In this document: positions 1 through 64,000 of the stretch, piece after piece | Position numbering within the stretch: position 1 is the first letter of the stretch | How the letters are laid out: each line of letters starts with the position of its first letter | Assembly (NCBI GenBank): GCA_965218795.1 | Contig: OZ244653.1 | Coordinates: 3,552,001-3,616,000, forward strand | Source of the DNA: a bacterium | GTDB lineage: Bacteria > UBA8248 > JACPRG01 > G963555815 | Reading direction: 5' to 3' | DNA length: 64,000 bases | Notes under the pieces: generated by a model | Databases searched by the model: none | What the model was told of the DNA's origin: nothing | Seen by the model: only the letters and a program-made list of their open reading frames with translations | Translations under genes and position numbers: made by a program

Positions 1-541
1 CCTGGCCGCGGGCTCTCACGCCGACCCTCGGTATGAGACCGAAAAGCTGGACGGAATCCCCCCCGACTGGGCGGGCCCGCTGCTGGAGATGGAGGAGGTG
101 GCATGGTTGCTCGTGGAGGCCGACGGCTCCCAGCGAAGGCCCGTCAAAGCCCCGGGGAGTCGGGAGCCCGTTTGGCCGAAACCCGTGGATTGGGCGGTCG
201 GTGTCCTGGGGTTGTCGGCATTGGGACGGCCCAATCATCAGGACCGGGTGTTCCGGCCGGATCGAGTCACACAGGTCACGGGAACTCCGGAAGGGGCCGC
301 CCTGGACCTGTCCGCCTACCTTGCGCTGATGGCGAGCCCGGACGGGATATTCCGCGGCGCTCCGAAGGAATCCCATCTCATCGGCTTCCTCAATCAGACC
401 GATGCCTGCGATCAGGTTGTCGATCACGACACGATAGGATATATACTTAACAGTGGGATTGATGCCGGAGGAATGGAATCAATCTTTTCCGGAAGCCTGT
501 TAGAGGCGAAGATTCAAAAGATTTGGGCGCGCAGCGCGTAA
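1..541 (+). CDS. yqeC: YqeC-like selenium-dependent molybdenum hydroxylase accessory protein (5'-truncated by window)
   Basis: Frame open from position 2; LVEADGS.RRPVKAP...EPVWP and LNQ.D motifs; next to xdhC. Confidence 0.75.
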   Translation, partial: LAAGSHADPRYETEKLDGIPPDWAGPLLEMEEVAWLLVEADGSQRRPVKAPGSREPVWPKPVDWAVGVLGLSALGRPNHQDRVFRPDRVTQVTGTPEGAALDLSAYLALMASPDGIFRGAPKESHLIGFLNQTDACDQVVDHDTIGYILNSGIDAGGMESIFSGSLLEAKIQKIWARSA

Positions 542-651
542 GCCGCATTCACCGGTTTCACGCGGATGCGTCGCAGCCTGATAGGAAAGTCGAACGAAAA
601 GACCCCCGACCGTGGGTCGAACAGGATCCGGGGAACCGACCGGAGGGCATC

Positions 652-1806
652 ATGGCCGACATTTATAAGGAAATTCAGGAAACGCGGGAAAAGGGCGGAG
701 CAGGAGCCATCGCCTCCGTGGTCGCTCGCAAGGGTTCCGCTCCGATGAGCGCCGACGCCAAGATGATCGTCTATCAGGACGGATCGATGAAGGGGACGGT
801 CGGCGGCGGCTGTCTCGAGGCGGACGTCTGGGCCGAGGCCAAACGGGTCCTCCGCAAGGGCGGGGCGACGAAGATGAGCTTCGACCTGACCGAGGCCGAG
901 GCCGGCGAGAGCGGGCACATTTGCGGCGGCATCGTGGACGTGCTGATCGAGCCGCTGTCGAACTACTCCGCCGAGATCCTGTCGGAGGTTGTCCGCATCC
1001 GCGCCGAAGGCGGGCGGGCCGTGCTGGCCAGCGTCGCGAGCCGGACCGACCAGAAGATTCCCGGTCCGGACGACCGGATGCTCGTCTACAAGGACGGGAG
1101 TACGCTCGGCTCGCTGGAGGGCATCGAGAAGGAAGTCGTTGATCTCGCCGGCGAGGTCCTTTCGGACGAGAAGCCGGCCAACCGGAATTTTTCGCTCCCT
1201 GATTCGGACGTCCAGGTCGAGGTGTTCCTCGAGCCCATCGTGACCCGGCCCACGGTATACATCTTCGGCGGCGGGCACGTGTCCAAGCATATCGCCAAGG
1301 TGGCGGACGTCGCCGGTTTCCACATCGTGATCGTGGAAGACCGCGAATCCTACGCCAACCAGGAGCGTTTCCCGGAGGTCGAGGATTTTATCGTGCACGA
1401 TGACTTCGATAACCTGGAAAGCGTGATGCCGGAAATCGAAGAGACGGACATGGCGATCATCGTCACCCGGGGCCATCAGTATGACAAGGACATCCTGACC
1501 TGGGCCTGGGACAAACCCTTCCGGTACCTGGGCATGATCGGCAGCAGGACCAAGATCCTCGCGACGTACCGTCAGTTGGAGCAGGAGATGGGCGTTCCGC
1601 GCGACGATTTCGTCAAGCGGATCCGGGCCCCCATGGGACTGAACCTCGGGTCCGACGTTCCCGGCGAGATCGCGGTGGCCATCGTGGCGGAGCTGGTCCA
1701 GGTTCGCAGGCAGAGCCTGATCAAGGAGCCTGAGCTGGCTGGTCAGCCGTTGAGCCGTTCGCTGTTGAAGCATGTCAAGAAAGATCCCGAATTGACCGTG
1801 GCTTGA
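652..1806 (+). CDS. xdhC: XdhC/CoxI-family Mo-hydroxylase maturation factor with duplicated N-terminal module
   Basis: GSAP...AKM..GTVGGGCLE, ICGG, second GSTLGSL module, FGGGHV Rossmann part, GMIGSR.K and APMGL.LG..PGEIAVAI; GGAGG before ATG 652. Confidence 0.88.
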   Translation: MADIYKEIQETREKGGAGAIASVVARKGSAPMSADAKMIVYQDGSMKGTVGGGCLEADVWAEAKRVLRKGGATKMSFDLTEAEAGESGHICGGIVDVLIEPLSNYSAEILSEVVRIRAEGGRAVLASVASRTDQKIPGPDDRMLVYKDGSTLGSLEGIEKEVVDLAGEVLSDEKPANRNFSLPDSDVQVEVFLEPIVTRPTVYIFGGGHVSKHIAKVADVAGFHIVIVEDRESYANQERFPEVEDFIVHDDFDNLESVMPEIEETDMAIIVTRGHQYDKDILTWAWDKPFRYLGMIGSRTKILATYRQLEQEMGVPRDDFVKRIRAPMGLNLGSDVPGEIAVAIVAELVQVRRQSLIKEPELAGQPLSRSLLKHVKKDPELTVA

Positions 1807-1838
1807 GAGGAAGGGAAGTCTCTCCGGGGCCTTCGCGC

Positions 1839-2624
1839 ATGACGACTCCGGCGGTCCAATGGGTTTCGAAGAATCTGCGGGGGCTCCTGGATGGAGTCCT
1901 TGATTTTTTCCTACCCGCTTCCTGCGCCGCGTGCAGCGAGATCATCGGGTCGACGGTCCGGGCGTCTTCCGCCTCCCCCCGCGTGTGCACCGGCTGCTGG
2001 AATTCCATCCAGATGTTGCGCCCCCCTTTTTGCCCCCGATGCGGAGAGCCCTTTGCCTCCGATTACGCCCTGAGCGATTCCCCCGGCCACCTGTGCGGAA
2101 AGTGCAGGGAGAAAGAGCCCTGGTTCGATTCGGCGCGCGCCGCCGGACTCTACGAGGGGGCGCTCCGGGCCATCATCCACAGCTACAAGTACGATGCGAT
2201 GAGCGGATTGTCCGGCGCGTTGACGGATCTCCTGAACGAGCGGTTCAAGGAAGGGTTCGGCGGGGAAACCTTCGATTGGGTCACCCATGTCCCCCTGCAC
2301 CCCCGCAGATACCGTGAACGGGGTTTCGATCAATCCTGGTTTCTGGCGCGAAGATTGGGCCGGGCGGAGGGGGTGACCGCAAAACCCTACCTCCTGGAGC
2401 GGGTCAGGTGGAATGCCGCCCAGTCCAATTTGACCGAGCCTCAGCGGCGGGCGAACGTCCGGAATGCCTTCGTCGTCCGCGACCCGCAGAGCGTCACGGG
2501 GCGGCGGGTCCTTCTGGTGGATGATGTCCTGACGACCGGATCCACGGCCGATGAATGCGCACGGGTCTTGAAGAAGGCCGGAGCGGAATCCGTTCACGTC
2601 TACACCGTCGCGCGCACGGCCTGA
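1839..2624 (+). CDS. comF: ComF-family double zinc-ribbon phosphoribosyltransferase
   Basis: CAAC, CTGC, CPRC, CGKC; RGFDQS; LLVDDVLTTGST PRPP motif. Confidence 0.9.
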   Translation: MTTPAVQWVSKNLRGLLDGVLDFFLPASCAACSEIIGSTVRASSASPRVCTGCWNSIQMLRPPFCPRCGEPFASDYALSDSPGHLCGKCREKEPWFDSARAAGLYEGALRAIIHSYKYDAMSGLSGALTDLLNERFKEGFGGETFDWVTHVPLHPRRYRERGFDQSWFLARRLGRAEGVTAKPYLLERVRWNAAQSNLTEPQRRANVRNAFVVRDPQSVTGRRVLLVDDVLTTGSTADECARVLKKAGAESVHVYTVARTA

Positions 2625-2899
2625 GGGGCGGGGTTTGACGAAGAAAGTTATTGAAATTTTGGTTTCAGTCTAATTTCGCTGGATATGGATTTTTCTCTGG
2701 GTATGAGCACAATATTTAGTGACTTTTTCTAATTTAATGAAATGTCCAATTTCGATATGACAATTAAACTTTTTCGCAGTTTTATTGAATAGAGGCGGTT
2801 TGTCCTCGCTAATTAAGGTTTCGTTGAGTTCACAAAATATTATTTAACAATTCTGCGTTTTTCTTGAATAAAACAAATCCATCTATACACTGCAAAGGA

Positions 2900-2923
2900 A
2901 AGAATATTGGGTCAGATATTCTT
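2900..2923. promoter_or_regulatory. Inverted-repeat operator candidate upstream of fic
   Basis: AAGAATAT-N8-ATATTCTT, downstream of TTGAAT(2864)-16-TACACT(2886), 17 nt before ATG 2941. Confidence 0.45.
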
Positions 2924-2940
2924 AGCGAGATAGTTGTTCC

Positions 2941-4103
2941 ATGAAAGCTTCAGATTTCACAGAAGCAAGTCCTGGTCGTTTGGTCATCACCCCGGCGGGC
3001 GTACCGGGATTTGTTCCCAATCCACTTCCACCTCCAATCGAAATCGATCTGACGACGATGAATGCTTTGGCCGAAGCGCGCGCTGCGCTGGGGTATCTCT
3101 CGGGAGTCGGAGAAACATTGCCGAATTTCCATCTGCTGATACGTCCATTTCTTCGAAAGGAGGCAGAAGCATCAAGTCGTATTGAGGGCACATTGACTGA
3201 GTTATCAGAGGTACTGCTTTTTGACGTGGATCCATCCCAGGAACCAGAAGGCTCTGACGCTGGCGAAATTCGAAATTATGTGACTGCGCTTGAGAAAGGC
3301 CTTGAAAGTCTGGAAAAACTCCCTGTTTCTCTTCGTTCTCTCAGGGAGTCCCACGCAACCCTGATGAGCGGCGTCAGGGGAGGAGACAAATCCCCTGGCG
3401 AATTCCGCCGCGTGCAAAATTGGATCGGACGGAGCCGGATAGAAGACGCCGCCTATGTCCCCCCACCTGTGACTGAAATGCAACAATGTCTTTCAGATTG
3501 GGAGAGATTTATCCACGATGAACCCGATCTTCCTCCTCTCACCCGATTGGCTCTGCTGCATTACCAGTTTGAAGTGATTCATCCGTTCGTAGATGGAAAT
3601 GGTCGGATTGGGAGGTTATTGATCCCCATTTTAATGTGTGAATGGCGTCTCATTTCCCAACCGCTTCTCTATCTCAGCGTGTACTTTGAGCGAAATCGGC
3701 GTGATTATTTCGATCTTCTTTTGGCTGTGAGTCAACACGGTCTATGGAATGAATGGATCCTGTTTTTTTGATTGGCATTGAACAACAGGCCAAAGACGCG
3801 GCATGGCGCTCCAGACGGTTGATGGATAAGTGGACCGAGTATCGCTCAAGAGGACAGTCGGAGAGAAATGCCTCCACGTTGCTTCCTGTTATCGATGGTT
3901 TGTTGGAGTTTCCCTATTGCACAGCACGCCGCGTCGAAACGCTGGCTGGCGTTTCCCCTCCTACGGCTCTAAAAGCGATCGGGAGACTGGAGTCGTTAGG
4001 AATCGTAACCGAAATTACCGGAAATGAAAGAAATCGCATCTGGAGAGCAAGCGATATCATGAATATCTTGACACAGGATTTTAATGAATCCGATTTTGAG
4101 TAA
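2941..4103 (+). pseudogene. Fic family protein with C-terminal HTH, split by a 1-nt frameshift (real or sequencing error)
   Basis: SSRIEGT inhibitory motif, HPFVDGNGRIGR. Frame 2941-3771 continues in 3753-4103 if T7 at 3763-3769 is T8 (…WILFFLIGIEQQ…). Confidence 0.85.
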
Positions 4104-4109
4104 TTTAGC

Positions 4110-4931
4110 ATGATCTTGTTGTCTGATTGGATTTCTATTGTGAGGGTTTACATTTTGCAGAAATCGAGTTTCTGCCAGAAAGCGCAATTCGAAAGCGGCT
4201 GGATCCACGTCGAGAAGAGCCCCCGCCGCGTCCGGGTGAAGTTTGGCGGAAAGATCGTCGCCGACAGCCGAAGGGTTTGCCTCGTGAGGGAGTCGATGCG
4301 GATTCCCCTGTACTTTTTCCCCAAGGACGATGTCCGGATGGAATGTCTGGTCCCGGCCGATCGGACGGGGCATCATCCGAAGCTGGGCGACCCGGTCTAT
4401 TGGACCCTTCGGGTGGGAGCCAAAGCCGCTGAGAACGGGGCCTGGAGCTACCCGAAACCGCCGCAGGAATTTTCCAGCCTCCAGGACTGTCTTGCCTTTG
4501 AATGGGATGCAATGGACGCCTGGTATGAGGAGGACGAGGAGGTCTTCGTCCACGCCCGGGATCCGTACAAGCGGGTGGATGTTCTGAAGAGTACGCGCCG
4601 CGTCCGGATCGTTGTCGGGGGCGAGACAGTGGCGGAGACCCACCGGCCCTCGCTCTTGTTTGAGACGGGTATGCCCGTCCGGTACTACATCCCGCAGGAG
4701 GACGTTCGCATGGACCTGCTGGAGCCGACGGACACCGAATCGAGGTGCCCCTACAAGGGGATAGCAGGGTATTGGTCCGTGAAGGCGGGCGGGTCCATCA
4801 ACAGGGACGTGGCTTGGAGCTATCCGGACCCCATTCCCGAGTGCGCCAAAATCAAGGGATTGCTCTGCTTCTTCAACGAGAAAGTGGATGCCCTCTACGT
4901 GGATGAAGAATTGATGCCCACCGGCCCTTGA
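4110..4931 (+). CDS. DUF427 domain protein (two repeats); start uncertain
   Basis: Two RRVRV..GG..VA.S/T / Y.P..DVRM / AWSYP.P repeats; CPYKG in the second. Confidence 0.85.
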   Translation: MILLSDWISIVRVYILQKSSFCQKAQFESGWIHVEKSPRRVRVKFGGKIVADSRRVCLVRESMRIPLYFFPKDDVRMECLVPADRTGHHPKLGDPVYWTLRVGAKAAENGAWSYPKPPQEFSSLQDCLAFEWDAMDAWYEEDEEVFVHARDPYKRVDVLKSTRRVRIVVGGETVAETHRPSLLFETGMPVRYYIPQEDVRMDLLEPTDTESRCPYKGIAGYWSVKAGGSINRDVAWSYPDPIPECAKIKGLLCFFNEKVDALYVDEELMPTGP

Positions 4932-5305
4932 CTCCATAGCCCTAGCATCGTGCATCCGCGTTTTCGCCGTGCCTGCCCAGGAGGCCACCGCAAGGCAATG
5001 CGCCATAAAGGTCTGATTCAGAGACAAATCCTCATCCGCGAAACGGCCTGCCCAAACACACCTTGCTCGCATACCTGCGTGATAACCCCATCTGCTAGGC
5101 ATGACCCAAGAAATAATTAGAAATGAAACCATGTAGGACTTAGTGGGACTATGCGGGACAGGGGGCTGTAAAAACAGGAGGTTAGGATGCTTCGGCGCGC
5201 TTCGCAATATGGTTTAAGTAATTGGAAATTTTTCGATGAAATTGGCGTAAAACGCTTTTTTCATGTTTTTTCCAAAGCGATCTCAGGGTGCGTTTGGGAG
5301 GATTT

Positions 5306-6038
5306 TCATTGGAATCCGTTTATCAGCGTGCGGAGGTTGACCGCCAGCTGGTCGGCGTTGAACCAGTGGGGGTCGTCCTTCATCAAGACGGTGGGTGTGC
5401 GGGGCAGGATCCCATCTTCGTCTGCAATCGATACCGGCAGGCACATGCGCCAATCGTCGTAGGACGCTCTGACCAGTTCGTCCCTGGTCGATACCCCGTA
5501 GAACTCCATCAGCCATTCCATGGCTTCGGGATTTTCAATCAGGGGCAACCCTGAATCGAGGGGACGGCCCCTGAATATCGAGTTGGAGACGTTGCACAGG
5601 AGAAGATCGAACTCGCCGACCAGATACCTGTCATTCGTGGTGGATTGGCGTGCAAGATTGCTTCTCGACTTGTGGCACTTCACGGCAAAGTGCGGCACCG
5701 GAGCCCTCCGAGACCTCAGCCTGAAGCCGCCCCTTACGGCGTTCTTCGTCTCCGCCTTCAGTCGACTGCCGGTTCGCCTGAAGGTGATACTGACATCCTC
5801 GTCTATGGTTCCGGCCTGCGGGTTCAGGTGAAGTTTCTGCACATCCCACTCTCTCGGGTCCAGGACCTGCCGCAAGAAGGCCGCGCCGATGTACTCGGTC
5901 GCCTTGCCCCGGATCATCGGCAAGACCTTCTGGTCTTCTAGGATGTCCAGCAAATTCTCTCGCGGGATGTTGCTAGGTTCGGCAATACTCGGTGATGCTG
6001 TTGTAGATGTGCAGCATCTCCCCGTTGCCATCAGACAT
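5306..6038 (-). CDS. Putative type II restriction endonuclease (5' end ambiguous, possible frameshift near 5973)
   Basis: Coupled downstream of MTase; MIRGKATE, EDVSI...AETK (PD-(D/E)XK-like), VKCHKSRS, RY..GEFDLL. Confidence 0.6.
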
Positions 6039-6939
6039 CGTAGTTTCGAACAAAGACTTCCCGTCCCTTGTATCGCGTGCTTCTGAACCCGTCCTTTTTC
6101 TTGGTCCCGTTTCTCTGGTCGTCCGTCCGGTTGATGGTGTAGTTCCATTCCTTGCCGGTGATCGAGGTTGCCCAGCTGTAGAGGTCACGCACGGCTTCGT
6201 GCTCGTCGTATGTGAGAAGGAACCGGATTCTGCGCCTGTGACGATACAGGCAATCGGCCAAACGCTGGTGATCGGCGGGCGTGAACGTGCAATTGTAGAA
6301 CTTCTGTTGATTCGCGTCGTAGTATGGCGGATCGACAAAGGCGAAACACCCGTCCGGCAGACCGTCGATGACTTCCTCGAAATCGCGGGAGATCAACTCC
6401 ACGCCTTGCAGCTTGTCGGATACGGTTCTGAGGTGGAGCGGCCAGTTTTCGGGCCGCATGGAGTACTTCTTGCCGAAGCCCCAATAGCAGTTCTCCGGCC
6501 GCATGATGCCACTGTAGGAGGTCCGGTTCAGGTAATACCACCTGAAGGCCCGTTCCAGGTCGTTGCGCGGCTCGTAGCGGTTCTTGTAGAAGTCGTGGTT
6601 TCGCTTCGTGGCCTTGATCCCGCTCAACTTCCCTATCAGGGCTTCCACATGGTCCCTGATGTGGAGCAATACGTTGATCACGTCACAGTCGAGGTCGTTG
6701 AGAATAGAGGTCTCTGCCTTTTCCTTGGCAAAGAACACGGAGGCACCGCCAGCGAACGGCTCACAATAGTCCCGATGATGGGGGAGCACATCGAGTATCA
6801 GGCGCCGGGCGTAGAACTTTCCGCCGGGATATCGGAAAGGAGAGTTGGATTTGCGCGAGCGAGGAAGGCTGTCCTGCCTGGCCCCCGGAAAATGGAACTG
6901 GCCTTGTCGTGCGAATACCTCTGAACGTATATTCCCCAT
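6031..6939 (-). CDS. Dam-family (D12 class) N6-adenine DNA methyltransferase
   Basis: SPFRYPGGK, EPFAGGASVF, NDLD, DPPYY, LTYD motifs. Confidence 0.92.
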   Translation of the reverse strand: MGNIRSEVFARQGQFHFPGARQDSLPRSRKSNSPFRYPGGKFYARRLILDVLPHHRDYCEPFAGGASVFFAKEKAETSILNDLDCDVINVLLHIRDHVEALIGKLSGIKATKRNHDFYKNRYEPRNDLERAFRWYYLNRTSYSGIMRPENCYWGFGKKYSMRPENWPLHLRTVSDKLQGVELISRDFEEVIDGLPDGCFAFVDPPYYDANQQKFYNCTFTPADHQRLADCLYRHRRRIRFLLTYDEHEAVRDLYSWATSITGKEWNYTINRTDDQRNGTKKKDGFRSTRYKGREVFVRNYDV

Positions 6940-7112
6940 CCCCGCCCTTCTCCTGTCCCTCAAAATAGACATTCCCAGGAAAGCCTGTCAAGCATCCATC
7001 CTCCATATCCCAAATAGTTCAGGCGCGATTTGCAGTTGTTTCAGGAAGGCTATAACGGGGATCGTTAAGCTTTGGCTCCCTTTGACCCGCTACCGCAGCA
7101 TACCTATAATAA

Positions 7113-8234
<1,122 letters not shown>

Positions 8235-8260
8235 TCCCCTCCGGGCTTCTTTCCACTGCC

Positions 8261-9478
8261 ATGACCCCAGTATCTGGTTGGAAAACCCTCGTCGATCTGG
8301 ATGCCTTCGCCAAGCGCGTCTTCGTCCGGTGCGATTTCAATGTCCCGCTGGACGAGAATAGGGCCGTCTCGGACGATACGCGCATCCGTGCCGTAATCCC
8401 GACGCTTGAACGGCTGCGTTCAGCCGGCGCACGAACGATCCTGGCCTCTCATCTGGGCCGGCCGAAGGGAGCGCCCAAGCCCGAGTTCAGCCTCGCCCCG
8501 ATTGCCGATCATCTGAGCGGGCTTCTGGGGACGAACGTCCCCCTCGCCCCGGACTGCATCGGTCCGCAGGCGGCCGCCCTCGTGGATGATGTGGAACCCG
8601 GAGGTTTTCTCTTGCTGGAAAATCTGCGCTTTCACGCGGGAGAGGAAAAAAATGAGGAGGGCTTTGCCGCGGCGCTGGGGTCGCTGGCGGAGGCTTACGT
8701 CAACGACGCGTTTGGCTGCTCCCACCGGGCGCACGCGTCCGTGGCGGGCATCGTGGACACGCTGCGTCCCGCGGTGGCGGGCCTGCTGCTCGAGCGGGAG
8801 CTTCGGGTGCTCGGGGAGTTGATGGAAAATCCCCAGCGGCCGGTCGCGGCGGTGCTGGGCGGCGCGAAGGTTTCAGGCAAGCTCGGCGTCATCGAATCCC
8901 TGATGAAGCGCGTCGATCGAGTCCTCATCGGCGGGGCCATGGCCTACACCTTCTGGAAGACGCAGGGCCATCCCGTGGGAAATTCCTTGGTGGAAGACAA
9001 CATGCTGGAGATCGCGCGGGCGCTTCTGGAGGCGTCGGATGCGGGTTCCTGCGAGATCCTTCTGCCGGTGGACTGCGTGGCGGCCGAGACAATGGCGCCG
9101 GACGCTCAGCATCGAGCGGTGGGCATCGACGGAATCCCCGACGGCTGGATGGGGCTCGACATCGGTCCGGATTCTCTGGCGAAGTTCGGTGAGGCCCTTT
9201 CCGACGCCCGGACCATTGTCTGGAACGGGCCGATGGGGGTTTTCGAGATGGAGCCCTTCAGCCGCGGAACCCTGGGAATGGTGGAGCGCGTGACCGCCTC
9301 CTCCGCCCAGACGATCATCGGAGGCGGGGACACCGACGCAGCGGTCCATCAGGCCGGCGCGGGGGACCAGGTATCGTTCATCTCCACCGGCGGCGGGGCG
9401 TTCCTGAAGTTCTTGGAAGGCAAGGAGCTGCCCGGTGTGGCGGCGTTGAAAGGAGCGGCTCAAGATGCCCGATGGTAG
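8261..9478 (+). CDS. pgk: Phosphoglycerate kinase
   Basis: RCDFNVP, SHLGRPKG, LENLRF, GGAKVSGK, STGGGA. Confidence 0.97.
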   Translation: MTPVSGWKTLVDLDAFAKRVFVRCDFNVPLDENRAVSDDTRIRAVIPTLERLRSAGARTILASHLGRPKGAPKPEFSLAPIADHLSGLLGTNVPLAPDCIGPQAAALVDDVEPGGFLLLENLRFHAGEEKNEEGFAAALGSLAEAYVNDAFGCSHRAHASVAGIVDTLRPAVAGLLLERELRVLGELMENPQRPVAAVLGGAKVSGKLGVIESLMKRVDRVLIGGAMAYTFWKTQGHPVGNSLVEDNMLEIARALLEASDAGSCEILLPVDCVAAETMAPDAQHRAVGIDGIPDGWMGLDIGPDSLAKFGEALSDARTIVWNGPMGVFEMEPFSRGTLGMVERVTASSAQTIIGGGDTDAAVHQAGAGDQVSFISTGGGAFLKFLEGKELPGVAALKGAAQDARW

Positions 9479-10238
9479 ACGGCCTGTCATTGCCGGCAAC
9501 TGGAAAATGAACACGGACGCCGCGGAGGGCGAGGCCCTGGCCGGGGCCGTGGCGGAATCACTGAAGGGGTCCGCGCCCGAAGCGGTGGATGTGATCGTTG
9601 CCCCGCCGTTTCCATACCTCGAACGGATCGGCCGGGTCATCGAAGGCTCACCCGTCGAATTGGGCGCGCAGAACGCCGGATGGGAGAAGAAGGGAGGGTT
9701 CACAGGCGAAGTTTCCCCGGGGATGCTGCGCGACGTCGGCTGCCGGTACGTCATTCTGGGGCACTCCGAGCGGCGCGCTCTCCTGGGAGAATCGGACGAG
9801 CTCGTGAACCGCAAGATCCATGCCTGCCTGGAGGCCGGCCTCAGGCCCATCCTCTGCGTCGGTGAATCCTTTTCCGCGCGGAAGGGCAACCGGGCGGAGT
9901 CCGTCGTCGAGCGGCAGCTTTCGGGTTCGCTGAAGGGCGTGGACGCCGACGCCCTGAGACGGCTGATTGTCGCTTATGAGCCCGTCTGGGCCATCGGTAC
10001 GGGGGAGAACGCCACGCGGGAACAGGCTCAAGAGATGCACGCCTTTATCCGCTCCACCCTGGCGGACTCAATCGATTCAGTTGCGGCGGATGAGCTGCGG
10101 ATACAATATGGGGGTAGTGTGAACCCTGAGAATATCGCCTCCCTGATGGCCGGCGCCGACGTGGATGGAGCCTTGGTGGGAGGGGCCTCGCTCAAAGCGG
10201 AGTCGTTTCTTTCCGTGGTCCGCTATCGAGAGATCTGA
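9465..10238 (+). CDS. tpiA: Triosephosphate isomerase
   Basis: AGNWKMN, GHSERR, AYEPVWAIGTG, YGGSV, LVGGASL. Confidence 0.98.
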   Translation: MPDGRRPVIAGNWKMNTDAAEGEALAGAVAESLKGSAPEAVDVIVAPPFPYLERIGRVIEGSPVELGAQNAGWEKKGGFTGEVSPGMLRDVGCRYVILGHSERRALLGESDELVNRKIHACLEAGLRPILCVGESFSARKGNRAESVVERQLSGSLKGVDADALRRLIVAYEPVWAIGTGENATREQAQEMHAFIRSTLADSIDSVAADELRIQYGGSVNPENIASLMAGADVDGALVGGASLKAESFLSVVRYREI

Positions 10239-10246
10239 AGGAGAAA

Positions 10247-10618
10247 TTGATCGTGGCGCCTGATTTGTTCCGGATGATTCTGGTCGCCTTTCACGTGATG
10301 GTCGGCATTTTCCTGATTCTCGTCGTCCTGCTTCAGACCGGGAAAGGCGCCTCTCTGGGAGTGGCCTTCGGCGGCTCCAGCGACACGATGTTCGGCGCGC
10401 GCGGACCCGGCAGCTTCCTCAGCAAGATGACGACGGTTGTCGCCGTCGTGTTCATCCTCACCTCGCTCGCCTTGGCAACGCCGTATTTCGCCCGCCGGCA
10501 AGGCGGTTCCGTGATCCGCGAGCAGGCGGCGCCCGTCTCGACGCCCGCTCAGTCGGAATCACCCGGAAAATCCGGCCCGCCGGCCCCCTCCGGCGCCGCT
10601 CCGGCGGAAAAGAAGTGA
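10247..10618 (+). CDS. secG: Preprotein translocase subunit SecG
   Basis: Two TM helices around VLLQ.GKGA..G.AFGG...FG.RG; follows tpiA; AAGGAG RBS. Confidence 0.93.
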   Translation: MIVAPDLFRMILVAFHVMVGIFLILVVLLQTGKGASLGVAFGGSSDTMFGARGPGSFLSKMTTVVAVVFILTSLALATPYFARRQGGSVIREQAAPVSTPAQSESPGKSGPPAPSGAAPAEKK

Positions 10619-10697
10619 GCCGAAACGGTTGGGGGCGTATCCGAATCACCCTTTGCCGGGGGAGTCACCGCATGGCTGAGACGGGAGCGCAGCCGTC

Positions 10698-12779
10698 ATG
10701 TGGGTGAAACGGACGCTCATCCTGCTGCCGATCGCCGTCGTCCTCTTTCTGCTTCAATCCTTCTTCTGGGTTCCGACCTATGAAAACCAGACGAAGGGGA
10801 GCGCGAAGCGCCTCACCCAGTATATACAGGGCTCCATCGGCGACGCCTCCATCCTGAACCCCATCCTCAACGCCGACACGGCCAGCAGCACGATCACCGG
10901 CCTCGTCTTCGAGGGGCTGATCGACCGTGATCGCGACCTCAGCTTCCGCGGCCGCTTGGCCGAACGGTGGGAGCTGTTCGAGGAAGCCTACCTGCTTGCC
11001 GTGCCTTCCCTCTCCCTTTCCGGGGGCGAGGCCGCTACCGCCGAAGCCATCGTGCGGCGGGTCGAGGCCGCTCGGTCGAACCCCGAGGTGAAGTGGGCCA
11101 GGAACATCCGGAAGGTGGAGATCGTCCCGCCCGGCTCGGAGACGCGGACGGTCCGCGCGCCTCCCGCAAAACGGGGCGATCAACCGGGCCGCGCCCAGCT
11201 CAAAATCTCCCGTCCCGCCCGTGTGAAGTTCACCCTCGAGAAGGTCGACCAGGAATTCTTCGGCAAGTTGCAAAGCCTTATCGGGAAGGAATATCTCAAG
11301 AACGTGAATCCTGAAAGTTTCGTTGAAGGCCCGGAGAAGGCGGTCGAATTTTACGCCCGGCGGCTCCTTCCGTCCGCCGAGCACAACCCGGTCATCATTT
11401 TTCATCTGCGGAAAGGAGTGCGCTTTCACGACGGTCATGAGTTCGACGCGGAGGACGTCAAGTTCACCTTCGAGTCGATCGTGAATCCGCGAAATTTTTC
11501 ACCCCGTATCCCGGACTACGAGCCGGTCAAAGCCGTGGAGGTTCTGGACGGGCGGACGGTCCGAATCGTCTACAAGCGGCTTTACTCGCCGGCTTTCGGA
11601 ACGTGGGCGATGGGGGTGCTGCCCGAGCACCTCCTGAACCGGAAGGCGCTCGAGAAAGAGGCGCGGGGGCGCGGGAAGGATCCCGCCAAGTTCACGATGC
11701 GGGACAGCCGGTTCAACCGGAATCCCGTGGGCGTGGGTCCGTTCAAGTTCTCGGAATGGAAGTCCGACGAGTTCATTCGTCTTGCCCGCAATCCGGATTA
11801 TTGGGAAGGCGCGCCCAGCTACCACGAATACATCTTTCGCATCCTGCCCGATCCCCTGGGCCAGGAGATGAGCTTTTACGCAGGGACGGTCGACAGCTAC
11901 GGCGTTTTGCCGCACCAAGTGGCCCGTCTCGGGAAGGACCCGGGGTATCAGCATTTTTCGGGCCTGTCCTTCGGGTACACCTACATCGGCTACAATCATC
12001 GCCGGCCGCTTTTCAAAGACCGCCGTGTCCGCCGAGCGCTCGGCATGGCCATCAACGTGGACGAGATCAAGAAGTATCTCTACTATGATCAGGCCGAGCC
12101 CATTACCGGGCCCTTTCCCAAGCAGACCGATTATTACAACCGGAAAATCAAGCCCATCGCCTACGACCCGGAGGGGGCGCTTCGCCTGCTGGAAGAGGTG
12201 GGCTGGAAAAAGGTGAACGGCCGGCTGATGAAAGACGGCAAGCCCTTCAGATTCACCCTCATCACCAATCACGGCAACGAAATCCGCAAGGCCATCATGA
12301 TCATCGCGCAGAATGCATGGAAGAAGCTGGGCATCGAGGTGAAGGCCAGCACGGTGGAATGGGCCGTCTTTCTGAAAAAACATGTCAACGTGGGGAACTT
12401 CGATACGCTGATCCTCGGGTGGTCTATGGGAATCGACCCGGACCTGTACCAGATCTGGCATTCCAGCCAGTCGGGCCGCTCCCAACTCAACTTTGTCGGG
12501 TACCGGAACCCCGAGGCGGACGACCTGATCATCAAAATCCGGCGGGAGTACGACCGTCAAAAGCAGATCGAATACACTCACCGGCTTCACCGGATCATAT
12601 ACGAGGACCAGCCATACACCTTCCTCTATGTCGGGAAGTGGACCGCCTTGCTGGATCGCAAAATCGTGATTCGGCGGGACGGAAAGGTCAAGAAGATTAC
12701 GTCTACAAAGACGGGCAATTACATGTTCGATTTCAACGGATGGGTGAAGCTCCCGCAGGCTCCCCAATTTCAGATGTAG
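10698..12779 (+). CDS. Peptide ABC transporter substrate-binding protein (family 5) with internal insertion
   Basis: LRKGVRFHDG.EF.AEDVKFT, PVG.GPF, RVRRAL.MAIN; N-terminal anchor. Confidence 0.9.
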   Translation: MWVKRTLILLPIAVVLFLLQSFFWVPTYENQTKGSAKRLTQYIQGSIGDASILNPILNADTASSTITGLVFEGLIDRDRDLSFRGRLAERWELFEEAYLLAVPSLSLSGGEAATAEAIVRRVEAARSNPEVKWARNIRKVEIVPPGSETRTVRAPPAKRGDQPGRAQLKISRPARVKFTLEKVDQEFFGKLQSLIGKEYLKNVNPESFVEGPEKAVEFYARRLLPSAEHNPVIIFHLRKGVRFHDGHEFDAEDVKFTFESIVNPRNFSPRIPDYEPVKAVEVLDGRTVRIVYKRLYSPAFGTWAMGVLPEHLLNRKALEKEARGRGKDPAKFTMRDSRFNRNPVGVGPFKFSEWKSDEFIRLARNPDYWEGAPSYHEYIFRILPDPLGQEMSFYAGTVDSYGVLPHQVARLGKDPGYQHFSGLSFGYTYIGYNHRRPLFKDRRVRRALGMAINVDEIKKYLYYDQAEPITGPFPKQTDYYNRKIKPIAYDPEGALRLLEEVGWKKVNGRLMKDGKPFRFTLITNHGNEIRKAIMIIAQNAWKKLGIEVKASTVEWAVFLKKHVNVGNFDTLILGWSMGIDPDLYQIWHSSQSGRSQLNFVGYRNPEADDLIIKIRREYDRQKQIEYTHRLHRIIYEDQPYTFLYVGKWTALLDRKIVIRRDGKVKKITSTKTGNYMFDFNGWVKLPQAPQFQM

Positions 12780-12800
12780 GAGTGCCGGGAAGGCCATCGC

Positions 12801-13760
12801 GTGTTCTCGTTTTTCATTCGCAGCGGCATCAACAAAATCGTCACCCTGTTTTTCGTCTCGGTCATCTCCTTCGCCATCATCCATCTTGCCCCGGGGGAGC
12901 CCAGCCAGATCGATCCGCTCAACCCGCGCTTCACCAAGGAGGACCTGCAGCGCTACCGGGCCGCCTTCGATCTGGACAGGCCGCTCCATGTCCAGTACGG
13001 GCTGTTCTACAAGAAATTCTTCACGGGCGAGTTGACCTCGTTCAAGGACAACCAGCCCATCCTCGGTAAGATATGGGTCCGGTTTCTCAACAGCCTTCCA
13101 CTGTTCATCGTAGGGACGATCCTGACTTGGTGTTTGGCGTTCCCCGTCGGGGTCGGCTCGGCCCTGGCCCGTGGCAGCGCCTATGATCGTGTGACCACCT
13201 TTTTCTCGTTCGCCCTGATCTCCATCCCCGGCTTTTTTCTGGCCTACATGCTGATCATCTTCGTCGTCCAGACGCTGGAGGTTCCCGTGCTGGGACTCCG
13301 GACGTTTGGGCGCGAGGGGATCGGGTTCCTGTTCTCCTCCATGGACCGGGTTTGGCACCTGGTGCTGCCGTCCCTGCTGGGTGCCACGGCGGGGATTGCC
13401 GTCCTGGCCCGCTACGTGCGGGCTCAGATGATCGAGGTCATGAGCCAGGATTACGTCCGCACCGCCCATGCCAAGGGCCTGTCGGGGGAGAAGGTCTATT
13501 ACGTGCACGCGCTGCGCAACGCGATGCTCCCGTTCGTGACGATGTTCGGCCTGATCCTCCCCAGCTTGATTGGCGGCTCGGTCATCATCGAGACCATCTT
13601 TGCCTGGCCGGGCATGGGGCGCATGGGTTACGAGGCGATCCTCGCGCGAGACTACCCGATCGTCATCAGTCTGAACTTCATCGCTGCAATCCTGACGCTC
13701 ATCGGCACGTTCATTTCGGATCTGCTCTACATGGTGGTGGATCCCCGCATCAAGCTGTAA
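12801..13760 (+). CDS. Peptide ABC transporter permease (OppB/DppB-like)
   Basis: DYVRTAHAKGL, HALRNA, IETIFAWPGMG, DPRI. Confidence 0.93.
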   Translation: MFSFFIRSGINKIVTLFFVSVISFAIIHLAPGEPSQIDPLNPRFTKEDLQRYRAAFDLDRPLHVQYGLFYKKFFTGELTSFKDNQPILGKIWVRFLNSLPLFIVGTILTWCLAFPVGVGSALARGSAYDRVTTFFSFALISIPGFFLAYMLIIFVVQTLEVPVLGLRTFGREGIGFLFSSMDRVWHLVLPSLLGATAGIAVLARYVRAQMIEVMSQDYVRTAHAKGLSGEKVYYVHALRNAMLPFVTMFGLILPSLIGGSVIIETIFAWPGMGRMGYEAILARDYPIVISLNFIAAILTLIGTFISDLLYMVVDPRIKL

Positions 13761-13781
13761 CGGCGCAAGGGTGAAAACGGC

Positions 13782-14747
13782 ATGACAACGACCTCGGCGA
13801 GAACGGTCAAGGAGACAATCGCCCTGGAGATCGACAAGCCATCGACCCGGATCTGGCGAAGCCTGAAGAGTAACCGGCTGGCGATGGGAGGTTCGATCGT
13901 GCTGGTCCTCTTCTTCGTGACGGCCGGGGTGGGATGGATGGGCACCGCCGGGGGATCGCCTTTGCTCGATTCCTCCGTCGTCCGGCTGCCGGACAAGCTC
14001 CTCCCGCCGTTCTCAAAGCCCAATGCGGATGCCGTTCCGAAGAAGGACCTGCCGGTCCTCGGCGTATATGTGTTGGGAACGGACGAGCTGGGGCGCGACG
14101 TCTTCGCCCGGATGATGGAGGGCGCGCGGGTTTCGTTGGCGGTCGGGTTCGTGTCGGTCGGCATTGCCATCGTCCTGGGTGTTTCACTCGGCGGCATGGC
14201 GGGATTTCTTGGCCACCAGTGGCGGTGGGTGGACATGGTCTTTCTCGGCATGGTGGATATCATGTTGAGCTTCCCGACCTTCTTTCTGATCCTGACGGTC
14301 ATTGCGGTTCTTCCGCCCAGTATCTGGAACATTATGATCGTGATCGGTATCACCGGCTGGGTGGGGCCGGCGCGTTTCGTGCGGGCGGAGATCCTCTCGC
14401 TCCGGGAGCAGGAGTTCATCCTGGCCGCTCGCTCGCTGGGGGCCGGGGCTTGGCGGTTGGTGTTTCAGCATCTCATTCCCAATTCGATGGGACCGGTGAT
14501 GGTTTCAGGAGTCCTCGGGATTGCGACGGCAATCTTGACCGAGGCGGGGCTGTCGTTTCTGGGTTTTGGGGTGCCCCCTCCGGACGCCACGTGGGGGAAC
14601 ATCCTCTCCGATGGAAGGAAGTACATCTTCGATGCGCCTTGGCTGACGTTCGCGCCGGGCATCACCATCCTGGTTGTGGTGTTGGCCTTCAACCTGTTCG
14701 GCGAGGGGTTGCGCGACGCCCTGAATCCAAAGCTGCGGGACGGATAG
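13782..14747 (+). CDS. Peptide ABC transporter permease (OppC/DppC-like)
   Basis: LGTDELGRD, EFILAARSLGA, FNLFGEGLRDALNP. Confidence 0.93.
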   Translation: MTTTSARTVKETIALEIDKPSTRIWRSLKSNRLAMGGSIVLVLFFVTAGVGWMGTAGGSPLLDSSVVRLPDKLLPPFSKPNADAVPKKDLPVLGVYVLGTDELGRDVFARMMEGARVSLAVGFVSVGIAIVLGVSLGGMAGFLGHQWRWVDMVFLGMVDIMLSFPTFFLILTVIAVLPPSIWNIMIVIGITGWVGPARFVRAEILSLREQEFILAARSLGAGAWRLVFQHLIPNSMGPVMVSGVLGIATAILTEAGLSFLGFGVPPPDATWGNILSDGRKYIFDAPWLTFAPGITILVVVLAFNLFGEGLRDALNPKLRDG

Positions 14748-14826
14748 GGGCGGGAAATCGCATTGTTTGACAGCCTTTGGAGCGGTATGTAAATTTTCCC
14801 GTGGATGAACGATGATCCCTCCCGGT

Positions 14827-14913
14827 GCCGAAGTGGTGGAACTGGTAGACACGCTATCTTGAGGGGGTAGTGGGGTTCTCCCCGTGGGGGTTCGAGTCCC
14901 CCCTTCGGCACCA
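14827..14913 (+). tRNA. tRNA-Leu(GAG)
   Basis: GCCGAAG/CTTCGGC acceptor stem, CTATC-TTGAGGG-GGTAG anticodon arm, long variable arm, GTTCGAGTC T-loop, encoded CCA. Confidence 0.97.
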
Positions 14914-15102
14914 TATGTTTTGATTCTTCAGGGGCGGCAACCTGCCGCAGCGATTTCCCGGTTTCCGGGACCCGTTCACATGAGGTTTGACCCGCCGCCG
15001 CGCCCTGTCTTCCGCTTCTCGTGATCCATCCGCAAAGATCGAGGCGAACAGCGTCCACCCAAGGCGCGCCGGGCTTGGTCGCGCAGGGCGCAATGAGATT
15101 TC

Positions 15103-15447
15103 CTACCGGAGGAATTCGTTGACGGCGGCGGCGAAGAAGTTGAATTTGGCGCCCGGCAGGCGCCGGTTGCAATAGAGGGTGAGCTTTTCGTAATCCTCCC
15201 GCCTCAGGTCGATCCTCTCGGAGATGAACTCCCGCCCGAAGAACGCGCCGATACGCCCGTGGAGAGTCACGGTCATCGGCCCGACGTGATGCGTGCCCGT
15301 GGGGGCGTAATAATCGTGGGTCTTCCGCTCCATCTCGCCGCCCACTTTCTTGAGGGCGGCGTTCATGGCGGCAATCACCGCGTCGCCCCGGCTGGGTTTG
15401 TGGAGGATGATTTCATGCGCTTCCTGATGATCCGTTCCGGTTGCCAT
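15103..15447 (-). CDS. Hypothetical protein, 114 aa
   Basis: GC-biased third positions, AGAGGAAG-type RBS, no recognised motif. Confidence 0.6.
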   Translation of the reverse strand: MATGTDHQEAHEIILHKPSRGDAVIAAMNAALKKVGGEMERKTHDYYAPTGTHHVGPMTVTLHGRIGAFFGREFISERIDLRREDYEKLTLYCNRRLPGAKFNFFAAAVNEFLR

Positions 15448-15719
15448 TCTTGGTCTCTTCCTCTGGATGGCTCCTGTGATTCGAATGGATGGTCTCCCGC
15501 CTCTACCGGCCGCCCGAAAAAATTTTCGCGTTCCAGCCGGATGAATCCGCCGGATGGGGCAACCCTCCCCGGGTCGGTTACAATGAAATTATAATTCAAT
15601 GACGAAGCAGGCACATCACCTGTTCACTTTGGCCGGGGCGGGTACAGGACGGCCATCTGACTTGAACGGTGCGGCCGGGCTCCAGGGTCTGGGTTGATTG
15701 CACCCCAGGGGGGACTTCC

Positions 15720-17099
15720 ATGGCGACGGAATTCGACGCGATTATCATCGGGACCGGTCAGGCGGGTCCGTCCCTTGCCGGGCGGTTGAACGCCGAAGGG
15801 CTGAAGACCGCCGTTATCGAGCGCAAGCTGATCGGCGGGACCTGCGTCAACGTCGGCTGTATCCCGACCAAGACCCTGGTGGCGAGCGCGCGGGCCGCCC
15901 ACGTGGCCCGGCGCGGCCCCGACTTCGGCGTCATGATCGACGGCCCCGTCCGGGTGGACATGAAGAAGGTCAAGGCCCGGATGAAGGGGATATCGGGCGA
16001 GTCGAACCAGAGCCTCGCCGGGTGGCTGGAGGGGATGGAGAACGTCATCCTCTATCGGGGACATGGGCGGTTCGAAGGGCCGAACACCGTCAGCGTGGAC
16101 GGAGAGATCCTCGAGGCGGAGCGGATTTTCATCAACGTGGGCGGGCGGGCCTACGCGCCGGCCTGGCCCGGCCTGGATGAGGTGCCCTACCTGGACAATG
16201 CCAGCGTGATGGAAGTGGACTTCCTCCCGGAGCACCTGATCGTTGTCGGCGGAGGGTACATCGGCCTGGAGTTCGCTCAAATGTACCGGCGGTTCGGAAG
16301 CGAGGTGACCGTCATCCAGCGCGGTCCGCGTCTCATCCCGCGCGATGACGAGGACGTTTCGGACACCATCCGGGAGATCCTCGAGAAAGAGGGGATTCAG
16401 GTCCGGCTGGATGCCGATTGCTTCACGGCCCGGAAGGAAGGCGACCGGATCATCGTCGGCGTGGATTGCGAGGAGGGATCGCCCGAGGTCAGCGGGTCGC
16501 ATCTCCTTCTCGCGGTCGGCCGCACGCCCAACACCCACGACCTCGGACTGGACCAGGCCGGGGTGCGGACGGACGATCGGGGGTTCGTCGAAGTGGACGA
16601 CGCGCTGCAGACGAGCGTCTCCGGCGTCTGGGCCTTGGGCGACTGCAACGGCCGGGGGGCCTTTACGCACACCTCCTACAACGATTACGAGATTGTCGCG
16701 GCCAACCTCTTCGACGATGATACGCGCCGCGTGAGCGACCGGATCCTCTGCTACGGGCTGTTCATCGACCCGCCTCTGGGGAGAGTGGGCATGACCGAGC
16801 GCGAGGCCCGGGAGTCGGGGCGGAACGTGATGGTCGGCTACCGGGAGATGGCCTCCATCGGCCGCGCCCGCGAGCGGAGCGAGACCGACGGGTTCATGAA
16901 GGTTCTTGTGGACGGCGACACGCAGGAGATCATCGGGGCCGCCATCCTCGGCGTCAACGGCGACGAGGCCGTTCATACCCTGCTGCCCGCCATGTACGCG
17001 AAGGCCCCCTATACGGTCATCTCCCGGGCGGTCCACATCCACCCGACCATCGCGGAGCTCCTGCCGACGGTCCTCCAGGGTCTGAGGCCGCTGGAATAG
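15720..17099 (+). CDS. Pyridine nucleotide-disulfide oxidoreductase (RclA/MerA-like, no NmerA domain)
   Basis: IIGTGQAG, GGTCVNVGCIPTK redox disulfide, GGGYIGLE, HPTIAE; no C-terminal Cys pair. Confidence 0.92.
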   Translation: MATEFDAIIIGTGQAGPSLAGRLNAEGLKTAVIERKLIGGTCVNVGCIPTKTLVASARAAHVARRGPDFGVMIDGPVRVDMKKVKARMKGISGESNQSLAGWLEGMENVILYRGHGRFEGPNTVSVDGEILEAERIFINVGGRAYAPAWPGLDEVPYLDNASVMEVDFLPEHLIVVGGGYIGLEFAQMYRRFGSEVTVIQRGPRLIPRDDEDVSDTIREILEKEGIQVRLDADCFTARKEGDRIIVGVDCEEGSPEVSGSHLLLAVGRTPNTHDLGLDQAGVRTDDRGFVEVDDALQTSVSGVWALGDCNGRGAFTHTSYNDYEIVAANLFDDDTRRVSDRILCYGLFIDPPLGRVGMTEREARESGRNVMVGYREMASIGRARERSETDGFMKVLVDGDTQEIIGAAILGVNGDEAVHTLLPAMYAKAPYTVISRAVHIHPTIAELLPTVLQGLRPLE

Positions 17100-17297
17100 C
17101 CTGCCGCCTCAGCCCGGCCGGGACTCCCGCCGCCAAGCCGTGGGAGTCCGCCTGCCCGCCGCATCCCTGGGGGAGCCGACCCCTTCGGAGTGTCGTATCC
17201 TTTCCGGAAAATTCAATCCTTATTGGTCCCGGCTGAAGGAGAGCGCGCGATGAGTGAAAAGGGAAAATAAATCCATTCCCTTTTCTGTTGTCTGATG

Positions 17298-17323
17298 TGG
17301 ATTCCCGCCTGCGCGGGAATGAC
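17298..17323. repeat. REP-like palindrome (GTCA...TCCA type)
   Basis: TGGATTCCCGCCTGCGCGGGAATGAC; relatives at 35703-35755, 35874-35900, 38990-39057. Confidence 0.75.
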
Positions 17324-17399
17324 GGGTTGGGGGGCCGCAGGAGTTCTTGTGGCGGGTGTGGGACGCCGCCCCTGCATCCTGGATCCCGCTCCCCGGCTA

Positions 17400-18216
17400 G
17401 AGCCTGTTAACCCTAGCGCAGTGCATCGACGATGAGCGCGAACAGGATGAAGCCGAGGTACAGGGCGTCGAGTTTCTCGAAGCGGGAGAAGATCCGGCGA
17501 AAGCCCTTCAATCGACGGAACAGACGCTCGATCTCGTTGCGCCTCTTCTACGTCTCCCGGTCGTACGCCCAAGGGGCGATCCGGGTCCTAAGAGGCGGAA
17601 CCACGGGCGCGTACCCCAGCGCCAAGGCCAGTGGGCGTGTCTCGCTGCCCTCGTATGCGCGATCCATCACCAAGGACGGGTTGCCGTGCCGCCGACCCAG
17701 GCGGTGCAGCAGCTTGCGCCCTTCCGGCGCATCGTGGGCCTGTCAGGGCGACAGCGCGAAGGTCAGGGCCGTTCGAGCATCCGCGGCAACCAGATGAATC
17801 CTGGTGGTCCACCCGCCCCGGGACTGGCCGATGGACTGGGGGCCGTTTTTTGTAGCGCACCCGTTCCGTCGGGATGGACCTTGACGATGGCGCTGTCCAG
17901 CGACACCGCCTCAAGCTGGATGCGCACGATCCGTTCCCGCTGCAACTGCTCGAAGACCCGGTCGAGCACCCCGTTCCTGGACCAGCGGTTCATCCGGGTG
18001 TAGATGGTGTGCCAGTTGCCGAACCGGGTCGGCAGCCCCCGCCACTTGCAGCCATGCTCGGCGACGTATACAGGATGGCGTTGAGCACTTGCAGGTTCGA
18101 CAGGCTGACGTTGCCGCGTTGCACCGGCAGGGAGGGTGCAATGCGTTCGTACTGAGCTTGGGTGATCTCCATCCGCAAAGGATAGCATAACCCCACCCAT
18201 TAGTGCTAACAGGCTC
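17400..18216 (-). mobile_element. IS5-family (IS427-group-like) IS with fragmented transposase
   Basis: TIRs GAGCCTGTTAAC / GAGCCTGTTAGC, each flanked by TA; GCKWRGLP..FGNWHTIYTRMNRW and LDS..VKVHPDG spread over several frames. Confidence 0.88.
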
Positions 18217-18308
18217 TAGACCCCTGTCCATTGTGTCCATCGAGAACTGTCTCTGTTCGAGCAGCTCAAGAAAGTCTTCACCCTGCCGAATCGCGGACTG
18301 GCTCAGGC

Positions 18309-19165
18309 TGTTCTGAGATGGTATTCCCCTGACAGTTGGCCACGTTGTGCAGCGTGGTCATGCCGCCCCTGGGGAGTGTGTAGGATGGAGTTATCACCCT
18401 TCACCCCCACCCTGACCAGGAGACAGGACATGACCACGAAGGACAAGGCAGCACGACGCAAGCTGTCGCTGCTGGAGCTCGCCAAGGAACTGGACAACGT
18501 AAGCCGCGCCTGCAAGGTGATGGGGTACTCACGGCAGCAGTTCTACGAGATCCGGCGCAACTTCCAGACCTGCGGCGCCGAAGGGCTGATCGACCGACTG
18601 CCCGGACCGCACCCGAACCGGGTGGCGGCACAGGTCGAGGCGGCGATCCTGGATCATGCGCTGGAGCATCCGTGCCACGGTGCACTGCGGGTCGAGCAGG
18701 AACTGAGACTCAAGGGCATCCAGGTCTCCTCGCGCGGGGTGCGCGGGGTGTGCAGCGCCACGGGCTGTTGACCAGGCACGAGCGCCTGCTACGGCTGGAG
18801 ACGGCCACGGCCGAACGCAGGCTCGAGCTCAGCGAGGAGCAGACCCGGCTCCTGGAACGGTTCTCACCGGAGTTCCGAGAACGCCCCATACCGGCTCCCT
18901 GGTGGCCGTCGATACCTTCTTCGTCGGCGCCCTCAAGGGCGTGGGCAAGGTCTATCTGCAGACCGCGATCGACTGCCATTCACGCCATGCCTGGGCGCGC
19001 TTGTACCCGAACAAGCTGCCGGTGACCGCCGTGCACCTGATGAACAACGACGTGCTGTCGACCTTCGAGGCCGCCGGCACGCGCATCGAGGTGGTATTGT
19101 CAGACAATGGCCGCGAGTTCTGCGGCCGGCCCGACAGGCATCCCTACGAGCTGTTCCTGCGTCAT
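18309..19165 (+). mobile_element. IS481-family remnant (frameshifted, 3'-truncated transposase from ATG 18430)
   Basis: Starts TGT; LLELAKEL.NVSRACKVMGYSRQQFYE HTH, VDTFFVG.LKGVGKVY, SDNGREFCG. Confidence 0.85.
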
Positions 19166-19253
19166 GATAGCTTGAGTCAAGGTCTTCCTGCCTGATCGGA
19201 TTCCTCGCAGGGGCCTGAGGCCCCTCCGTCGGAAGGCGGGCATCCATCGCAAG

Positions 19254-19305
19254 ATGAAAGTTTTTGAGGGGGGATGGGGGAGACAATTTTCAAAATGCCC
19301 CCCCC
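19254..19305. repeat. Dispersed ~50-bp intergenic repeat, copy 1
   Basis: ATGAAAGTTTTTGAGGGGGG...GACAATTTTCAAAATGCCC; near-identical copy at 63469-63519. Confidence 0.8.
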
Positions 19306-19434
19306 AAATTTCGGGAATTACATTCTTAACTTGACAAGGGGGCACGGGCGGGGCAGGTCTCCTTCAAAGGGAGACATCCGGCCGGAGTCAAAACCGGATG
19401 CTGGATTGGCTCCCCCGCACGCGAAGGATGGATT

Positions 19435-19653
19435 TCACGAAGTTGGTAAATACCCTTCTCGAGTTGCGGCATCGAGCATTTGCGGAAGGGCCTCGACAGG
19501 AAACTCACCACCACGGGCAGGCTTCCCATTTCGGTCAAACCAAGTGTATTTGACGGATTTGATGGTCTCGTCTCCCCCAGCCCATGAAGCCACCCCAAGG
19601 CGAATTTTACAGTTTTCGTCATTTCTTGCTGTCTCTTCATGCTCTGTTTCCAT
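19435..19653 (-). CDS. Small hypothetical passenger protein, 72 aa
   Basis: GAGAGGGG RBS; second gene of a two-gene operon. Confidence 0.6.
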   Translation of the reverse strand: METEHEETARNDENCKIRLGVASWAGGDETIKSVKYTWFDRNGKPARGGEFPVEALPQMLDAATREGYLPTS

Positions 19654-19666
19654 TCTCTAGCCCCTC

Positions 19667-19852
19667 TCAGTAATGCAGCTCGTTCCAGTCGAATTCGATG
19701 CAGGATCGTTTTATTGCGACCTGATTGTCGAATGGATCCGCTGTGAATTCTTCATACAGCCATTTCGCTTCCCGCTCTAGGTTGAACAGGGGAACCCCCT
19801 GCATGATGGCCCTCGCAAGAAGGCGTCGCTCCGCAAATTCTTTGAAAGTCAT
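19667..19852 (-). CDS. Small hypothetical passenger protein, 61 aa
   Basis: GGGAGG RBS; 13-nt gap to next ORF. Confidence 0.55.
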   Translation of the reverse strand: MTFKEFAERRLLARAIMQGVPLFNLEREAKWLYEEFTADPFDNQVAIKRSCIEFDWNELHY

Positions 19853-19894
19853 TTTCCAATTTCCTCCCCTGGGGCACTTGTCCCCATGAAGGTA

Positions 19895-19995
19895 TTGACA
19901 AATGTGTTGTAGGGAAGTAAATTGGAGGGTGTCTTAGGTCCTACCAATCCACTTCCGGTCAACCAATGTTCTGTGATACCCCCACTGGGGGCGGC
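19895..19995 (+). ncRNA. Candidate promoter plus short structured RNA (unit 2)
   Basis: TTGACA(19895)-17-TAAATT(19918); GGGTGTC/GATACCC stem; CCCCC-ACT-GGGGG hairpin; no plausible sense ORF. Confidence 0.4.
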
Positions 19996-20122
19996 TTATT
20001 GGTCCGTGTCGCCTTCATCCTCGGGCATCGGTCGCCGATACTTGACCTCACGTTTCGGCGTTTCCACCAGCGCCCGGTTGGCTTCCTCGGGGTTCCAGCC
20101 CTACGAGATTCAACTCACGCAT
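19996..20122 (-). CDS. Small peptide A2 (~41 aa after removing one G), paralog of 20926-21078
   Basis: MRELNLV|GWNPEEANRALVETPKREVKYRRPMPEDEGDTDQ; ATG overlaps the stop of the 100-aa ORF. Confidence 0.55.
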
Positions 20123-20417
20123 CGGGGGGGATCCAATTTTCTTGTAGCCAATTAAACATACTTCTGTCATCCTTAGAAGGACCAAATCCGGCCCAATCTT
20201 TTATTACCACCTCCGAGACAAGGAGAGTGGATCCAGGAGCCAACCCTTTAATTTGTTCTCGAATGGATTGTGCATTAATTTCTTTCTCAAACACGATCAG
20301 CCATACACCATCAATCCAGTGCCACCAAAAGGCTTCCTGCTCTTCTATCCATTTACGGATAGACTCGTTAATCTCTTTCGTCTGAGAATCGATGCCGACG
20401 AAGAAATGACGCCTCAT
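20115..20417 (-). CDS. Small Trp-rich alpha/beta passenger protein, 100 aa
   Basis: ATGA overlap with upstream gene; FWWHWIDGVWLI and WAGFGP motifs; AT-rich. Confidence 0.7.
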   Translation of the reverse strand: MRRHFFVGIDSQTKEINESIRKWIEEQEAFWWHWIDGVWLIVFEKEINAQSIREQIKGLAPGSTLLVSEVVIKDWAGFGPSKDDRSMFNWLQENWIPPDA

Positions 20418-20772
20418 TCTTTCTTTTCATCCTCACCATTGAATTGCGATGGCAATTTGATGGTTCCGTCGATATCAATGAATACCCCCTTGCTGTCATC
20501 GCCTTTCCAATGCTCAATGGCCATTTTGATGAGTGAAAATTTCTCTGACCGAAGAAGGGATGGGTCTCTGAAAAAGGCACAGATAAATACCACCAATAAA
20601 ATCACTAAGGACAAAGCAATCAATGCGAGAATAAATTTAATTACATAATGGGGAGCCTCAACAGACAGGCTCAAAATCAGTGCAGAACATATGGTCCCAA
20701 TGCAATAAGGATAGTGGACTTTTTCCACGTCCCCTGAGACTGCTCAAGGAATGATTTAAGGAAATTGACCAT
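20414..20772 (-). CDS. Two-TM membrane passenger protein (probable 1-nt frameshift near 20696)
   Basis: MVNFLKSFLEQSQGTWKKSTILIALG joins TICSALILSL...FFRDPSLLRSEKF..KMAIE if GGG is GGGG. Confidence 0.65.
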
Positions 20773-20799
20773 ATCCACAACCTTCTGGGTGGAGGCCGC

Positions 20800-20912
20800 T
20801 TGACACAACGGGTGGGTGGGTGCATATTCTTACCCGCGCGCGCTGTCCGCATGGCCTCCTAAGATCGTGTTTGCGGACCACAAAGCCAGGACCCGACGTC
20901 CTGGCTTTTGTG
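20800..20912 (+). ncRNA. Candidate promoter plus ~80-nt sRNA with anti-SD loop and terminator (unit 1)
   Basis: TTGACA(20800)-17-CATATT (or 19-TATTCT); GTCCGCA/TGCGGAC stem with CCTCCT in loop; AAAGCCAGGAC-CCGAC-GTCCTGGCTTTT terminator. Confidence 0.55.
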
Positions 20913-20925
20913 CGTCTAGACTGTG

Positions 20926-21078
20926 TTATTCGCCTTCTTGCTTCTCCTCCTCGGGCATGGGCCGGCTGTATTTGACCTCGGGTTTTTCCTTCACCAGCGC
21001 CCGGTTGACCTCTTCGAATTTCCCGTAGAGGGGGTTCGTCGGAGCCTCTTCGTCAGTTTCCTGCGGCTTCTCCGTCAC
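20926..21078 (-). CDS. Small acidic peptide A1 (50 aa) overlapping the transposase 3' end
   Basis: GGGAG RBS + GTG; MTEKPQETDEEAPTNPLYGKFEEVNRALVKEKPEVKYSRPMPEEEKQEGE; below the ORF-track cutoff. Confidence 0.7.
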   Translation of the reverse strand: MTEKPQETDEEAPTNPLYGKFEEVNRALVKEKPEVKYSRPMPEEEKQEGE

Positions 21079-21985
21079 TGATAAGCTCCCGGTACGGCAG
21101 GCGTTTTCCGAACATGCCCCGCGCGATCTGTTCGAGGCACCGCAGCGTATCGCCCTTCATGTTATGGCGACCGGAGAACTCGGTCAAGTATCGATGCAGG
21201 TGCTTCACGCTCATCTGGTGATAAATCCCGTAGTGCCCGCGCTTCAGGAGCGCCCAGAAGCTCTCGATCCCGTTCGTGTGGACCTGGTTGCGGACGTACT
21301 CGCCAACGGTGTGCCTCACCGTCTCGCGCACGAAGGGGATGCCTTTGTACTCGGCGGCGCTGTCCGTGTAGACCATGCTCCCGGGCCGGACGTTCTTGGT
21401 GATTTCCTCGTAGGCGATAGCCTTGTCGAACTTCTTCAGTGGAATCGCCCGAACCTTGCCCGCCTTCCGGTCCCTGATGCCCATGACCGACTGCTTCCCC
21501 ACGCCGCCGCGCCCCTGATTCAGCTTCTTCGACGAGTGCTTGTTCATCTCCTTGCCGCCGACAAACGCCTCGTCGATCTCGATCTCTCCCGGACCCATCG
21601 GCTCGCCGTGGTCAAGGTAAGCCTCTCGGATGCGGTGGGCCAGGTGCCAGGCGTTCTTCTGTGTGATGCCCAACTCCTTCGCCAACTGGACGCTCGATAT
21701 CCCCTTCCGAGCCGTGGTGATGAGATACGTCGCCAGCAGCCAAGTCCGCAACGGAAGCTTCGACTTCTCAAACACCGCCCCGGTCCTCACCGAGAAGTAT
21801 TTCCGGCAGGATTTGCACCAGTACGGCATGGGCTTGGACTTCGGAACCGGCTTCGTTTTCCCAACGGTCCCACAGTGCGGGCAGTACCGCTCCACGGGCC
21901 ACCGCAATTTCTCATAAAATCGCCGGGCCGCCCCCTCCGTCGGAAATTTCTCAGAAAATTCCAAAAAACTCATGTGCCCTTTCAT
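21053..21985 (-). CDS. IS1595-family (ISXO2-like) DDE transposase
   Basis: CPHCG..CKSC zinc ribbon, GISSVQLAKELGITQKNAW HTH, EIDEAFVGG, YTD, HTNGIESFWALLKRG. Confidence 0.96.
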   Translation of the reverse strand: MKGHMSFLEFSEKFPTEGAARRFYEKLRWPVERYCPHCGTVGKTKPVPKSKPMPYWCKSCRKYFSVRTGAVFEKSKLPLRTWLLATYLITTARKGISSVQLAKELGITQKNAWHLAHRIREAYLDHGEPMGPGEIEIDEAFVGGKEMNKHSSKKLNQGRGGVGKQSVMGIRDRKAGKVRAIPLKKFDKAIAYEEITKNVRPGSMVYTDSAAEYKGIPFVRETVRHTVGEYVRNQVHTNGIESFWALLKRGHYGIYHQMSVKHLHRYLTEFSGRHNMKGDTLRCLEQIARGMFGKRLPYRELISDGEAAGN

Positions 21986-22034
21986 TTACAAAGCTCCCTT
22001 TTGGCCTTACATTGAAGGGAAGGAGGTCCTCACT

Positions 22035-22235
22035 GTGAAAATCACAATCACGGAAACCACCATCGAGGTAGAAGGGGAAAAGGGCTCCCCTATTCGTTGG
22101 CACAATCTCTCAGCTTTTGCAGGATTACCGGAAGCTGAGATGGTGAAACGAGTATCTGGATTTCTTGAAGGGCTGGAGAAGGAGCTCCTTGAGGGCCGTT
22201 TGTCGAAGCTCGAAAATCGCTCTCTTTGCTTGTGA
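22035..22235 (+). CDS. Small hypothetical protein (66 aa) divergent from transposase
   Basis: AAGGAGG RBS 8 nt before GTG; overlaps antisense ORF 22090-22314. Confidence 0.5.
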   Translation: MKITITETTIEVEGEKGSPIRWHNLSAFAGLPEAEMVKRVSGFLEGLEKELLEGRLSKLENRSLCL

Positions 22236-22314
22236 TGTACTCCAGAACCAACACGATTTCGGTCCCATCGCGGCGAACATCGAACCCCTGAAGAAAATTC
22301 GCTTTCCTGTCCAA
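22090..22314 (-). CDS. Small hypothetical protein (74 aa), first ORF after the inward TIR promoter
   Basis: GAAAGGGGGA RBS + TTG. Confidence 0.5.
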   Translation of the reverse strand: MDRKANFLQGFDVRRDGTEIVLVLEYITSKESDFRASTNGPQGAPSPALQEIQILVSPSQLPVILQKLRDCANE

Positions 22315-22330
22315 TATGATTCCCCCTTTC

Positions 22331-22366
22331 TGCTTATAATATAAGCATTTAGAGGGATTCTGTCAA
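22331..22366 (-). promoter_or_regulatory. Inward sigma70 promoter with -35 inside TIR and a palindromic operator over -10
   Basis: rc TTGACA(22366-22361)-17-TATATT(22343-22338); TGCTTATA-A-TATAAGCA at 22331-22347. Confidence 0.65.
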
Positions 22367-22467
22367 GTAATAAATATAATTCCCAAAATTTCATCCCCTG
22401 AAATCTGGTATCCTAAAGGTGCATTCCGATCCGAACGGATGCGTATGACACAGAGGGGGGAACCGCC

Positions 22468-23193
22468 ATGGTCAGGATCGCGGCAAGACCGGAGCCGATC
22501 GAGATCAACCTCGCCCGGACGGCTCTCATCGTCGTAGACATGCAGAATTCCTTCGGAAGCAAGGGCGGCATGCTGGATCTGGCCGGACGGGATATCTCGG
22601 GCGCCCCGCCGGTCATCGCGGTGCACCACCGCCTCCTCGACACGGCCCGAAAGGCCGGCGTCCGGATCATCTATCTCCAAATGACCTACAAGCCGGACCT
22701 CAGCGACGCGGGCGGACCAGACTCTCCCAACTACCACAAGCAGGTGGGGGTTGTCATGATGCGGAAACGCCCGGAACTCCACGGGAAATTCCTGGTGAAG
22801 GGCACGTGGGACTGGAAGATCATAGAGGGGTTGGAGCCCCAGCCCGGGGATTGGGTGGTCGAAAAGCCCCGGTACAGCGGGTTCTGCGGAACCGCGCTGG
22901 ATTCCCTGCTTCGGTCCGAGGATATCCGCTACGTCATCATGACCGGGATCGCGACGAACGTGTGCGTGGAGAGTACGGCCCGGGACGCCTTTTTCGGGGA
23001 GTTCTGGCCCATCCTGGTGGAGGATGCCGTGAACCACACCGGACCCGATTTTTGCCGCGAGGCAACACTGTGGAACATGCAGAGATACTTCGGCTGGGTC
23101 ACGAACTCGGACACGTTGATGGAGATCTTCGACGCCGCCACGAAGCGCGCGGTCATGGAAGATCCTGCAGAGGAAGGCGCAGCCGCCGGCTGA
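22468..23193 (+). CDS. Isochorismatase-family cysteine hydrolase, RutB-like (copy 1)
   Basis: VVDMQN, KPRYSGF, GIATNVCVESTARD (D-K-C triad). Confidence 0.9.
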   Translation: MVRIAARPEPIEINLARTALIVVDMQNSFGSKGGMLDLAGRDISGAPPVIAVHHRLLDTARKAGVRIIYLQMTYKPDLSDAGGPDSPNYHKQVGVVMMRKRPELHGKFLVKGTWDWKIIEGLEPQPGDWVVEKPRYSGFCGTALDSLLRSEDIRYVIMTGIATNVCVESTARDAFFGEFWPILVEDAVNHTGPDFCREATLWNMQRYFGWVTNSDTLMEIFDAATKRAVMEDPAEEGAAAG

Positions 23194-23211
23194 TCGAGAG
23201 GGAGAAACGAA

Positions 23212-23925
23212 ATGGTCAAGATTGCGGCAAGACCGGAGGCGGTTGAAATCGATCTGGAACGGACGGCCGTCATCGTCGTCGACATGCAGAACGCCTTCGC
23301 CACGAAGGGCGGAGCGATCGACCTGGCAGGGGACGACATCTCGGGCGCAGAGCCGGTTATCGAGGTGCACCACCGCCTGCTCGACTCCGCTCGAAAGGCC
23401 GGCGTCCGGGTCATCTACCTCCAAATGACCTACCAGCCGGATCTTCACGACACGGGCGGTCCGAACTCACCCAACTACTACAAGGAGGTGGGACCCACCC
23501 TGATGCGGAAACGCCCGGAGCTCGAGGGAAAGATCCTCGTGGACGGGACCTGGGACTGGCAGATCGTCGACGGACTGGAGCCGCAGCCCGGAGACCTCGT
23601 CGTACCGAAAACCCGGTACAGCGGGTTCTCCGGTACGAACCTGGAATCCCTGCTCCGGACCGAGGACGTTCGGCACCTCCTCTTCACCGGGATCGCGACC
23701 AACGTATGCGTGGAGAGCACGGCCCGGGACGCCTTTTTCGGAGAATTCTGGCCCATCCTCGTAGAGGATGCCATGAACCACACCGGACCCGACTTTTGCC
23801 GGGAGGCAACGCTCTGGAACTTCGAGCACGTGTTCGGGTGGGTCACCCGAACCGGGAGCTTGATTGAAATCTTCGATGCGGCCGCCCGGCGGGGAGCGAT
23901 GGAAAAGGCCGGGCAGAAGGGGTGA
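23212..23925 (+). CDS. Isochorismatase-family cysteine hydrolase, RutB-like (copy 2)
   Basis: Same motifs; close paralog of the upstream gene. Confidence 0.9.
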   Translation: MVKIAARPEAVEIDLERTAVIVVDMQNAFATKGGAIDLAGDDISGAEPVIEVHHRLLDSARKAGVRVIYLQMTYQPDLHDTGGPNSPNYYKEVGPTLMRKRPELEGKILVDGTWDWQIVDGLEPQPGDLVVPKTRYSGFSGTNLESLLRTEDVRHLLFTGIATNVCVESTARDAFFGEFWPILVEDAMNHTGPDFCREATLWNFEHVFGWVTRTGSLIEIFDAAARRGAMEKAGQKG

Positions 23926-24019
23926 GAGGGGACGGGGGGCCCTGTCCCATTTCCACCCGGCGGAACTTGAAGGTTCGCCTCCCTTGACGTGATCCCACAT
24001 CGACAAGAAAGCTCCTGCC

Positions 24020-25225
24020 ATGTTGATCGATCGGGAACGCGCTTCCGATGAGATGGAGCGCGCGGGCCTGGACGCCTTGATCGCTACAACCCCGGAACAC
24101 ATTCTGTACGCCTCCGGCTTCGAAAGCCTGGGACAGACCCTCATCCCCGGAGTTCAGGTGTTCGCCGTGGTGCCTGGGGATGTTGATTCGCCCGTGGCGG
24201 TGGCCGCGCCCATCGGGGAGCTGGACCGGGCCGCGGAGTCGGCCGAAATCGATCAGGTGAAATTTCACCCCTACGGAGTGTTTTTCTACACGGCGGGAGA
24301 TGGCGCACGGCTCGACGATGCGGAATCGCGGCTGAAGTCCCTGGCCCTGGAGACCCCGCGCGCCGGATCCGCCGGCGAAGCGCTCCGGCAGGCGTTGGCG
24401 GCCGCAGGCGTTCCATTGGGGGGCGTGCTGGGGGTCGATGAAAAGGGCCTGGATGCCCCGGGGTTCGCCCAACTGTCCCAGACTCTTTCCGAGTCTCAGA
24501 TCGAGCCGGGATTCGACACCCTCCGTCGCATTCGCCGGCTGAAGGCCCCCGAGGAGATCCGGCGGCTTCGCCGCGCGGTTGAAATCACCGAAGATGGAAT
24601 CCAGGCTGCCCTGAGAGAAGCCCGGAATGGGATCACCGAACGGGAGTTGGCCGAGGTCTATGAGTGCGAGGTGGTCCGGCAGGGCGCCCGCCCCTCGTTG
24701 ACGGTCATCGGGGTCGGATCCCATTCCGCCTTTCCCAACGGACGTCCTTCTGACCGCGCGCTCCGCACCGGCGACCTCATCCGGTTCGATGTGGGCTGCC
24801 TTTACATGGGCTACCACGCCGACATCGCCCGTACCGCGGTTCTGGGCGATCCGTCCGTCCGTCAGGCGGAGGTTTACGCCGCCTTGCTGGCCGGCCATCT
24901 GGCGGGCTTGGAGCGGATCCGGGCGGGGACCCGGGCGCGCGAAGTCTTCCGGGCCGTCGTGTCCGCTGTCCGGAAGAACGGTCTGCCCGATTACGCCCGC
25001 CACCACGTCGGCCATTGCATCGGCCTGGAACTGTACGAGCCGCCCATTCTGAACGAACAGGAGGGGAGGCCCCTGGAGGCCGGGATGGTGCTGGACGTCG
25101 AGCCGCCGTATTACGAGATCGGGCTGGGCGGGTTTCAGGTGGAGGACACGGTGTGCGTCACGGAGGACGGCTTCGAATGCTTCAACCGGATGCCCAAGGG
25201 CCTGCTCGCCGTCCGATCTTCCTGA
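24020..25225 (+). CDS. M24-family (Xaa-Pro peptidase/creatinase-like) metallohydrolase
   Basis: R.LK.PEEI, DVG..Y.GYHADIART, HHVGHCIGLE..E, VEDT. Confidence 0.88.
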   Translation: MLIDRERASDEMERAGLDALIATTPEHILYASGFESLGQTLIPGVQVFAVVPGDVDSPVAVAAPIGELDRAAESAEIDQVKFHPYGVFFYTAGDGARLDDAESRLKSLALETPRAGSAGEALRQALAAAGVPLGGVLGVDEKGLDAPGFAQLSQTLSESQIEPGFDTLRRIRRLKAPEEIRRLRRAVEITEDGIQAALREARNGITERELAEVYECEVVRQGARPSLTVIGVGSHSAFPNGRPSDRALRTGDLIRFDVGCLYMGYHADIARTAVLGDPSVRQAEVYAALLAGHLAGLERIRAGTRAREVFRAVVSAVRKNGLPDYARHHVGHCIGLELYEPPILNEQEGRPLEAGMVLDVEPPYYEIGLGGFQVEDTVCVTEDGFECFNRMPKGLLAVRSS

Positions 25226-25232
25226 GAATTCT

Positions 25233-25649
25233 TCAGAAAATCCCGTTGGCTTGTTGAACCTCCCGGATGAACCGTGTGATGGCGGCGATCTCGTCGTCTG
25301 TCACATGGGGTTGGGAGGGCATGTTTCCGAATGTCCAATGATGTCCGATCACACCGAACCGCACGGCCCGAAAGAAAGAGAGATCGGCATGGTGGCCGGG
25401 ATGGTAGAGCCGGTGGATGAGCGGGGGTCCCAGATCCGTCCCGGATGCGTCCTTGCCGTGGCATCGGCCGCAATTCGTGATAAACGCGAATCGGCCCTTT
25501 TGCGCGCCCGCCGAGAATACGGGGATGATCACCCGGGCGGATTGGCGCTTCGGCAGGGTCTGAAAGAAACGCCACCCCACGGACGCCAGTACGCCGATCA
25601 GGAAGACAGCGGAGAGCCAGAGTCTGGATTTTTTCCCAAATTTGAACAA
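25233..25649 (-). CDS. Membrane-anchored monoheme cytochrome c (start uncertain)
   Basis: N-terminal hydrophobic helix, CGRCH, GPPL, HHW.FGNMP. Confidence 0.82.
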   Translation of the reverse strand: MFKFGKKSRLWLSAVFLIGVLASVGWRFFQTLPKRQSARVIIPVFSAGAQKGRFAFITNCGRCHGKDASGTDLGPPLIHRLYHPGHHADLSFFRAVRFGVIGHHWTFGNMPSQPHVTDDEIAAITRFIREVQQANGIF

Positions 25650-25724
25650 GTTCCGCAGGCTCCTTGGGATTCGCGGCGGGAGGACCGAGAGAACGAAAAA
25701 CAGGTTCCGCGAGCCCCGCAACCG

Positions 25725-26744
25725 CTATTTCTTCCCAGGCCGCCGGAAGACGGGCATCACCTGCTTCGCGAACTGTTCCATCTGATTGCGGAACGCCTTC
25801 ACGGAATTCACCCCGAACATGATGCCGGCCAGGTGGGTCACGCCCGCCTCCTGATAGCTTCCAATCCGGTCCACCACCTGCGCGGGCGAGCCGATCAGGT
25901 TGTTCGCCCCGATGTCGGCCAGGGTCTGATCCTTCAGGGTGGATTTCGCGAGAGACTGGAGGTGGTGATAGAGCTGGGAAGCCTGAAAGGTCCGCCGCGC
26001 CCGGGATTCCGTTTTGGCGAGGGTGACGCCCAACTGCGGCGCGATGTCGATACCCCGAAGGCTTCGGCCCGCCCTCTTCGCCGCCGCGCGCATCCGTTTC
26101 ACCCGCTGCGCGATTTCCTCGGGCGTCAGGATGGCCGGAAACCAGCCGTCGGCGTAGCGCCCGGCCCGATCGACCCCTTCCCCGGAATTGCCGCCGATGT
26201 AAATGGGCATATTTTTTTGGACGGGTTTGGGGTACATCTCGACGTTGCGGAACCGCACGTACTTGCCTTGAAACGTGGCCTTTCGTTTTCGAAGGAGCTC
26301 CCGCAGCGCGGCAATCCGTTCGTCCATCAATTGGCCTCGGTGCGGCGCCCGGCCCGGGTTGGCCGCGAGATATTCTTCCCGATAGGCCCCGAGCCCTACT
26401 CCCAGAATGACCCGCCCGCCGGAGCACACGTCCAGCGTAGCGGCGGTCTTGGCGAGAATGATGGGTTCGCGAACGGGCAGGACGGCTACGCCGGTGGCCA
26501 GCTTGAGCGTCTTCGTCTCCGCGGCGATAAAAGAGAGCAGCACAAAGGGTTCATAAAAACGGGGCGGCTTGGGCCACATGCGGGCCACATAATGCTGAGT
26601 GGTGATGTGGTCGTTTGGCCAGACGGCTTCGTACCCCATGTCTTCGGCTTCCCGGGATATCTGAATGATCTGCCCGGGGCTGGCGAAAGGATAGGGGTAG
26701 ATCAAACCTTCCATGCAGCTGGGAATGGCGATGCTGAATCGCAT
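25725..26744 (-). CDS. LLM-class (probably F420-dependent) oxidoreductase
   Basis: AE.MGYEAVWPNDH, AK.AATLD..SGGRVILGVG.G, PIYIGG, GSP.QV...I. Confidence 0.88.
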   Translation of the reverse strand: MRFSIAIPSCMEGLIYPYPFASPGQIIQISREAEDMGYEAVWPNDHITTQHYVARMWPKPPRFYEPFVLLSFIAAETKTLKLATGVAVLPVREPIILAKTAATLDVCSGGRVILGVGLGAYREEYLAANPGRAPHRGQLMDERIAALRELLRKRKATFQGKYVRFRNVEMYPKPVQKNMPIYIGGNSGEGVDRAGRYADGWFPAILTPEEIAQRVKRMRAAAKRAGRSLRGIDIAPQLGVTLAKTESRARRTFQASQLYHHLQSLAKSTLKDQTLADIGANNLIGSPAQVVDRIGSYQEAGVTHLAGIMFGVNSVKAFRNQMEQFAKQVMPVFRRPGKK

Positions 26745-26866
26745 GAACGGCTCTCCGCACCTTACTTCGAGGAAAGGGTCGAGACAGGACGGTTGAATCC
26801 GATGATTTTATCAGGAGGCTCGAATGAGGGCCAGGGGACGAAAACGCCTGCGATTGTATCAATCTT

Positions 26867-27001
26867 CTATTGGCATTCTAGCTCAGCCGCAATCGCGCCA
26901 TAAGTTACAAAGGATTCACCGGCCTTCAAACTCTTCAAAATCATCGCCATCGCGTATTGCGGGCCGTCTTCCATAAGCTGTTCAATAGTATAATCCCCCA
27001 T
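26867..27001 (-). pseudogene. Truncated winged-HTH-like gene fragment
   Basis: GGGGAGG RBS; MGDYTIEQLMEDGPQYAMAMILKSLKAGESFVTYGAIAAELECQ*; AT-rich. Confidence 0.4.
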
Positions 27002-27173
27002 CTAATTGGCCTCCCCTTCCGGATTTCAGTAAATCGATAGTCGATGATACAGGCGTTTGAAAGCTTCCATCACCACTTTGTGGTTCCAACCGCCGACTTT
27101 CCCGCAGGCTTGGCGGCGATGCCAATTCGCATGACCACGCCTGTCGATTCCCTCGGCCAAGATGTTCGCCCTG

Positions 27174-28799
27174 TCACCGTCCCTGTTTCGGCTTTTGTGA
27201 CCGATGCTCAATTTCATCCATCGTGGCGGTAGATACCTCCTTCACTGTGCGATCCACTTCCGTTTCCGTGTCGTGGTCATCAAGCTCCGAATAAAGGGCG
27301 CTGCTGCCTCCTATGTGCGGAAGCCGCTTCCCGTCGATCGCTGCCTCTACCGAGAAGCCTTTGCCGTCAAGTTTCCACACAATGGAAAGGGTTAAATCGA
27401 AGTCTTTGATTCCACTCCCGATGTAGCTGTGGAGTAGAAACTCCTGTCCAAATTCTACTGGCCGCTTGTCGTCGAGATTGAATCCCGGCTTGACGATTCG
27501 CTCTTGTTTTACCGGTTCCCAGTTCCTGGGTTCAAATAGGCGAGACATGCGAATTACGCTTTGGCCGATCTTCAAATGTGTCGTCACGCTGTAGGTATGA
27601 AATAGCCGGGACAAGTGTCCCAGCCCATTCTCCAGCTTGTCCAGTGTCGGCCGGACGTGCGTAAGCACAATTTTGTCAATCACTTCAATATCGGAATCAT
27701 CGGGTGTCCGTCCTCGTTTGCCGCGAACGAAGACGGCTATCTCCTTGTCAACATCCTGGGGTTCCTGAATCGACTCGCCTTTAGCGGCGCGGATCCCAAG
27801 TTGAAGCGACCACAAGACGTTGTTCAACATGAATTCCGCAAGCGGCAGTATGCGGCCCAGATCGGCGTTCTGTAGAGAGCCGATATAGTAGTCCCGGTCT
27901 TCGCTCTTGATCACAATGGGAGGCAAGTTGCTTCGAAGCAGGATGTAATTCGCGAGAAGCCGCGCGGTGCGCCCGTTCCCGTCGTCGAATGGATGGATAC
28001 GCAGGAAACTCCAGTGAGATTCGGCCAGGAACAACGGCAGAGGATAAGCGCTCCGCTCCAGGTCGCGGCGGAAATCACGGGTCCATTTCTCCATCAACGC
28101 GGGTGTTTCCTCGGGTTCGGCGAATCGATGAAGCTCACCCGTTGCCGTTCGAACATGATTCGGCTGTGTCTTGTATTTGCCCGGAACAATACGCTTCCGC
28201 GTCGGCTGGCCGTCCGGCGTCTCCGCACTTTGCCAGAACGGCTCTTTGAGGAGAATCTTGTTGAAGTTTCTTATATCTCCCTCCCCGAGAATCTGCTCGG
28301 AACTTGCGAGTTGCCGGGTATGGTCGATCGCGACATTGTGCGCCTTCATCTCCTCGTAATCTCGCAACGGGTGCCCGCCGGCGGTGCGACCGTGAATGAT
28401 CAGCAACTCGGTCTCGTGGTAAGTCAGCGTGTTTCCCTCGATGTGGTTGCTGTTATAGTTCCATTCGACCCTGAGTTTTTTCCACAGTCGCTCTTCGTCA
28501 ACGTGCTTCATGTCTTGACGCCGTTCGTGCCATTCCGAAATCCCCGCCTCCAGATCGACAAGGCGTTCGAAGAAATGAGCGTGCTCAATGGTGAGGTTTG
28601 GGATGTCGATACCTGACGAATGGGATTCGTCGATCCATCGGGCCATTCGCGTTCTTGCCTCGGCGTCGGCCGAGAGCACTGGGAGCCCATCCGTGTCAAG
28701 CACGTACCGTCCAAGCTTCGGGTGCTCGACGATAACATGCTCCGCAGACTCGACTATCTCTGCTGCATCCCCGGTGACAGGACAGTTACGCCTCATCAC
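27174..28799 (-). CDS. Fic family protein with N- and C-terminal extra domains
   Basis: YNSNHIEGN inhibitory motif; HPFDDGNGRTAR. Confidence 0.9.
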   Translation of the reverse strand: MMRRNCPVTGDAAEIVESAEHVIVEHPKLGRYVLDTDGLPVLSADAEARTRMARWIDESHSSGIDIPNLTIEHAHFFERLVDLEAGISEWHERRQDMKHVDEERLWKKLRVEWNYNSNHIEGNTLTYHETELLIIHGRTAGGHPLRDYEEMKAHNVAIDHTRQLASSEQILGEGDIRNFNKILLKEPFWQSAETPDGQPTRKRIVPGKYKTQPNHVRTATGELHRFAEPEETPALMEKWTRDFRRDLERSAYPLPLFLAESHWSFLRIHPFDDGNGRTARLLANYILLRSNLPPIVIKSEDRDYYIGSLQNADLGRILPLAEFMLNNVLWSLQLGIRAAKGESIQEPQDVDKEIAVFVRGKRGRTPDDSDIEVIDKIVLTHVRPTLDKLENGLGHLSRLFHTYSVTTHLKIGQSVIRMSRLFEPRNWEPVKQERIVKPGFNLDDKRPVEFGQEFLLHSYIGSGIKDFDLTLSIVWKLDGKGFSVEAAIDGKRLPHIGGSSALYSELDDHDTETEVDRTVKEVSTATMDEIEHRSQKPKQGR

Positions 28800-28949
28800 A
28801 TTGACCCCTTACGCTGAAATGGACCGGCAATAGAACACCTCGCTCACAGAATCCATCCCCTTCAAGTACCGCGCAAACTCGCCTCCACCACTTCGACGAC
28901 CTTGGTTTCAAGGTGCAGAACATCTCGGCGCGGCCTGAGCGGTGCCTAA

Positions 28950-29458
28950 TCAGTCGGGAAAATCCAGAGCCAGATCACTCCCGAATCGGAGACCGGCAAC
29001 ATCGCACGCTGTCTTGAGACGCTGCTCGCACTGTTGCCGAGAAAGGTTGGTGTCAACCCACCACTGATCTGTTAGCCGCGAGGCGAATTGCTTGGATAGC
29101 TCAGGTGTTCTGAAGTATAGGTCTCTCGGCTTCTGAGCGACGATTCTACGCGATTTCGTTGTTTTCCCGGAGAGCCGCTCGAGAAACTGTGGATCGAGTT
29201 CCGTGAGCTTCAACAGACAACTCGTATAGGCTTCCTTTCTCGAATCTCTCCTCGAGTAAGGTGATCACATATGTTCCAGTGCGGCGTTGCCTGCGATCAG
29301 GAGGTAATGGCCCCCCCGGTCCCGTCCGTAGCCTTTGGTAGGCTAAACACTTCTCGAAGGATGGCATTTTCACTCTGATTGAAGGTTGTTCGTCGAGCTT
29401 CAATGGCGCAGTGTACGTCAATGTCTATCTCGATAGTTTTTGTCTGTAGCGCAGTCAT
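28950..29458 (-). pseudogene. SeqA-like DNA-binding protein broken into three frames
   Basis: AAGGAG RBS + ATG 29458; KTIEIDIDVH.AI...NQSENAILREVF, then shift at C7 run 29311-29317, second shift ~29235, C-terminal WWVDTNLS domain. Confidence 0.55.
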
Positions 29459-29488
29459 CGTTTTTCTCCTTAAATCGGTGATTGTACC

Positions 29489-29519
29489 GTATCCCTTATA
29501 AGCTACTGATAAGGGATAC
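29489..29519. promoter_or_regulatory. Perfect 11-bp inverted repeat (operator candidate)
   Basis: GTATCCCTTAT-N9-ATAAGGGATAC between minus-strand TTGACA (29531-29526) and TACAAT (29486-29481). Confidence 0.6.
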
Positions 29520-29978
29520 CTCAGATGTCAAGGCCAAACAGCAAAAACTAGAAGGCCAATGAAAATTCCCCGGCCGAAACCGGGCGACCGCTTGTTCAAG
29601 CCCGGCGGTTATGGGGCGCTTGCAGCTCGCACTCTTTCATCTCTGGAAGGATGTCGGACTCGTTGCGATCGGACACAAACGTGCTGGTGATGTGCCGGTC
29701 GAATGGTTCGCCGAGCGCAGCCGGAATGATGGTCTCGTATTGCCCATTTTGTTTTCCTGCCGGCAATATATCGAATGACGACTCAAGGATATGATTCCGG
29801 CAAACAGCGGCAGGCAAGCTGAATTCCGAAATCAAAATCCGCTCAGCGCTTGTGTGCGTCAACCAATGTCGCTAAGATTTCCCGATGCAAGTCGTGCAAG
29901 AGAATGCCGCCTCGGGGGTGCGCAGAAGCCCGCATCATGGGTGGGACCGCGTCAGAAATTTCAGAGGAGGCTGTTGGA

Positions 29979-31103
29979 ATGGGAAGCGCCGCCACCGGCC
30001 CGCATGAGCCCGGCGACACGTTGGTACGCTTTGCCGAAGTACAGAAGAGCTATGACGGCATTGCGCTCGTTATCAAGAATCTCAACCTCGCCATCGCCAA
30101 CGGCGAATTTCTGACCATGCTCGGGCCGTCGGGTTCGGGCAAGACGACTTGCCTCATGATGCTCGCCGGTTTCGAAACGGTGACGCACGGACAGATCTAC
30201 CTGGACGAAGTACCCATCACCAACGTGCCACCGCACAAACGCGACATCGGCATGGTGTTTCAGAACTATGCCCTCTTTCCGCACATGACGGTTGCTGAAA
30301 ACCTGACCTTTCCCCTCAAAGTCCGCAAGCGGGGCCGGATCGAAATCGGAGAGCGTGTGCGGCGCGCTCTCGATATGGTGCAGCTCTCGGGGTTCAGCGG
30401 TCGTCGGCCGGCGCAACTCTCGGGCGGCCAACAGCAGCGTGTCGCCGTGGCCCGGGCCTTAATCTTCGGTCCCAAGCTGGTGTTGATGGACGAGCCGCTG
30501 GGCGCGCTCGACAAGCAGCTGCGCGAGCAGATGCAATACGAGATCAAGCACATCCACGAGCGTCTCGGCATTACCGTCGTCTACGTGACCCACGATCAGT
30601 CGGAAGCCCTGATGATGTCGAACCGCATTGCCGTCTTCAATGACGGTGTCATCCAGCAATTGGCAACGCCCTCCGATCTTTACGAGCGCCCGGAGAATTC
30701 CTTCGTGGCGCAGTTCATCGGAGAGAACAACAAGTTGACCGGCACCGTCGTCGAAGAGATCAACGGCGCCTGCACCGTCACACTTGACACGGGCGAGCAA
30801 GTCAAGGCCATGCCCGTCAATACCGCCGGACCGAACAGCCCGACGATGCTCTCGCTGCGCCCCGAACGAGTTGCGCTGAACCCGCGCGAGGGCGAATGCG
30901 ACAGCACGGTTTCGGGTCGGGTGGAGGAGTTGCTCTACCTCGGTGATCACATCCGCACGCGACTGTCGGTTTGTGGTCGGGATAATTTCATCGTCAAGGT
31001 TCCGAACGCCATGCTCCAATCCGGATTGGAGCCGGGCCAACAGGTTCCGCTAGGCTGGCGAATGGAGGATTGCCGTGCCCTCGACATGCCGGAGACGGTA
31101 TGA
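29979..31103 (+). CDS. Polyamine-type ABC transporter ATPase (PotA-like)
   Basis: GPSGSGKT, LSGGQQQR, DEPLGALD, TOBE tail; GAGGAGG RBS. Confidence 0.93.
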   Translation: MGSAATGPHEPGDTLVRFAEVQKSYDGIALVIKNLNLAIANGEFLTMLGPSGSGKTTCLMMLAGFETVTHGQIYLDEVPITNVPPHKRDIGMVFQNYALFPHMTVAENLTFPLKVRKRGRIEIGERVRRALDMVQLSGFSGRRPAQLSGGQQQRVAVARALIFGPKLVLMDEPLGALDKQLREQMQYEIKHIHERLGITVVYVTHDQSEALMMSNRIAVFNDGVIQQLATPSDLYERPENSFVAQFIGENNKLTGTVVEEINGACTVTLDTGEQVKAMPVNTAGPNSPTMLSLRPERVALNPREGECDSTVSGRVEELLYLGDHIRTRLSVCGRDNFIVKVPNAMLQSGLEPGQQVPLGWRMEDCRALDMPETV

Positions 31104-31160
31104 ATCGAGGGCCGGTGGATTTGTCGAGTTGAACCATAACCATTTGCAAAGGAGGAGCCC

Positions 31161-32258
31161 ATGAAGTTCATTCGAAACCTTGCCATAGGAACCCTCGCGG
31201 CGGCCGCGGCCGCATTCACCGGATCTGCGATGGCGCAGACGGAGCTGGTCGTCGTCTCCTGGGGCGGGGCCTATTCCGCAAGCCAGCAGAAGGCCTACCA
31301 TGATCCGTACATGAAGAAGAACCCCGGCATCAAGATCATCAATGACGACTCGGCACCGGAAGCGGTGGCCAAATTGAGGGCGATGAACGAGGTCAACAAC
31401 GTGACCTGGGACCTGGTGGATGCCACCGCCTCGGACGCCATCAGGCTATGCGATGAAGGCTTGGCGGTGCCGATAGATCCCGACAAGGACTTGGCGCCCG
31501 CTCCGGACGGCACCCCGGCGTCCGAGGATTTCGGCGATCTGTTCGTCGCCGAATGCTTCATCCCGCAAATCGTCTATTCCATCGCCTTCGGCTATCGCAC
31601 CGACAAGGTGAAGGTCAAGCCGACCAGTGTCTGTGACGTTTTCGACCTCGAGAAGATTCCGGGAAAGCGCGCGCTGGAGAGGAAGCCCATTAACAACTTC
31701 GAATGGGCGTTGCTTTGCGACGGCGTTCCGCCCGACAAGATTTATGAAGTGCTCGGTGCTGAAGGCGGCGTGAAACGCGCCTTGAAGAAGCTCGATACCA
31801 TCAAGAGCAAAGTGCTCTGGTGGACCAAGGGTGCCCAGACGCCGCAGCTTCTCGCCGACGGCGAGATCGTCATCGGTTCGGCCTACAACGGTCGTCTTTT
31901 TTCGCTCATCGAGGAGGAGAAGCAACCGGTCGCCATTCTCTGGGATTGGCAGGTCTTCGACCTCGACGGCTGGATCATTCCGAAGGGCACCAGGAACCTG
32001 GAGGAGGTGAAGAAATTCGTCCGCTTCGCCACCGACACCCAGCGGCTCGCGGATCAGGCCAAGTTCATTTCGTACGGCCCGGCACGCAAATCATCGGCCC
32101 CGCTGATCGGCAAGCACGCGACATTGGGTATCGACATGAAGCCGCATATGCCGACCGATCCCAACAATGCCAAGACCAAGCTGCTCTACAATTACGAATT
32201 CTGGGCCGATAACCAGGACGACCTGACCGAGCGATTTGAAGCTTGGCTTGTCAAGTAG
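31161..32258 (+). CDS. Polyamine-type ABC substrate-binding protein
   Basis: Signal peptide, VSWGGAY, QLLADGE, AYNGR. Confidence 0.88.
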   Translation: MKFIRNLAIGTLAAAAAAFTGSAMAQTELVVVSWGGAYSASQQKAYHDPYMKKNPGIKIINDDSAPEAVAKLRAMNEVNNVTWDLVDATASDAIRLCDEGLAVPIDPDKDLAPAPDGTPASEDFGDLFVAECFIPQIVYSIAFGYRTDKVKVKPTSVCDVFDLEKIPGKRALERKPINNFEWALLCDGVPPDKIYEVLGAEGGVKRALKKLDTIKSKVLWWTKGAQTPQLLADGEIVIGSAYNGRLFSLIEEEKQPVAILWDWQVFDLDGWIIPKGTRNLEEVKKFVRFATDTQRLADQAKFISYGPARKSSAPLIGKHATLGIDMKPHMPTDPNNAKTKLLYNYEFWADNQDDLTERFEAWLVK

Positions 32259-32329
32259 AACCTGGCACAAGTCCGGGGTAGCGCGCGCTATCCCGGACTT
32301 GCTCCGGTTCGTGGTCGATAGGGGAACTG

Positions 32330-33598
32330 ATGGCGGAAGCGGTCCAACAAACCGAAGAACTCTTCACGGCGGACGGCACGCCGCTCCGCGTGAGTCTGGC
32401 GCGCGCGCTCAGGCGACAGAAGCTGCGCGCTCTGCTGCTTGTCGCCCCGCTCTTCGGCTTCATTTTCGTCACTTTCCTCATGCCGATCGGCGACATGCTG
32501 TTTCGTTCGGTTGAGAATGAGATCGTCGGCGAGATTCTGCCGCGCAGCACCGGGCTATTGGCGGAATGGGATCCAGCCTCGGACAAGTTACCCTCGGAGG
32601 AAGTCTTCGCCGCTCTGGTTGAGGATTTAAGGGAAGGCCGAAAAAACCGCACCATTACCCGTGTCGGCCGGCGTTTGAACTACGAATTGCCGGGAATGTC
32701 GAGCCTGTTTCGCTCATCGGGACGGAAGGTGAGTCGGATGAACGAGCCCCCATTCAAGGAGGCGCTCATCAAGGCCAACAAGCGCTGGGGTCAAATCGAG
32801 ACGTGGATGTTGATCAAGCAGTTTTCGCCGCCGCACACGGACGGCTACTTTCTCGCCGCGATCGACGCCAGGCGCAAGGTCGACGGCGAGATCGTACGCG
32901 TCGGCGAGGAGGCGCGAATCTACCTGGCCCTCTTCGCCAGGACTCTGCGCTTGAGCCTCATCATCACGGTGATGACACTGCTGCTCGGCTTCCCGATCGC
33001 CTACTGGTTGGCGATCCTGCCGACCAGGACCTCGAACCTGTTGCTGATTTTCGTGTTGCTGCCGTTCTGGACCTCGCTTCTTGTGCGCACGACCGCCTGG
33101 ATCGTGCTCTTGCAACAGCAGGGCGTCATCAACGAATTCCTGGTCGCGATCGGCCTGGTCCATACCGACAGCCGCCTGGAGATGATCCACAATGAGCTCG
33201 GCACGATCATTGCGATGACGCATATCCTCCTGCCTTTTATGGTGCTGCCGCTCTTCAGCGTCATGAAGACAATTCCGAAGAGCTATGTTCGGGCCGCCGT
33301 GTTGCTGGGCGCGCACCCGTGGCTTGCGTTCTGGAAGGTTTACTTCCCGAATACAGGGCCGGGCATTGGCGCCGGAGCGCTTCTGGTCTTCATCCTGGCG
33401 ATTGGCTATTACATCACACCGGAGCTTGTCGGAGGCACAACGGGAACTTTCATTTCCAACCGCATTGCCCACCACATCTCATCGTCGCTGAACTGGGGTC
33501 TTGCCGCAGCGCTGGGCGTGATCCTGCTTGGCATCGTGCTCACCCTCTACCTGCTCTACGACAAGATTGTCGGCATCGACAATCTGAAGCTCGGTTGA
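32330..33598 (+). CDS. Polyamine-type ABC permease (PotB-like)
   Basis: LLPFWTSLLVRT.AW, LPFMVLPL, NWGLAAAL. Confidence 0.9.
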   Translation: MAEAVQQTEELFTADGTPLRVSLARALRRQKLRALLLVAPLFGFIFVTFLMPIGDMLFRSVENEIVGEILPRSTGLLAEWDPASDKLPSEEVFAALVEDLREGRKNRTITRVGRRLNYELPGMSSLFRSSGRKVSRMNEPPFKEALIKANKRWGQIETWMLIKQFSPPHTDGYFLAAIDARRKVDGEIVRVGEEARIYLALFARTLRLSLIITVMTLLLGFPIAYWLAILPTRTSNLLLIFVLLPFWTSLLVRTTAWIVLLQQQGVINEFLVAIGLVHTDSRLEMIHNELGTIIAMTHILLPFMVLPLFSVMKTIPKSYVRAAVLLGAHPWLAFWKVYFPNTGPGIGAGALLVFILAIGYYITPELVGGTTGTFISNRIAHHISSSLNWGLAAALGVILLGIVLTLYLLYDKIVGIDNLKLG

Positions 33599-33599
33599 G

Positions 33600-34454
33600 A
33601 TGGCTTCGCTGCCACCCTATCTCTCGACTCCGGAGCGGGTTTGGCATTACGGCTTCCGGATCCTGTGCGGTCTGATTTTCTTCTTCCTGATTTTTCCCCT
33701 GATCGTCGTGGTGCCGCTCTCGTTCAACGCATTGCCGTTCTTCACCTTTACCAAGGAGATGCTCGCCTTCGATCCGGCCGGCTATTCGTTGAAATGGTAT
33801 GCGGACTTCTTCACCAACCTGAACTGGCAGGGTGCGATTCAGAACAGCATCATCATCGCCTTCTTCGCGACCCTCCTGTCGATGACGTTGGGCACCCTCG
33901 CCGCGCTCGGCCTGTCGCGGCCGACCCTGCCTGGGAAAACGCTCATCATGAGCATCCTGATCTCGCCAATGATCGTGCCGCTGATCATCTCGGCGGCGGG
34001 CATGTTCTTCTTCTATTCCCGCATCGGCCTGCAGGGTACGCATATCGGCGTTATCCTGGCTCATGCGGCGCTTGGCACGCCGTTCGTGGTCATCACCGTC
34101 ACCGCAACATTGGTCGGCTTCGACAACAGCCTGATCCGCGCTGCCGCCAGCCTCGGCGCCTCTCCCGCGACCACATTCTTCAAAGTGATCGTGCCGCTGA
34201 TCCTGCCCGGCGTGATCTCAGGCGCGCTTTTCGCCTTTATCACCTCGTTTGATGAAGTGGTGGTGGTGCTCTTTGTCGGCAGCTTCAAGCAGCGGACGAT
34301 ACCGTGGCAGATGTTCTCCGGCATCCGCGAGCATATCAGCCCGACGATCCTGGCCGTCGCGACGATCCTGGTCCTGGTCTCAATTGCGCTCCTGGTGTCG
34401 GTGGAGTTACTGCGCCGGCGGGGCGAGCGCTTGCGCGGTATTCATCGGACATGA
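33600..34454 (+). CDS. Polyamine-type ABC permease (PotC-like)
   Basis: RAAASLGA, SGALFAFITSFDEVV. Confidence 0.9.
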   Translation: MASLPPYLSTPERVWHYGFRILCGLIFFFLIFPLIVVVPLSFNALPFFTFTKEMLAFDPAGYSLKWYADFFTNLNWQGAIQNSIIIAFFATLLSMTLGTLAALGLSRPTLPGKTLIMSILISPMIVPLIISAAGMFFFYSRIGLQGTHIGVILAHAALGTPFVVITVTATLVGFDNSLIRAAASLGASPATTFFKVIVPLILPGVISGALFAFITSFDEVVVVLFVGSFKQRTIPWQMFSGIREHISPTILAVATILVLVSIALLVSVELLRRRGERLRGIHRT

Positions 34455-34881
34455 CGGACATCGATCCGGATTTCCGGTCGAGCCCCCGGAGTGGACGTGA
34501 TCACGGACGTACCGGCGTCGTAGCTTTTCATGGCGATTTTTCAGGCCATTCTCCCGGTCTTCTTTGCAATTTCGAGCTTCGGCAACGGATCCGCCATGAA
34601 TGCCTTCGTACAGTCAGCTTGGCTTGACAATTTTCCCATTATCCTATTGGTTCGGGCACCAAGACCTACCGTTATGCTCACATCGACCGTCAGCGCCTGC
34701 GCCGTCGCCGCGATTCGCCTGCTCGCGCTCACCGGGCTGCCGGCGTAGCGAGGTGCTCGGCCCGGAGCGGGTCGACAATTCAGGCATGTTCTTGACAACC
34801 GAAGCGGGCCGACATAGGCTCGGTTTGCGTGTCAGGTTCCGAGTCGAATCAGGTTTGCTTATTGGAAAGGAGCTAAAGATC

Positions 34882-35382
34882 ATGAAGAAGGTGATTTCTA
34901 CACTGTTTGTATTTTTGGCATCCGTGAGCATGGCAAGTGCCGCCCAGTATTTGCAGGCATCCTCAACGATTACCCAGTGTCCGGGCAAGGCGCCCGAGAT
35001 CGTTAAAATGGATATAACGGATGCAGCCAATGGCCTTGCCATAAAAAACAACAAAATCACTGTGAGTGAAGCTGGAGCCTATCTGATAGTCGCTGCGCCC
35101 CAGGTTGGCCGCGAAGGTGGAGGACCTTTTGGTTGTTTTGACTTATGGCTGCGTGTCAATGGAAAGGATGTAGCGAATTCCAATGTACAGCTGTGTCAGG
35201 ATGCCGACAGCATGGCGAAAGACGTCATCATATCGCAGGGAATCGTCCCACTGAAGGCGGGTGATGTTGTAGAAGTCATGATGTCAGCCAATAACCCAAA
35301 GGCGAATATGTGCATTGAAGCTATCCAGCCGGCCGGTGAACCCTTGGTGCCTTCGATCATTTTCTCCATGATCAAGTATTGA
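34882..35382 (+). CDS. Secreted beta-rich protein (C1q/TNF-like pattern)
   Basis: AAGGAG RBS, signal peptide, ITVSEAGAYLI, WLRVNG, LKAGDVVEV. Confidence 0.65.
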   Translation: MKKVISTLFVFLASVSMASAAQYLQASSTITQCPGKAPEIVKMDITDAANGLAIKNNKITVSEAGAYLIVAAPQVGREGGGPFGCFDLWLRVNGKDVANSNVQLCQDADSMAKDVIISQGIVPLKAGDVVEVMMSANNPKANMCIEAIQPAGEPLVPSIIFSMIKY

Positions 35383-35702
35383 AGTTTGAGAAAAATCTTG
35401 AGGCGGGTCTTCGGTGTGTGAGTCAAGCTACGTGATGAGCATCCCAGAATATCCGCATTGCTGTTGCGACATCGAATAGGGTTTTTCTCCTCAAGCCGCT
35501 CCAGAGGAGTGTTGGAGGTCGACCCGATACGCATGATGTGACAGGGAGTGAAGCCGGACGGAACCGCGCCGCCGGCACATCGCCCCGGCCATGCGTGGCG
35601 GTGGTAACGGATGACCGGGACAGCACCACAGCCGGTCCCATGATGCGCGTCGTGTGCGATTTCGTCACCGACCGCCTTTCTTCCTTTGGCCCTTCCTGGC
35701 TT

Positions 35703-35900
35703 GTCATTCCTGCCCCCGCCTGAAACTTTCGGGGACAGGCTGCAATGGGAATCCATAGGTCTCCGTGTGCAAGCCCGCCTCCATGAAATTACTGTAGCGG
35801 ATCAGAAATCATTCAAAACGGCCCGGAAACGGGCGTGGATGGACTCTTTCTGATGAGCACCGATTCGGCTTGTCTGGATTCCTGCTTCCGCAGGAATGAC
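35703..35900. repeat. Convergent pair of REP-like palindromes enclosing a long hairpin
   Basis: GTCATTCC...GGGAATCCA (35703-35755) and CTGGATTCCTGCTTCCGCAGGAATGAC (35874-35900). Confidence 0.6.
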
Positions 35901-36309
35901 AGGCTAAGGCTGCGGCGGGAATTGATTAGAGGCAGACGGAGTTCCATTTTTGGGATTCCCGCCCCCGATTGAAGTAGTCGAGGGCACATGCTTGCGCCTA
36001 CCTGCGACAGGCAGGCCGCTCAAGCGCCGTCCGTTAAGAGAATCATGCAATGAGCATTCCACCATTCATTCGGTGAACTTATCTTGTATTTTGCTGTAAG
36101 GATTTGCAATTGGGCATTGAACTGATACGATTTTCTTTCCCTTTTGAAGCCGACAACGGAATCAATGGGATTCCAAATCGGTTTGAGTCATCTGGGGGCG
36201 AGGTTGATCATGCCCTGCGAACCCCATGAATCCGGTACGCTTCCTCCGGCCACTTTGAGTGGAAAGCCTGTGGGGGCTATACTAAACAGCATGTGGCGCG
36301 CGGCCGCTT

Positions 36310-37170
36310 TTGGAAAGAGGAAGGCCCCCGGATCACGAGGGACGGAAACATCCTCCCGCATGCCGCCCATGTGATTTTTTCGACGGGAAACGTTTCGTGG
36401 CTTTCGAATTGCCCCCCCGCCTGTGGATCTATACGAATTACGATTGCAATTTCTCTTGTTCCTACTGTGTTGTCCGATCCCATCCAAAAGCCGAGTCTCG
36501 GGCGATTGAGTTCGATACATTTCGCCGGCTGATCAAAGAGGCTGTGGTTTTGGGATTCCATGATCTCTATCTGACGGGAGGAGAGCCCTTTCTCCATCCG
36601 GGATTTTTCGATCTCCTCGATTACGCGGTTCCCCGGATCAAGACGACGATACTGACCAATGCCACGGTCGTGACCCCGCGTCGCCTCGAGCGGTTCAAGA
36701 GTCTTCCGCCCGAGAATCTGAGTTTTCAAATCAGCGTGGATAGCGCAGACCCGGCCCGGAACGATTTTTTTCGCGGCTCAGGAAGTTGGGAACGGACAAT
36801 GGCCGGGGTGGGGCAATTGATGGAGTTGGGCTTTCGGCCGAAAATTGGCGGTACCGTGACTCCCGAAGCGGAAGGAGATGCTCAAGACTTCATGAAATTT
36901 TTTGCAGAACGGGGATTGGCTGAATCGGATGTCTTCCTCCGGCCGCTGATCAAGAGGGGATTCTCTTCACAAGGAAAGGAGTTGTTCGCAGACCGCGTTC
37001 TCCCGGAAGTGTGCGTCGACCGGGACGGGGCCTACTGGCACCCGTTGTCCACGGATTCGGATTTTCTTGTCACCCGCGAAATCTTTCCTTTCCATCGCGT
37101 GGTCGCCCTTTTCCATGAAGAAATGGCGCGAAGGGAGCGGGAAGGCATCGAGAGCCTTCCCTATCAGTGA
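36310..37170 (+). CDS. Radical SAM protein (Rv1681-like); start uncertain
   Basis: RLWIYTNYDCNFSCSYC, TGGEPF, LTNA, PEVCVD.DGAYWHP. Confidence 0.85.
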   Translation: MERGRPPDHEGRKHPPACRPCDFFDGKRFVAFELPPRLWIYTNYDCNFSCSYCVVRSHPKAESRAIEFDTFRRLIKEAVVLGFHDLYLTGGEPFLHPGFFDLLDYAVPRIKTTILTNATVVTPRRLERFKSLPPENLSFQISVDSADPARNDFFRGSGSWERTMAGVGQLMELGFRPKIGGTVTPEAEGDAQDFMKFFAERGLAESDVFLRPLIKRGFSSQGKELFADRVLPEVCVDRDGAYWHPLSTDSDFLVTREIFPFHRVVALFHEEMARREREGIESLPYQ

Positions 37171-37480
37171 GCCTGAGCCCCCCGGCTCCGGTCGGAGCCG
37201 TGTTTTACCTCCCCCCGCCGTTCCCGGAAAGACAGGCTCCCGCTGAATCACCTGAGCGGGGAAGGGCGCTCAATGGGTTCTGAAACGAAAATCAATTGAT
37301 CTGCGGCGGGCAGGGTTGTAAGTAGTGATGAGGAGATGACGTAACTCTACCTTGGAGTGAGGCCGGGGAGCCGAGCGGAAAAAGAAAACCCAACGCCGAC
37401 AAGGTTCAGCAGCCCCGATGCCTCGAGCCCAGCGAGAATTTTTCAAGTCCTGATCAAGAGTGAAAACAGAGCTCAATTGG

Positions 37481-37506
37481 GCGCGGAAAAATCCCGCGCT
37501 TTTTTT
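37481..37506 (+). terminator. Intrinsic terminator in the leader of the DEAD-box helicase
   Basis: GCGCGG-AAAAATC-CCGCGC-T7, 19 nt before ATG 37526. Confidence 0.6.
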
Positions 37507-37525
37507 GGGCGGATTGAACATCATC

Positions 37526-38800
37526 ATGGAGACAGCAGACCTGGTACTCTCTCAAACGGAACCGGTTCAACCCGGGGTTTCTGACCTGGAAGATTCATTT
37601 GAATCGCTGAGCCTTTCCGATCAACTGCTTCGAGCCGTCCGGCACGCGGGCTGGGAAAATCCAACACCGATTCAGAGCGAAGCCATCCCCGCGGCCCTGT
37701 CCGGACGCGACCTGATCGCCTGTGCCCAGACGGGCACCGGCAAAACAGGCGTGTTTGCGCTGACCATCCTGCAAAGAATGAAACCGGGCAAGGGCCCCCG
37801 GGCCTTGATCCTGACCCCCACCCGCGAGCTGGCCGTTCAGGTCTGTGAACATTTCGAGGCCTTGGCGAAATTCAGCAAATGCAAGGTCGTCCGTATTTAT
37901 GGCGGCGTGCGGATTGACCTGCAGGCGAAGCGGTTGTCCGAAGGGGTGGATGTGGTGGTGGCCACGCCGGGGCGCCTGCTCGATCACGTTCGGCGCAAGA
38001 ACGTTCATTTCAAGGGACTTCAGTTCCTTGTCCTGGACGAAGCCGACCGCATGTTGGACATGGGGTTTGCCCCGGACATCCGGAAGATCCTCAAGCTCAT
38101 CCCCCGAAAGCGCCAGTCGATGCTCTACTCGGCGACGATGCCGGTGGGAATCCGCTCCTTGGCGGGCGCCGCGCTTCACGATCCGCTGACGATCGAAGTC
38201 GGACGACGTTCGTCTCCTGCATCCGGCGTGGAGCACTCGGCCTTCGCCATTTCCAAAGTGATGAAGATGGATCTGCTTCTCCACATCCTGGAAAAGCGGG
38301 AGTACGATCGCCTGCTCCTGTTCGCGCGGACCCGGCAGGACGTCAACTCGCTGGGCCAGAAGCTGGCAAGGGAAGGCTTCTCGATGGACTTTATCCACTC
38401 GGATCGCCGCCAACGGGAGCGGGAAAAGGCGTTGTCCGATTTTCGGAAAGGCAAACATCAGATCCTGGTGGCCACCGACGTGGCGGCGCGTGGGCTGGAC
38501 ATCGAAGGCATTCAGTATGTGATCAACTACAACGTCCCTGAAAACCCCGAAGATTACATTCATCGAATCGGCCGGACCGGACGCGCGGAGGCCAGCGGCT
38601 GGGCCATCACGCTCGTGACCCTGGATGAGGAGCGTCAATTGGGAGCCATTGAGCGCCTCATCGGAAAGAAGATCGACCGCCACCGGGAGTCGGATTTCGA
38701 TTATGGCGATTTCGGCTACGTCCTGGATCTGGAAGACAAGCGGTCCGGCTCATCGGCCCCCTCCCTTCGGTCCCGGGGCAGGTCCTTCCGGCGTCGTTGA
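37526..38800 (+). CDS. DEAD-box RNA helicase (RhlE-like)
   Basis: AQTGTGKT, PTRELA, DEAD, SAT, HRIGRTGRA. Confidence 0.95.
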   Translation: METADLVLSQTEPVQPGVSDLEDSFESLSLSDQLLRAVRHAGWENPTPIQSEAIPAALSGRDLIACAQTGTGKTGVFALTILQRMKPGKGPRALILTPTRELAVQVCEHFEALAKFSKCKVVRIYGGVRIDLQAKRLSEGVDVVVATPGRLLDHVRRKNVHFKGLQFLVLDEADRMLDMGFAPDIRKILKLIPRKRQSMLYSATMPVGIRSLAGAALHDPLTIEVGRRSSPASGVEHSAFAISKVMKMDLLLHILEKREYDRLLLFARTRQDVNSLGQKLAREGFSMDFIHSDRRQREREKALSDFRKGKHQILVATDVAARGLDIEGIQYVINYNVPENPEDYIHRIGRTGRAEASGWAITLVTLDEERQLGAIERLIGKKIDRHRESDFDYGDFGYVLDLEDKRSGSSAPSLRSRGRSFRRR

Positions 38801-38989
38801 AGGTTTTTTCGCGTTACAAAACCTGAAAGAATGGATTGTATCCCGACGAAGCGGGCGCGCTCTCCCGGCCCGCTGGAGCCTGTCCCGAGTGCTCCTGTCG
38901 GGGGCGGGAATGACAGGCTCAGCCTTCATGAGCCCCGACACCGCCACCGCGGGCCTCCGGCGGCGGTTTTTTTACGCCTGGCCCAAGCC

Positions 38990-39057
38990 GTCACCCCGGC
39001 AGGCTTCAGGTCGGGGTCCACTATCCTGGACCCCCGATTTAAGCACTCGGGGGTGAC
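38990..39057. repeat. Inverted pair of REP-like palindromes
   Basis: GTCACCCCGG...CGGGGTCCA followed by TGGACCCCCG...CGGGGGTGAC. Confidence 0.65.
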
Positions 39058-39269
39058 GATCTGGGGGCAGGCTTTAGTCGGAGGTTCCCCGGACACCTGT
39101 CCGAGGGAGAGGGCCGGGGGATGGTCGTCGGCCAGGGGATATCCTCGGGCCATCGGTCGGACAGCCGCTCGATCAGGCTCGCCGCCCGGCGCATTAGGAT
39201 GATCTCGCGCTGTGATGGAAGGGAAAGGATGAGCGCGCGGTCACCGAACTTTGCGCGCGGCCTATAAAG

Positions 39270-39303
39270 AAAGGGAGCGGCGAATGGCTCACCGCTCCCT
39301 TTT
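39270..39303. terminator. Bidirectional terminator between helicase and isc operon
   Basis: AAAGGGAGCGG-N11-CCGCTCCCTTTT. Confidence 0.65.
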
Positions 39304-39621
39304 CTCTTGTTTTCATGCCGGGAATTTGGTTGACCCGGCCTACGGGCTACCGCCCGTATTGATCACCGCGTCAACAGACCGCCCATCCGAACATACGCGG
39401 CCGGCGAACGGATGGGCGAGGAAAAGGCAGCTTCAGAACCCTTTTCATTTGCAACAGCCCTTACAGTGTTGAGACCGCTTTTGAGGGGCTCGATCTTCCA
39501 GCCCTCTATACTGTCAATATATGTCTTTTCTGGATTGATGGGAAGACTTTTTTTGGCCGTCTCAACCTGCCGCGCCCCTTGTGGGGATCCTGCGCGGTTC
39601 GCACCGGGCGACGCCGTCGAG

Positions 39622-39837
39622 CTAATCCTCCTGGCTGTCCCGGTATTCCTCCAACCAGGCCATCTGAATGGCTTCGAGGATCCCCTCGTTGGATTCCTTC
39701 GGATTGTCGTCAAAATCCTCCAATTCCGTGACCCACCGGTGAAGGTCGATGAATCGGACAGTGAGGGGATCAGTATCCGGAAACCGCTCGAAGAGCTGGA
39801 TGCCGATTTCTTCGGATTCGTGCCACCCGAATTTCAT
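39622..39837 (-). CDS. iscX: Fe-S assembly protein IscX
   Basis: W.....I...L.E.FPD.DP..VRF.DL..WV..L..F.D.P..SNE.ILEAIQ.AW. Confidence 0.93.
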   Translation of the reverse strand: MKFGWHESEEIGIQLFERFPDTDPLTVRFIDLHRWVTELEDFDDNPKESNEGILEAIQMAWLEEYRDSQED

Positions 39838-39839
39838 AT

Positions 39840-40259
39840 TCAGTGACTGTGGCCTCCGTCATGAGCGTGTTCGGCTTCGTGATGATGATCGTGATCGTGG
39901 TCATGGTCGTCCCCGTGCGAATGCCCCCCGATGATCCCCGGAGCATTCCGGTTGTGCATGGGGACCTCGATGATCAACTCCCCTTCGCCGGGACCCTCAT
40001 CCCCCAGGATGCACTGACAGCTGAGGCGGCTGGTCAGCGTGACGCCTGTCGCCTCGTCCAGCTGATCATCTTCTTCCTCGGTGGCTTCGGCGAAATGCTC
40101 CATGCCCTGCCGGACGATCACGTGGCATGTGCTGCAGGCGCAAAACCCTCCGCAGTTGCTGTCAATGAAGACACCGTTGTTGTTGGCCAGTTCGAGGATG
40201 CGATCCCCCTCTTCGGCCTCCACCGTGACATTATCGGGAACGAACGTGACCTTGTACAT
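39840..40259 (-). CDS. fdx: ISC 2Fe-2S ferredoxin with His-rich tail
   Basis: CGGFCACSTCHV, SRLSCQ; C-terminal GHSHGDDHDHDHDHHH... Confidence 0.92.
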   Translation of the reverse strand: MYKVTFVPDNVTVEAEEGDRILELANNNGVFIDSNCGGFCACSTCHVIVRQGMEHFAEATEEEDDQLDEATGVTLTSRLSCQCILGDEGPGEGELIIEVPMHNRNAPGIIGGHSHGDDHDHDHDHHHEAEHAHDGGHSH

Positions 40260-40307
40260 CTTGAATCTCACCCCCCCTTCGGGTTCGCCGACCGTCGCGC
40301 CGTTGGA

Positions 40308-42176
40308 TCATTCCTTCAAGAATTCTTCCAGGGCGTGATCCTTCACGGCGGCTTTCAGCGTGTGGTCCATCAGCGTCTCGGCGAGGTGCCGGGCGGCTTT
40401 GTCGAGTCGTTCCAGACAGGGTTGAATCGCTTGCCGCTCCTCGCCTTCGACGGCGTCTTCCAAGGCATTGACGGCCTTTTCAATATCTTCCTTCTCTTCC
40501 TCCGCGATGAGTCCGGCTCCCTGAGCGAGCGCCTTCCGGGTGGCGCGAATGACGGTTTCCCCTTCGGTTTTCGCTTCGATGAGCAGTCGGGCGTTCAGGT
40601 CCGATTCTGCGAAATCGAAGGATTCGCGGATCATCCGCTCCACTTCCTCGTCGGTCAGTCCGTATGAGGGCTTCACCTCCACCGACTGAACCTTTCCGGT
40701 TTTCTCGTCTCGGGCGGCGACGTTGAGGATGCCGTTGGCGTCGATCAGAAAATTCACCTCGATTCGCGGAGCCCCCGCCGGCATGGGTTCGATGCCTTTG
40801 AGCTGAAACCGCGCCAGGCTCCGGTTGTCCTCGACCCGTTCACGTTCGCCCTGGACGACGTGAATGTCCACGGAAACCTGCCCGTCGACGTAGGTGGTGA
40901 ATGCCTCGCGGGCGCTGGTCGGGATCGTGCTGTTCCGGGGGATCAGGACGCTCGTCACGCCGCCCATCACCTCGATGCCGAGAGAAAGCGGGGTGACGTC
41001 CAGCAATAAAACCTCCTGGACCACGCCCGCCAGAATCCCGGCCTGGACCGCCGCCCCCCGGGCGACGACCTCCCGCGGATTCAGTTCCGTGTGCGGGGTC
41101 TTTCCGAACAGGTCCTCGACCTTGCGGCGGACCATCGGGATCAGCGTTGTCCCGCCGACGAGTATCACTTCGCCCAATTCCGAGGCGGAAATTCCCGCGT
41201 CCTTCAGCGCCTGCCGGCAGGGGGGCAAGGTCCGATCCACCACGGGCGCCGCAAGGGACTCGAAGGTTTCCAAGGTGAGGGTTTCGCTGAAGGCTCCTCC
41301 ATCGGGAAGGGGCACCTCGACGTCCGCCCGCCCTCCGCCGGAAATCCGAATTTTCGCTCTTTCCACGGCGTCTTTGAGGGATTGCAGGAGGCTCCCGTTC
41401 TCGCTCACCCGGATTCCGGCGGCCTTCTCCACGGCCGGCCGAAAATGATCGATCAGGACGTTGTCGATATCATCCCCGCCCAGGTGGGAATCCCCGTTGG
41501 TGGACAGGACTTCGAAGATCCCCTCATGCAGCTTGAGGATGGAGATGTCGAAGGTCCCGCCGCCGAAATCATAGACGGCGATTAGCCCCTGCTCCTTCTG
41601 ATCGAGGCCGTAGGCCAGCGAGGCCGCGGTGGGTTCGTTGACGATTCGCAGGACTTCCAGACCCGCAATGCGTCCCGCATCCTTGGTCGATTGCCGTTGG
41701 CTGTCGTTGAAATAGGCGGGGACGGTGATCACGGCTTTCTTCACCTCCCGGCCCAGCCGGCTCTCGGCCCGCTCCTTCAGCTTGCGCAGGATCAGCGCGG
41801 ACAGCTCGGGCGGGGTGTATTCCTGATCCCCGACGCGTACCTGGATAACCGAGCCTTCGCCGGAGGAAACCTCGAACGGCAGGTACGGGAGGTCGTCCCG
41901 GATGTCGGCGAAGGATCGGCCCATGAAACGCTTGATGGAGGAGATCGTCCGGTCCGCCCGTTCGATGGAATGCCTGCGCGCCTCATCGCCAACGGTGATC
42001 CCGTCTTCAGCAATACCGATCACCGACGGGAGAACGGCATTGCCTTCCTCATCCGGAATCACTTGCGGCTCGCCTTCATCCATATAGGCGACTACGCTCT
42101 TCGTGGTTCCCAGGTCGATTCCAATGATGGATTCCGGACCGCTGGGGCCGGATCCGCTCAGGCTGACGTAAGGCAA
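40308..42176 (-). CDS. hscA: Fe-S chaperone HscA (Hsp70)
   Basis: [24 protein letters not shown]; isc context. Confidence 0.92.
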
Positions 42177-42838
42177 CTCATCGCCTCCGCAATGTCGTTC
42201 ACGGCGTTCTGCACGTATTTTCGCTGGGCGAGGAGCGAACGGAGCTCTTCAACAATCGCGCCCGTACCCTCCCCGGCGTCCCAGCGGGAAAACAGGTCGT
42301 TCAGGCCGTCTCTCAAAGCCGTCTCTTTCTCCTCAAACCGGCTCTTGTCGTTCTCCAGGGGTCCGGCCAGCTTTCTTTGTTCCTCTTCATCCTGTTCCAT
42401 CCTGAAATCCTGAAGCCTTTCATTGAACTCGAAGACCTCCTCCAGCAGTTCCTGGGGCGGCGCGGCGGCAATCTCCTGATCAGAACCCTGGGCCAGCTTG
42501 ACCAGATATTCCGCACGGGTGAACGGCTCCCGGAGCGTCCGGTAGGCCCGGTTCAGGGTGGCCGAAAGCTCCAGACTGAGTTGCTGCTCGTACGGACCGG
42601 CGCCCTGGAAAAAATCGGGATGGTACTTCCGGCTCAGCTCATAGAAGCGACGCTCCAGATCCTCGCCGTCGATGGTCAACCGCCGCGAAAGCCCCAGGAT
42701 GCTGAAAAAATCCGTCTTCGGTCCCGCGGGCTGGATTTTTGAGCAGTGCTCACAAAAGGGACCGGGCTCCGTCTCCCGGCTGCAGTTCCAACAGAGACTC
42801 TTGGTCGATTCTCCGGAAGCCGGGAGCGCTTCGCTCAT
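42158..42838 (-). CDS. hscB: Co-chaperone HscB with N-terminal tetra-Cys domain
   Basis: CWNC...CEHC, HPD J-domain, RAEYL. Confidence 0.92.
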
Positions 42839-43032
42839 TCTTCGAATCCCGTCCTCGTACGTGCGGACGGCACAGGCTTCTCCGTCCTCGCCGATAGCAA
42901 AATCGCCCTTCAAAAATCAAGGGCCTTCCCGGGGGCTTCTGGCGCGCCCCTGTCCGGAAAGGCCCCGGTATTGTTGACATTCGATTGTCGGACTCCGGTC
43001 TGCGGACCGAAAGGACCGCGCCCGAACGGGTC

Positions 43033-43356
43033 TTACGCCGTAAAAGAACTGCCGCAGCCGCAGGTCCGTTTGGCATTCGGATTCTCGAACCGGAATCCGC
43101 CGCCGAGCATGGAGTCCTCGTAGGTCAGCGTTGTGCCTCCGAGGTAGAGAAGGCTTTTCATATCCACGACCACTTTGATGTCGTCGATATCTAAGACCTT
43201 GTCCTTTTCCTTGATCTCGGAATCAAAGCCCAACGTGTAGGACAGACCTGAGCAACCTCCGCCCTGGATGCCGACCCGAAGGGCGTATTCCTCGAGATCC
43301 TGATCTTCCTGGAGTTTTTTCACCTGCTGAATTGCGGCGTCCGTCAGGGTGAGCAT
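43033..43356 (-). CDS. iscA: A-type Fe-S carrier IscA/ErpA
   Basis: GGCSGLSY, NPNA..TCGCGSSF. Confidence 0.92.
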   Translation of the reverse strand: MLTLTDAAIQQVKKLQEDQDLEEYALRVGIQGGGCSGLSYTLGFDSEIKEKDKVLDIDDIKVVVDMKSLLYLGGTTLTYEDSMLGGGFRFENPNAKRTCGCGSSFTA

Positions 43357-43398
43357 CCTTACCCGCCTCCTTATCAATGGCTCCATTCGGCCCCGCCG

Positions 43399-43806
43399 TT
43401 ACGAGACCGCGCTCTGGCTTTCCGTTTCAGACTTCTTTTCCTTGTAATCCTTGACCGCCGCCCGAATGGCGTCCTCCGCCAAAACCGAACAGTGAATCTT
43501 GACCGGAGGGAGACTCAACTCTTCCACGATATGCGTGTTCTTGATCTCCAGGGCCTCGTCCGGGGTCTTTCCCTTCATTATCTCCGTGGCCAGGCTGGAG
43601 CTCGCAATGGCGCTGCCGCAACCGAAGGTCTTGAACTTGGCGTCTTCGATCTGGCCTTCGTCATTGACCTTGATTTGCAGCTTCATGACGTCGCCGCATT
43701 CGGGGGCGCCGGCCAAGCCGGTGCCGACTTCCGGGTCGGACTTGTCCAGGCTTCCCAGGTTTCTGGGATGGTTGAAGTGATCCACAACCTTGTCGCTGTA
43801 AACCAT
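43399..43806 (-). CDS. iscU: Fe-S scaffold IscU
   Basis: PECGD, FGCGSAIASSS, LPPVKIHC. Confidence 0.97.
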   Translation of the reverse strand: MVYSDKVVDHFNHPRNLGSLDKSDPEVGTGLAGAPECGDVMKLQIKVNDEGQIEDAKFKTFGCGSAIASSSLATEIMKGKTPDEALEIKNTHIVEELSLPPVKIHCSVLAEDAIRAAVKDYKEKKSETESQSAVS

Positions 43807-43851
43807 ATCGACGCTCCTCGATCGTCTCGTTGGGTGTGTGGTGGAACGCCT

Positions 43852-45066
43852 CTAGTGTTCGCCCCACTCGATGGCGCTCAGGTCGATCCCCTCTTTCGCC
43901 ATTTCGTACAATGGGCTCATCTCGCGCAGGCGGTCCACAACTTCCACGACCCGCCCAATCGTGTAATCGACTTCCTCTTCGGTGTTGAACCGCCCCAGGC
44001 CGAAACGAAGGGAGGAGTGAGCCAGCTCGTCCCCCCGCCCGATGCCCTTCAGAACGTAGGACGGCTCCAACGTGGCGGACGTGCACGCCGAACCGGAGGA
44101 AACGGCGATCTCATTCAGACCCATCAGCATCGACTCGCCTTCCACGTAGGCGAAGCTCAGATTCAAAGAGTGAGGCAGCCGTTCGGCGGGGTGTCCGTTC
44201 AGGTGGACTTCCTCCATCCGCTCGGTGATCCCGCTGTGCAGCCTGTCCCGGAGGCCGATCAGCCGCCGGCCTTCCTCTTCCATCCCTTCCGCGCAAATTT
44301 CGCAGGCCTTGCCCAAACCGACGATGCCCGACACGTTCAGCGTGCCGGAGCGCATGCCGCGCTCATGGCCGCCGCCGTCGATCATCGGGGCCAGCCGGAC
44401 CCGGGGTTTTTTCCGCCGGACATAGATGGCGCCCACGCCCTTGGGGCCGTAAAATTTGTGGGCGGAGAGGGAGAGCAGGTCGATGTTCATGGCCTGGACG
44501 TCGACGGGAATTTTTCCCACCCCCTGCACGGCATCGGTGTGAAACAGAACGCCGCGCTCCTTGCAGATTTTGCCGATTTCGGCGATGGGGTTGATGGTGC
44601 CGATCTCGTTGTTGGCCAGCATGATCGAGACCAGGATGGTGTCGTCCCGCAGGTGCTCGGCGACTTCGTCCGCCGAGATCCGCCCGTACTCGTCGGGCTC
44701 CAGGTAAGTGACCTCGAAGCCTTCCCGATCGAGCGTCTTGGCGCTGTCGAGGATGGCCTTGTGCTCGATCTTGCAGGTGATGATGTGGCGGCCCTTCTCT
44801 TTGTACATGGCGGCCACGCCCTTGAGGGCGAGGTTGTCGGATTCGGTGGCTCCGCTGGTGAAAATGATCTCTTTGGGGTCGGCGTTGATCAGCGCGGCCA
44901 CTTGGGCCCGGCTCTCATCCACGGCCTCCTCGGCCCGCCATCCAAAGGCGTGGTTGCGGCTGGCCGCGTTACCGAAATCCTTCAAAAAGTAGGGCTCCAT
45001 GGCCTCCAAGATCCGCGGGTCAACCGGGGTGGTGGCATGGTTGTCCATGTAGATGGGCAGTTTCAT
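43852..45066 (-). CDS. iscS: Cysteine desulfurase IscS
   Basis: [32 protein letters not shown]. Confidence 0.97.
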
Positions 45067-45491
45067 TCCTCGACTCCAACCGGGTTTTGGCTCATCTCCG
45101 CCAGCGAGATGCCGTCCAGCAGTTCGAAAAGCCTTTTTTGCAGTCGCTTGATGGGGTCCCGCATGGTGCACTTGTCCAACGCGGTGCAGGGGTTCGCCGC
45201 ACTCTCGTCGAAGCAACTGGCAATCCTCAACGGACCCTCGAGGGCCAACACGATGTCGGCCACGCTGATTTCGCCCGGGTGGCGGGCCAGTGTGTACCCT
45301 CCGGCCGGACCCGCGTGCGAAACGACCAAACCATCCTTCGCCAGGCATTGCATCGCTTTCGCGAGCAATTCCACGGGAAGATCGTAATGCGTTGCAATTT
45401 CCCGCGCATTGCTCAACTGCTCCTCCTCCAAAGAGGCCAAGTGGCTAAGCGCAAGGATCGCGTAATCGGTCTTTTTCGTCAGACTCAACAT
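45063..45491 (-). CDS. iscR: Rrf2-family regulator IscR
   Basis: G..GGY.LAR, three Cys; first gene of isc operon. Confidence 0.85.
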
Positions 45492-45499
45492 GGAATTCT

Positions 45500-45553
45500 A
45501 TATCCGACTGATATTGTCGGGTATAATGTAGCCCCTTTGAATCCAAGTGTCAA
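45500..45553 (-). promoter_or_regulatory. isc promoter with IscR type-1-like box
   Basis: rc TTGACA(45553-45548)-17-TACATT(45530-45525), then ATACCCGACAATATCAGTCGGATAT (45524-45500). Confidence 0.8.
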
Positions 45554-45584
45554 GGGAATCGCGGCCGGCGCTTCAAAAGACTCC

Positions 45585-46568
45585 TCAACCCCCGATGGCG
45601 CTCATTCCCCGGTCGGGCTGGACGAACTCCATCTGGCCGATCAAGTGGCCGGGTGTTTTCGTCAGGACCACGTTTGCGAGCCACTCCGTGATTGCCTCAT
45701 CGTCCGCGGCATGCCGGAGCAACGTCTTGATATCGTGCTCGGTCGTCGAAAACAGACAGGTGCGGATCATGCCGTCGGCGGTGAGCCGGATCCGGTTGCA
45801 GGTGGCGCAGAACGGCTCGGTGACCGTGGGGATGACCCCCACCTCGCCCTGACCGTCCTTGTACCGGTATTTCGTGGCCGGGTCGTGGGGGTTGTCCCGC
45901 GCGAGCTCCAGCTCCCCCACCTTTTCGAGCCCCTTCAGGATTTCCTCCGCCGGGAGAACCTTCTTCATTTCCCACTTGTGCTGGGCGTCGAGCGGCATGT
46001 ACTCGATGAAACGGACGATATGCCCGGTCTCGCGGGCCCACCGGCCGAAGTCTTCGATTTCGTCGTGGTTGAACCCGTTGATGGCCACGGCGTTGATCTT
46101 GATGGGCTGGAAGCCCGCCTCGACCGCCGCCTGGATGCCGTCCAGCGTCTGCCGGAACATGTCCCGCCGGGTGATCTCCAGGAATTTCTGGGGATTGAGC
46201 GAATCGAGGCTGATGTTGATCCGGCGAAGCCCGACGGCGTAGAGGTCCCTGGCCAGTTTGGGCAGCAAGACCCCGTTGGTGGTCAGCGCCAGGTCCATGT
46301 CCGGGTTGATATCCAGCATCAGGCGGATGAGCTTGTCGAGCTCCTTGCGCAGAAGCGGCTCACCGCCGGTCAGGTGATAGCTGTCAAAGCCGAGAGCGGT
46401 TGTGATCCGAACAACGCGGGCGATCTCTTCAAAGCTCAGGATCTTCTCTTTCGGGAGCCAGACCATTCCCTCTTCCGGCATGCAGTACTGGCAGCGGAAG
46501 TTGCACTGGTCGGTCACCGAGATGCGGAGGTCGTTGTGCTCGCGCCCGTATGTGTCGTAAAGCCCCAT
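45585..46568 (-). CDS. moaA: GTP 3',8-cyclase MoaA
   Basis: LRISVTDQCNFRCQYCMP, FCATCNRIRLTADG..RTCLF, C-terminal IGG. Confidence 0.97.
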   Translation of the reverse strand: MGLYDTYGREHNDLRISVTDQCNFRCQYCMPEEGMVWLPKEKILSFEEIARVVRITTALGFDSYHLTGGEPLLRKELDKLIRLMLDINPDMDLALTTNGVLLPKLARDLYAVGLRRINISLDSLNPQKFLEITRRDMFRQTLDGIQAAVEAGFQPIKINAVAINGFNHDEIEDFGRWARETGHIVRFIEYMPLDAQHKWEMKKVLPAEEILKGLEKVGELELARDNPHDPATKYRYKDGQGEVGVIPTVTEPFCATCNRIRLTADGMIRTCLFSTTEHDIKTLLRHAADDEAITEWLANVVLTKTPGHLIGQMEFVQPDRGMSAIGG

Positions 46569-46664
46569 CTGCCTGAGTCTCGGTTGAGGGTGGCGGCGGA
46601 TCCCAATCAAAAAGGCCGGTGCCCCATGGAGACGCCGGCCCGGCGAACGGAATCCGCTGGCCCG

Positions 46665-46766
46665 CGTTCTCCTTTCCAAGCACGGGAGGCTGGACGGTCA
46701 CCCCTCCAACCCTGTCGGCCCTGGGGTCATGGCCCATCCGCCATGCACCCGCGGGCTCGGAGAACG
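46665..46766 (-). promoter_or_regulatory. Moco/Tuco riboswitch (P3-less)
   Basis: rc CGTTCTCCGAG-P2-CGACAGGG-P4 (GTGA loop)-GCCTCCCGTGCTTGGAAAGGAGAACG upstream of moaA. Confidence 0.88.
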
Positions 46767-46997
46767 GCAATGCTGTCATTCAACGTTCGTCTATTCAATA
46801 TACGCCGGTGTTCCCAGGGGTCAAGGAGGATCGGACGTGAGAAAAACCTCCTCCAGGCGTCCACGGGGAAGCGCGTCCCGGCAAAACGGCGTTTGAGGGG
46901 GGACGGCGACCAAGGCTTTGGAGATGACGCGGCGTCTGAGCGCGACGACCGGTTCGCGTTGATTGCGGGGGGGGGGGGAGGAGGCGGAATTGCCCGA

Positions 46998-47807
46998 CTA
47001 AGCCAGCAGCAACGCCAGCGTTTCGACCCAGCTTTTCAGATTGCGCTCGGCGAGCGCCTTGTCGGTCAGTTCCTTATCGGAGTGCGCGACATAGGTGTTG
47101 CGGAAGTCATTCACCTTCGTGATGTGATCCAGCAGTTTCTGCGCTCCCGGCAAACGGAACGACTCGCGGACGGCGGCGAACACGCCGTCGAGTTCCGTGT
47201 CGTCGTTCAGCGCATAATCAAGGCACGAGCGCAGCAAGCCGAGCACGGAAAGCGGGTTTCCGTACACCAGCCCACGCTTCAGGTTTTTCGCCATGTTCTG
47301 ATAGTGGTTGCGTGACCTCCTGTCCACGTCCTCTAGGTACGGATTGAACCAGTTTTCCTGATCAAGCCGGTTTGTGGGAACCTTATCGCGTAAAAGACTT
47401 AGGATCATCGCCTTGGAGGCCTCATCGAACGGACCCAGTAATGTATTGAAGACGGGAGAGAAGTTCGGAGCGTCTTCCTTGCGCTCGAAAAACCGATGTA
47501 GATGAGACTGATCGCCCCCTTGAACTCCTCAAGCAGCGAGGCCATCACCAGCTTGTTGTCGCCCCAGATCAGCCGATTCCGAAAATCATCCCGGTGGGCC
47601 TTTCCCTCATTGAATATCGAACCCTGCGCCTCGGCGCGCGCGCGGCTCGTCAATCGTCTCGATCTTCTGGAGCGGCATGGCGAGGCCGGCAGTATTGACC
47701 TCGCGGCGGTTGCCGAACTCATCGTATTTCCCCTCCCAGACCAGCTCGGTTTTCATCCGCGAGAGCGGGTGCGGGTTATCGGGGCCGAAGGCTGTGTTGT
47801 CGCTCAT
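46998..47807 (-). pseudogene. Type III-like RM scar: Mod N-terminus joined by deletion to a probable Res C-terminus
   Basis: TELVWEGKYD, NRLIWGDNKLVM..LIYI (breaks where DPP is expected), then FFERKEDAPNF...FRNTYVAH fragment. Confidence 0.7.
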
Positions 47808-47978
47808 TGTGAATGGGTCTCGTTTGTTGGAGGATTCTGACGGCCTGGGTGAGATTTCATGAGGCGCCGTCCTTCAACATAACACGCTCTCCGCAATCCT
47901 TGACACGGCTTTGGCCCCGATTCTAGAATCTCTGTCTTGAAACTCCCCAATGGACCTTTCACCTTTGCAGGAACCGTC

Positions 47979-48845
47979 ATGCCGGCGCAAATCTTGAGCG
48001 GTAAGGAGATCGGAGAGTCCATCCGCCAGGAGCTCAAAGCCGAAATCGACGGGATTTCGGCGGGCGGCGGCGGGAGACCCAAACTGGCCGTCGTCCTGGT
48101 CGGGGACGACCCCGCCTCGCACGTCTATGTCCGCAACAAGGAGAAGGCCTGCGTAAAGGTCGGCATCGAAACCGGGGACTGGAAGCCTCCCGCCGACATT
48201 TCACAGGACGAGCTCATCGCCCACGTCGACAGGCTCAACGAGGATCCGGCGGTGAACGGCATCCTGGTTCAGCTTCCGCTTCCCGATCACATCGACGAGG
48301 CGTTCGTCCTAGAGCGGATCCTGCCGGAAAAGGACGTCGACGGCTTCCACCCCTGCAACCTGGGCCAGTTGGTTCTCGGGGCCGACGTCCTCGCGCCGGC
48401 CACGCCCTCGGGCGTCATGGCCATGCTCGACCGTTCGGATATCGAGATCCTCGGGAAGAACGTGGCGATGGTCGGGCGCAGCCGGATCGTGGGCAAGCCG
48501 CTAGCGGCCATGTTCACCAACCGATCCGCCACCGTGACCGTCTGCCACAGCAAGACCCGCGACCTCAAGGAGGAATGCCGCCGGGCGGACATCGTCGTCG
48601 CGGCCATCGGGCGGGCCCGGATGATCGACGCCGGGTACGTCGGCGACGGCGCCGTGGTCATCGACGTGGGCATCAACCGGGTGGACGACAAGCTGGTCGG
48701 CGACGTGGATTTCGATTCGGTCATCGGCAAGGTCAGCGCCATCACGCCGGTTCCCGGCGGGGTGGGTCCGATGACGATCGCCATGCTGCTGCACAACACC
48801 CTGAAGGCTTTCAAGCTCCAGACGAAGGCCGGCGTCGTCTCATAA
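47979..48845 (+). CDS. folD: Methylene-THF dehydrogenase/cyclohydrolase
   Basis: GILVQLPLP, KDVDGFHP, TPVPGGVGPMT. Confidence 0.97.
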   Translation: MPAQILSGKEIGESIRQELKAEIDGISAGGGGRPKLAVVLVGDDPASHVYVRNKEKACVKVGIETGDWKPPADISQDELIAHVDRLNEDPAVNGILVQLPLPDHIDEAFVLERILPEKDVDGFHPCNLGQLVLGADVLAPATPSGVMAMLDRSDIEILGKNVAMVGRSRIVGKPLAAMFTNRSATVTVCHSKTRDLKEECRRADIVVAAIGRARMIDAGYVGDGAVVIDVGINRVDDKLVGDVDFDSVIGKVSAITPVPGGVGPMTIAMLLHNTLKAFKLQTKAGVVS

Positions 48846-48859
48846 TGGAGCCCGTCTAA

Positions 48860-50251
48860 ATGGCTCTGCCGGACCTGTTGGACTCCGCTCAGCGGCAGGT
48901 CTACACCGTCTCCGCCCTCACCCGCGAAATCCGCGATCATCTCGAGTCCGGCTATCCCGACGTCTGGGTGGAGGGGGAGGTTTCCAACCTTCGCCGACCG
49001 ACTTCCGGGCACATCTATTTCACGCTGAAGGACGAAAAGGCCCAGCTCCGGGCCGTTCTCTTCAAGATGTCCGCCGCCTTGCTTCGATTCGATCCGGAAG
49101 ACGGCCTCAAGGTGCTCGTTCGCGGTCGGGTCACCGTGTACGAGCCGCGGGGCGAATATCAGTTCTCGGTCAGTCACGTCGAGCCCATGGGGCTGGGACC
49201 GCTCGAGCTGGCGTTCCAGCAGACGCGCGAGCGCCTGGAAAAAGAGGGCCTGTTCGACGAGGGCGGGAAACGGCCTTTGCCCTTCCTGCCGGAACGGATC
49301 GGGATCGTCACCTCGCCGACCGGGGCGGCGATCCGGGACATGCTGCGCGTCCTCTACGATCGGTTTCCCGCCTTGAAGGTGCTGATTGCGCCGGTGCGGG
49401 TGCAGGGGGCGGGGGCCGCGCGGGAGATCGCCGAGGCCATTGAAAATCTGAACCGACAAAAAGACGTCGACGTGATCATCGCCGGGCGCGGCGGCGGCTC
49501 CATCGAGGACCTTTGGGCCTTCAATGAAGAGGCGGTGGCGCGCGCCGTCTTTTCATCCCGCATCCCGGTGATCAGCGCCGTCGGCCACGAAATCGACTTC
49601 ACCATCGCCGATTTCGTGGCCGACGTTCGGGCCCCCACGCCGACCGCCGCGGCCGAGATGGCCGTGCCGAAGGTCGAAGCCCTGGCGGACCGGGTCGGAG
49701 AACTGGACCAGCGTCTGGCCTCCAAAGTGGCCGCCCGAATCCGGTCCCACCGCCGCGACCTGAGCGCCCTGCTGGAACGACGTCCCTTCCGGCGGCCGGT
49801 TTCGGTGATCCATGAATGGCAGCAGGAGGTGGACGACCGGGTGGGGGAACTCGTTGCCGCGGTGCGCCGGAACCTGTCGGTCGGCCGTCTCAGCGTGGAT
49901 TCGGCTTCCCGCCGACTCCTGACCGCCGCGCCCAGGGAAACGGCGGCCCGGCTCCGGACGCGGGCCCTGGCGCTTCAGCAGGCCCTGGTCCGCTCGGTGT
50001 CCCACCGCGCCCTCCTGACGCGGGAGCGTTTTTCCGCGCTGGCGCATCGGCTGGATGCCGCCAGTCCCCTGTCCGTTTTGGGGCGGGGGTTTGCCCTCTG
50101 CAGGCAGCTCCCGGATTTGAAAGTCCTGAAGAATGCTTCGGCCGCTTCGAAAGGGGGCGACGTTCGCGTCGATCTAGCCCGCGGCCATTTGATCTGCGAC
50201 GTGAAGGAAGTCCATCCCAAGGAGGGGATTTTTGAAAGAACCGAGCTTTGA
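48860..50251 (+). CDS. xseA: Exonuclease VII large subunit
   Basis: SGHIYFTLKD, TSPTGAAIRD, RGGGSIEDLW.FN, GHEID. Confidence 0.97.
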   Translation: MALPDLLDSAQRQVYTVSALTREIRDHLESGYPDVWVEGEVSNLRRPTSGHIYFTLKDEKAQLRAVLFKMSAALLRFDPEDGLKVLVRGRVTVYEPRGEYQFSVSHVEPMGLGPLELAFQQTRERLEKEGLFDEGGKRPLPFLPERIGIVTSPTGAAIRDMLRVLYDRFPALKVLIAPVRVQGAGAAREIAEAIENLNRQKDVDVIIAGRGGGSIEDLWAFNEEAVARAVFSSRIPVISAVGHEIDFTIADFVADVRAPTPTAAAEMAVPKVEALADRVGELDQRLASKVAARIRSHRRDLSALLERRPFRRPVSVIHEWQQEVDDRVGELVAAVRRNLSVGRLSVDSASRRLLTAAPRETAARLRTRALALQQALVRSVSHRALLTRERFSALAHRLDAASPLSVLGRGFALCRQLPDLKVLKNASAASKGGDVRVDLARGHLICDVKEVHPKEGIFERTEL

Positions 50252-50489
50252 AGAAGCCATGACGCGGCTGGAAGAGATCATCCAGCAGCTGGAGGACGGG
50301 GAGGCGGAGCTGGATCAGACCCTTTCGCTGTTCGAGGAGGGGGTCAATCTCTCGAAGCTCTGCCACAGGCGGCTGGAGTCGGCAGAGAAAAAAATCGAGC
50401 TTCTCGTCAAGAAAGAGGGAAAGAAGCTGGAGCGGCGGCCCGTCGAGGATGACGGGGAGGAACTGCCGCTCCTGGAGGAGATCGAATAG
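50232..50489 (+). CDS. xseB: Exonuclease VII small subunit
   Basis: FEEAM.RLEEI...LE.G...L...L..FEEG. Confidence 0.93.
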   Translation: MKEPSFEEAMTRLEEIIQQLEDGEAELDQTLSLFEEGVNLSKLCHRRLESAEKKIELLVKKEGKKLERRPVEDDGEELPLLEEIE

Positions 50490-50542
50490 TCCGCCCTTCT
50501 CTCTATGGAAGAGGGCGGAGAGACCGTTTCGCCGGAGCTCCC

Positions 50543-51439
50543 GTGAGCTCATTCGATCTCAATGGGTATATGAAGGAAAAAGCCGCCCTCGTGAACGAGC
50601 GGCTGGAGGCGTTCGTCCGCGGAAAAAGGGATGAGAACGGCCTCTACGAGGCGATGGAGTACAGCCTGATGGCCGGCGGCAAGCGGCTCCGGCCCATCCT
50701 GGCGCTGGCGGGCGCGGAGGCCGTCGGGGGAGACGCTGCATCCGTTCTCCCGTTTGCGGCCGCGCTGGAGTTCATCCACACCTATTCGCTGGTTCACGAC
50801 GACCTCCCGGCCATGGACGACAGCGACACCCGCCGGGGCCGTCCGACCAGCCACAAACGGTTTGGCGAAGCCGCGGCCATTCTGACGGGGGATGCCCTGC
50901 TGACGCACGCCTTCGAGCTGATGGCTGATCCGGCTCAGACCGGGGATCTCGCCCCCCGGCAGGTCCAGAAGGTGGTGTGCGAGGTCTCCCGAGCCATCGG
51001 GGTGGAAGGCATGATCGGGGGCCAGGCCGCCGACCTCCGGTTCATGGGCGTCCAGCCGGGAGCCGACGATGTGGAATACATCCATCTCCGGAAGACCGCC
51101 GCCCTGATCCGGATATCCGTGTGGGGGGGCGCGGTATTGGGGAACGCGTCGGACTCCGAGGCGGATTCCATCGGCCGTTACGGGCAGAACGTCGGATTGG
51201 CATTTCAAATTGCGGATGATATATTGGATGAAACGGGCGATTCCACGGTGCTGGGAAAGACTGCGGGGAGCGACCAGGAAGCGGAAAAGGCCACTTATCC
51301 GAAGGTTTTCGGTCTCGATCAGTCCCGGAGCCTCGCCCAGGCGCTTGTGGATGCGGCGCTGGAGGAGTTGTCCGGGTTCGGTGAGGGAGCCGAGCCTGTC
51401 CGGAGCATCGCCCATTTCATCGTCGCAAGGGAATTTTGA
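50543..51439 (+). CDS. ispA: Polyprenyl (farnesyl) diphosphate synthase
   Basis: GGKRLRP, HDDLPAMD..RRG, FQIADD. Confidence 0.93.
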   Translation: MSSFDLNGYMKEKAALVNERLEAFVRGKRDENGLYEAMEYSLMAGGKRLRPILALAGAEAVGGDAASVLPFAAALEFIHTYSLVHDDLPAMDDSDTRRGRPTSHKRFGEAAAILTGDALLTHAFELMADPAQTGDLAPRQVQKVVCEVSRAIGVEGMIGGQAADLRFMGVQPGADDVEYIHLRKTAALIRISVWGGAVLGNASDSEADSIGRYGQNVGLAFQIADDILDETGDSTVLGKTAGSDQEAEKATYPKVFGLDQSRSLAQALVDAALEELSGFGEGAEPVRSIAHFIVAREF

Positions 51440-51584
51440 CCATGCCGAATCTGATCAGGCCCCCGCAAATCCGATAAGACGGCGGGCGGTTCGAACCCCG
51501 CCTCTGCATCCGTGACCGGGGGATCCTGCAAACCCATCGTTCTGCTTACTGCAATCGGCGCGCTGTTTGGAGGCCTGATTCAAA

Positions 51585-53534
51585 ATGGAAATTCTGAACA
51601 CCATCGACAGCCCCGAAGACCTTCGCCGCCTCACGGTCCCTCAGGTGGAGCAGTTGGCCGCCGAGGCTCGCGATGAGATCGTTCGGGTCACGACGACCGT
51701 CACCGGAGGCCACCTGGGCGCCAACCTGGGCTCGGTGGAGCTGACGCTCGCCCTGCACTATGTGTTCGACACCCCCGAAGACCAGCTCGTATGGGACGTC
51801 GGTCATCAGGTGTACACCCACAAGCTCATTACGGGAAGGCGCGAACGGTTTGAGACCATCCGGCAGTTCGAGGGGTTGTACGGATTCACCAAGAGAGGCG
51901 AAAGCCCCTATGACATCTTCACGACGGCGCACGCCGGAACGGCGATCTCCACGGCTTTCGGACTGGCCGAGGCCCGCGACAAGCAGGGGCGGAAACACCG
52001 GGTCATCGCGGTGGTGGGAGACGGCGCGATGACCTCGGGCATCGCGATGGAAGGTCTCAACAACGCCGGCGCCTCCGACACCAATTTCATCATCATCCTC
52101 AACGACAACAAGATGTCCATCGCTCCGAACGTTGGAGCCTTTTCCACCTACCTCAACCGGATCATGACCGGCCATCTGTTCGTGCGCCTGCGGAAGGAGT
52201 TCACCAAGCTGCTCAAGCAGATTCCGGGAATCGGCAACACGGCGGTGAAGGTCGCCCGCAAGCTGGAAGAGGCCGCGAAATCACTGCTTTCTCCGGGGGT
52301 CGTCTTTGAGGAGCTGGGATACAAGTACATCGGCCCCCTCCAGGGGCACAACATCGGCGCGCTGGTTCAGACTTTCGAGAACATCAAGGATTTCGAAGGT
52401 CCCTTGCTGGTTCACGTGTTGACCGAGAAAGGCAAGGGCTGGAAACCCGCCGAAGATGATTTCCTGAGAAAGCACGGGGTGTCCGCGAAGAAGCCCGCAC
52501 CCCCGGACAAGGGGAACGGAAAGGTTGCGCCGCCCTCGTATACCGGCGTGTTCGCCAAAGCCATGATCAAGCTGGCCGATCGGGACGAGCGCATCATCGG
52601 AATCACGGCGGCCATGCCGGACGGCACGGGCCTCGACAAGTTCAGCGAGGTCCATCCGGATCGGTGCTATGACGTGGGCATTTCGGAGCAGCACGGCGTG
52701 GCCTTCGCCGCCGGCCTGGCGGCCCAGGGGCTGAAACCCGTTGCGGCGATCTATTCCTCATTTCTCCAGCGGGCGTACGACCAGATATTCCACGACGTCT
52801 GCCTCCAGAACCTGCCGGTCACCTTCGCCCTGGACCGGGGAGGGGTCGTCGGCGAAGACGGACCCACCCACCACGGCGTTTACGACATGACCTATCTGCG
52901 GGCGTTCCCGAACATGGTGATCATGTCGCCCAAGGATGAGAACGAGCTTCAGCACATGCTTCATACCGGCATCGAGCATCCCGGACCCGCGGCAATCCGC
53001 TATCCCCGGGGATCGGGCCTGGGGGTTCCGCTGGACGAGGAATGCCGTCTTCTGGAGATCGGCAAAGGCGAAATCCTCAGGGAAGGCGATCATGTCGCGT
53101 TGTTGGGCATCGGCCGGCCGGTTGCTCCCTCTCTGCAGGCGGCCGAGCTTCTGGCCGAAGAGGGGATCGAGGCCACCGTCGTCAATATGCGGTTTGCCAA
53201 ACCCGTGGATGCCGATCTCGTCCGCACCCTGGCCCGGAACGTGAAAAGACTCATCACGCTCGAGGATCACACCCTGTGCGGCGGATTCAGCAGCGCCGTG
53301 TTGGAGACCCTGGCCGATCAGGGGTTGTTGCGCAGCACCCGGGTCCTTCGCCTGGGAATCCCGGACGCCTTTGTGCCTCACGGGGCGCCGAAGATCCTCA
53401 TGAAGCTCATCGGGATTGACCCGGACAGCATCGTGGAAGCGGCGCGGGAGTTCATCAACAACTCCCGGTTCCACCAGCATCAGCCCGAGATTGCAAGGAT
53501 GGCGCTGGATGGGAAGAAGGCGGCGGCTCGATAG
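51585..53534 (+). CDS. dxs: 1-deoxy-D-xylulose-5-phosphate synthase
   Basis: DVGHQ.Y.HK, GDGA, DVGISEQH, DGPTH, IRYPRG. Confidence 0.97.
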   Translation: MEILNTIDSPEDLRRLTVPQVEQLAAEARDEIVRVTTTVTGGHLGANLGSVELTLALHYVFDTPEDQLVWDVGHQVYTHKLITGRRERFETIRQFEGLYGFTKRGESPYDIFTTAHAGTAISTAFGLAEARDKQGRKHRVIAVVGDGAMTSGIAMEGLNNAGASDTNFIIILNDNKMSIAPNVGAFSTYLNRIMTGHLFVRLRKEFTKLLKQIPGIGNTAVKVARKLEEAAKSLLSPGVVFEELGYKYIGPLQGHNIGALVQTFENIKDFEGPLLVHVLTEKGKGWKPAEDDFLRKHGVSAKKPAPPDKGNGKVAPPSYTGVFAKAMIKLADRDERIIGITAAMPDGTGLDKFSEVHPDRCYDVGISEQHGVAFAAGLAAQGLKPVAAIYSSFLQRAYDQIFHDVCLQNLPVTFALDRGGVVGEDGPTHHGVYDMTYLRAFPNMVIMSPKDENELQHMLHTGIEHPGPAAIRYPRGSGLGVPLDEECRLLEIGKGEILREGDHVALLGIGRPVAPSLQAAELLAEEGIEATVVNMRFAKPVDADLVRTLARNVKRLITLEDHTLCGGFSSAVLETLADQGLLRSTRVLRLGIPDAFVPHGAPKILMKLIGIDPDSIVEAAREFINNSRFHQHQPEIARMALDGKKAAAR

Positions 53535-54318
53535 CCTGCTGGTCGATAGAGGTCTGGCGCCGACCCGCGAGCGGGCCAAGGCGCTGATTCTGGCCGGGGC
53601 CGTTGAGGCGGGAGGCCGTAGAGATCTGAAGCCCGGCACCGCTGCCGAACCCGATACTTCCATTCGAATCCTTTCTGATCCCATACCCTATGTCAGCCGC
53701 GGCGGCGTGAAGCTCGATCACGCGCTGAAGGCTTTCGGGCTGGATGTTTCCGGCCGGGTGTGTCTGGACGTGGGCGCCTCGACCGGCGGTTTCACCGACT
53801 GTCTGCTCGCAGTCGGGGCGTCGGCGGTTTTCGCCGTCGATGTGGGGTGGGGCCAGCTCGATTGGGGCCTTCGCAACGATCCCCGCGTGACGGTTATCGA
53901 AGGGGTCAACGCGCGAGCCCTGTCCGTAGAGGATCTGCCGGCCCGGCCCGACTTCGCGGTGGTGGACGTCTCGTTCATTTCCCTGCGGCTGATCTGGCCC
54001 CCCGTCGCCGCGGTGCTGAATCCCGGGGGATGGATTCTCTCGCTGGTCAAGCCCCAGTTTGAAGTCGGAAAGGGGGAGGTGGGTAAGGGCGGCGTGGTCC
54101 GGGAAGCCTCCAAGCACGTCTCCGTCCTTGCGGGGCTGGTGGAATGCTGCGGGGCCGGCGGGCTGGCCGTGAACGGGGTGATCGCTTCCCCCATCACCGG
54201 GGCCAAGGGAAACGTCGAATACTTCCTGCTCCTCGATCCGGAGGGCGGCCGGAGCCGGGTGACCCTGGATGAGTTGGAGACAACGGTTTCGGAAGTCATG
54301 AGCGGGGGCGTTGCATGA
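53509..54318 (+). CDS. tlyA: TlyA rRNA 2'-O-methyltransferase
   Basis: S4 domain RLD.LL..RGL, YVSRGG.KL, DVGASTGGFTD, LVKPQFE, GN.EY. Confidence 0.95.
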   Translation: MGRRRRLDSLLVDRGLAPTRERAKALILAGAVEAGGRRDLKPGTAAEPDTSIRILSDPIPYVSRGGVKLDHALKAFGLDVSGRVCLDVGASTGGFTDCLLAVGASAVFAVDVGWGQLDWGLRNDPRVTVIEGVNARALSVEDLPARPDFAVVDVSFISLRLIWPPVAAVLNPGGWILSLVKPQFEVGKGEVGKGGVVREASKHVSVLAGLVECCGAGGLAVNGVIASPITGAKGNVEYFLLLDPEGGRSRVTLDELETTVSEVMSGGVA

Positions 54319-54946
54319 CCGAGGCGGACGAACGGAAGGCCCGCGGGATCATTCGCCGGTCGACCGTCTCCGCCGCGGTGGCCGAGGCCGCTCCCGGACC
54401 CCTCGGGGGGATTGCGGAGGTTCCCGTTCTTCAGACCAGAATGCTCGTGGAGATGAGCGAGGTCTTCGGCCGGCCGCTCCGGTTGAAAGAAGCCAGAGAC
54501 CTGGTCGGCCTGTTGGGCGGGGCGACGGCCTTTCGCTATCTGTGCCGCAGGTTCGCGCTACGGGCCTGTCGGGCCTTTCCTCCTCCAAGCAGGGGGTTTC
54601 TGTGAAACAGTTTCTCTTCGGGATAGCGGCGTTCGCCTTGGGGCAGAGGGCCCTGCGATACTTCCGCTCGCGCAGGGCGAAAGGGGACGCAGGGCGAGGC
54701 GACTCCGGCTTCACTCGGAAGCCGGGATGGGCGCAGGTGATAACCGATTTTGAACACGAGGTCGGCGCCCTCAAGCTGGAATGGGAAACGGGGGCGAGAA
54801 CCAAGAAAGACTACCGCCGCGCCCTCGACGACCTGGAAGATAAGTTGAACGCCCTCCGGGAGGAGATAACCGAGGAAACCTACCGCCGCGCCCTCGCCGG
54901 CCTGGAAGATCGGTTGAACGCCCTCCGGGAAACGTCCGTCGAATGA
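54315..54946 (+). CDS. DUF697/YcjF-like membrane-associated protein, split as 54315-54605 and 54602-54946
   Basis: A..II......AA...AP.P..Q..M......FG N-part; ALG..A.RYF in the second frame; GTGA overlap. Confidence 0.5.
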
Positions 54947-55542
54947 TTCCAGACGGTCTCGGACCCGCGCTCTGGGTCCCTCCCCTGGCGGGGGCGCTCA
55001 TCGGGTATGCAACGAACTACCTGGCCATCTGGATGTTGTTTCATCCGAGGGCCCCGATCCGGGTCCTGGGACGGCCGGTCCCTTTTTCGCCGGGCCTGAT
55101 CCCGCGTGAGCGCGGGCGCCTGGCCGAAGCCATCGCCGAATCCGTCCAGCGGGAGCTTCTCTCCGGCCGGGAGCTGGTTGATTTGCTGAAGGATTCCTCC
55201 CTCAAGCGGCAGGCGGTGAGGACCGTCGGCGATCTGGTGGATGACAAGTTGAAGCCGTTTCCCCTTCCCGAACCCCTTCGTTACCAAATCAAGCTCCTGC
55301 TGGCCCGTGAGGTGGTGAAGCAGGTCGACGCCTTTTTCGAGGAGCGAGCCCCGCACGTCGCCGAAAGCCTGGACGTGAAGGGAGCCGTCGCGGGTAAACT
55401 GAACCAGATGGACCTGGCCGAGATCGAGGCCCTGGCGTACCGCGTCTCCGGCCGGCATCTTCGATTCATTACCTGGTTCGGCGGGGTGATCGGCCTCCTG
55501 GTCGGATGCTTCCAGGCGCTGATCATCCTGTGGCTCAGGTGA
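54943..55542 (+). CDS. DUF445 family membrane protein
   Basis: GALIGYATNYLAI.MLF.P, GLIP..R..LA, L.FI..FGGVIG.LVG..Q. Confidence 0.85.
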   Translation: MIPDGLGPALWVPPLAGALIGYATNYLAIWMLFHPRAPIRVLGRPVPFSPGLIPRERGRLAEAIAESVQRELLSGRELVDLLKDSSLKRQAVRTVGDLVDDKLKPFPLPEPLRYQIKLLLAREVVKQVDAFFEERAPHVAESLDVKGAVAGKLNQMDLAEIEALAYRVSGRHLRFITWFGGVIGLLVGCFQALIILWLR

Positions 55543-55556
55543 AGGGGACCCGAAGC

Positions 55557-58500
55557 ATGGTATCGAATGCGGGCGGCCGCCTGACGGTACGGACCGGTCC
55601 TTTCCATCCTGATTTGGAGCGTGGTCTTCAAGAGATTCTGGAGTCCCGGCTGGCATCCATCCGGCAGAGCCGCCGGCTGAGTCCCTGTGCGATTGTCTCG
55701 CTCTCCGGGGAAATTCGCCGGTATCTGAAACACCGAATCACCCTCCGGTGGCGGATGAGGCTGGCCGGCGTCCACTTGTTGACGGCCGATTCCCTGAGCC
55801 GGCGCATCGTGGCGACGGCGCCCGCCGGACAAATCAGCCGGAGAGTGGACGACCTGGTCCTGGCGGACCTGGTGCGGGATGCCGTCTTGAACGAAAAATT
55901 TCCGTCCGAGTGGAAAGACCTCGTCCGGTCTGCCGGAGGCGCCGCCGCTCTCCTGAGAACCCTGCGGGACCTCGAAGAAGCGCGGATTCCCCCCGAGGCC
56001 GGACAGCGGGAGCCCGTGCTGCGTCTTCACCGCTCGTATCAGGCGGCGCGCAAGCACCTGGGGCTGGGGACTCCGACCGATTCTGTGGAGGAAGCCATCC
56101 GGGTCGCCCATGAATCCCGGTTCCTCCAGTCCCTCGAAAAAATCGTCTATTACGGCTTTTACGATCTGACGCAGATCCAGATGGACCTGTTGGCGAAGGT
56201 GTCCGCGCTCTGTCCGGCATCGGTCCTCTTCCCTTGCGTGGCGGATCACCGGGCATACGGTTTCGCCAACGAGTTCCTGGAGGAGCTCCGGGCTCGATTC
56301 AAGGACATGGAAATCCGGCCGGCCGCGGACCCGGGGATACCCGGTCGTGCCGAGGGTGGCGGGAGCGCCCCGTTACGGTCCGCCATGGGCCGTCTGTTCT
56401 TGGAGACCCGGGCTGACGGTTCCTTCGGCATCGCCGGGGATTCGCTGCGGTTTTTCACCGGCTCGGGACCCGAGGCCGAGCTGGAGACCGCCGCAAAGGA
56501 GATCCTCCGCTGGACGGAAGAGGGGCTCGACTTCAGCGGGATGGGTATCATCGCCCGCGACCTGAGGCCTTATCTTCCATTTCTCCATTCGGTTCTCACG
56601 GCCCACGCCATCCCTTTCCGGACGCCCGAAAAACTGCCGGTCTCCCGACTGCCCTGGGCAAAAGCGCTGGGGGCGCTTCACCGGATCCTGGCCGAAGGAT
56701 TTCCCAAGACGGACGTTCTCGAGTGGACGAGCTCGCCATATTCCGCCTTTCGGGAAGAAGAATCCACATCGGATCATTCCGTCCGGTCGGCGTTGCGGCG
56801 GTCCGGCGCAATCCGCGGCCTGGATGATTGGAAGAAGCTCGCACAGGCCTCCCCGGCGGAATTGGCCGGCTCTCTCCATCCGGGCGCGGAGGGTCAAGCT
56901 CCGGAACCCGAGGATGTCAAGGAGGCCTTCCGGCGGTTTCAGAGGCCCCTGCAGCGTCTGATCGAGGCCGTCGGGCGGTTTCCCGCGAGGTGCGAATGGA
57001 GCGGCTTTATCGATGCCTACAGGACGCTCCTCCGGGAAGTGATGATTTTCCCCGTTATGGAATCAGAAGAGGCGGCCGATCTCCGGACGGTTGACGTCGA
57101 ATCCGGCTGGAGGTTGATCGAAGACGTCCTCGAATCCGTCGGCATCAGAATCGGCATCAGAAAAGGAGCCGGGCAAGAGGTCGAAGCCGCGGATTTTCTT
57201 TCAGTCGTGGATGAGCAGCTTGCGGCCCATGAGGTCCCGTATTGGGATTTTACCCATCCGGGCATTGAGGTCCTGAACGCGCGCGATGCACGGGCCAAAC
57301 AGTTCGCCGCGGTCATCGTCATGGGTCTTCAGGAAGGGGTCTGGCCCCGGAGGGAAAATGCGGACCCGTTTCTCGGCGAGGGCATGAGGGAGCGGTTGTC
57401 GAAGAGGTTCTCAGTCCGTCTTCTGAAGGGACCCGAAGGTGTCGAGGAGGAACGGTTGCTCTTTATGCTGGCGCTCACATCCGCGGAGCGATACGTCACG
57501 CTGACATGCCAGCGGTCCGGGGAGGACGGCCGGCCGCTGGTCCGCTCGTGGTACGTGCACGAAGTCGCCCGCGCTTTGGGACATGAAGACGGCAGCCTGC
57601 CGTCGGAGATCCATGTCCCCCGCCGTCTCGACGAACGAATCGGAAATCGGCTGTTTGCCGAACACCTTTGGACCCCCCAGGAATGGAGCGCGCATCTGGC
57701 GGCCAATCGGCAGGACTCATCGGAATTGTCGAGAATCCGGGGGATCCCGGCGGAGTTCTTGAATCGCGGTTTCGACGCCGGTCTTCGACTGGACCGCCTG
57801 GGGGAGACGTTGACGGACCGGGACGGCATGACAGGCAGGCTCCCGGACCTGTGGGAAAGCCTTCGCGGCCGGGGATTCGCGCCGACCGCGCTGGAGCAAT
57901 ACGCGCGGTGCCCGTTCCGATTCTTCGCCGAATACGCCCTCGATCTGGAGGAATTGACGGATCCGGAAGAATCCCCCGGGTTGGAAGCAGTGGAAATGGG
58001 CCGTCTTCTCCACCGGATTTTCCAGCGGTTTTTCAAGGAGTGGTCATCCGGTCGGCCGGACGATGCGCAGGAGCTTCTCCGGGAAGTCATCGAGTCCACC
58101 CTGAAGGCTTACGAGGAGAAGGTCCCGGTCGGTTATCCGCTTCTCTGGAGTCGGACCCGAGAGGAGATCCGATCGCTCGCGGAGCTTTATATTCTGGAAG
58201 GGTTGGGGTCCCTGGCGGAGAGCGGATACCGGCCCGTGGCGTACGAGAAATCGCTCGAAACGACGCTTCTGGACGTGCCGCAGTTCCCCTCCTTCCTCCG
58301 CGGGGTCAAGATTCGGGGCCGTCTGGACCGGATCGACCGGCGGGAAGGAGAGGCGGGGATCGAGATCCGCGTGGTGGATTACAAGTACCGAAGCGGGTCG
58401 AAACCTTCTAGGGGAAAACTGGAGCAGGATGCCCTGCGGGGGTCGAGACTTCAGCCGCCCTTCTACGTCCTGCTGGCCGAAGCCCAGGAGCGCGATGCAA

Positions 58501-58820
58501 AGGCCAGCGCGGAATTTCACTACCTTGCGCCCCATTGGCCCGAGCCGGCGGACCGCCGGGACGCCTTCCCGGCCGGGCAGTGGCGGCAATCGCCGTGGGC
58601 GGGGGAAATGGCAAAGTCCCTCGCCGCCATCTTGGGGGGCATTCGCGACGGGCACTTCTACATCATCCCGAAGGACGGCGAATACGGTCACTGCGCGACC
58701 TGTTCCTATCAGGTCCTTTGCCGGAGGAACCACCGGTCCACCCGATACCGGCAGAAGGCGGACCCCCGGACCCTTGCCATCGAGGGCCTATCGGAAAAGA
58801 AATGGCCGCCGAAACAATGA
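55557..58820 (+). CDS. addB: AddB-like subunit (inactive helicase + Fe-S PD-(D/E)XK nuclease)
   Basis: APT.LE.Y..CPF, GRLDRID, VVDYK, CATC.Y..LC. Confidence 0.82.
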   Translation: MVSNAGGRLTVRTGPFHPDLERGLQEILESRLASIRQSRRLSPCAIVSLSGEIRRYLKHRITLRWRMRLAGVHLLTADSLSRRIVATAPAGQISRRVDDLVLADLVRDAVLNEKFPSEWKDLVRSAGGAAALLRTLRDLEEARIPPEAGQREPVLRLHRSYQAARKHLGLGTPTDSVEEAIRVAHESRFLQSLEKIVYYGFYDLTQIQMDLLAKVSALCPASVLFPCVADHRAYGFANEFLEELRARFKDMEIRPAADPGIPGRAEGGGSAPLRSAMGRLFLETRADGSFGIAGDSLRFFTGSGPEAELETAAKEILRWTEEGLDFSGMGIIARDLRPYLPFLHSVLTAHAIPFRTPEKLPVSRLPWAKALGALHRILAEGFPKTDVLEWTSSPYSAFREEESTSDHSVRSALRRSGAIRGLDDWKKLAQASPAELAGSLHPGAEGQAPEPEDVKEAFRRFQRPLQRLIEAVGRFPARCEWSGFIDAYRTLLREVMIFPVMESEEAADLRTVDVESGWRLIEDVLESVGIRIGIRKGAGQEVEAADFLSVVDEQLAAHEVPYWDFTHPGIEVLNARDARAKQFAAVIVMGLQEGVWPRRENADPFLGEGMRERLSKRFSVRLLKGPEGVEEERLLFMLALTSAERYVTLTCQRSGEDGRPLVRSWYVHEVARALGHEDGSLPSEIHVPRRLDERIGNRLFAEHLWTPQEWSAHLAANRQDSSELSRIRGIPAEFLNRGFDAGLRLDRLGETLTDRDGMTGRLPDLWESLRGRGFAPTALEQYARCPFRFFAEYALDLEELTDPEESPGLEAVEMGRLLHRIFQRFFKEWSSGRPDDAQELLREVIESTLKAYEEKVPVGYPLLWSRTREEIRSLAELYILEGLGSLAESGYRPVAYEKSLETTLLDVPQFPSFLRGVKIRGRLDRIDRREGEAGIEIRVVDYKYRSGSKPSRGKLEQDALRGSRLQPPFYVLLAEAQERDAKASAEFHYLAPHWPEPADRRDAFPAGQWRQSPWAGEMAKSLAAILGGIRDGHFYIIPKDGEYGHCATCSYQVLCRRNHRSTRYRQKADPRTLAIEGLSEKKWPPKQ

Positions 58821-61800
58821 AATCCATCCCGGTGGAAGCGGGTCTGCGGGATGCGACCGAGCGGGAGAAGGCCGTCACGACGTTTGAACGCAATGTGGTG
58901 GTCACCGCGGGAGCCGGAACGGGCAAAACCGCCCTCCTGACCGCGCGGCTTCTCCGTCTCCTTTTTCGAAGGGATCATCCGGCCCAGCCGGACCAATGCG
59001 CGGCGCTGACGTTTACGAACAAGGCCGCCGGGGAGATGGCCGATCGTCTGCGCGATTACCTGGAGAGGATCATTCGATGGTCCTCCGCGGGGGGCCCTTC
59101 CGGCGAGAGCCAAGGCGTCGCCGCCGGAATCTATCGCTCCATCGTTGAGCGGTATGGATGGACGGAGGAAGCGTTGGGGCGGCGCGCCCGCGAGATTCTC
59201 CGGGGAATCGAGCAAACTCCCATCTCCACCTACCACGGGTTCGCCGCCCGGCTCTTGAGGCGGTACCCGCTGCAGGCCGGCGTGGACCCCTCCTTTCAGG
59301 AGGATGACGGAACCGTCTTCGATGAACGGTTCGAGCGCGATTGGCAGGCTTGGCTGGCCGATGAACTGGGTGAACGCCCCTCTCGAAAGGAATTGTGGGA
59401 GCGTGCGCTGGACGCATTCCATCTGGAGGAGCTCAGCAGCCTGGCCGGAAAATTGTGCTCGGAGATCCTTCCGCTGGATGAGCTGGAGCGAGCCCTGCGC
59501 GACGGCTCGCTGTTTGAAGTGGATGAGGAATGGCTGGCGGGGATTCTGGAAGAAGCGGAGAACCTGATCGCGCAGTTCCCGGACATAAGAAGAAAAGTCC
59601 ACAAGCATACCGAGGCGGCCTTTCGGATCCTGCAAGGGGTTCGGGACGGGAAGGATGAAGCCGGTCTCCTGGAACACCTCGATGCCATCCGCGAAGGATC
59701 CCGGAGCAAGACCCGTGATTTGACGGATGAGGACTATGAGTCTTGCCGGCGGGTCATCCGGATTGCGGAGGGGCTCGCTTCGCTGGACCGGAGGGCCCTT
59801 GAAGACGCCCTGACCGCCGTCCTCCCGTTCTCACGCAAGTTCAGGGAGGATTTCATCCGGATGGGATACCTGACCTTCGATGCCCAGCTGGCCCGGGCCC
59901 GCAACCTCCTCCGCGATCACCCCGACGTCCGGGGGGAGCTGAAACGGCGGATTCGCCATCTCCTCCTGGACGAATTCCAGGATACCGATCCCATTCAATA
60001 CGAGATCGTCTTCTACCTGGCGGAGGAACCGGAATCGATTGCGGCCGACTGGCGGGAGGTTCGCCTGGAGCCCGGCAAGCTCTTCGTGGTGGGCGACCCG
60101 AAACAATCCATCTACAAGTTCAGGGGGGCGGACATCGAGGCCTACACCGCCCTGCTTGAGGATATTCTCGATGAGCCTCCCATGCGGCTCAGCGTGAATT
60201 TCCGAAGTCACGATCGGCTGGTCGATGTGGTCAACGGGGTGTTCGGGGCATTGCTTCAGGAGAAGGAGAAGATCCAGCCTGTGTATCATCCCGCCCATCC
60301 CCGCCCGGACGCACCGGCCGCGCTGGACGCCCAAAAGGTCGAGGTGCGGGTCGTCGGGCCTGGAGGCGGCAAGTTATGGAATGCGGAAGAAGCGGCCCAC
60401 TTCGAAGCGCGCGAGATCGCCCGGTGGATTCGGGAGGACCTGGTCCACGTGGAGAAAATCCCGGACGCCGGAGGGCGGATCCGCGCGATGGAGTACGGTG
60501 ACATCGCCCTCCTTTTCCGCAAGACGACCGGCATCGGCTCGTACATCGATGCCTTGCGCGAGTGGAGCGTTCCCTATCTGGTCGAATCCGCGCGCGGTTT
60601 CTTTGAGACGCAGGAGGTCACGGATTTCCTGAATCTCCTCGCGGCTCTCGCATTCCCCGAGGACCGCCTCGCCCTGGCGGGGGTCCTCCGCTCGCCCCTT
60701 GGGGGCCTGACGGACAAGGAACTTTTGGAATGGTCGCAGACGGATGGGGAACCGGCAAAGAATTCGTCCAAGGCCGAGGCCGTCATCCGGCGGCTCGATC
60801 ACCTTCGCAAAGATGTTCAACGGTTGCCGGTTTCGGAGGCCCTCGATAGGATCCTTCAGAGGCTTCCAGTGTTGGAAACCGCGGCCCTCCTCGCCGGCGA
60901 GCAGGGGAGGAGCAACGTCCTGAAGGTCCGCTCGATGGCGCTCGATCGGGAAGGCCGGCTGGGCACGAGCTTCTCCGGGCTCGTGGACTGGCTCCGGAGC
61001 CGGGCGCGGGAGGCGCGGGACGAAGGAGAAAGCCCCCTGGCCGAGGAAAACATCAACGCCGTCCGGCTGATGACGGTTCATAAGGCGAAGGGACTGGAAT
61101 TTCCCGTTGTGGTTCTGGCGGGGTTGCAGGCGGGCGGGCGGCACCCGAAGTCCCGAGTCGATGTCCGCCGGGAAACGTCGTCCGGCGCCTGGGGGCTCAG
61201 AATCGATTCCGTCCAGACGCCACGGATGGTTCGGGCCGACGACCGGGACGTAGACCTCGAGGGCGCAGAAGAGCGGCGGCTGTTCTATGTCGCCGCAACG
61301 CGCGCTCGGGAGCGCCTTGTCTTCTCCGTCGCCCTGAGACACCACCAGGGCGGGAAGCCGGCCAAGGCGGAGGGGTTCCTCGCCCATTTGAGCGAGGCCC
61401 TCGGGCTGGATACGCGCTTATCGCAGGAGGACGCAATCCCCGCCGGCAGCGGGCGGATTGCCCGTGTTGCTGTGCCGCCTCCCGGGACCGATGTCAACGC
61501 AGAGGCGGCCGCCGGACCGGTCGCCACGCCGGCCGGGTTCGAGAAGGCTTGGCTGGACCGGGTGGAGAGAGTGAGGAAGCTTCGAGGTCAGGTGGCGGAA
61601 CGCCGCCCTTCGGAGCTGGACCTGGAGCGCCGGGAGACGGCGGAGATTCTGCATCAGGGCAACGCCGATGACCGGGCCGCTCTCATCGGCCGGGTTGCGC
61701 ACGCCGCATTGGAATCGATCGACTTCGCGGCTCCTCGGAATAAGCTCGAAGCGATTGTGGAAAGGTCCCTGGCGGAATGCCGGGTGGACCCGGAGGGGAA

Positions 61801-62227
61801 GGAGGACCGGGAGATCCGTCAGGAGGTCCAGTCCATGCTGGAAGGATTCTTTGCATCCGCCGGTTTCCAGGAGAAAATCCAGTCCCACGAAGAATTGGGC
61901 CGGGAGGTTCCCTGCCTTCTATCGCATGAGGCAGGTGAAGGATTTGAACAGGCGGTCGAAGGCCGAGCCGATCTGGTCTTGAGAGATGGGAAAGGGATCC
62001 TCGTCGTGGATTACAAGACGGCTGAAGTGTCCGTCTCGGAAGCGGGATCGAGGGCTTCCGACTTCACGGCACAAGGCGCGCTCTATTGTCGGGCCGTCTC
62101 AGAAGCGTTCGGTGAGGAGCCGGTCCGGTTCGGCGTGGCTTTCCTCAGGCCCGGGGTCATCGAAATATTGCAGAGTGAGGATTTGATCCCAGGTTCCGAC
62201 AAAGCTGTCGAAAAGAGGATCAGGTGA
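58817..62227 (+). CDS. addA: AddA-like UvrD helicase/nuclease
   Basis: AGAGTGKT, DEFQDT, VGDPKQSIY.FRGAD, T.HKAKGLEF, GRADLV..VDYKT. Confidence 0.87.
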   Translation: MKSIPVEAGLRDATEREKAVTTFERNVVVTAGAGTGKTALLTARLLRLLFRRDHPAQPDQCAALTFTNKAAGEMADRLRDYLERIIRWSSAGGPSGESQGVAAGIYRSIVERYGWTEEALGRRAREILRGIEQTPISTYHGFAARLLRRYPLQAGVDPSFQEDDGTVFDERFERDWQAWLADELGERPSRKELWERALDAFHLEELSSLAGKLCSEILPLDELERALRDGSLFEVDEEWLAGILEEAENLIAQFPDIRRKVHKHTEAAFRILQGVRDGKDEAGLLEHLDAIREGSRSKTRDLTDEDYESCRRVIRIAEGLASLDRRALEDALTAVLPFSRKFREDFIRMGYLTFDAQLARARNLLRDHPDVRGELKRRIRHLLLDEFQDTDPIQYEIVFYLAEEPESIAADWREVRLEPGKLFVVGDPKQSIYKFRGADIEAYTALLEDILDEPPMRLSVNFRSHDRLVDVVNGVFGALLQEKEKIQPVYHPAHPRPDAPAALDAQKVEVRVVGPGGGKLWNAEEAAHFEAREIARWIREDLVHVEKIPDAGGRIRAMEYGDIALLFRKTTGIGSYIDALREWSVPYLVESARGFFETQEVTDFLNLLAALAFPEDRLALAGVLRSPLGGLTDKELLEWSQTDGEPAKNSSKAEAVIRRLDHLRKDVQRLPVSEALDRILQRLPVLETAALLAGEQGRSNVLKVRSMALDREGRLGTSFSGLVDWLRSRAREARDEGESPLAEENINAVRLMTVHKAKGLEFPVVVLAGLQAGGRHPKSRVDVRRETSSGAWGLRIDSVQTPRMVRADDRDVDLEGAEERRLFYVAATRARERLVFSVALRHHQGGKPAKAEGFLAHLSEALGLDTRLSQEDAIPAGSGRIARVAVPPPGTDVNAEAAAGPVATPAGFEKAWLDRVERVRKLRGQVAERRPSELDLERRETAEILHQGNADDRAALIGRVAHAALESIDFAAPRNKLEAIVERSLAECRVDPEGKEDREIRQEVQSMLEGFFASAGFQEKIQSHEELGREVPCLLSHEAGEGFEQAVEGRADLVLRDGKGILVVDYKTAEVSVSEAGSRASDFTAQGALYCRAVSEAFGEEPVRFGVAFLRPGVIEILQSEDLIPGSDKAVEKRIR

Positions 62228-62315
62228 TTCGCGTTGATTTTGTCCCTATTTCGATCTTCCTTATGACTCACGACCCGGACTCGTTGGCCGATCTTGGATC
62301 GTTGCGTTGACGGCG

Positions 62316-63389
62316 ATGGAATGGATGGAAGGATACAACGTCAAGGACTTCTCGGAGGCCGACTTTCAGGCGCTTTCGGATTCTCTTGGCGTGCCTGAAT
62401 ATCGGGGCCGGCAGATCGCCTTGTGGGTTTTCCACAGAGGCGCGGTTTCTTTTGATGAAATGAGCGACCTTCCCAAGGGCCTTCGAAAGACGTTGAATGA
62501 AAACTTCGCCATCAGCAGGTTGAATCTCCTTTGCGCCCAAGCCTCCAAAGATGGGACGCAGAAATTTCTTTTTCAAACTTCGGGGAAAAACGAGGTCGAA
62601 TCCGTTCTGATCCCGGACGGAAAGCGCCGGACGCTCTGCATCTCGACACAGGCCGGGTGCCGGATGGGTTGCACCTTTTGCGTGACGGGAACCCTGGGTC
62701 TGATGGCCCAGCTATCGGCCGCCGATATCGCGGATCAGTTCCTCGAAGCGGGGAGGCGATCAGCCGAATCGATCTCCCACGTCGTGCTCATGGGGATGGG
62801 CGAACCGCTGGACAACTATGACAACGTCGCCCGGGCCATACGGACGCTGACGCATCCGGAATGGGTCGGGCTGTCCCCCCGGAAGATCACCCTTTCGACC
62901 TGCGGGCTGGCGCCGGCTCTGAGCCGCTTCAAGACGGAGTTCCCGAAGGTTCGCGTGGCCGTGTCGCTGGGGGCCCCGGACGATGAACGGCGCGACCGCC
63001 TCATTCCGGTCAACCGGCGATATCCTCTGAAAGCGCTGATGGAGACCTGCCGAAAACTCCCGCTACAGCCGCGCGAGCGGATCACCTTCGAGTATACCCT
63101 GATGAAAGAGCTCAACGATTCGGAGAAGGACGCGCGGCGTCTGGCCCGGCTCGTCCACGGGATCCGGTGCAAGGTGAATCTTCTCCCGTTCAACCCGTCT
63201 CCGCTTTTGAGCTTTGAACGGCCGACGGACGAGACCGTAGACCGGTTTGCGCGGGTGCTCCTCTCCAAGGGCCTGACGGTGACGGTCCGCAAGAGCCGGG
63301 GGCTGGATATCGATGCGGCCTGCGGGCTTTTGGCGGCGCGCCCGCCGGTTCAACCCGTCGCCGCGCACAGCGTCGAATCCGCCGATTGA
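62316..63389 (+). CDS. rlmN: Dual-specificity RNA methyltransferase RlmN
   Basis: CISTQAGCRMGCTFC, MGMGEP, DIDAACG. Confidence 0.95.
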   Translation: MEWMEGYNVKDFSEADFQALSDSLGVPEYRGRQIALWVFHRGAVSFDEMSDLPKGLRKTLNENFAISRLNLLCAQASKDGTQKFLFQTSGKNEVESVLIPDGKRRTLCISTQAGCRMGCTFCVTGTLGLMAQLSAADIADQFLEAGRRSAESISHVVLMGMGEPLDNYDNVARAIRTLTHPEWVGLSPRKITLSTCGLAPALSRFKTEFPKVRVAVSLGAPDDERRDRLIPVNRRYPLKALMETCRKLPLQPRERITFEYTLMKELNDSEKDARRLARLVHGIRCKVNLLPFNPSPLLSFERPTDETVDRFARVLLSKGLTVTVRKSRGLDIDAACGLLAARPPVQPVAAHSVESAD

Positions 63390-63468
63390 ATATCGGAATT
63401 CCGGGGGTTTTTTCCAAGACGCCCCCAGACCCTCGGTAGGGCGGGCTACCAGCCCTCCTTTCCGGTGA

Positions 63469-63519
63469 ATGAAAGTTTTTGAGGGGGGTTTGAGGGGACA
63501 ATTTTCAAAATGCCCTCCC
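63469..63519. repeat. Dispersed ~50-bp intergenic repeat, copy 2
   Basis: ATGAAAGTTTTTGAGGGGGG...GACAATTTTCAAAATGCCC, as at 19254-19305. Confidence 0.8.
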
Positions 63520-63707
63520 AGTTTACGCGCTTGCATGCCTGCTCATCAAGCTGTCGCATGGACGCGCGCCACAGAAGGCCATGATTCTGAGAAAGATTCT
63601 CATTCGCGAAATAGCCGGCGCGCAAATGCCCAAAAAGGCCCCAAATTGACAGGTGTTGGACCGTGCGATAAATTGATCTCCTTTTCCGAGTCTCATCGAG
63701 GGAATTC

Positions 63708-64000
63708 ATGAACAAGTGCGTGATTTATCCCGGTACGTTCGATCCCTTGACGAACGGCCATTTGGACATTGTCGTCCGGGTTCACAGCCTGTTCGAACGG
63801 GTCGTGGTGGCGGTTGCCGACAACCCTTCGAAAGCGCCCATGTTCCCGATCCCGGAGCGCCTGGATCTCATCCGGGAGGCCGTGGCCGATTTGCCGAACG
63901 TGGAGGTGGATACCTTTGAGGGGCTTTTGGTGGAATACGCCACAAAAAAATCATCGAAGGTGATCATCCGGGGTCTTCGGGCGGTCTCCGACTTCGAGTA
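63708..64000 (+). CDS. coaD: Phosphopantetheine adenylyltransferase (runs off window)
   Basis: MNKCVIYPGTFDPLTNGHLDI ... RGLRAVSDFEY; absent from ORF track because no stop in window. Confidence 0.96.
   Translation, partial: MNKCVIYPGTFDPLTNGHLDIVVRVHSLFERVVVAVADNPSKAPMFPIPERLDLIREAVADLPNVEVDTFEGLLVEYATKKSSKVIIRGLRAVSDFE

Follow-up and report, generated by a model that had tools for sequence, protein, structure and literature searches.

The stretch from 19313 to 22384 of the window (the whole 64,000 nucleotides of DNA analysed here) is a recently transposed IS1595-family transposon of 3,072 bp, bounded by inverted repeats (TIRs) and a target duplication (TSD). Read on the minus strand from the right TIR, it comprises a promoter, an intact transposase gene, a short second open reading frame (A1), a two-gene cassette whose first gene is frameshifted (pair 1), a truncated copy of A1 (A2) and the small ORFs p61 and p72 (pair 2). 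A candidate small RNA, RNA-2, lies on the plus strand between A1 and pair 1. The coordinates are collected in Table 1.

Table 1. Features of the transposon, in order of position in the window
Feature	Positions	Strand	Remarks
Left TSD copy	19305..19312		7/8 match to 22385-22392
Left TIR	19313..19336	+	31-nt inverted repeat; TIR type GGGAATTATATAC..ACTTGA
p72, small cargo protein	19435..19653	-	62% identity over 69 aa to an ORF of viral contig L215
p61, orphan ORF	19667..19852	-	Putative gene
Sigma-70-like site P1	19895..19923	+	Divergent from p61; 10/12 matches
Short GC hairpin just past A2 stop	19979..19991		From the sequence
A2, 5'-truncated A-gene copy	19996..20100	-	Including stop codon; from translation and DNA alignment to A1
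30-nt segment, junction of A2 and pair 1	20085..20114		97% identity to L004 and L005
Trp-rich protein, second gene of prophage cassette	20115..20417	-	100 aa; 423 cluster representatives at E<=1e-3
2-TM partner gene, frameshifted	20414..20772	-	N-terminus in frame 20677-20808, rest in frame 20414-20728
RNA-2, candidate small RNA gene	20800..20916	+	Promoter 20800-20828; transcript about 20834-20916, two hairpins
A1, ORF with ORF2 leader motif	20926..21078	-	50 aa; overlaps transposase 3' end by 26 nt
IS1595-family transposase, intact	21053..21985	-	310 aa; DDE_Tnp_IS1595 (PF12762), E=4.3e-35
Low-GC insert in transposase leader	21987..22319		333 bp; carried by some of the about 96-98% identical copies and lacking in others
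Transposase promoter	22338..22366	-	11/12 matches; -35 inside right TIR
Right TIR	22361..22384	-	Partner in the 31-nt inverted repeat
Right TSD copy	22385..22392		8-mer comparison and empty-site contigs

Ends, transposase and mobility of the element

The ends pair as an inverted repeat of 31 nt (19306-19336 with 22361-22391, 84% complementary), and the 24-nt TIR cores within it, read by eye, are identical at 20 of 24 positions. Relatives L024, L043, L064, L087, L100 and L102 have the same TIR type. The left TSD copy sits where a REP-like repeat with more than 30 copies ends. Contigs from runs X5, X6 and X9, which belong to three studies, carry the empty site: they join 19300 to 22382, skip 3081 nt (19301-22381, all of the cargo included) and have 0-1 other letters in each flank piece, so the DNA from TIR to TIR moved as one unit. 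Contigs of X5 and X6 (records 13 and 19) lead from the right TIR into different flanks, and the transposase part is found in other flanks, in contigs of other runs, as copies that are 96-98% identical. The element is present once in its own genome, and over 19131-22800 the window agrees letter for letter with an independent contig from run X1. The initial annotation had described an IS1595 element with TIRs of about 24 bp, a 7/8 TSD, an intact transposase and cargo that moves with it, and the ends, the Pfam match and the empty site bear this out. The variability in cargo that it anticipated is also seen when near-identical copies in contigs of other runs are compared.

The transposase matches PF12762 over profile positions 4-153 of 153 and has an N-terminal zinc ribbon (Zn_ribbon_IS1595, PF12760; 27.8 bits, cut-off 25.4). 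Aligned over its full length with 36 relatives, it retains every column that is invariant among the 37 sequences, including D138, D208 and E241. It sits on a long branch of the transposase tree, with its closest relatives at most 56% identical to it. The insert in the leader of its gene has a GC content of 0.45-0.47; an insert-free form that joins 21986 to 22320 occurs in X5 and X6 (a borderline case, with a side of 30), and other contigs of the same two runs contain the insert.

Cargo genes and candidate RNAs

The cargo has a GC content of 0.42-0.50 against 0.60-0.68 in the flanks. In pair 1, an AlphaFold2 model of the Trp-rich protein (pLDDT 92) gives the order strand-helix-strand-strand-helix-strand, which we read as a predicted ferredoxin-like fold; a comparison with the PDB yielded no specific match. 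Its 2-TM partner is broken by a frameshift, with positions 4-28 of the family profile in frame 20677-20808 and positions 31-108 in frame 20414-20728; an LRSEK motif appears in its alignment with viral homologs, which are about 125-150 aa at full length. The 2-TM gene ends at the start of the Trp-rich gene at 26 of the 26 viral loci that have the latter, and the homologous pairs in prophage and phage contigs often occupy positions typical of accessory genes. No member of the Trp-rich family was found in the 160 relative loci, in the rest of the genome or in 50 other genomes of the phylum. By homology, then, pair 1 is a conserved prophage cassette; the initial annotation was right to treat the two genes as a pair, but the first of them is frameshifted here.

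The second pair that it proposed did not hold together. The homolog of p72 lies in a viral contig of 118 kb, whereas p61 found no relative in any search, and we rejected p61 and p72 as a conserved pair. p72 belongs to no family in Pfam, PHROG, PADLOC or NCBIfam and gives a weak PC4/YdbC lead (score 0.77). The 2-TM/Trp-rich cassette likewise received no PADLOC, PHROG-function, Pfam or NCBIfam assignment, and PADLOC models run against the cargo gave no match at E<=0.05 except one of 12 bits that was driven by TM segments. Nothing in these four collections points to the toxin-antitoxin or anti-phage role that had been suggested.

Plus-strand sigma-70-like sites with 10/12 matches each follow both A copies (19895-19923 and 20800-20828), and the region holds five such sites against 1.9 +/- 1.4 in shuffles. 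The RNA that would start at the first of them (RNA-1, 19929-20012) folds no better than shuffled sequence (z = +0.34) and has no T tract. RNA-2 (20834-20916) is predicted to form two hairpins (z = -3.2), the first with CCUCC in its loop and the second a predicted bidirectional terminator, and ends about 10 nt short of the A1 stop codon (20926-20928) with no overlap. A paralog at genome positions 3413174-3413293 is 76% identical and conserves the -35, the -10 and both stems. RNA-2 is, on these features of the sequence, probably a real small RNA. The best Rfam match in the element, within the A1 coding region, reached 20.9 bits where the gathering score is 49.5, and a search of the paralogous locus gave nothing. 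The initial annotation had placed a promoter and a structured RNA after each peptide: both promoter-like sites and RNA-2 stand, but RNA-1 is unstructured. A covariance model of RNA-2 finds only RNA-2 itself and its paralog: it has no significant match in 160 relative loci (best E 0.6), and 27 viral loci gave no match either.

The start of RNA-2 and the start codon of the divergent cargo gene are 27 nt apart, a spacing that recurs at its only paralog, so that RNA-2 belongs to the 5' end of the cargo and not to the peptide. The gene beside the paralog encodes a DUF6731 protein that is unrelated to pair 1. The A tail is found a third time 1.4 kb away from the paralog, in the company of Mu-like prophage genes and without a neighbouring IS1595 TIR; relative to this tail, the module is turned the other way round. 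Some connection between the A sequence and RNA-2 may thus exist that the explanation preferred below misses. No pairing of RNA-2 with local start regions rose above that of shuffles.

The A motif in the element and in its relatives

A1 begins with GTG, has GGGAG 7 nt upstream and is likely to be a translated ORF of 50 aa, as first annotated; a predicted structure has one short helix at residues 21-28 and low confidence elsewhere. A2 was described as its paralog. The homology is real (72% identity over 25 aa of peptide, with DNA repeats at 20015-20055/20945-20985, 78%, and 20065-20096/20992-21023, 81%) but A2 is truncated and has no usable start: there is an in-frame TAG upstream, no ATG, and a sole in-frame GTG that would give 23 aa. 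The A fragment is the only thing that the two supposed units of the element have in common, and the repeating order of peptide, RNA and gene pair is borne out only in part. The segment that joins A2 to pair 1 is shared with a 359-bp repeat that has two copies (L004 and L005) elsewhere in the genome. We take the short GC hairpin past the A2 stop to be the A gene's 3' hairpin, on the basis of a low-depth X5 contig (depth 3.3) with a joint at 19995; the 24 nt or so that it keeps to the left of the joint, a length estimated from bin depth, would take in the hairpin beside an A-type stop region. The variant with a single A is known from this one contig and is weakly attested.

Among relatives, which are TIR-bounded elements of 2.0-4.3 kb with cargo after the transposase, the A motif occurs at the junction of transposase and cargo in 34 of 80 loci from genomes and in 49 of the 76 metagenome loci with enough sequence. 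A-type peptides thus recur at cargo junctions, as the initial annotation expected, but in relatives they are fused to a longer protein and do not delimit free cassettes. There the motif is the N-terminal leader of a protein of about 340 aa, ORF2, whose gene overlaps the transposase stop, its start usually lying 8 nt before the end of that stop codon (the A1 overlap is 26 nt). Scanning 32 ORF2 proteins identified 12 with P63C, three with a C5 methylase, two with RhuM, two with Bro-N and one each with a D12 methylase and KilA-N, leaving 11 with no family; a global profile search returned 129 proteins with the same set of domains together with PF26567 and one ParA-like protein. All synonymous codons are in use at the conserved residues of the motif, which points to selection on the peptide. 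The smallest relatives consist of a transposase and ORF2 only (L034, 2034 bp; L093, 2014 bp). In the transposase tree the window's sequence falls in a clade of 91 leaves (support 0.87), 78 of them A-bearing and 13 not, while none of the 56 leaves outside it bears the motif.

A1 is an ORF that starts at the transposase stop, carries the leader motif and aligns with 25 leaders. The full arrangement of leader, linker and DNA-binding or methylase domain of about 300 aa is not seen in A1, which has 50 aa and no domain; short forms of ORF2 also occur in relatives L035, L065, L111 and L178. The peptide repeated in the element is the leader conserved in the second gene of this family and not a marker of RNA-controlled cassettes. 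The A-gene ancestry of the element is traced through distant kin, no relative having a transposase more than 56% identical, and the window's TIR type is found mostly on relatives in which no A-ORF2 is detectable.

Assembly of the element and its place among known systems

We consider it probable, at roughly 60%, that the element is a recently transposed transporter IS with a patchwork cargo that recombined within the conserved A sequence. Its backbone consists of both TIRs, the transposase gene with its promoter (-35 inside the right TIR) and A1, a short ORF2 that is here reduced to the leader and an acidic tail. The cargo is three low-GC foreign patches, partly derived from phage: the insert in the transposase leader; RNA-2 with the prophage-type cassette and its frameshifted first gene; and p61 with p72. 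The A sequence that is common to related elements probably supplied the homology that joined the second patch to an older element consisting of transposase, A, hairpin and third patch. Joining within A would leave the new patch between a full copy of A and a 5'-truncated one, and A2 would be the scar of that recombination. RNA-2 would have come with the foreign DNA as the 5' partner, divergent or antisense, of the gene next to it, and its terminator would also end the transcript of the transposase and A1.

The cargo could instead be inert, a dying element's collection of random fragments in which only the transposase and A1 have a function. The frameshift, the truncation of A2, the orphan p61 and the strong terminator between the transposase promoter and the cargo would all fit, and low-GC DNA readily gives sigma-70-like sites, whose excess over shuffles is modest. 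We think this unlikely, given that the whole unit transposed recently with its transposase intact, that the Trp-rich gene and p72 are both intact and belong to conserved families and that the RNA-2 promoter and stems are conserved at an overall identity of 76%.

It is more doubtful still that the second patch is a module of the type I toxin-antitoxin or phage-exclusion kind, with the 2-TM protein as toxin or exclusion factor, RNA-2 antisense to its 5' leader and the Trp-rich protein as modulator. Type I toxins are much smaller than 125-150 aa, the 2-TM gene is frameshifted here, no RNA-2 accompanies the cassette in its viral homologs, the partner of the RNA-2 paralog is the DUF6731 gene and no minus-strand promoter was detected upstream; the cassette's want of any database assignment also counts against it. 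What speaks for such a module is the strictly conserved overlapping pair, its frequent accessory-gene position in prophage and phage contigs, the CCUCC loop and the 27-nt spacing, since an mRNA begun further upstream of the full-length start codon would be antisense to RNA-2.

The proposal of the initial annotation, a dedicated system in which cargo is gained as stackable units, every one of them with an A peptide as its mark and a convergent antisense or small RNA of its own as its control, we regard as very improbable: the two A copies do form direct repeats around the second patch with promoter-like sites after both, RNA-2 is conserved in a paralog with a third A tail near it and near-identical copies differ in cargo, but A2 is truncated, RNA-1 is unstructured, RNA-2 neither overlaps A1 nor recurs in relative or viral loci, the motif is fused to ORF2 in relatives, one cargo gene is broken, pair 2 is not conserved, the orientation is opposite at the paralogous locus and no dedicated stacking mechanism is indicated.

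Subgroups of the transporter IS in the IS1595 family include ISPna2 and ISNwi1. The element resembles the transporter IS (tIS) of this family (Siguier, Gagnevin and Chandler 2009, as cited in PMC3129680), as far as that citing article describes them, in its DDE transposase with an N-terminal zinc ribbon, its TIRs starting GGG, its 8-bp duplication and its passenger genes between the transposase and the distal TIR that move with it; it differs from that description in that its passengers form a mosaic of three patches and a truncated duplicate of the ORF2 leader. With integron cassettes it shares the notion of stacked units that are acquired independently at a fixed junction; unlike them, its units differ in build and orientation and their sole repeat is a coding fragment. 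No tyrosine integrase was found among its ORFs or Pfam matches, and no attC-like or recurring inverted repeat at the unit borders. As in phage morons and type I toxin-antitoxin loci, there is a small accessory operon of foreign base composition with its own promoter and terminator and homologs in prophages, and a candidate divergent small RNA adjoining a membrane-protein gene; it departs from type I systems in a partner that is far larger and here broken, and any toxicity or antisense overlap is putative. IstB of IS21 and TnpB/C of IS66 are accessory second genes of IS elements. Their second ORF, too, overlaps the transposase stop within the TIRs, whereas the window's clade keeps only the leader of about 25 aa and exchanges the ORF2 body among at least seven domain families. 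A literature search that stopped short of the 2009 tIS paper, ISfinder and TnPedia turned up neither the leader motif nor a domain-swapping ORF2.

At this locus, an ordinary mechanism, a transporter IS that gains and loses patches by recombination, replaces the idea of RNA-regulated stackable cassettes, and a very recent insertion is documented together with its empty site. The analysis also yields a widespread uncharacterised prophage cassette (a 2-TM and a Trp-rich, predicted ferredoxin-like protein) and one candidate small RNA, RNA-2. Its wider value lies in a leader, conserved at the level of the peptide, that a large IS1595 clade carries on its second gene and that is joined there to at least seven domain families with no relation to one another. 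This gives a handle on the role of accessory genes in these very common elements. We offer only tentatively the suggestion that the leader, whose one short helix lies within a disordered peptide, works as an adaptor that couples whichever domain follows (P63C, RhuM, Bro-N, KilA-N, a C5 or Dam methylase, ParA-like or PF26567) to the IS1595 transposase or to the DNA complex of that enzyme; the leader's coding sequence, because it is conserved among related elements, would then be the homology by which cargo is swapped and stacked. If that is so, this IS1595 clade would be a modular transposon system of two proteins in which the accessory head can be exchanged.

Mobility of the element and its insertion site

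The element had initially been annotated as an IS1595 transposon with terminal inverted repeats (TIRs), a target-site duplication alike at 7/8 positions and an intact transposase, and three lines of evidence agree with that description: repeat analysis of the region gave an inverted repeat of 31 nt (84% complementary) at the ends, sequence comparison found the 8-mers beside the element identical at 7/8 positions, and the transposase matches its family profile over the whole length. The strongest single result on the element comes from public contigs of three studies (sequencing runs X5, X6 and X9) in which window position 19300 is followed directly by 22382; 3081 nt are skipped, and each flank piece differs from the window by 0-1 letters. 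These contigs represent the empty site, so the mobile unit comprised all of the cargo. X5, X6 and X9 also contain copies of the transposase part that differ from the window at a few percent of their letters; in these runs, missing cover of parts of the element does not count as absence. Beyond the right TIR the X5 and X6 copies continue into sequence that does not resemble the window, which places the element or a near twin at other sites in those runs. A 4,162-nt contig from a separate assembly of run X1, which is probably the source sample, is identical to the window sequence and confirms it. The element occurs once in its own 5.17-Mb genome, and its cargo has a GC content of 0.42-0.50, as against 0.60-0.68 outside the element.

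The insertion point is the end of a REP-like intergenic repeat that occurs more than 30 times in the genome and consists of a hairpin and, after it, a palindromic G-rich/C-rich tail. A remnant transposase gene, spread over several frames and with HTH_29, HTH_32, HTH_28 and integrase-like core matches, directly borders the element on its left. A diverged second copy seems to follow the gene to the right; the stretch 22468-22779 has two matches in contigs, with 63 differing letters, and a joint going back 333 is reported.

Features in and around the IS1595-family element (window coordinates)
Feature	Position	Strand	Description
Remnant transposase gene	18376-19195		
REP-like repeat	19235-19311		
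Mobile element	19313-22384		3,072 bp; TIRs, target-site duplication, transposase, empty site
RNA-1	19929-20012	+	z = +0.34
A2	19996-20100	-	retained part, '..EEANRALV' to stop
Trp-rich protein	20115-20417		family of 423 cluster representatives at E<=1e-3
2-TM gene, frame with profile positions 31-108	20414-20728		
2-TM gene, frame with profile positions 4-28	20677-20808		
RNA-2 (candidate)	20834-20916	+	two hairpins, z = -3.2
A1	20926-21078	-	50-aa ORF; GGGAG 7 nt 5' of GTG start; 26-nt overlap with transposase
Transposase ORF	21053-21985	-	310 aa; DDE_Tnp_IS1595 over whole profile, E=4.3e-35; IS1595 zinc ribbon
Low-GC insert in transposase leader	21987-22319		333 bp; absent in some X5/X6 contigs, present in others
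Gene right of element	22468-23448		

A1 and the ORF2 leader of related elements

We collected relatives of the transposase from 80 genome and 80 metagenome loci. These loci contain elements of 2.0-4.3 kb, bounded by TIRs, whose cargo follows the transposase; all of their transposases are at most 56% identical to that of the window, and TIR-to-TIR comparison of close relatives was only indirect, through aligned contigs. A profile search placed the A motif directly after the transposase in 34/80 genome loci, 10 of which are among the 12 seeds of the profile, and in 49 of the 76 metagenome loci that extend at least 120 nt beyond the transposase stop. The motif opens the second gene, ORF2, which mostly starts 8 nt before the end of the transposase stop and is usually 290-370 aa long; the smallest elements consist of transposase and ORF2 alone (2034 bp in locus L034, 2014 bp in L093). 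What follows the leader varies: a Pfam scan of 32 of the 34 leader ORFs (the short ones of L035 and L065 being excluded) assigned P63C to 12, C5 DNA methylase to 3, RhuM to 2, Bro-N to 2, D12 adenine methylase to 1 and KilA-N to 1, and left 11 with no match. The leader profile matched 129 of 5.8 billion proteins at E<=1e-3, mostly from contigs of 2-4 kb. The domains just listed recur among these proteins, joined by PF26567 and one ParA-like ATPase; the profile matched no PDB sequence. All synonymous codons are in use at the conserved Pro, Ile, Phe, Val and Ala positions of the motif, which points to selection on the peptide and not on the DNA.

In a tree of 147 of the 161 transposases (those with stops, X or fewer than 250 aa were excluded), the window protein falls in a 91-leaf clade with 78 A-bearing elements (support 0.87), and none of the 56 leaves outside that clade is A-bearing. 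Because relatives carry the A motif in their ORF2 and the transposase is placed in this clade, A1 is, as judged from sequence, an abbreviated version of the family's ORF2, which is likewise short in L035, L065, L111 and L178. Structure prediction gave A1 one short helix (residues 21-28) with the rest of the chain at low confidence, and a search of A1 against longer proteins found no match. IS1595 elements with passenger genes are already in print as "transporter IS", in passages of PMC3129680 that cite Siguier et al. 2009. Full-text literature searches, with the 2009 paper and ISfinder/TnPedia outside their scope, returned no account of the leader motif or of a domain-swapping ORF2, and an earlier description is possible.

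Several other sequences touch on the leader. Small Lys-rich ORFs with a related '..PEDIAKAMF..' motif (L039, L098, L076, L043) stand at the far end of some GGGAATTATATAC-TIR-type elements or open the ORF after the transposase; this motif may be a second leader variant that the profile misses. Elsewhere in the genome of the window (contig C1), a 58-aa ORF that combines the A leader motif with a basic tail (L007 1435-1611; C1:2483789-2483962) is arranged convergently with an IS3-family transposase gene and has no IS1595 transposase near it. The same genome holds two more TIR-bounded IS1595-type cargo elements, both lacking the A leader, at C1:4236220-4240651 (4.4 kb) and C1:4624983-4628209 (3.2 kb); the former has restriction-modification-like genes resembling those of L039 and an in-frame TGA in its transposase.

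Cargo genes and candidate RNAs

The cargo had been seen as two gene pairs, and only the first has a counterpart elsewhere. The Trp-rich family is present in 26 viral contigs, and in all 26, many of them near-identical, the Trp-rich start codon coincides with the end of a 2-TM protein that carries an LR[ST]E motif (viral loci L197-L206, L212 and L213 have one protein in common); by sequence, pair 1 therefore represents a real conserved two-gene prophage cassette. Its 2-TM gene is split between two frames here and so is broken in this element; a word search with the 2-TM ORF matched nothing beyond itself. By eye, from translations, the cassette lies beside seeming spanin genes in L189 and a seeming small terminase subunit gene in L192, positions that we judge typical of phage accessory genes. 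The Trp-rich family has no member in the 160 IS1595 loci, elsewhere in this genome or in 50 other genomes of the phylum, and the protein has no match in plasmid and phage record collections. Its model (pLDDT 92; strand-helix-strand-strand-helix-strand) reads as a predicted ferredoxin-like fold, and Foldseek against PDB returned only generic folds of that kind (best E 4e-3), with no specific match. The second pair, p61 and p72, does not hold as a unit: a homolog of p72 (62%) on a 118-kb viral contig has no p61-like neighbour, and p61 gave no usable match anywhere searched, a protein atlas included. Pfam, PHROG functions, PADLOC and NCBIfam gave no match or no informative family for the cargo proteins.

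Both TTGACA-type plus-strand promoters of the initial annotation are present as sigma-70-like sequences, both matching at 10/12 positions (5 sites of this kind occur in the region, where shuffles give 1.9 +/- 1.4), but of the two structured RNAs proposed behind them only RNA-2 holds up as a candidate. The fold of RNA-1 is no better than that of shuffled sequence, and it lacks a T tract. A single paralog of RNA-2 exists in the genome (3413174-3413293; 76% identity) and conserves the -35, the -10 and both stems; the stems are identical between the two copies. The second hairpin of RNA-2 (20882-20908) is a predicted terminator in both directions, and on the minus strand it lies 3' of the A1 stop. 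In both copies 27 nt separate the -35 from the start codon of a divergent neighbour, here the full-length 2-TM start at 20772 and at the paralog a DUF6731 gene. The initial annotation had suggested a test of whether a convergent promoter and hairpin always follow the peptide; a covariance model of the two RNA-2 copies matched 0/160 IS1595 loci (best E 0.6), none of 27 viral loci and nothing further in 50 genomes of the phylum. On this comparison RNA-2 belongs neither to the IS backbone nor to the phage homologs of the cassette. Its duplex energies did not beat shuffles against the start regions of six local genes, nor did those of its paralog against DUF6731, by a method that sets no length limit and is weak, and Rfam gave nothing near threshold on the region or the paralog loci.

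A two-copy 359-bp repeat of the genome (L004 and L005, in the C1:3051410 and C1:945347 regions; 99.7% identical) has a like layout: within it, a TTGACA promoter diverges from the start of a 103-aa Cys-rich ORF at a spacing of 28 nt. A 30-nt segment of the repeat is shared with the window at the A2/pair-1 junction (20085-20114). A tRNA fragment was rejected as the identity of this segment, since a tRNA scan of four loci gave none.

Origin of the two A copies

A2, proposed as a second peptide, is a copy of A (78-81% identity) but not a gene: its 5' part is lost and an in-frame TAG lies upstream, and the sole in-frame start would yield 23 aa. Directly 3' of its stop, within the RNA-1 stretch, is a short GC hairpin (19979-19991) that we read as the 3' hairpin of the A gene. 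It seems to recur in an X5 contig of low depth, again beside a stop region of A type (about 24 nt on that side, estimated from bin depth).

We infer that the locus most likely arose by recombination in A sequence. An older element of the form transposase, A, hairpin, p61 and p72 would have recombined within the conserved A sequence with DNA in which RNA-2 and the prophage cassette lay behind a diverged A fragment (78-81% identity), leaving the full A1 beside the transposase and the 5'-truncated A2 beyond the new patch. The A repeats may also delete the patch again, which would fit, weakly, a low-depth X5 contig in which an A2-like stop region connects 19995 with 20945. A tails and RNA-2 may be linked in some way that this route does not capture. 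A third A-tail copy (..RYRRPMPEEEE..) is found next to Mu-like head genes at a distance of 1.4 kb from the RNA-2 paralog; the module there is oriented the opposite way relative to the A tail, and no IS1595 TIR was found near it. The low-GC island concerned (L002; C1:3413174-3414730) adjoins Mu-like portal and head-morphogenesis genes and contains the RNA-2 paralog, the DUF6731 gene, a 149-aa membrane ORF and the A tail.

The initial annotation proposed stackable units of an A peptide, a convergent small RNA and a gene pair; its observations are confirmed, and its interpretation supported, in part. Tests for an integron-like array were negative, the locus matches none of the known defence systems, and dedicated cassette machinery is neither needed nor found here. 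The most interesting aspect of the locus is the family-wide ORF2 leader, rather than the idea of an RNA-controlled cassette.
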